Shown: positions 1 to 64,000 of the stretch, in pieces | Layout of the letters: the number at the start of each line of letters is the position of its first letter | Position numbering within the stretch: the first letter of the stretch is position 1 | Source: Harriotta raleighana | Taxonomy: Eukaryota | Direction: 5' to 3' | Assembly (NCBI GenBank): GCA_050575255.1 | Contig: JBNZDD010013718.1 | Location: forward strand, 3,653,098 to 3,717,097 | Length of the DNA: 64,000 nt | The notes under the pieces: generated by a model | Seen by the model: only the letters and a program-made list of their open reading frames with translations | Databases searched by the model: none | What the model was told of the DNA's origin: nothing | Program-made: the position numbers and the translations under genes

Positions 1-264
1 TTTAATAAAAGTGTTTGCATTTTTTCCCTATTAGTATGGTTAGGTAACCATGTGATATTCAACTTGTAAGCAGTCTGCTGTTTGTCACCAGCAATTAATT
101 TTCCTGATGCTCCCCTCCGATTCACTTTGGGCTTTGTGCTTTGAATCTTGTGATTATAAGCCTCCTCTGTTGTATTGCTGCAGAATGCTCAGTCTGTCAG
201 ATTATCATGATGCAGCTGAGCATGTAATTGCTCAAATGAGTTAAAATCCCTTCGAATGTCTGTC

Positions 265-930
265 TTTGTACCTCATCGCACTACTTCTTAGACTAAAATA
301 TTTGACAATTGATGGAGATAAACTAAAAGATCTTCATTAGCTACCAACCACCGTGACATGTTTTTATGCTGAGGCGGTTGTATTCCATCCCTGTTATCAA
401 GTCAAAAACTGGGGGGGAAATGGTGAATCACTTGAATGTGATAAACTATATTTTAACTTTGTTCTGCATTAAGTACCAGAGTGACTGAGTACTCCTTCTC
501 AGAGACAATTGAACAGTCTTTGAACAAACAATCTCGCTGAATCAGTAGGCTCCAAATATGGGTTAGAAACCTTTCGGGGATTAAATGAGCATTGTTGCCT
601 TTTCAAGTGCACTGAAGACACTTTACAATGTTTGTACACAGAGGAATGTGCAATGACGTGAATGCTAATCCAATGATGTCATCACATCCTTCCTTGGTCT
701 GCTTCGATGTTTTTGATTTTAATGAGTTTTTAATGGACATATGCATGCTCTGTGCACAGATATCCGAATGCTAAAACTGGCAGCTTGAAGCTTTTCAGCA
801 ATGTGTTAGAAACAGCATCTTTCTGCCTCTTCTAAATCTCTTTAGATTACGCTGGGTATTACCCTTGTCGTAACCTCCAATCAATGAATGAAACATTCAA
901 TGAAATTCTAAATTGCTTTCCATTTAGCAG
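265..930 (+). pseudogene. Heavily decayed hAT-superfamily (Ac/ZBED1-like) transposase fossil
   Basis: Colinear degenerate motifs across frames: LYLIALLLRLKYLTIDGDKLKDL, SYQPP*H, IPSL, STRVTEYS (cf. TSRATESY), NDVNANPM (cf. DNAANM), ACSVH (cf. CxAH), IQ*NS (cf. TRWNS). Many stops and frameshifts; judged by eye. Confidence 0.45.
309..363 (+). repeat. 55-bp direct repeat, copy 1 (copy 2 at 1221-1275)
   Basis: ttgatggagataaactaaaagatcttcattagctaccaaccaccgtgacatgttt matches 1221-1275 at 50/55 positions. Confidence 0.95.
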
Positions 931-1220
931 AAATATTTCAGTTTATTTAGAAGGCGGATTCTGTTCATTTGGGAATTCATGTTGTATCCACCTGTCGGGC
1001 ATTAATTAATTCCAATGTACTGATATCCTTTATATACAGACTCTTGTTTCATTTAACAATGTGTAATCTACATGTTTTCTTTTGGGTTTTGCCAATATAT
1101 GGTGTTGAATTATGCATTGATTTTTTAATACACTTTTTGTTAATATATTTGGTTGATTTGTAAAGGATAAAACATAGTTTAGCAGTGCCTCTCCTTTGAA
1201 ATAAACACCAGACAGATAAT

Positions 1221-1275
1221 TTGATGGAGATAAACTGAAGGATCTTCTTTAGCTACAAACCACCGTGATATGTTT
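1221..1275 (+). repeat. 55-bp direct repeat, copy 2
   Basis: ttgatggagataaactgaaggatcttctttagctacaaaccaccgtgatatgttt; 5 mismatches to 309-363. Confidence 0.95.
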
Positions 1276-1339
1276 GTAAGTCTTTTCCTGAAGAGCAAAG
1301 GACGATTATGGCATAATTCAGAAAATGACAGTAACCAAA

Positions 1340-1518
1340 TAAAAGCTTTTAAGAGAGAACTAGATAGGTATCTGGGGAAGACGGGTTTGCAGGGTTATGG
1401 GGAGAAAGCTGGTGATTGGGGTTAATAAAAGTGACATTGCTCTGACAAAGAGCCGGCACAGACTCGATGGGCCGAATGGCCTCCTTTTGTGCCATAACAT
1501 TCTATGATTCTATGATGA
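1340..1518 (+). mobile_element. CR1 LINE 3' end (ORF2 C-terminus, 3'UTR and tail)
   Basis: Encodes AFKRELDRYL (CR1 C-terminal motif), followed by gatgggccgaatggcctcct and an (ATTCTATG)n tail. Confidence 0.9.
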
Positions 1519-1591
1519 TGAAAACCCGCCAGCAGCAAATTAAGTGTTTGCCTTACCCATATAGATAACTTTTATATAAAAAAATGTATAA

Positions 1592-1760
1592 TAATGCAGC
1601 TGCTGGAAATCTGAAACAAAAACAGAAATCGCTGGTAACAACCAGTAGGTCAGGCAGCATCTATGGAGAAAGGAAAAGTGAGTTCTGATGAAGGGTTGTG
1701 GACCTGAAATGTTGACTCACTTTTCCTTTCTCCATAAATGCTGCCTGACCTGTTGGTAGA
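1592..1760 (+). mobile_element. Penelope-like-element-derived palindromic repeat (chondrichthyan type)
   Basis: gctggaaatctgaaacaaaaacagaaa leader followed by 44-bp inverted arms, 1641-1684 and 1714-1757 (40/44 Watson-Crick complementary). Confidence 0.7.
1641..1757 (+). ncRNA. Minimal type-I hammerhead ribozyme motif
   Basis: Stem I 5' arm ends at 1684; CUGAUGA 1685-1691; stem II AGG/CCU (1692-1694/1703-1705); GAAA 1706-1709; UGU plus U17 at 1710-1713; stem I 3' arm 1714-1757. Confidence 0.7.
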
Positions 1761-1959
1761 TATCTTTTATGGTCAATATAAGATAAACACTTTATTTCTC
1801 TCCAGTTTTCTGCCGTGCTTATCTGAAGGTGCTTACATTATTGGAGTAGAGTTCCATGGGTGCTGCTTGATATCTCATCAAGTGACCATCCTTCTTGTGT
1901 GTTCTGATGTTGTCTTTGTAGGCAGATTATTCAACTATGCTGAGTCCTACAGCGAATTC

Positions 1960-2090
1960 CAGCTATTGCAAGGAACACCCCTGCTTTTGTCCTGATTAAG
2001 GCCAGAAAACCTAGTGCAGACCAGGCATTGAACTTCTCTGCATAGTTCAGTTCTGCACTGACAAGTGGTTTAGCAAGTGAGTTACCAAAT
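1960..2090 (-). mobile_element. Old tRNA-derived SINE fragment (AmnSINE2-like head)
   Basis: Minus strand reads ...gtgcagaactgaactatgcagagaagttcaatgcctggtctgcac, resembling the head of the copy at 3415-3630. Confidence 0.4.
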
Positions 2091-2609
2091 GTACAGTCAT
2101 GCTATTTGGATGCAATATAATTTGACAGTACAGCAATAATTCTAACTGTTATTGAGTGTTTCACTCCATACATAGTAAGGAAAGATATACATGTAATGTT
2201 ATTCACGAGTTTGCTCATTTGCAATCTATTTTTTTTCATCCTTGCCTTTTTCATATAACAGAATTCCTTTGTGGATGGATGACTGAATGTCTCTCAGTTT
2301 TGATTTCCATGACTGAAACTTATCATGCAAACATGTCCTGAATCAGTTACAATCAAGCTCATGATTTGGAATAAAGATACCTTTTATTGAGAGATATTGA
2401 GGGGTTGATTCTCCGCTTGTCAGTAAACCAGAAGATAATAAGACACATTCACTGATCAAGATAGGCAACTTTCATAGAATCCTGACTCAGTATTAACAGT
2501 CTGTTATGGAATCAATTCAGTTCAAAAGCAACAATTCATGATTCAGTTGATGCTTCTAGATGTTAAACTTTATGCCATCACCATGTGGATACATTTCCTG
2601 ATACCGTAT

Positions 2610-3068
2610 TAATAATAATAACAATGATAATAATAATCCTTGCCTTTGATATAGCACCTTATCATATTGCAAGATGTCTCAAAAGTGCTTCCCGGGATGT
2701 ATAGTACTGTACAGTGTTTTTAACTGGGTATGTTTGGCCAACAAACTGCAATCAGTTCGTGCACAAATTGCCCTACAAACAGCCATTAAAGAATGAACAT
2801 TTTTTTTATTTGGGGGTTTGTTGGCCAGTACACCAGGCCATCTCTTTTTGAATATTACCATGAGATCTTTAGCATTCACCTGAAAAGTTAGATGGGACCC
2901 CAGTTTAAAGTCTCATCTGAAGGTACCTCACCCAATGCAACACCCCATCCCTCCCCCCAACCCCACTACCAGAACTGCGTTCGAGTGTTAGGTTAGGCAA
3001 TGTGATTCCAAGTCCTGATGTGGGGCTTGAACCCACAACTATCTAACTCAGAGAGAGGGTGCTACAAC
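2610..3068 (-). mobile_element. Near full-length Deu-domain tRNA-SINE (DeuSINE) with L2-type tail
   Basis: Minus-strand head with B box ggttcaagcccc, Deu-like core (cttcagatgagactttaaactggggtccc), and tail ...gctatatcaaaggcaaggattattatt. Confidence 0.8.
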
Positions 3069-3414
3069 TTCAAATATGCTTTATCTTTTGTTCATCTTGA
3101 AGTTTTAGCACATTGCTAAACTGCATTTTTATGACTGTCAAATGTTAATTTAGAACATTTTCAAGGGTAACTCCTTTCATGTGGTACATCAATAATAACT
3201 CTGGATGATCCTAAAACCACATATGTGTATTGGAATTTTAGTAAATATTGCATTACCAAATGTATTTTAAAACTTTCTAGTATGTGACTCTTTTAATCCA
3301 CAGGACACTGGTTAAAAAATGAAAACAGATTATTAGGGAATTACTCAGGTTGAAAGATTAGGGGTGAGTGAAGCAAAGGTTAAAATAGTAATTTAAAGTT
3401 ATGTATTGAACTTT

Positions 3415-3630
3415 TTCAATGGTTCAAATGCACTACATGATACATGAACTTTATAGACCAGGAATGCATGATTGTCGATTTCTGGTCATTGCTGAGTTAG
3501 ATAAGTGTCCTACAGAGCCTGTGGAATTTCCACGTTCTATCATAGTGCACTCCAACTAAAATCCGTCACAATTCCTGGTTTTGATCACTGTCCAGTGACC
3601 CCTGCTGGAACGTTTGTGTGCATGTCTGAT
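3415..3630 (+). mobile_element. Old tRNA-derived SINE (AmnSINE2-like)
   Basis: atagaccaggaa...ctggtcattgctgagttag...tgatcactgtccagtgacccctgctggaa; the internal motif recurs at about 63855. Confidence 0.55.
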
Positions 3631-4534
3631 AAAAATTGTTCCAATGATTATTTAATAGTGTTTTCAACCCATCATGGAAACCACACACTCACAGCAAATG
3701 AATATTACTAAAAGAAATAGCCACACAAAAATCCTCCAGCTGGCCATTTCATTCAATCGCATGCAGAGCATTCTCAAATATATGTGAGGTGAGACATAAG
3801 CACAAGGTATTTAGAGTTTAGAGAAGGAATATAGAAGTAATTTTCTGAAGCATATTTATTTAATAATGATAAACTAAATGGAAAAATAGAATGTCCTCTT
3901 CAATTATTTTTAGAGTCTGACTTTACTTATGTTCCAACATCTCTTGAACACTTAGTTATTTTCAGATTAGTGCTGCTGAAAATTGAACATTCTCTGTTGT
4001 TTCTAAGTTAGATATTTTCTAGCGTAACATTTGGCATGGTTTTGGCTTCTCAAATCCCGTCTTGACTATTGCTTTTACACTAGAATAAAATGGATCTATG
4101 CTGGAATAGGGGAATGATGACAGTTTATTTAAATATTTGTGGTCTAAAGTTTCTGCAGAAGTTGTAGACGTGAGAAATTGCCATAATTTTCTGAATGCGA
4201 CTTCAAAAATAAATTCTATACCAGCCTCAAATGTTTCATATCATTTCAACCTTTAAATTGGCTGGTTTCCCTTACAAACAGATGCAACATCATGTGGTCA
4301 AATCACAGGCAAACAAAGGTTAACGTCAAAAAGCTTGTTCCCCTTGTTCCGGCAGCTATTGTCATAGCCTACTAATGATGACGTTTAATAAGAATACTGA
4401 ATTGTCTCAATGTAATGTGTCACCCATGAATTACATAATACGATTCATTTTTTCATTACCAAAATTCTTGTTTTTAAATAAATGTTTTGTTTGATAAATG
4501 GACCAAAATAAGAATTCGCTAATGTTTGGGTTGA

Positions 4535-4720
4535 TAAAAATCATCCTTTCAATCAATATAGTGCCTTATCATGTCGTCGAGATGTCTCAAAGCTCTCTAC
4601 AGGACTTTTCTGCAAAGTGTTGTGACTGTTTATTCAGCAATATGTTTGTGCATAGCGATGTCCTACAAACAGGAATGAAGCGAATGATCAATTGTATCTG
4701 TTGGATTATTGGTCAGGGTT
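4535..4720 (-). mobile_element. SINE 3' fragment with L2-type tail
   Basis: atcatcctttcaatcaatatagtgccttatcatgtcgtcgagatgtctcaaagc, the shared tail in reverse orientation. Confidence 0.75.
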
Positions 4721-5559
4721 AAAGTACAAGCACAGTCTAAACCTATGATGAGTCACACAGTCAAAACACAAACAACACTGAGGCCTCGAGGCTGAGACCA
4801 TGTTGAGGAGGCAATTTACCAGCACTTTGATTTCCTATTACAAGCAAGCTTTGTAAAAGTAGGCTTGCTTGTATCACTACACAAAGCATCTCCCACTTGT
4901 TTTTTGGCAGCAACTAGAGGTAGATTCAATAATCTATCCAACTGATTGCCTATCTTCTGCCAAATTAAAGATATGGAAACTTTGGTACAACTAGCAAAAT
5001 TATATGTGACCATCCGAACATCACGTTCATTTCTCATAAAAAATCACGTGGGCCAAAAAATGGTCTAACTTAAAACAGATTATTTCTGCAACAAATATGA
5101 CTGTTTTGCATGTACAGTAAATGCAATAGCCAATGTTCAGGCCATTTTAAACTTTCTCCGTTCATTATTTTCTATCCATTTCTGTAACTTATTTTTAAAA
5201 AAATTTAAGATGCAACAAATAGTGTAGCTGTCTTTTTCATGTACACCATTTCTGCATCAATATTAACTCCTGAACTGTCTGCATACCACTAGAATACCTT
5301 TATAGCAAACAGCACACAGCAGATTTCTGCAATATGAAATCCCTGCTGAATAAAGCCTTCACTGTGGCTAAATCTTTCAAGGAATAATTTAGACTCTTCA
5401 AATGCGAGACATTATGCATGACAAAACTTAGCAATTTGTGAAAAGCTGAACTAGGAGCAAGCTTCAGCCTCAGAACCTGCTCACCCTTTGAGTTAAGGGC
5501 CCAACATCAATTGATGACTTGTTTCACTGAACCAGGAACTCCTGTTGTATATCCATTGT

Positions 5560-6370
5560 ATCATTTATAGTTTCACTTGGTGGAGAATTTAACATTTAAT
5601 TAGCTGATTTCAGCTATATGTAAGGTCATTTCATGATCAAGTACTTATCTAAAAACAGGCACGACAGTGAGACACACATCAGTTCAGACCGTCAAGCCTG
5701 TCATTCCATAATTTCAGCGCTTGACCAAGCATGTGGAAAGGTGAAAATAAGAAATTCTACAGAAAATGGGATTAACAATACTGAGAGGAGAGGACGTGTG
5801 GAAGGCGAAACATGGAAATGAAAGAAGAGAGATATATTAACTAATGGGGTTGTGGGAATGTGAGATAGTAAAAATGAAAGACTTTTTTTATGACAGAAGG
5901 GTAAAGATACAGACACAAATTCGGTGTAAAGCATTCAAAATTCTCCAGCTGCCACTCTTTAATTTGCGACCATTCTAATTAAAATGCAAATTAAAATTAT
6001 AATTAGCAGCAGCAGTATCTGAAAATCCTCTCATCTAGCACAAACAACATGCAGCGTTCTGTAGACAAAGGTGAAAGAAAGTTTTTGAAAGTTAGACTTC
6101 GTAGGGTTGCATCATGCCTGATTTAGCTGTGGAGGGATTGGGGGGGGTTGGAGGGCAGGGGTGGGGAGAGTGGGTAGGGGGTCGGAGAAGCCTGACCTTG
6201 ATGAAGAGATTCCTGAATATGAAAGAACTGTCATGGACTTTACTCTCTCTCAAAATGGGTGTGAAAGGTCCCTCTCAGGTCATCACTGTTGCTTTTAGGG
6301 TCCAGACATGGCACAAGAGGTCAGAGCATCCCATCAAAAGGTCTCAGATTGCACATTAGCCCGCTCACGT
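5560..6370. promoter_or_regulatory. Candidate enhancer block with a perfect ERR element, octamer site and G-rich tract
   Basis: TGACCTTGA at 6193-6201; extra AGGTCA-like half sites at about 5622, 6278 and 6317; ATGCAAAT octamer at about 5984; TAAT clusters; G-runs 6131-6181. Conservation not tested. Confidence 0.35.
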
Positions 6371-8029
6371 TTACGTAATTAATTTTAACGTTGAATGAGC
6401 AACAATATAAGTTTCGCTTAAATCCAAGGAAATTGTGATATAATGTATAAAACAGAAGTTCAATTTTGGTGTATAAAAATATGTACACGCCCTATTGCTG
6501 TATAAATAATCTGCAATTGGAATGTGAAAAAAGCAGCGAAATAAGGTGGAGCTAATCAAAGAAACTGATGTGCGATGCTTAGGACATCTGCAAACCATTC
6601 TATTTGCTGCCTCATTTGTGATACATGTTTAAAATTCAAAGAACAATTAGCATTTGCTTATCTTGGCCTGAAAACTTTTACTATTCCAGTGCCCCTGTTT
6701 GCGTATCATTCTGTGTATTGCCTATTCCTCCTTGTATGTGTGTAATAGCGATTGCAATCAGACTTTCTCACCCATGTGAATGAGATTCAGCAGATTGCAA
6801 GGTGCTAAAGAGTTGCTACTATATAACAGCAGAGAGGAAGGATGCTGCATTCTACTTGTGATTCTTCTCACAATGAGTTTTCAATCTTGGTTGTGTAATT
6901 CAGGAGAGAGTCAGTATTTTTCTACTTGTGCTATATAGTACGTAATGCTCCAAAGAAGAGCCAGCATATGACATATAAGAGGCATATTGTATTTAATATC
7001 TTATCTATCTAAAGGACAGTGCCTGCTACAGTTCATTGCAAAAGTGAACTCAAATCCTGACCAAAGACTCAAGCCTACAGTCCAATAACCCAAAGGAGCC
7101 AGAGACAAGACTATAATACTATCTTCTGCTTTCATTGCTTCGTTTTCCTCAACATGGCGTTGGTGATATCGAAACTCACCATTAAGATAACCACAAGGGT
7201 TGAATAGGAATGCAATAAGCAGGATATTAATGCACCGTTTCCAATTGGAATAAATTATCTTGCATCACCTATTGCAAACCAACTCTCTACACACACTCTC
7301 CTTTTATGTGCTGCAGGAGATGATTGAAACACTGAGGATCTAGGGCTGCCCTGTAGGGCATATTTTTATCACCTAAGTGAAATTCTTTGATCTGACAGAC
7401 GCACAAGTCATCATTGTCGTGGTATCCTAATTATATTAGACTTGAGAGAGCTCTTAAAAGGTGATAGACAGCCCTTCTATCCCATGAGGATTTGAGACCC
7501 AATTGGCAATATCTTGGGCATTAGGCAATCTTGAATCTAAAAAAAAGTAAAATACCTAGTACTCTTCTTCCAAGATTAAATCAATATATCTCTATTCTAT
7601 CAACAGTCATCAGCAACAGCAAATCAAGCATGAGTTTAGTGCAATTGCTAACTTCTTTAATGTCCTGGGAACAATTGACTGCACTCATGTAGCATCATAT
7701 GAATTTGTTTCCCATAATAGGAAGCAGATACATTCTATGAATATACAGGCAATCTGCAATGACAGATGCAGACATACCAATGTGATTGACAAATTCCCAG
7801 GCTTGTGTCATGATCTCTATGGGCAAATTCAGATCTATTTGTGAGCCTTGTAAAATGAAGTAATTAAGTTATTTGGTAGGTAAGCATTACTCCAATTCTT
7901 TTCATATGTAATCAATGGAAATAGTAGACGGGATATTCTGAAACCTTTCCCCTGTATTTTTCAGGATATGGCCTGAAGACTTGGCTGATTACTCTCTTTT
8001 TTGATTCCCATTCAGCAACTAAGGACAGA

Positions 8030-8265
8030 CATAATAATGTGCATTAATTCACCATTGTGTTATCAAAAGGGCGTTTAGTACTAAACATGCTTTTCAGACA
8101 TCTGGACTGCTCAGGTGATGTACAGTTCCCAGGCCAGAGAAGATCTGCCAGATTTTCACAGCATATTGCATTCTCCATAATGCTGCTGCTGTAATTCATG
8201 GGACTGTAGCAGTGGCAGAGCAGATAATGTAAATCAGCCATTAGACATCAACTTTGATGCAGATT
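8030..8265. promoter_or_regulatory. Candidate conserved non-coding element
   Basis: Non-repeat block dense in homeodomain (TAAT), Sox (CATTGT), TCF (ATCAAA/CTTTGAT) and Hox-Pbx-like (TAAATCA) motifs. Confidence 0.35.
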
Positions 8266-8459
8266 TTCAGGTTTGTTGCAGTTGAGGTCTATGAAACCAA
8301 GCAATGGCTGTGAATCAATGTTACTATAGGGCAATAATGTTTTTCAATACATTCTAGTCATTTAAATAAATATTTTGCTTTTGGTTGAACAATATGCAAT
8401 AGAATCAATCCCTTGCCTGTGCAACATTAGGTCTCCACTGATAAGGTGGAGAAAAGTGA

Positions 8460-9140
8460 ATAATAATCATAATCCTTGCATTTGATATAGTGCATTTCAC
8501 ATCTTCTAGACATCTCAAAGCACTTCACAGAATATACCGGATGGTGAATTGACTATGTGGGCGAAACACGGCAGCCGATTGCACACAGCAGTGGATTGTA
8601 AGGACCAATATATTATTGCTTTTTGAACGATTATTATCAGGCATGTGGAGTAAGGAAACTTGCCCAAGCTTTCGCCCTGCCGGGAATAATACACATATTT
8701 GATAAAGTGTCTTTAACATCAGGAAGATGTCTCTGGGATCTATTGTAAAGTGCAGTGAGTATTTGTCAGACAAACAGCCATGAAGCAATGACCAATCTGG
8801 GAGCTTCTGACCAGGAGATGGGGAGAACTTGCCCTCTCTTTCAAAACCAGCCAGGCTGACAAGATACCATCAGAATGCCACTTTTTCCTGATCGAATAAT
8901 AATAATAATAATCCTTGCATTTGATAGAGTGCTTTTCCCGTCTTCTAGATGTCTCAAAGCACTTCACAGAGTATACCTCAAAGTGAATCGACTCTATGTT
9001 TGTGGGCGAGATGTGGCAGCCAATTGTACACAGCAGTGTCCCACAACAGTCATGGATTAAAATGACCAATTCATTATAGGTTAGATTTTTGGATGGATTA
9101 TTGTTAAGCTTGTGGAGTAAGGAAATTTGCCCAAGGTTGA
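8460..9140 (-). mobile_element. Cluster of three SINE fragments (about 8460-8681, 8700-8890, 8895-9140)
   Basis: Two copies of the tRNA-SINE body (ggagtaaggaaa.ttgcccaag) with (AAT)n tails flank a third tail-bearing fragment. Confidence 0.85.
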
Positions 9141-9819
9141 TATAAACTGACAATTAAACAGTAAGTGCAGCAGGATTCCATAATGCAACTGTAATGAAAA
9201 CAGAAAGTAAATGTGCAGCAAGTTTAACCTCAAAGTATTTTTTTTAGTTTGGCTCATTGAATAATAAAATGTTGCATGCCTGAGAATCTTCGACAATCAC
9301 ATAGTCTAACTTTAAAATGATGTGCTTTAGCAATGCTTTGGTTTTTGGTAATATGTTTGTCATTTACAGGCAAAGATCAAACGATTTCTTCATTCAAAAC
9401 TAAATTGCACAGCATGTTTTAACTTGGCTGCTCTATTACAATGATGATGTAGATATTCTTCTTATTATTCAGAAGTAATTTAGACAGAAACATATATTTC
9501 CTCATCTATCTATCAAGTCCAGGCATATACACCTTCCTTCATCCAAAAATAAATTACAGTGTATGTTACATAGAAATTATTTTCTAGTACGAAAATAAAC
9601 TACAGAGACTATGCTTTCTTATCAGTCTATAATGCGCACAGTGAAATTATTCTTCACTGACATATTACACGGTATGAAAGGATGTGCTGAGATGTTTTAT
9701 TGCAGTGCTTCAAAATTCCACTAAGCCCTCAAAGAAGTTGCATGTGGACTATTCAGGGTTCAGGTAATTAAATTTAGAAGATTCTTTCTCATTTGTTGTC
9801 ACAATTAAATGGACAAAAA

Positions 9820-9885
9820 AAAACATTGCTGCACCAGCTGTGAATGGCAGTGGACTATCATCAACGGCATCAAGAAAGAGCTATC
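9820..9885 (+). mobile_element. Short old LINE ORF2 fragment (CR1/L2 group)
   Basis: Encodes TSCEWQWTII, resembling the SSREWWWTIK-type linker motif of chondrichthyan CR1-group LINEs. Confidence 0.4.
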
Positions 9886-10586
9886 AATCCAGCATTCACT
9901 TCTGTGTCACGACTGGGTCAGGCTTCCCATGTTGAATCAAATTAAACTGCATGTTCTAATCATGCTGCTGCCATTCTGTTATGTTCCACTGTTGCAACTA
10001 TACTTTCACCATCCATTCCTCAAAGCTCTCATCCCTCACTCCTATGCATGTCACAGCGTGTTTAGTTTAATTTTGCAAGAGTTGCTGCACTGTTCTGGTA
10101 TCTGAGATAGCTGGGGGGATTCCTTTGCTAGTGATAAATTTACCAACCTTGGTATTGAGTAAGCATTATTCTATTTGGCAGCTTCCCTGTTAATGTCATC
10201 CGGCCACCGTATTTTCCATTTTTTTTTGCTTTGAAATATGGTTAAAACTAGATCACATTTGTTCCAAATCATCAGATATTCTACCAAAGAGGTAACTTGT
10301 TAGCCCATTGTTGCATCTAATGTTTTGCTTTCCTCCCTCCTCACCTCCTCACTGTTAAACAAACTGTGATTAATTGTCACAGTAAAACAAATACATACAC
10401 TGAACTATCAAATCCATTAATATTCTTTTACTTTCATATTCTGAAGTTAATCAAGCACCCATTTCTTCTTTCAACCCATCAGTGAATCAATATTCCTTTG
10501 TGGATCTGCCTTGCAATGGATTTAATATGAAACACTTTGGTGCATTTTTCACCATGGTTATCCTCAGTGCTATGACTTTGACCCTA

Positions 10587-10905
10587 GATGTGTAGCTCAG
10601 TGGTAAGAGCGCTCACCTTACAAGCGAGAGTCCTGGATTCAAATCCAGCCTGGGGTCAATTCCAGGCAGGGCGAAACTTTGGGCAACTTTCCTTGCTCCA
10701 CACAGCTAATAATAATCCCTAAAAACAACAATAATATTTTGGTCATTTCAATCCACGACTGTTTGTGAGACACTGCTGTGCACATTTGGCTGTAGCGTTT
10801 CACCCACATATATACAGTCAATTCACTTTACAGTATATTCCATGAAGTGCTTTGAGACATATAGAACACATGAAAGCACTATGTCAAATGTAAGGAATAC
10901 TATTA
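10587..10905 (+). mobile_element. Full-length tRNA-derived SINE with L2-type 3' tail
   Basis: Pol III A box TAGCTCAGTGG 10593-10603, B box GGATTCAAATCC 10635-10646, body shared with at least 8 copies in the window, tail gaagtgctttgagaca...tcaaatgtaagga. Confidence 0.92.
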
Positions 10906-11459
10906 CAGTATATAGGTATAGCTTTCTCAATAATAACAAGGGGAGAATAAGGTTGGAGGGAAGGAAAAGAGATGTTTTTGATGTTGGATTGGGAAGACTA
11001 CATGAGAATCACTGTCATCTTGTAAACTTTTATTTTAAACACGCTGCATATTGCTAATTATCTCATACCAATCCAATTCCACATTAATACATTTTATAGT
11101 TCCACATTGCTTATATTGGCAGTCTTATCGGGCTTAGCCTCAAAAAGATCTGTATTAAACGTGTTCAAGTCTATTTAATGTGATCCTTGAAGTCCTTAAG
11201 AAAAATAAATCAATGGAAAAGTATAATTAAAGTGAAACGTTGAACTCCAAACAAGTTACAGTTAATATGCAGAACACGTCCTGATTAACTGTTTTCCGGC
11301 TTTAAATTATCTTTCTAAATTCACCCATATAGTAAAAGAAGCTTCAAAGTGGAAATTTTATATTTAATGAATGCTATAGTTAATTCTGAAGATATCATTT
11401 GCGGCTTTTGATACTATATCCCGATGGTTGCGCTGTCTGAGACAGCTATACACAAATCT

Positions 11460-11490
11460 CTTGTATTTTAAGTTATTCTTAAAATACAAG
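11460..11490. repeat. Perfect 13-bp inverted repeat with a 5-nt loop
   Basis: CTTGTATTTTAAG-ttatt-CTTAAAATACAAG. Confidence 0.9.
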
Positions 11491-12338
11491 TTCAGAGTAG
11501 CTATTGGTAATGCTCTAAATTCTCCTTTCTGCTACTAGCAACATTCATCTTATGAAATTAAAAACACCCTCATTTGTTAAGATTTTTAGTTTCTTACATC
11601 GTTCAGCCTGTAATAACAAGTTACCTGGTGACAAAGGCCTTTTAAAAATCTTGCAAGGAAGTAAATTTACCATTTGCGCAAACTGCGAAAGATTCACCTT
11701 GAAACTAGCTTTTGCCATGTTAATTAGATGATAAATATGAATTACTTCTAGGAACTAAGCATGAGATAGGAGGATGTTGCATGTTAAATAAATGCTGTTT
11801 ATCATTTGTCAAATACGAATTGCCAGACTACTGTACTAGATTTTCTCTACCAAGAAAATGTTGACAGCATATCCCAACTTCTCAATGTCATCTTGACTGT
11901 ACAAGACACAATTATACAATGCCTTTCACATTTGGATGAAATCTCATGGCTTCAAGGTCCTGGATGGGTACCCAAGCTGGGTGTGAGGAAGAGAGCGATG
12001 GCCAACATATCACCAATATGCATATCAACAGTCTTAATTTTGTTCTTGTTGCATTAATCGTTCTGTAGGACAATTAAGTGCATCTTGTCCAGGTACATAT
12101 CCCTGCTGGATATCACTTTATAACAGTGTCCACAGTAAAGTGTTTTTGCTCTGATGTGGTCTGGTGTGGCATTGTTGGAATTTATTTATTATCCATCCAC
12201 CATTGTCATGCGACAGTAGTGGGAGTCTTCTTCTCAACCCACTCCATTCTTTAAGACATTCTTTGTGGCAGTATGTATGGCCTATTGCTGGGCCTGCCCC
12301 CAGGTAAGTGGTCAGTATTGCATCCCATTCCTGACTTG

Positions 12339-12397
12339 AGAGGTGGAGATGGTTTGAGGAGCGAAGAGGTGGAGATGGTTTGAGGAGCGAAGAGGTG
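12339..12397 (+). repeat. 26-bp tandem duplication (2.3 copies)
   Basis: agaggtggagatggtttgaggagcga repeated exactly twice, plus agaggtg. Confidence 0.95.
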
Positions 12398-13569
12398 AGA
12401 CTCATAGACTGCCTCTATTCTGCCCCTGTAGCCATGATGTTGATGTTGTTGGCCCAGGTAAGCATCTTGTCAATGACTGAATGAGGTTGAACAAGTCTCA
12501 GACACTTTCCCATAGCTGAATCAATTAGATGGTAAACATACATTTTTCCTTTTACACAAAAACTTATTTTTGACATCAGTGAGCATTGCTCGAAATATTT
12601 GGGCATGACAATTGGGTGACGAACTTTGTGATGTTACCTTCAGTTAAATAGTCTGTTGGTACTCACTATCGAGGCTTGTACAGGAAGAGTGGCCTATTGG
12701 CTGTGGGCCACTAAGGGACTATGCAGTTGATGTCTCCCCCACCCACACACATACACACACACACATTTTCAGGAAAGAAGAATTCAGGAGACAAAATTCA
12801 CATGTTCCCACTATAATGTAGCATTGTGCCAGTGACAATACTTCCTTCCTGAAATTCTCCATGCTATTCAACTTGTCAGTCAATTGCTCAACTACCAAAG
12901 CTGCATGTTTCTGCAATTACACTATGAAGTCAATCATAGGGTAATCCATGGAACAAAAGCTTAGAGTACATAAATTTTCACTGACTGGTCATCTTGCTTG
13001 TTAATATGTAAATTAATAAACAGGCAGAAGTACAGAGCAGAAATTTTAACTATTTGTGTCATTTGCTATTTTTTCTACTAGGTTATAAAAACAATAGAGA
13101 GTAAAATGGCCAAGTATGTTTTGCTCTGTGAAACAAAAAATTATTTTCAAGAAAACGTGAGAATGACTGATAAATTTCAGATACAGGACAGCAGTAACAT
13201 TTATTTTCAAAGAGACAGAAAGGAAACAAATACCTAATCTTCAGATTGAAGCAGTCAAAAATGTTTTAAAGTGGATCTGAATGAGAATTTTTGTTTTTGT
13301 TTAGTACAAACACAAACATGTTTCTTAGAATGCTTTATACATTTATATGATGCCCTTCATGTCAGGAGGACATCTCAAAGCACTTAGCAATATTGGCTGG
13401 ACACCCAAGTTAGAGCTGGAGTTGACGAGGGTATGTATTGAGACCTACCTTGAACAAGAGGAGGGATAACAACAACAATAAGCAATTTATTTTTGCTTCA
13501 AGAATGACTGCAAACAGGTCATTTTTGTTTGTTATAATGTAAAGTATTTATATAATGTAAAGTATTTAT

Positions 13570-13715
13570 ATAATGACAATCCATGCATTTGATATAGTGC
13601 TTGCCATGCCAGCTAGATGTCTCAACACACTTCACAGTATATACTGTTTATTTGTTGACAAAACACAGCAGCCAATTGCTCACATCAGTGTTCCACAAAC
13701 AGTCATGGATTTAAA
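13570..13715 (-). mobile_element. tRNA-SINE 3' fragment
   Basis: tgcatttgatatagtgc...gatgtctcaacacacttcacag...cagccaattg...ccacaaacagtcatggatt. Confidence 0.8.
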
Positions 13716-14119
13716 ACATCTCTATAAGAAAAAGGTATTTTAAATAAGAAATTTAATTTTGTTTACAATAAATAGAAAACAAGTTATAAAGGTGCACACT
13801 ACTGCATACATTTTCTAAATACAACATAACTAACAACATCTCCTTTCCGAGTATGCTCTAAAACAATGAAGTTACTTTGAGCTGCAGAACAATGATGTTG
13901 ATCCACTATGGTATGGTTTATGAAGAGGCAGGAATCAACTCGACTCAGAACATTGTACTGGATATTGAACAGTGATGTGAAAGAAGCAACCTAAGGTCAC
14001 CTGACAGGCATATGGGACTCAGAGACAGATCTCAGAGGGAAGCAGTATGATCCCACTCCATCATTTAGATCCCACTTATAGATCTATATCCTTCATTGTG
14101 TGAGAATACCCTAAGGTAT

Positions 14120-14180
14120 TAAACATAGACCTTCTCAGTACAGAAGGAGACCATTTGGTCCATCGTGTCTATGTCTCTAG
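14120..14180 (-). mobile_element. CR1 3' tail fragment
   Basis: cagtacagaaggagaccatttggtccatcgtgtctatg, the reverse complement of the CR1 tail at 1450-1515. Confidence 0.7.
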
Positions 14181-14199
14181 GTTTTCTCCCCTGATTATT

Positions 14200-15100
14200 A
14201 TTGGACACAGGTGAGAGAATCCAGAAACTTTCCTAATACATGCATGAGACACTCGATCTTTAGCATTTGCTGAACTCTTACCTCAGTCGTGGTACAGTTA
14301 TTCAGGTAATCTCTCATTTCCGACACGTCCCTTGAATAGACATTGCAACTCTCAAAGGAAGGCTCAGGGAAAGTTGCCACTTCTAAAATGTTGGCACCCC
14401 AAACTATAATTTCAATACTCAATAAGTTTTGTTGATGCCTTATTTCACACGTTTGGAAATTAGTTTGACATGCTCTCTGAGAAGAGGACAGTTCTGAAGC
14501 CTGTCCTTTGCCAAGCTGTAATTGATGTTGTTTTCAAGCGGACAGCAAAGTTCCCAGGGTTACTATTGCAGATCATAGTCAGATCAATGACTTTAACGTC
14601 ATGAAAGCTTACCATTCAAAAACTAGTTGGAAGTAAAGACATTTTCTCTTTGATGTCAGGGCCTGCAATGTGGCTCAGTATGAGTTCTATCCCCTCAGGC
14701 CCTTTTCTAATTCTAAAATCTATAAACTGAAGAAACAGAGCCCAGTTAGTTAGAGTAAATATAGCTGGCATTTCACTTTGTAGTATCCTGTAAATACTGT
14801 TCTTGTGTATTTGACCAGCCTTGCAACTAAGAGAACAAGCAGCCACCCTGTCCCCCAATGTTGTGCAAATGAAATTTGCAAGTAGATATTAGTCACAAGG
14901 CAATTACTTGGGCTCCTTCAAATTCACCCTGCCTCCTATTGGAGGTTGTAGGACCTGTACTCAATATCCATCTCTTCACAGCAGTGGACCATATTGAAAA
15001 CTCAATATGTCCATTCAACCCTTGCCCCTTTATCTGGGCATCACATGGTAGTATGCCATGACATTTGTGCCACCTAGATGATGATTATGACATTGCTCTG
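14200..15100 (-). mobile_element. Very old LINE ORF2 (endonuclease/linker region) fossil
   Basis: Minus-strand peptide LQFIDFRIRKGPEGIELILS weakly resembles the APE motif QxVxxPTRxxxxLDLVL. Confidence 0.3.
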
Positions 15101-15859
15101 TAGTACTCTGAGTTATTGCTATTGAATTCAGGCTATTCACAAAAGTCTGAGGCACTATTAGTATTGTGGAACAAATACCCAGTCCACATACTTGGAATCA
15201 CAACTTCCAATGTTGCCATTTAGACACAAACCAAATGGTAAATTCAATAATCCCATCTATCAAGTAGGTCCAGGCTTGTCATTTTTAGCAATCAGCCTGT
15301 GACAATTAATACAACAACAACAACAAAATTACACTTGTATAGCGCCTTTCACATCGGGAGGACAATAGTCTTTCTTGCAACAATCTGCCATAAAAAATAA
15401 TACTAATGGCAACAACTGCAGAGGTATTCTGCCATGTGCAAGAGTCTAACCTTATTGTCACTCAGTCTAATGCTATTTACCCAACTCTGATCAAAAGTGT
15501 GTTAAATTGCACAAAGTGGCCAATACATTGGCACATGGGTTCTAACCAAAACGTCTCATTTTGAGTGATTCAACATATCCATGTCCAAATATGTGGAGAG
15601 TTAAATTCATCTGAACTATAAGGGGATCTAGACCAAAGTTTTTTTGTGGTGGGAGAGAAGAAAATGTAAAGGGCAAATTTTCTCAAATGCTAATAGTTAT
15701 TTCATATGCCACGCATTTTTGAATGACATTGGTGATTTTGTTAAAATCTAGTTGAAATCAAGGCCCACATGTTAAGTAAAGGATGTTTTCCATTTTCTTC
15801 AACATAATCTTTCATTCTTTTGAAGGTTGAGATAAGTTTGAACAAATCTGCCTGGCAAG

Positions 15860-16200
15860 CAAAGTTTTGTTCAGCCACCTGTTGCCTGTTAATTATGCTG
15901 AGGAGATACTCATAAATCATAACACTGGACAATTAATCAAGTTGTCAGCATCGAGGTCGGAGGTCCCGAAACAAAAGTCAGAGGTCACCTTCAGGCTGAT
16001 AAAGGTCAGGGTTGTGTTGCATCCCTCATTGTCAAGTAATGTCGAGAGAAGATCGAAAGGGACAAAAGGGAAATCAATGTCCAAAACAAGTATACAAAAA
16101 AGGCTTCCACCTAATTTACAAAGGGGATCAGAATAACTACTATTCCAGGAAATAGTAGCTTCTGAGCAGTTAAGTTGATAAGCGTTCACCTGCTACCTAG
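15860..16200. promoter_or_regulatory. Candidate CNE/enhancer with a nuclear-receptor half-site cluster
   Basis: DR1-like AGGTCG-g-AGGTCC 15954-15966; DR1-like AAGTCA-g-AGGTCA 15975-15987; TAAAGGTCA 16000-16008; also TGTCA (Meis), ATCAAT and TAAT motifs with retained CpGs. Confidence 0.5.
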
Positions 16201-17091
16201 AATATGCTGAAAAATTATGGAATAGCAGATTCATATAGAAACACAATTAAAAACCTATAATGTTCATGCTTCATAAATAATCTTCACGCTTGCTGTTAAG
16301 TTAATTAATATAATTAGTGAATCCAAATGGATCAAAAAGAATGTCTCTGCGAACAGCCGTAGTGCTCTGCCTCATTGCTTCCTAATCAAGAAATAAAATG
16401 TCACTTTTACAGACTATTTAAAGATGAAATAATCATGCTTTTTTTCCAGAAGAGAAAAACAGCACCAGTTCACAGTTAATTGTTTTCCTATTGGCGCGTG
16501 CATGTGCATAATTCATGTAAGAGTACACCCTGAGGCTTTTATAAGCGTTGTGTTAAATCAAGGAAATATGGCTAAAGGGTTTTTGAGGGATGGGAGGAAG
16601 TGAGAACAGTGGAGATGTCTTCTCATTCCTACCTCAGATGCTAGTTATTATTAGTGTTGAACCAGTAGCTGACAGCACCATTGTTTATTTCTCCCTGTTC
16701 TTCACTGGTATTCCAACTAATTACTATGGTGACAATCATTGGTTTCCTTTCTATGGCTGCTTTGCAGCATGAAGATGCATTTTTCCCCATCAGCTAAAGC
16801 ACAGACATTATACAGCGGACAGTCTAGAAAAAGCAACTTTTGCAATAATTCTTGCAATCACTGGCAGACTCCATAAGGACAATATATTATCCAAACAGAT
16901 TATAAACATATATTGTAACTCACTTGAAGTCATTTTTCATACATGCTTGTTAAACACAACCATTCAAACATTGTTCTGTTACAGTATTATCTGCCGGTGG
17001 CAGAGCTTAAAAACACATTTTTTTAAATCGTCAACATATTCGATTACTGTCTCCTCTACTCCACTTATTCAATTTTGTAGTTTCAAATTAA

Positions 17092-17480
17092 ATCATAATA
17101 ATAATAATCATCCTTGCATTTTATATAGCTTTTTATCACATCTTTGAGACATCCCAAAGTGTTTCACAGAATATACTGCAAAGTGAATTAACTATACATT
17201 TCATGGGCGAACTACTGCAGCCAATTGCACACAGCAGTGTTCCACAAACAGTTATAGATCTTATGACTAATTTACAATCTTTAATATTATTTTATTATAT
17301 ATTTATTACCCCTCGCAAAAGCGGTCTGTCAATCGACGAACAACGGGGTTCCTCCTTACTGCTAGGTAAACAGTGACGGGTGGATTAAGGAAACTTTGCC
17401 CAATATTTTGCTTTGCTTAGTAATCTAACTCAGGCCCTCTCACTTGAGAGGCGAGTGCTTTAACCCTAAGCTACAAGACT
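17092..17480 (-). mobile_element. Diverged full-length tRNA-SINE with an internal insertion
   Basis: (AAT)n tail at about 17095, body, ggattaaggaaactttgccca, and head ...cacttgagaggcgagtgctttaaccctaagctaca. Confidence 0.8.
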
Positions 17481-18514
17481 CCACATGCATTCTAGATATT
17501 GTTTTGTAGATATGAAGCAATACGTGGGAACAAACTGTACTCAATTCCTTTCCTCCCATTTACCAGTGGTTTGGACACAGATAAGATATACAAATGGAAA
17601 GAAAAAATGTTCTTCACAATCTCCCCATACTAATAGAAAAGACAGTCCAGCCCAAGGCCTCCATTTTCTTGTGAAATATTAATTTTGCAGCAATGTTGAC
17701 AGGTATTTCCTTTCTTCTAGAAATATTATTAAATATCAAAGTAATAATAACAATATTTTTCTGTTTATTAAAATAAGTAGCATTAATTATCTACTTGGAA
17801 AAAAAACAAAATCTGTGCCTTTGACCTTGTGGGCTGATTACTAGTGAACAACATTTACATTTTCACAAGCAGACTGTAAGGAAGGTATGGTGGCTATTAA
17901 ATATGTAGTGAGTGCTTGCCTTGAGGACTGCATTGTATTGTCCTTAATTTTGTTCTTTTGTTAATATTTGGACTGAGGTGAAGGATTACTTAAATGTAGA
18001 ACATCACGGAACAAGAAACAGTGAAGAAGCAAAATTGCTTGAGTGATGGAACAAAGTGGCGTTACATCATTCACTCTAGAAATGTAGTTTGTAAATGTCC
18101 TCCAGGTAATCTATTCTACACATACTGAATCTCAGGCCCTTCACAGATTGGACTTATCTAATTAGGTGCCAGAATTAATATTCTGCTGATTTATGTGTAG
18201 TTGGAACTAGGCTGTGACTGCCAGCATGTAATTCACTTGTGCTAATAACAACTTCAGCAGAATAAAAGTGTCACCTGCTTTCTGTGGACTCAATTTTTTT
18301 TAAAATTGCAACTATGGCTAGTGAACAAACTGACAAAACGCCTATTAAAAGTTTTCAAGGTTATCACTTAACCTGTAAAGTATGGGCTGGACACTTAGCT
18401 ACTGCAGTTTGTACAAAATTCCAGAAATGTTCCTAGTACTGCTCTAATAATCCAATATTAGGTGACACATCAAAAAGTATTTGTCAGTAAGTCAAAAGAA
18501 CTGCGTACAGATTC

Positions 18515-18720
18515 CTGCTAATAAGGCCACATTTTGAATGCTGTGCAGTTTGGGGTCAGGACAACGTTGGTGTGTTGGAGGAGGACCAGAAAATAGGCTC
18601 CAGGAACCAACATTCTAACCAATTCGAAAGAGGTGATCCCAGACCTGAACTTTGTATTGGAGTAATTTAGGTTGATTGGGGCTATAATTTATCTGCTTAA
18701 AATGCTTGAAAACATAGGCT
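18515..18720 (+). mobile_element. CR1 ORF2 fragment
   Basis: Encodes IRPHFECCAVWG...VLEEDQK (cf. VRPHLEYCVQFW...LERVQRR). Confidence 0.6.
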
Positions 18721-19559
18721 GAAATTGCAGTAGGTGCTCCATGAGGCATCTTTAATGATACCTGATTAGAATGGGGAAATCCCTTCAGTAGCTAACATTG
18801 CTAGGTTAACGTTGCATGGAATTTCAACTCAATAGGCAAAGTAGGCTCAAGCAAGATCGAGATCATGAGCATAATTTGAAATGAACGAACTTCAACCAGA
18901 CTAAAAATTAAAAGATTTGTTCTGGATGAGGTGCTACGCAAAGTGCATATGAAGAATCATTTCTTAGCAAAACTGAACGTTGATCAAATAATTGCCTTCA
19001 GCAGACAAATAGTTGGATAAATTGGAAATTACATCACACAGAATCCTTTTTTGTCCTTTAAAAAATGAACTAATATTTTAAAATCCAAGTAATAAAAATG
19101 TGCGTAGCAAAGTTTGGTTCATTTGCGGAATGCGGACTTCTATAGTGACTTACCATGACACTTCTATATTGGGCCTTTCTAACTCTGAAATGTGGAAGTT
19201 CACACATGTTCATCCACCATTCTAAATATCTGTTTTTTCATTAAAATAAATTTAGAATTTAAGGTAATACACAATGTGGTCTCCAGTAAGTCCCTTATAA
19301 TTCTTCATTAACTGCAAATTACGGGCATCTGGCCATTCTTGGATATGATTTTGACCTGCGCACCTCTATTGAGGTCATTTGTGCTTAAATCATGCATTTA
19401 CATTTCTTCGATGAACACAAAAGCTGTTAAATCAACATTTTGAATAAATCTGAAAGACCCAGGAGGAAAAATGGCAGTAAAACTGCGCCCAAATTTTGAG
19501 AATTTTTCCCACAGTATACTGTCACATACAAAATATATTCAGAACAGGTTGCCAGTGGT

Positions 19560-20110
19560 ATACATCAGGGTATGGTGCAGATTGAGGCAGCCCTTCAGTC
19601 TTTCCTCAGGTTCAGTTGGCTGACTGAGGTTGAAGAAGTTATTTGTTGACCCCAAGAATTATGCAGTAATTTACAAGATCTTTCTTTGGTGCAGCTCTAA
19701 ACAACTACACATTGATGGAATGGAAGACCTTGAAGCTGATTTAATATACAAACTTGAAGCTATGTCTCTCCAACCTCCTCATGTTGCAATTGGTGACACT
19801 GAAAACCTCAGTGGTGGTGGCATTGTTGCCACTTCTGTAACCTTTGCTGCAAATGTCTGTGGAGATGAATCACCCGTGAAACAGTGCCCATCATGTTTGA
19901 ATGTAGGTGAATGTGATTCTGGTTAAAGCTTGAGTTATGTCCTGCCAGTGACTCAAAAGATCCAGTGGTTAAAAAAGAGGAAGCAACAGTGACCTTCATT
20001 TCATCTCCACCGCGGTCAATAAGCTCAATCAATGTTTCTGTGATGACTCTACTAACATCCAAGAAGCAGAGTTTCATCCCCAGAGGATGACTATTAAACC
20101 TCCAGGACTG
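19560..20110 (-). mobile_element. Very old LINE reverse-transcriptase fossil
   Basis: Minus ORF 19808-20077 contains SFLTTGSFESLAGHN (cf. LLxxxQFGFRxGHS), preceded by a weak HPL motif (cf. YRPISL). Confidence 0.35.
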
Positions 20111-22039
20111 CTAAGCCCATACACTGTATGCAAACATTTCTAGCACCCAGAAATATATCGCAATAGTTATTAAGAGTGTTGAATCAGATTGCCCTCTGTG
20201 ATGACATGAAAATGAATGGGATCAAACTATTGCTTGTTCTAACATTAAAGCAAACTTTTAAAACATACAATGTATTGCAATTAGACGAAAGTAAATTCTA
20301 CTCAATCACTTGTGTTAGGACGTCCTCCTGATGTGAAAGGCGCAATACAAATGTATTTGTTTTACTGTTGTTGTTATTCAGTCTTGTATGCGCGTTGCAC
20401 CCATTCTTCCTTTTGCGAACTGTCTGGAAGGTCTAACTAATCATCTTTCACATAACAACAACTTTTGTAATTGTCATGTTACATTCTCTCAGTTCTATGG
20501 TATAGTAGGATGTATTACAGTAAAACTGACAGTAATAAGTTTCTCCCTTCCATTCTTTCAATACTCATACAACTAGTCACTTTTATTTAGCCATAAGTTA
20601 TTTTGTGTCTCCTTCTGCCAACCATTTTATACAGTTAGAATACAATGATTTCATTTAATGGCCTTATTTAACAACAACAACACAATTACATTTGTAGAGT
20701 GCCTTTCATGTCAGGAGGACATCCCAACGCATTGAACAGTTGGGGGTCAGAACCCAGATTACTTGAGATAATTTTATTTATTTAATTACTTACGTAATTT
20801 AAGTAGTTAACAATGGGCAATGAAGAGTCTCCATGAAACTCAAACAGGAGCCAAAGCATGACTAACTTCGACCTGTTGCATCTCTGTTTCTAAACACAAT
20901 GAGCATTTTGGGGGATGGGAAGGGATGGCGAAGAAAATGGTGTATGAATCTCTCAGAACATTGATATCTGCCTGTCGCCTAGTGTTAAAGATGAAATGCA
21001 TATTGCATTGCTTAGGAGCAAAGAAAAATTATAGCAACCTCTTCTAAAAGCAAGTTTGATCCATTTATGAATTTTCCTCCCATTAATTTGTATAGCACTA
21101 AATTTCTGTTAATAACAAGTCTATTTTCAGCTCCAATACACGCCAGTGATCTAAGGTGACTTCGTACTCTTTTGTCTTGTACTCTACATCATTAATCATC
21201 AATTTAAGAACCAGAGCCACATAACAAAAGCCTGTTAACTCTTTGCAGACCAGTAACCACAAATTTCTAACTCATTAACTGACCGTTAAAGTTTCCATTG
21301 GAATTGTTCATAAAGGACGAGAGCCTGTTTAAGTTCAATAAAATTTCTCCAGTATCCAATTAATTTAAGAAGGTCTGCACCACGTCTTATCAACAATGTG
21401 GGGGAAAAAGCCTTTTGCCTAGGATTCATCTGCAATCTATGGGTATGTACATAACAGTTGTACCCAAAAAGAGTGTCTCGCGAATAATTAAGTGGAAATG
21501 TATCCTTCACAGATTTTAAAACTTTGCTCCTGGACCAATTTTTCATAAGGAAAGTTGTCATTTTATGTGTGCCTAAAGCAATTCATACAAGTAGATTTTT
21601 TTTCCTTTTTTTGACATCTTTCAAATGTTCTGGGCTAGATAAGGACACATTTCTCTTTTATCATTTCCACTGGCAACTGACCTAAATGTATTTACTTAAC
21701 CAAAGTTATAAAGATATTCAGGGATTGTACACAGATAATTATGAATAGCAAATTTTAAGTCTGTGTTCAAGATATTCTTTTATTTGCTGACAACCGTCTT
21801 AGAAATGAAATGCAATGCTCAATGTGCCTCAGGATTTCTTTCTACAGAATCAGTCACACATTTGTCAAAGGAAAACTAGGATACCTTGTACAGTATTATG
21901 TTAATCTATCAGAAGTTGTCTTCCATTAAGATATGTATCACAATACTCATTCTGCACCCTAACCTAGAGTCATGAGGATTTTAAAAAAACATCAAATAAC
22001 AAAGAAGCCATACTTTGCATATTCATAGATTCTTTCAAA

Positions 22040-22235
22040 CTGTTAATAATTCTTGCATTTGATATAATGCCTTATGTGATCGTGATGTCTCAAAACTCTT
22101 TAAAGGATATTACTGTGAAGTGCAGTGACTGTCCATTTTTAGGCAAATACAGCAGACAAATTTTGAACAGCAATGCCACAAAGTGAATGACCCATTATTT
22201 TTTTATCTGGGGGTTTGTTGGCCAGGAATAATGAA
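22040..22235 (-). mobile_element. SINE 3' fragment (Deu-type body plus L2-type tail)
   Basis: Shared tail plus ttatctgggggtttgttggccagga, as in the copy at about 2810. Confidence 0.75.
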
Positions 22236-23559
22236 AGTAGCCTGGGAAACGGAAATAAATACCCCAATTGACATTGATAGATGACAGTGCATTTTTTGGT
22301 AGCAGGGCAAGCCTTGCTCACAGAGGAGAAATTAGAACTAAACTTGTTATAGTCAACATTTTGAATTGGATATTTTGACCTCTTTTGAATTATGTAGGAC
22401 AAATTATTGACATCCACATCGAAGTAAAGAAACGGCTCATCTCTTGTTCATTTCCTCCAAGCTTAGGCACTACTGGCCTCAATTTAGGATAACTTTGTTA
22501 AAAACGTTTTATGTTGATGCTAGCATGGAGGGTGCGGCAGTTGTCATAACTGACTTAACATTGTTCTCCTGCAGAAGGCAGGCGCTACTTCCAACTGTTC
22601 TGAAAATAAGTAAGCAAGCAAATAGCTTGTTCTTGGTTAATGGAGAACTGAACATCTTCTGTTAAAATGGAATAGGTTACATTTCTGTTGAATACTGCAA
22701 AACCTAAACATCTTTGATGTAGGTCAAGAGGACTTATTCAAATGTGTGAATCAATCAGGTTATTCTTTGACAATTTTGCCAAAATTAAATGTATATCTGT
22801 GAGTCATCATGTATTGTGTGTTTCACCTTTGTTTCCTTCAATATCCTTTGAATTTGACTGTAAGACTGTTCGTTTTCTACAAACCTTTGTTCTGTTCTCC
22901 GTTGTTAGCCAGGTGTCAGTGTACTGTAATTTGATTTCATAGGAAAGACTTTTATAATATGTAGATTTTGAGCATAACGTTAAGCAATACATTTTGAGCC
23001 ACTATTGGGATGTAGTATTTCCTGTTTGAACATATGACCTTCTGGCCTAGAGGCAAGAATGTCAACAACTGGGACTGAACTGAATATAAAATAGATATCA
23101 GTCAAGCAATATCTTTGGCCAATAAACTATTTTTAACAAAATAATCAAAATAAATGAAAATCTTGAGAGTAAAGGAAATCTGGGAAATTGATGTTTGGTA
23201 TGGTTTCTATTTTGTTTCTGTTTTGATGCAAGAAAGACATACATATATATAAAATGAACATTCTATATATGTTCTTATATTCTAGGCATTCAACCTTTGT
23301 CTGAGACATCAAACTGAGATCGCATCTGTGCCTCTTCAGAAGAATGTTCAAGATCCTTTGCCCCTATTGAAACCAACAAGGAGTTTCTCCCAGATCTTGC
23401 TCAACAATTCCCAGGTACAATTTGTAATTCATTTCATACTTATCTGTAGGACATTGGGGTGCATAAATTGACTGCCACATTTACCTGCTAAAAAACATGG
23501 CCATTACACTCTAAAGTGAATCCTCTAAAGTGCTTTAAGACGTTTTGACTTGATAAGGT

Positions 23560-23835
23560 ATTATAATAACAATAATAATAATAATCCTCAGATTTATATA
23601 GTGCTTTCCACATCTTATCGACGTCCCAAAGCGCTTTACAGAATATGACATCACCCCAAAGTAGGGACCAGAACAGGGGGGAGGGGTCGGGGTGGGGAGA
23701 AAAAAGAGGGAAGAAAGGGGGGAAAAGGGTAGGGGCCAGAGCAGGGTGGGAGGGCTCGTGGTAGTGGGAAGGAGTAGGAAAATTGACTGTATATTTGTGG
23801 GCGAATGTATATATCAAATGTAAGGATTATTACTA
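23560..23835. mobile_element. L2 3' end (minus strand) plus adjacent SINE fragments
   Basis: (AAT)n, tail gtgctttccacatcttatcgacgtcccaaagcgc, G-rich 3'UTR ggggtcggggtgggg, then ttgactgtatatttgtgggcgaa. Confidence 0.75.
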
Positions 23836-48453: not shown

Positions 48454-51400
48454 GTACAAGAATTCGCTGCATGATTTTTTAAAAATAATAAATTTCATGT
48501 TATTGAGTCACAGGAAAAACTGATCCAGGTCCGACTGCTTATCTGTTCTGATGCATGCAAATTCAGTTGAGTTGCTTTTGAGATGCAGTGAGAAGAAAAT
48601 GAGCTTAGGGTTTCTACTGAACAACGTCTGCACGTGAATGTCAAACAAGGACAGGATGATGCTTGGCTGTGACACCTCACTATTTCAATATCCCATTGAC
48701 ACTCACTGTCCAGGCTTAGACATGAAAAATAATCACTTGGGTAAAGAAATGGAAGGTCACCCTACTTCAAAATAGAGACTGCATTTAGAAGATGAGAGGC
48801 AAGCGGATAATTCAAAATTAGAAAACACTTTTGAAAAAGAAATGAAACATTCAATTTGAAGCATCTGTTGTTTTATAATTTTCTGCTCAGTTTTGAAAAT
48901 AATATTGAGTAATCATGGTTGAAATCCGACGTTTATTAAAATCTAAAACTTGCACATTATGTTTGCTTGATCAGCATCATTTTATATACACACTGAGTGC
49001 TGTTAGCGACATAGGGCCTGGATTCATATTTTCCATACTTTTAACAAGTCACAGTATTAGTTTTTACAGATGGAAATGGAGCCACAATGTCTAGATGAAG
49101 AGAATAGAGGCTGATGATCTTCCTTAAGTGCAGCAATCGCAATTTTATAACTAGCTTCCCAGGGGGCTTGTACAGTAGCGCAATCCTTCTGAATTTGCAC
49201 TTTGAGTTAAGAATGTCACAGGAAGTCAAAATTAAGTGGCCTGATACCCTTGCACCCTGTATCCTTGCTGTGCATCACTGGAGAAAGATACATCCCTGAA
49301 GACCTCTAAGGCAAAACACCAGTCAATAAAATAAGGATCCATGCAATATTGATTGCAACTATACTGACTTCGTACAGTGTTAGCAAGGGATTGAAGAGAG
49401 GTGAAATAACATCCAGATTTAATACTGCTGGCCACTAAGGATTTATATATGATACTATACAGCATATTTATTTCTTGTATAACACAAATAACACCCTTTG
49501 ACATCTTATCAGTAAGACATCACCATGACTATGCCAACCAGTATTTTTAATAATCATTTTTCTATTGATTATTAAAATAATTCATAACATAGATTTTGTT
49601 AAGGTATCTTGAATGTGCTGATAAATCCTTGTTAACTGTGCATGAATTCTCTCATGTTATATCTAAGTTGTGCGGAATGAAATTTTAAAAAATCCACATA
49701 CAAACTGAAGAATAATCCTGCAATTTCAGAATTTGGTAACAAAATGTAATCAAAGTACGACTGGACCACCAGGTGCAATACACATAAATATGTCTATCAA
49801 CTCTATTTAACTGCTAGTGAATACAGGCCACTCTTCCCCACTTCCAACACACTCATACTGATAATACATGTATTTGAGTAGAGCCATTGGGTGGATATCC
49901 CAAAGAGCTTTTTAGGATTAATGGCAGTCCAATTATACACAGCAATGTCCCACAATTTTTAGCAACTATAAAAATGGTTATTTAATTTTAATAAATGCTA
50001 ACCCAAGCATGTTACAGTGATGCCAGATACAGGGGAACATGCAAGGGAAAAAACTTGTTTTCCACTGTGAGGATTGCTCTTCTCCTTAAAGGCATGTCTG
50101 CATTAGTATCCGAACAGTCTCAGGTGAGCTAAAAGTATTCATTCAGAAAAAAATCATACCACTTTTCCCCTTGTTTTTACTTTAGGACACACTTTTGGTC
50201 TGCCAATGATGGCGTTTGTTTAGCTATCGGAATTGGTGCCACCAGTCACTCTTTTGCAGAGCAGGATCTGAATTACCAAATCAAATATGTATACAGCACT
50301 GCTCCATGCCCTTACTAGCAGGCTTAATGATAAGTCAGTTAATTGGTTATTTAAATTGGTGTTGATTAAAGTTTACGATTCATTATAAATTTGATTGATC
50401 AGCACAACCGTAAACTTAACAGCACTTTACCAGTTGAATATTTTAAACACTAATTAGACTATCCACACATCAGCTTCCTCCACACACACACTCACAGATT
50501 GATTCCATGTATTATTTCTTTCACTTTCAAATTTTGGTTGATCTGATTCTTCTCCTGCTAAAGTTTCATTTCTTTTTATAACTTTTTTTATTTGGCCGTA
50601 TCTCTTTACATAACTCAAATCTCATTTACATCTTGATACAAAAAGTTATATTAATTTCCTATTCTATCAAGTTATTTTGTTATTTTATATCCGTAATTAA
50701 TTACTGTACAATCAAATGGACAATGAGGTCAAAGTAGTACAAAAAACACTAACATTCATTCATTGAAATATTCACTCTTTGCCTGAAAAAAGAATCACAT
50801 TTGAGCAAAATACTATCATGTACATTTCCATATTTTAGTTGGTAAACTGAAACCCACAATAATGACCCAACAAAACAGATTTTTTTAGTGATCAGTTTAT
50901 GCTAAAGCCCAATAACTATGTACATTAAAATTCTACAGGTATTCTATTTTTGTACATGGAAACTGATTACTTTGAATTATTCATTACATACATGATAATG
51001 AGTTATTTTGGGACCTGAAATAACAATGATCATTTCAATATGGTATTAGTGGTATAAAATACACTATTAATTCATTGACCCTGAAGAACTATTGTGGTAT
51101 AAGCACGAGTTCTCTGTTGTTTAGAGGCTGGACTGTAAAATGTTCCCCGCCCCTTACTGTAAATGCCTTCCTAATTGACCATTCCCATAACTCTTGAAAG
51201 AAATAAAGATTACTAATTGACAACTAATATTGGAATACTTAAATGCTATTATATTAATGTAGGGGAAGTACAGGATCTATGAATCATTCCTAATAATATA
51301 AATATTTATTTTACATCTATGGCTTAGTTTAAGGCTACTCACTGATGCAGCAGTTTTAATATATAGCAAATAATATTTGATTAAAACTACTAAATATTAT

Positions 51401-52019
51401 TGTCGCAAAACTGTGCCTTGCTGTATTAAATGACTTAAACTGACCTAAAAAAATAAAATAAAAACAAGTTTTCTGGTGTTAGTGTGAAGTGGAAGCTCAA
51501 GTCAAAACAAAGTTTTTCATACGAAATATAATACGCCTTTATATTGTTTTTTCTGACAAGGTCAGATCCATATAAAAATAAACAATTAATTCAGAATAAT
51601 TTAAAGCACATTGCAATATTAATTTACAATACAACTTGATAAATTAATACCTCTATGATAGTTAGTTACTTTCCTTTTCAGGACCTCCCTATTATATTCT
51701 TCTCTAGGAAGCCAAAATTATCTTTTTATTTATTTAGATACAAAATTATATACAAATGTCTATGGACACAATGTTGTCCACCCAGGTATCCCTCAGATAT
51801 GTCATTTTATAATGTTCCCATTTTTGTGGGGTGGGGGATGTAATTTTTAATTGGATTGTAATCCATTGCATCTTGCAGTTGGATTTCGTCTCTCAACTTC
51901 AAGATAGTTTTTCCAATGAGAGCATTTTTAATAAAGACATTTTGTAAGGAAACTTAATGCAGGAATAGAGGAAGCTGCTCACTCTGCTCAACTGTTCTAC
52001 TCCATCATCCAGGTTCTGT

Positions 52020-52432
52020 TTCAAAGCCCAATCTAACCATATGTCCCCTTTAACCTCTCTTATCGTGTTTAATTTTATATGTAAATCTCTCAAAAACAGG
52101 TTATGCGTAACATTTGCTCTTCCCATGTCCTGGAGGGGGTATTGGCTTTACTTTTCCAATTACAGGGGAATATCTTTCCGAGCCACTAAGAGTCCCATGA
52201 GGATGAGCGAAGCCTTTTGGACTGGACCACGGGGGAAAACCAGATCACTTGGAATGCTCAGTTCAGGCTTCATAAGAATTCTTATGTCAAAAACTGTACT
52301 CAAAATGTCCTCACCTTTGACCAGACGATATATATATACACATATCTATAGATACATCTATATATCTGTCAAGATGAAGAAAAATTCCACATTCTTCGAA
52401 GTCCAACTCGTTCCCAATCCTATTTGCAACGG
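52020..52432 (-). mobile_element. Fish-type L1 ORF2 C-terminal fossil
   Basis: Minus-strand peptides across frameshifts: RCK (Zn-knuckle remnant), ILMGLLVARKDIPL, NWKSKANTPSRTWEEQML, KLNTIREVKGDIW (cf. ARKxILxxWKSxxPPxxxxW). Confidence 0.6.
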
Positions 52433-52574
52433 GTTACTAATTATATGATTTTAAAAATATTTAATGTGCTGAATAATTCTGACAAACATTTTATTTAGTT
52501 GATTTTGATGGCACCCAACCATGAAGAATTTGAAGTGGTTATCTATCTTGTTTCCTATATTCAATCATAAAGTT

Positions 52575-52740
52575 TCAAGACTGCATGCAGTCCTGGTCAC
52601 CGTGATATAAAGGGGCTTTCTGAGGTTTAGATTGAATGCAGAAGAAAGCAATCAAGATGATCCTTAGTATTAGAGGAATCATCTTTTGAGCAACTGTTTG
52701 GCGAAATAGGGCTCTTCAATCTTGAAAGAAGACATGAATG
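52575..52740 (+). mobile_element. CR1 ORF2 fragment
   Basis: Encodes CMQSWSP*YK...MQKKAIKMILSIRG...IGLFNLERR. Confidence 0.75.
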
Positions 52741-54357
52741 TGAGAATGGTTTCACCCACAGCCAATCAACATTCAATGGAAGCCTTACTTTTTAGCGTTC
52801 ACCAAAATCTCTTGGTCACAAGTTACCATGTTTAGAAATTCTTCATAATACATTCAGCAACGTTTGCTAACCAGGAGGTTGAAGCACAGTGTAATCAAAG
52901 ACTCATTCACTGCAATGTATAAGAATGGAAAATCTACCCATGACATTTTGCAAGATACATTTGGCAGGTCAGTGTTTTAAATTGTCTCTCAAGCTGTGAT
53001 GTGAATTAGCACAATCATCAGCCAGTGTCCTTAAAACAAGTAACTCTTAAGAAATGGATCTGAATGCGCTCATCTGCAGTGTGAAGATGGAGCAATCTCA
53101 AATATAATTACTGAAAGGATGTTATAATTAGTTCAGTGGTAGTGTTAACCCCTTTGATGATAATTTACAGAAGCATTAATACTATCTTGAAGGTGTAGCA
53201 GTTTTAGCTTAATGAGTAGCTGATTTTGGTCAATAATTCATTTAAACTGACATAGGAAGTGAAATATGGGTTACATCAGCAATGGAGGCCGTGCAATAAA
53301 CTTTCCAACGTATAACTAAGGAAAACCACACGTGGTATTGCCCAATGCCGGCTTCTGGGAAGCACACTGAAATTGGAACAACGTGTGAGGATGCATCTTT
53401 GAACATGTGCCTTCCATTCTTGTTAAACACCTGAAGGAGCCGATTGAGTAGGGTTACAGTAACAAGTGTGATAATTGGGCTGTAGAGCCCAGATATCTTG
53501 GAAGCAGTGGGGCAATGGCAAAGTTGTAAAGGGAGATTTGATGGAAGAAAATGACACCCCAAGTAATCTGTACACCGCAGTGTGAAGACGTTTATGCCAC
53601 ATCGAGTTACATGGATGAATATGTGAGCCTCAATCCTTGTGTCCTTTTGGCACAATTTCAACTTGCTGCTGGCATTTCGGCATCAGAGCTCAGTGCAGGA
53701 GGGAGTGAATGGTCACGCAACCTGCTGATAGTTAAATGGGGCTATTCACCCCCTCTATAATGAGCAGTTAATCCCTCAAAAACAGCTTACAATTTCTTTG
53801 CAATCTACGCCACGTGGGGCACAGCATTATACTTACTGGTGCGATTTGATGTTTTGCTGCTACAAATGGAAAGAGCATTGGCGCACCAAGGCTATTCTAC
53901 TTCTGAGGTGATCTGAGGTTTGTCACATGTCTTCACAAACTGGCAGAGCACTATTGTAGATCGAGAGCTGTAAACATTATAGTCATTTTTGATGTCCAGC
54001 TGGACGCTAATTCCAGCACACTTTTTCATGAGATCAACAGATGTGGCACTGGGACATCTTCCTCTTTGTTGTCCTCCTTAATTCTGGATTTATCCTGGGC
54101 TAAAATACTGGGACTTTTTTTTACATTGATATAGTGTATGTATTTCACAATGGGTGGATGTCTCAAAGTGTTTCATACAGCTGAACTGGGAGTCTGTTAC
54201 CTATTCCTAGCCTAGAAGGTGGATGGACAGGTGAACAGTCTCCCACCACTACTGGTCTGAAATTAGTTGTAATGGTATTGATCACCGATAACTATTCCTC
54301 CCTTCCACCCTCCTTTGTGGAGAGAATATCTCTGGCCTACAGTAAACCTTGCTCACA

Positions 54358-54610
54358 TTACAACAACAACAAGATTGCATTTATAGAGCGCGTTTCACGT
54401 CGGGAGGACATCCCATTAGCAGAATTACATAGTATCTACAGGACCATAACAAGCCAATTGATCCAACCAATCTGTGCACCTATTCATATTCCACTTCGGC
54501 CTCCTAGTATTGTCATCTCTTCGCCATCTATTCCCATCTCCTATGTCTAGTTTCCTCTTAATGCTTTCTTCTTCAACCAAAGCTTCAACCAGTCAGTTCC
54601 ACATTCAGAA
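54358..54610 (-). mobile_element. L2-type stub (54358-54415) adjacent to a CR1 3' end (54420-54610)
   Basis: (CAA)n...gcgcgtttcacgtcgggaggacatccc, then a CR1-type tail and atgtctagtttcctcttaa (LKRKLD-like on the minus strand). Confidence 0.7.
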
Positions 54611-56429
54611 GTTGTGTGGAATTGGCATTTCCAGATAGTCCTGCTCATAGACATGTCAATGCAATCTAATAATTTTCGACACTACATACTGTAGCCAACC
54701 ACCCTGATAGCAAAAAAGCATGTCAATTCCAGTTGACCATTACCTTCTGATTGTAATAATTTATAATACTTTTATGCGGTCTACAAAGATTTTATAAATG
54801 AAAACATAGCAGCTTGAATAGTTTTTCTGCCTTCTGGCCTTGTTAACTTTCAGGGCAAAAAAGGACAGAACAACAACTAAAAAATTACACTTATACAGCG
54901 CCTTTCAAGTCAGGAGGATGTCACAAGGTGCTGAAAGCACATCTTACAACTGTTTCAGTTTTTGAAGGGACAGCAAGATTTTAGAGTTCAAAAAAGTTTA
55001 TTGAAACCCAAATTGAATGAAATCCCTGTTATGAATAGTTCTGTTTAAGAATATAGTAATATATATATATATATAGACAACGTGTTGGTGTGGGGTCAAC
55101 ACTGACAGGAATTATGTTTCCAAGCTGGTGGAAACAGATATTTTACTCTTACAGTTGTGCTGTATAACCTTGACAGTGGGGTTAAAAATAACTTGCCATG
55201 GAAGTGGTTTCTATCCAATGAGCAAAATGAGTTCCTTTTAGTAAATAAGAATTAAAATATATAAAATTTCAAATAATCATTGACATGGCAATAAAGATAG
55301 GATAGACACACGATTACAATAATTGGCATTTGATCTAAATTTGGAGTATGGGATGAGATTTTGTTTATATATATGCGTGTATGCTATTTCTAATTTGTTC
55401 CATGCCACATGTAAGCTTAAGAGCTGGAACTTGAAGGCTTGAAAATACTGCTTTATTTTCTACATTACCTCTAACTTTATTCCCATCCAATTCTATGGAT
55501 GCTGCACCAAGCATCATTTCTTATGGTGATGTCATCCCAGGCTTGTGTGGTGTGTAAATTGGAGGAGGACACACAGGTAACTTGACTACTGCTGCCCTCT
55601 TGCACAGTGAATTACACCTCAATGTCATTCATACACTGTCAATTTCTGGACAACGCCCGAGCCTCAGCAATAAAGATTCCGATTAACACATCTTGATTGA
55701 CAACCAGTTGATGTCTTATAGAGGTCAAGAAGCTTATTTCCTGCGTGCTAAGGTGCTAAACTGTGATAATTGCATTTTGCAATGATTATTTCACTAAACT
55801 TCACCCAGAATAGGCAACACAAACTTCTCAGAAAAAAAGTACAATGTTTCCAATATGTTCCAAAATTCTTTGCTTTATGGAAACAGTTTTCCCGTGAAAA
55901 GGTTTGAATGGCTGACACACAGAAAACTCCTCCCTCACCCAAGACGTTTCCAAAATCATCAACAAGAACAATTTGAAGGAGCTAAAGGTGAACTGGAAGC
56001 AGATATACAAAGCAAAACATTGTGTGCTTGAGTTTCATGGAAAAAGAGCCCTTTAAGAAGTTAGACTTTACTGGTTATCCTAGACTGGTCATTTGCAAGC
56101 ACGTTTGTCACCCAGGTAACATATGTCTAAAGATAACTGCTCACTGCTTTCAAATTGATAAAAATACTTAGTGAATTATAAATGCAAATTTTCTTATGGA
56201 TACAATGGTAATAATGCCAGTTGAGGCTACTAGGATTATTCTCATGTTTGATACAGCAAAGTTCCCCCAGATGAAGCTTGTTTGCAGCAGTACAGGAATC
56301 ATCTATTTCTTTTTAGTGTCCACCATCTTCTTATTTGAATTAATATTTTCTATAATTGTTTTTCACTTTTGCTGCAGTGAAAATTAATTGTGGATGTTAA
56401 AATCAACTGTACATGAACAATTACCAAGA

Positions 56430-56950
56430 TTTCAGGTTTGATTCCAGGCAGGGCAAAACCTTGGGCAGGTTTCGTTACTCCACACTCCTGATAATAGTTC
56501 CTCAAAATAATAAATTGGTCACTTCAATCAACGATTGTTTGTGGGACACTGTTGTGCACAATTTGCTGCTACATTTCATTCACAAATATACAGTCAATTC
56601 ACTTTACAATATATTCTCTGAAGCGCCTTGAGGCATCTAGAAAAATGTGAAAAGCGGTATAGCATATTTCACATCGGAAGGACATCTCAAAGCAATTGTC
56701 ATGATTCGTTGTGAAGTGTAGTGACCGTATATTCTGTAGATAGACATGCCAGCCAATTTGCGCACAGCCTTAACATGAATGACCAATTTTATACTGAGAA
56801 TTGTTAGAGATGTACTCTAACAATGAAGTACATCCCAGCACTGTATTGGGAATGTCAGCCTAGATTGAGTTCAAAGTCCTAACATGATGTTTGCACCAGC
56901 AACCTTCCCACTCAGATACAAGACTGCGACTGATTGAGTCAATATGACAC
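56430..56950. mobile_element. SINE cluster: tRNA-SINE (+, 56430-56662), tail fragment (-), Deu-SINE head (-, 56830-56950)
   Basis: ggtttgattccaggcagggcaaaaccttgggcagg body; ttcacatcggaaggacatctcaaagc; tgtcagcctagattg...gactgattgagtc. Confidence 0.8.
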
Positions 56951-57879
56951 CTATCCCAAGTATGATAAACATTCTCTCCTTTCACAAATAGATATTCCTC
57001 CCGCTTGTCCACCAGTACTAAATTGTTGACTAGAAAATGGAACACTTCATTCTCAAAGAATATGACAAATCTTACCATGAAATGCAACCTTCAAGAAGAC
57101 ATTTTATCAACCTGTGTACTCAGAATTGATTGAATAGAATTATATGGTTTGAAATGTTACTAATATTGATTTCTGTTTCAGTTTCCACAAGGAGCCAAAA
57201 AAACAGGAAATAATTGATGTTAGATTGTATGTGTAGCAGATTTAGTAGGTTTCCTGTCTATGGGGTGATGTAGGCTCTAAAACATCCATAAAACTAGTAG
57301 CACCTGATTGTGTCACTAACAGCTGATCAAGATCTAGAACAGTATACTATTTGGTGAGAGGGGTAATGGAACTCATAAACTGTTTAAAGTTCCATCCAAG
57401 CACTTAGTGTTGCCATGTTATTAAGCTCTCTGAGACACCGTCCAGCGTGGAGGGCGCTTTATAAATCGAAGTTGTTGTTCTTGTTATTAAAATTCTGGAG
57501 ATTACATTATTTACATGCAAAGCATATAATGTGTTCTCGTGCAATTTTCACCTCAGTATATCCTCCTCAAACTAATTGCATAAAACAAATCTGGTCTTTT
57601 TATCGACTGTTCATTATTTCTCTCCATTGACCCAAGACTCACTCTCTCTCTGTTTTTCTCTCTGAGTTGCCTTATTAATCAACCAAGTTGAAAATTGAGA
57701 AACCCATCACAACCGAGTCTAGGAGACACCCACAAAATGCCCAGATATTTTTAATTTTCTTGGAAGAACTAAAGAAAAAACCTCTCATTCTCTTTATGTC
57801 AGGCATTTGCAGACCCAAATAATTCTGTTTTCTTGATCAGTTTCAGGGTGGTCGAAATAGGATGAAACGTTGGCTAATG

Positions 57880-58560
57880 TGGAAAGCTGCATTTTAGAGT
57901 GTCCTTAATGGTAAGTGGGTGGATGTGGGAATTTAGGCACACCTGCACATCGCAGGCGGCCAGCACGCAGTCTGTTTTCATTCCAGTTCTGTCATGCTTG
58001 TTCTGACGCTCTTATTGGCTTTGAATGCACTAGTCTATTCACTGCCAACTCAACCCCCATAACTTCTTTATTCGTCTGCTGTTAACACGCTGACAGCCAT
58101 TTGTTAATCAGTACTGGTTTAAAAATCTTATCCAGAATGTTTGGACATTTTGCAATGTAGTACGGTCAGTCAGCTATCATTTGTAGCCTTTCAAGCAGTA
58201 ATCTGGGCATGGAGGCTGCTACAGTGATGGGTGTAGAGTAAGTTGTTTTACTGTTGAAATTGAAAGCACTCTGTCATCATTCACAGCGTAACACTGATTG
58301 ATGAGATGTTGAATAGGTATTGGTTTTGGTTAAACATGACAAAGTGAAAGATTTACGGGCAGTGGTTGAAGAGGTTTAGAAAGGTCTGGTAACGGTTCAG
58401 TGCCCTGTTCTGGCAGAAATGACCTCTGACTCTTTGAGAAAAGACGAGACGGTAAAATATACCAGCTGCTGTTTGAATTTATCGATTAAAACACATCCAG
58501 CGTTTTGTCAGAGATTTTTTTTGAGAAGTGTGACAGTGATGTTTAATTATGAAAGATGAA
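57880..58560. promoter_or_regulatory. Candidate CNE block
   Basis: TE-free; retained CpGs; multiple TGACAG/CTGTCA (Meis), TGATTGAT (Pbx), ATCGAT and ATTGG motifs. Confidence 0.35.
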
Positions 58561-60344
58561 ACTTGGCCAAAACAAATGAAAGTTTTCAATAGAAAACTAG
58601 GATCCGAAAATTGAACATTGGCCTTATTATTCCAACAAATCACATACCACCAAGACCTGGGCTGAACTTGTGCTGTTGTTTCTCAAATTGAAACTGTGAC
58701 AAAAGAGATGTAATGTAAAGAGAGATCACTTTAGTTAAGAATTAAGGATTTGCAAATATCCTGACGAAGGAAATATTGGTTGTGGTGACTTTTCAGGGCT
58801 ATTTTATTTATAAATCTCAGTTCTGTAATGGCATCACCCACAAATGGTAATGTTGATATTATCTGTGCGTAACATTATCTGTGCGATTATGGAGTGAAAA
58901 TATATGTTTCCTAACTAGCCCATTTGCCGAGTTATCAAATTGTGCTTCAAACCATTAAGACAGTGACACTCTACCTATTCAAAAAATATATCAATTTCAG
59001 CCCTGCCAATATTCTGTTAAGAAACATTATATTTTTCAATAGATTCATATGTATTGTTGCTGGATGATCTGAACCTCAATGCTGAAAATCACTTCTCGAA
59101 GCCTTGGAATGTCAAACAAGACGATACAGCTGCTGTTTAGCTGACAGATAAAGACCCCATAGTTCTCTTTGGAGTATCCTGAGCAAAAGCAAAACTATTT
59201 GTGAGACCTTACTTCAGCATTCTGTTAATCAAAATGAACTTTATCTACTGGTGAATCTTCAAGTGCCATGCAACAGTTAGAACACCCAGCAGGTGTGTAC
59301 ATGCACTGCATTACTGGATTACTTCATGGTTGTTTGCACATGGACTGCTGTATTAAATACACATTACTGGAGCTATATCAAATGCAAGGATTATTATTAT
59401 TATTATTGGCGGAGCTGAAATGGGAACCAAAAAGGTCTGGTGACAGAATCTTAACATTAAGTGCAGTTGGGTTTGAAGTACATTCTGTAACTATTGAGCT
59501 CATTTGTGCATTTCTATATGATGAAATTCAACAATTGTATTAATTGCAGTGACTGGTACTCATAAAATAAACTGTGGAAGAACAATAATATAATTATAGC
59601 TATAACTGACCTTTAAAAGCATCTCTCCTTTTATATAGAAATGTTTCATTTTCACGTCAACTATATACCATGATGGTACTTACGTGCTAATCAAAGTGGT
59701 GTAAATCCATCTTAATAACTTTATAAATTGTGCATTCATAATTAGCTTGTTTTTAAAGTGCAATTAAAGTAATCTGTGAATCTCTATAATGGATGTAATT
59801 ACTGTACAAACAAATTGATATATACAAACACTGTGAACACATTTGCGCAACTGGTTTGGAATCACTTACTGATGGAACCAATAAAGAGGAGTAAAGTTAA
59901 CCTTTGAAAACTTGAATGGTATCTTTTAAGTAGCAAGAATGTGAGTTCAGCTGTTAGTAACCTTCAAATACGTTGATTTGTAAGACGCTTACATGTTTTT
60001 CTATACTGAGCTTCTCTGGAAGAAATCATCTTGTGATCACAAGCATGACAATTGAATGCTGAATCTCTCTCCCAGATCCATTGTTATCTTTTATAGATGT
60101 GCATTAGTATTTTTTTTATTTTCAGTTTAGTTCATTTAGCCTGTGAGGTTGCCCGTGAGGTTAGTTTAAAAGGTTAGTTAAATGTTAATGGATGTTAATG
60201 TTGCAATTAAATTGTTAAATCAATTGAAAGCTGCAGACCTACCCTCCTCGGCTGGAGTTGAACGCTTACGCTATACTGGTTCATGAATTAAAAGCAGAGA
60301 ATCTAGGAGAGTCTAATTAGAAACTAAACTCCCATTCATCTTAT

Positions 60345-60482
60345 TTGTGTTTTTTAGAGTGTTATTTGGAAAGACAAAGATTTGCTAGGGCTAGACTAGC
60401 TAAGACATGCAAAACTACTTTCAAGATCAGCTCGTAAACAGAACCAAATGGCTTGTTTCTCTGTTGTAGCATTTTATGTAAT
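60345..60482 (+). mobile_element. Diverged CR1 3' end
   Basis: agaaccaaatggcttgtttctctgttgtagcattttatg resembles the CR1 tail at 1470-1510. Confidence 0.5.
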
Positions 60483-61354
60483 TATAACCAACAATTTTGA
60501 AAGATTAATAACAGAATTTACAGTAGTTACATAGCACATTATAATATTATTATTATAGAGATGGGCTATTCAGCCCAACTCGTCACAATTCCTTCTATTC
60601 CCTCCTCCCTCATATTTGAAGGGTACCACTGATGGACAATCCTTGCTTTAATGTTTCAGTGTTACGCTATTGTGCGCTTTTGAGAAATGTTTCACTGGAA
60701 ATGTGATAGTAAACAAAGCAAAACTAGGGAATTCTAAAGAGAATTGTGATTGTGAGGTGTGAACCCTGGCATTTGCTTTTGACTGTGTGTGCATAGCTAT
60801 GGAGTTATATACTTTATCCCTCTCACACCCCACATTCCAGGTGGGATTGAAAATGGTTTGTTTAAAAAATTGAAGCTTGGAGGCAGTACATTTTAGTTTA
60901 GTGATAAGTACAATTATTAAAAGTAGCAGCTTTTAAACACAATTGCATATTGTTATAGTGTTTGTATAATATAATATAATATTGTGCATCTATAAATAAT
61001 AATAGGATCAAATTTGTGATAATCAGCTGTCAGTTTTCTTGTGGTGATTTTCAGACTTTGCTGTCTTTGTGTTCACCACTTGACGGTATGACTTGGCTGT
61101 TGCAGATGTTTCCAACCTGAAGGTGTGAACCAAAAATTTCAATTAGTAAAGTATTGCAAACCCCAAGAATGGCTTAAGGTAAATTACATTGAATTGATGC
61201 ATCCAATGGCCTTGTATTTAAAAAAAATTAAAATAAATAGAGATGCAAAATTCAATTCCTTTGCCTTGTAATATCTGCCAGTCATTTCTTAGTTCTTACC
61301 AAAAGTGGTTCGAGCTGCTTTTCAATGGTGCTGGTTGCTACTTACTTTTCTCAG

Positions 61355-61502
61355 TAAGAAATTGGTGATTCACTTCATCGCTGTTTGTGGGACTTTGCTC
61401 AGCATACATTGGCTACTGCATTTGCCTACAAAATACAGTCACACCACACGTAATGAGCTTCCGACATGCAAGATGCTACATCAAACATAAGGATTATTAT
61501 TA
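61355..61502 (+). mobile_element. SINE 3' fragment
   Basis: gctgtttgtgggactttgct...attggctactgcatttgcctaca...gctacatcaaacataaggattattatt. Confidence 0.8.
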
Positions 61503-63849
61503 AAATGCTAAATTAGTATGACTGAAAATCTATTGTACTGCCCTTGAAAATAAGGTAACATAGGGAGAAGTGAGAGCAGGCTTTAATGTAATACAGTATC
61601 TCATATTGTTAGATTGGAATAATAGTAATTCTTTAAATGTTACACATTGACATCCACAGACCTGTTATTTACTAAAAGAAACTGAATAAAATCATCCCTA
61701 CATGCATATTTAAGTCATCCTCAGATTACCTGCTACTATATTTCCCATCATTTTACCCAGTGTAAGATTACGTATTAAAGAATGGATGTGGTTGAGTATC
61801 TTTGCAGAATTTGTTTGAAAATAGCAGTAAACTAAGGAGAACGTACAGAACTGTCAACATCATTGGAAATATTAAATTATTCTCCCCCTTAATATCCAAG
61901 TGTGCTATTTTCCGCAATGTACCGAAATATTATTTTTATACAGACTGTCTCCAAGATAAAATGCATCATAAAGCCAGTCTGAGTGATTTTCATTGTGAGT
62001 AAATTATGATGTTTTTTCTTAGGTTCCAATGCTTCATAGCAAATGCATTTAGAAATCAAATGCATCTAAATTAGGAAAAATACAGTTTTAAAACATCAAT
62101 ATTTAGTCAACGCTTAGACCATACAAGTTTCATGTAATAAATTCCAATAAAGGAAACAGACCTCTCTAACATACTCTGTGAATATGTTGGCAAGGTGCTT
62201 TACTATTGCCTTGTATCCATTTACACCGTTTCCTTGCACTGAACTGCCTAACAACCATTCTGCAGTATAACATGACACTAAGGAAACAAATCCAGTACTT
62301 AAATGCTAAAACCTTTCCTTGATCATTTTAATGTTTATTTTAATGTTCTTTAGGAAGCACATGAAACAGATGGTTAGCAGGGTAAATGGAGTTCTGGAGC
62401 CGAGGAGGAAATTAGAAACCTGATGTGGTTTTGTGGGCTGGGTTTGTTGTGCTACATTCCTTTGGAAATGCTTGTGTAATTTGACTGTTTTCAAACAGAA
62501 CAGCCTTTTGAAAGCCATAGGAACTAGTCCTAATAGTAGAGACCAGTCCTTTGCCTGTGAGCATCAGACAGTCAGGCTCTTGGGGAAACAACAGAAAGCC
62601 ATTAACTAACCACAGTATTATCTTGATCCTTCGGAGGAATGAGGTATGGACAGCTAATGAACTAACCTTAACATTTCAAACTGAATGTACCTCTGGGAGC
62701 TTCTCTAGAACAAACAGTGTGACAGATCAATCTCTGATCCCTAAATCACGGGAAAAGGTTATTCACTGCCTCAGAGGAATTCTGGGATTGGCGTTTCTCT
62801 CTGATACTATTTCCTTTATTTTAGCCAAATTTGTCATGAGAAACAAAACCCACAGTGTTTTCTGCTCTGGGAGAACTCAATGAATTCATTAACAATTTCA
62901 GTGACAGAAGATGTACAAGCATGTAAAAATTATGAACATATATGTCAGTGCCAATAGAGATGTGAAACCTTTAAGGGCAGTATCTTTGTTAGCTTAATTA
63001 GGGTAAGGTACTATGAAAATATTTTTAAATATTACCCACTGGGGCTATCATTCTAATTACTAATATGACATTAAATAGTGTAATAAATGCCTTATGTCCA
63101 GATTGAGGGCATTATTAAATTAACACTGCATTGTGATCTCAGTACAGCAATGGAAGACAATAGTTAGGGTTGAGGATAGCATGGCATATTGCAGTGGTTT
63201 CTGTTATATAATTGACTGCAAAGCCCTGAGAGAGTAGTTTGTTAATAAAGGGCAGACTGCTTTGAGTCAGCTGCTTGATAACTAGGACTTTTGGTGTTAC
63301 ACTAACAGCCTAGGTGTTGTAAGCCAAAGGCTGGCAGGTTGAGAGTTTATCGTGGCAAATGCGAATGTCATGCAATTCTCATAACAGAGCTGGTCAACAT
63401 TTCAAATACACTTAAAATCTGACTAAATATAGTTTAAAATAAGAAACTAATATATAACATGATACACAAATAATAGCATCAACACTAAAATTTAACAAGT
63501 TGACTTTTGCTTTATAAATTAAACAGGAATTGCACTTTGAAAAGTTGAAACGAGGAAAAAAGTCATGACAAATTGAAAAATACTTAACTTCACTTATATT
63601 AACTTAGAATTTAGATGACTTCAGTGACTTGATGTTCGAAGTGTGTTGGAAGAATCTATTATGCTTAAGAATGCTTTTGACTTTGAGCTGTTCTTTTACG
63701 AAAAAAATCAATGTAATATTAAGCTCCATAATGGTCGGGCAATAAGCCATAGAGCTGGGTGTTTTCAAACTGAAGAGTTAATGGGACAAAAGTTAGGTTC
63801 TGTAATTGTCTATATTGTGTGCTATTGGATGAGCGAGGAGAAAAGCGTT

Positions 63850-63920
63850 CCCTATCCAGTGAACTCTGCTGGAGGAGTGTACAGGAGGACAAGATCAGGC
63901 TCAGTAGCCATTCTCCCATT
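63850..63920 (+). mobile_element. Old SINE internal fragment (same family as 3415-3630)
   Basis: tatccagtgaactctgctgga compared with tgtccagtgacccctgctgga at about 3589. Confidence 0.5.
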
Positions 63921-64000
63921 GTGATTGTTCACATATAAATCGCCACTCAGACCAGTTACTGCAAACTATGTAACCATGTAATACTTCAGAGAATAGATTA

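Follow-up and report, generated by a model that had tools for sequence, protein, structure and literature searches.

An old 181-bp head-to-head insertion enclosing a minimal hammerhead core in Harriotta raleighana, probably derived from a Penelope-like retroelement

A hairpin with a hammerhead ribozyme core in its loop lies near the start of a 64,000-nucleotide stretch (the window) of Harriotta raleighana contig JBNZDD010013718.1 (assembly GCA_050575255.1). We found that it belongs to a 181-bp insert at 1576-1756, which is one old insertion of a very high-copy repeat. Its two head-to-head pieces are likely parts of a hammerhead-bearing end repeat (pLTR) from a Penelope-like retroelement (PLE). 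Taken as a whole, the reading of the insert as an old, pLTR-like, head-to-head insertion of Penelope type bounded by a target-site duplication, with a long stem likely made during insertion and a hammerhead predicted to cut weakly or not at all, has in our estimate a probability of about 85%.

The boundaries of the insert are marked by a 14-bp direct repeat (1562-1575 on the left and 1757-1770 on the right) that is identical at 13 of 14 positions and is 86% AT. None of 2,000 random zone pairs reached a 13/14 match, and six of 2,000 did so when the left zone was kept the same. Between these two copies of the target-site duplication, 109 bp of inverted sequence, the 29-bp core and 43 bp of forward sequence make up the insert. 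Contigs of the repeat family identify the first piece (1576-1684, minus strand) as an inverted copy of the element's downstream part, whose start mirrors the predicted cut site, and the last piece (1714-1756, plus strand) as the downstream part in forward orientation, including the 3′ strand of the native stem I (1714-1717). Behind 1676/1683, contigs matching the left arm read on into the hammerhead in reverse complement. The inverted arm alone carries a 66-bp tail (1576-1641, minus strand), over which family depth is high at 1594-1641 and lower, with less similar sequences, at 1578-1593; on the right the tail is absent and the target duplication begins directly after the forward part. The inverted and forward pieces are joined within three shared letters of stem I, and the end of the inverted arm mirrors G1714, with which the predicted 3′ product begins.

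Five letters of the left arm depart from the family majority. Three of these (1636, 1641 and 1642) can pair with the right flank and so extend the hairpin into the target duplication (1636-1642 against 1756-1762; post-hoc p ~1e-4). A template switch onto the target, a later quasi-palindrome correction or microhomology-guided priming may each have produced these letters.

The original prediction described inverted arms enclosing a hammerhead core with a cut after position 1713, and both the pairing and the register of the core agree with it. Arms 1641-1684 and 1714-1757 form 44 paired positions, comprising 40 Watson-Crick pairs, three G-U pairs (1684/1714, 1646/1752 and 1645/1753) and one mismatch (1661/1737). 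The fold has a predicted energy of -78.9 kcal/mol (z -14.4), and none of 200 shuffles was equally stable. The 29-base loop (1685-1713) is a complete minimal type-I hammerhead core in register: C3-A9 (1685-1691) and an extra unpaired base, A1692, between 9 and 10.1 occupy 1685-1692; stem II follows at 1693-1705; and 1706-1713 holds G12-A15.1 (1706-1709), 15.2/16.2 (a palindromic dinucleotide that is CG in the family and TG in this copy), U16.1 (1712) and U17 (1713), all on the plus strand. The roughly 13 core letters are all intact in this copy, and the NUH cut site is likewise in register, with cleavage predicted to follow U1713. Folding places stem II at G1693-U1697 paired with G1701-U1705, five pairs with a three-base loop and a pair probability of about 0.85, and gives the alternative AGG/CCU register about 0.14. 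Stem II is thus present as predicted, but the 3-bp AGG/CCU helix proposed for it was one base off. Changes of C to T at 1697 and 1705 have turned stem II G-C pairs, G10.1-C11.1 included, into G-U pairs.

The bare hammerhead sequence pattern is not above chance in the 64-kb window, occurring once against 0.85 expected and in 57 of 100 shuffles. With a stem II of at least four pairs and a stem I of at least three pairs required in addition, the real window contained one match and 200 simulated windows contained none. A search with the Rfam hammerhead covariance models, which had been suggested as a check, yielded no match at E values up to 10 in 1400-2000 or in 1672-1726, and no Rfam hammerhead family reached its gathering score anywhere in the 64-kb window. 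The missing helix III is likely the reason for this result. Matches to long-hairpin microRNA families in Rfam fell below the gathering score and reflected structure only, and were rejected.

Other copies of the family were studied through public contigs aligned to the window in four runs, with the junction set coming from four studies. Between 6,702 and 24,002 contigs per run aligned on 1450-1900 in all four runs (a count that includes the neighbouring CR1-like tail at 1450-1516), and between 220 and 2,257 per run aligned on the 65-bp junction alone, in four of four runs from four studies; contig depth of this kind is not copy number, and the seeds favour copies that resemble this one. The 64-kb window itself contains no second hammerhead core and no second copy of the repeat. 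A family consensus without the CUGANGA and GAAA boxes had been named at the outset as evidence against a hammerhead; the family plurality sequence retains the core. At four CpG sites of the ribozyme, family letters depart from this copy; C there accounts for 34-45% (1689), 36-59% (1697), 68-75% (1705) and 53-61% (1710) of contig depth. Loose contig ends escape alignment bias; their plurality sequence, listed by three runs, carries C at every one of the four CpG sites in two runs and at three sites in the remaining run, and reads CG at 15.2/16.2 in three of three. The proposal that T1710 is a decayed CpG is borne out by these figures.

Judged from its letters, the family is the minimal hammerhead (min-HHR) described in PMC4209133, with G10.1 paired to C11.1 in a full G-C stem II, one additional base following A9, and CG as its palindrome. 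It shares with metazoan PLE min-HHRs the core boxes, the extra base between 9 and 10.1, G10.1-C11.1, a palindromic 15.2/16.2, a short helix I, the lack of helix III and a massive spread of dispersed single copies (PMC4209133). Helix I of min-HHRs is about 3-5 bp long, and that of the family has four pairs. This copy departs from that description in its G-U pair in place of G10.1-C11.1, UG at 15.2/16.2 and a stem I lengthened by the inversion. The core boxes, extra base, CG palindrome and 4-bp stem I uphold the Penelope-type hammerhead first proposed for this locus. No cartilaginous fish is included in the species table and alignment consulted from PMC4209133.

The length of native stem I follows from the point at which the family parts from this copy. 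Before 1681, contigs matching the core carry flanks that are unrelated or else the native upstream sequence, which is C-rich, so that native stem I comprises only 4 bp (1681-1684, plus strand, with 1714-1717); the first three letters of its 5′ strand are the junction microhomology. Since family copies have other upstream sequence and a 4-bp stem I, the long stem reflects an inversion and is not, as had been assumed, a feature of the ribozyme; the left arm repeats the element's downstream part in inverted orientation. We consider the 44-bp stem likely to be a by-product of insertion, of a kind already described, that formed when this copy inserted.

The original prediction had favoured a palindromic, non-autonomous Penelope derivative or a retrozyme-like family. 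If the insert were such a short element (retrozyme- or MITE-like), spreading as one unit, the long stem I would form part of its RNA. A clean target-site duplication around a compact palindrome and junction-spanning contigs in all four runs would fit such an element, which should, however, have a fixed centre. Among the 32 pieces listed (the longest of 4,433), 21 span the junction, and their length offsets range from -10 to +12 with 13 distinct values; offset 0, the junction as found here, occurs in one of the 21. Some of these offsets probably reflect a single locus sampled in two species, and long pieces are favoured by the selection. Other contigs have both cores head to head or shorter inverted arms, and most contigs are not palindromic at the junction. 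The window also contains no tandem unit with a hammerhead, the defining trait of animal retrozymes (10.64898/2026.07.22.740005). Animal non-LTR retrozymes resemble the insert in being non-coding and pLTR-derived with a type-I hammerhead, and they occur in one cartilaginous fish genome of that survey, but they are direct tandem units each bearing a hammerhead, whereas here there is a single core in an inverted insert. A palindrome propagating as a unit is therefore very unlikely in our view; because the junction offsets vary between copies, the mirror half was likely built anew at each insertion.

The anatomy of the insert is in keeping with what is described for PLEs. Insertions of endonuclease-bearing PLEs have an inverted, 5′-truncated pLTR, a one-sided tail and a target-site duplication, and are mostly head to head (PMC8557442, PMC3846280, PMC2377424). 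An inverted 5′-truncated copy overlapping a direct copy is reported for Adineta Pen2a/Pen3a (PMC3846280), in the scheme of PMC8557442 and for Penelope of D. virilis (PMC2377424), and the one-sided tail, target-site duplication and AT-rich target are likewise shared with these elements. Unlike them, the insert is a miniature (181 bp, no ORF and one direct copy) with its junction inside hammerhead stem I. Its tail of 66 bp and duplication of 14 bp also exceed the 30-40 bp and 8-10 bp published for PLEs, which counts against our reading. The Anolis element Poseidon PAc (PMC11167929) supplies a mechanism, with both strands cut and extended, two reverse transcription start sites and a protein-assisted hammerhead, but it belongs to another lineage, and inverted joints are not known to have been described for it. 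A reverse transcriptase or GIY-YIG frame was not found by Pfam among 274 of the 276 window frames of at least 55 aa (the two containing N being left out), nor was one linked to the family; the name Penelope thus rests on the ribozyme and the insertion anatomy. We found no longer protein holding a translation of the arm, which weighs little, and pattern scans of metagenome, viral and prokaryote genome contigs gave no match. Searched by title and abstract, the open literature on Penelope in sharks and cartilaginous fish yielded no description of the family, which may well be catalogued.

The mechanism that we infer would begin with a staggered cut in AT-rich DNA by an element-encoded nuclease. 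Both nicks would then prime reverse transcription, which would begin at two different points on the RNA, the farther of them giving the tail. In vitro, the anole element cuts and extends both target strands, and its two start sites bound the tail (PMC11167929). The two short cDNAs would be joined through the 3-base complementarity of stem I, and joining there would let the mirror arm extend stem I in perfect register in this copy. The ribozyme would act on behalf of the source element, either dimerized or assisted by protein; inserted copies decay neutrally.

Alternatively, self-priming could have inverted a Penelope-derived insert: synthesis would fold back, for instance on an antisense template as Arkhipova et al. 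(2013) proposed, and the hairpin would be provided by stem I. Junction palindromes are read as products of self-priming in PMC3846280, the junction here sits in the self-complementary stem I, and the three private outer letters of the left arm complement the right flank as if synthesis had run back into the target. However, with the sense of the loop on the plus strand, a pure fold-back must start from the right-hand cDNA, where there is no tail, so a second, tail-bearing template would be needed to supply the 66 bp on the left. The junction offsets are also widely spread and not fixed at the hairpin. We regard fold-back as possible but on balance unlikely, and keep the joining of two cDNAs as the preferred route.

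A further alternative is that ribozyme-cleaved RNA was the template of the left arm and that the arm therefore stops at the cut site, which would make the junction a fossil of cleavage in vivo. This would account for where the arm ends, mirroring G1714, but the 3-base microhomology yields the same junction with no cut at all. This offset is seen in one of the 21 listed spanning pieces, and in at most four if one- or two-base differences in A runs are allowed. Many family copies, moreover, begin at 1679-1683, in the 5′ strand of stem I and not at the cut site, next to unrelated AT-rich flanks; loose ends starting there numbered 242, 283, 77 and 49 in the four runs, and the native upstream sequence is kept in only a roughly estimated 14-29%. 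Starts upstream of the core indicate that uncut RNA is a common template, and uncut RNA is the main substrate reported in PMC11167929. A cleaved template is thus unlikely for this insert. We give an equally low weight to a composite course in which the insert records the whole Penelope joining step: one cDNA would have run off a ribozyme-cut RNA end, and the other would have folded or annealed at stem I and then been copied back along its own arm to a point just inside the target, which would explain the target-complementary letters at 1636, 1641 and 1642. If this were true, stem I and cleavage in vivo would steer the placement of Penelope inversions and 5′ ends.

The native upstream sequence is pyrimidine-rich and ends in AG at 1681-1682, resembling a splice acceptor, and in Penelope of D. 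virilis an intron ends at helix I (PMC4209133). Splicing as the origin of the family 5′ ends was unsupported, as the loose ends show no common upstream exon.

With regard to activity, this lone copy is predicted to cleave weakly or not at all. The calculated energy of the dimer helix is +0.8 kcal/mol for this copy, -3.5 kcal/mol with the family C and -1.7 kcal/mol with a family-type partner. No cleavage was observed for monomeric min-HHRs in the experiments described in PMC4209133, and the anole PLE ribozyme is inactive without protein (PMC11167929); for dimer cleavage, the review PMC6765202 cites Lunse et al. The long arm is predicted to keep stem I shut (inner pair probabilities 0.87-1.0), which, together with the intact core, may leave room for some cleavage with a partner RNA, contrary to our reading. 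Across family copies, G-to-A loss amounts to 6.7-9.1% of depth at G8 and 11.7-14.1% at G12, and to 9.1-13.5% (1698) and 11.9-13.9% (1631) at non-catalytic CpG Gs. Per C-bearing share, a rough measure from depth-weighted contig counts, the loss is 0.17-0.23 at G8 and G12 versus 0.14-0.25 at neighbouring CpG Gs. The catalytic Gs are lost as fast as their neighbours, as expected for neutral decay.

The idea that the hammerhead cleaves host intron RNA finds little to build on here. Domestication as a functional ribozyme cutting host pre-mRNA might be argued from the intact catalytic core and from the four CpG changes, all of which are C to T and spare G8 and G12. The locus was, however, picked for its intact core, and sparing two Gs has odds of about 1 in 4 or better. 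No convincing host exon was found by a splice-bounded frame search or by Pfam on the 274 window frames (three sub-threshold hits), no partner core lies within the 64 kb, and stem II and the dimer helix, the latter predicted to be unstable, are both weakened according to folding. We consider a domesticated function extremely improbable.

As a ribozyme, the locus carries little weight, such motifs being known in thousands of copies per genome; the small value of the insert lies in the trace it preserves of how Penelope inversions form. Tiny inserts that hold both ends, tail and junction within 181 bases are convenient data points for counting breakpoints relative to the cut site and stem I. Such counts bear on how the inverted halves of Penelope are built and on hammerhead cutting in cells.

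The surroundings of the insert contain traces of other repeats. The nearest is the end of a very high-copy repeat at 1450-1516 with an 8-base tandem tail (1499-1516), which we take to be CR1-like. The hairpin had been placed just downstream of a CR1 tail; the tandem tail is indeed there, but the link between the two does not hold, as the tail ends at 1516 and 45 bases and the target-site duplication intervene. The CR1-like tail is an insertion separate from the hairpin. A composite element of tail plus hairpin was rejected, since contig depth drops almost to nil across 1530-1561 and the two are connected by just three single contigs. Just before the CR1-like fragment lies the second copy (1221-1278) of a 58-bp direct repeat whose first copy, 90% identical and 912 bp away, is at 309-366. 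Farther along the window, tRNA-like heads above the Rfam gathering score at 10592-10649 (plus strand) and 17421-17480 (minus strand) are probably tRNA-derived SINEs, and a sub-threshold DDE_Tnp_4 match (E 0.00066) at 7560-7841 (plus strand) is probably a decayed piece of a Harbinger-type transposase. Broken frames at about 52100-52330 (minus strand), with one frame near 52160-52330, resemble the C-terminal end of an L1-type ORF2 and may be its decayed remnant. Close to the insert, one contig matches 1726-1900 letter for letter but lacks the 18 bases at 1816-1833, likely an allelic deletion.
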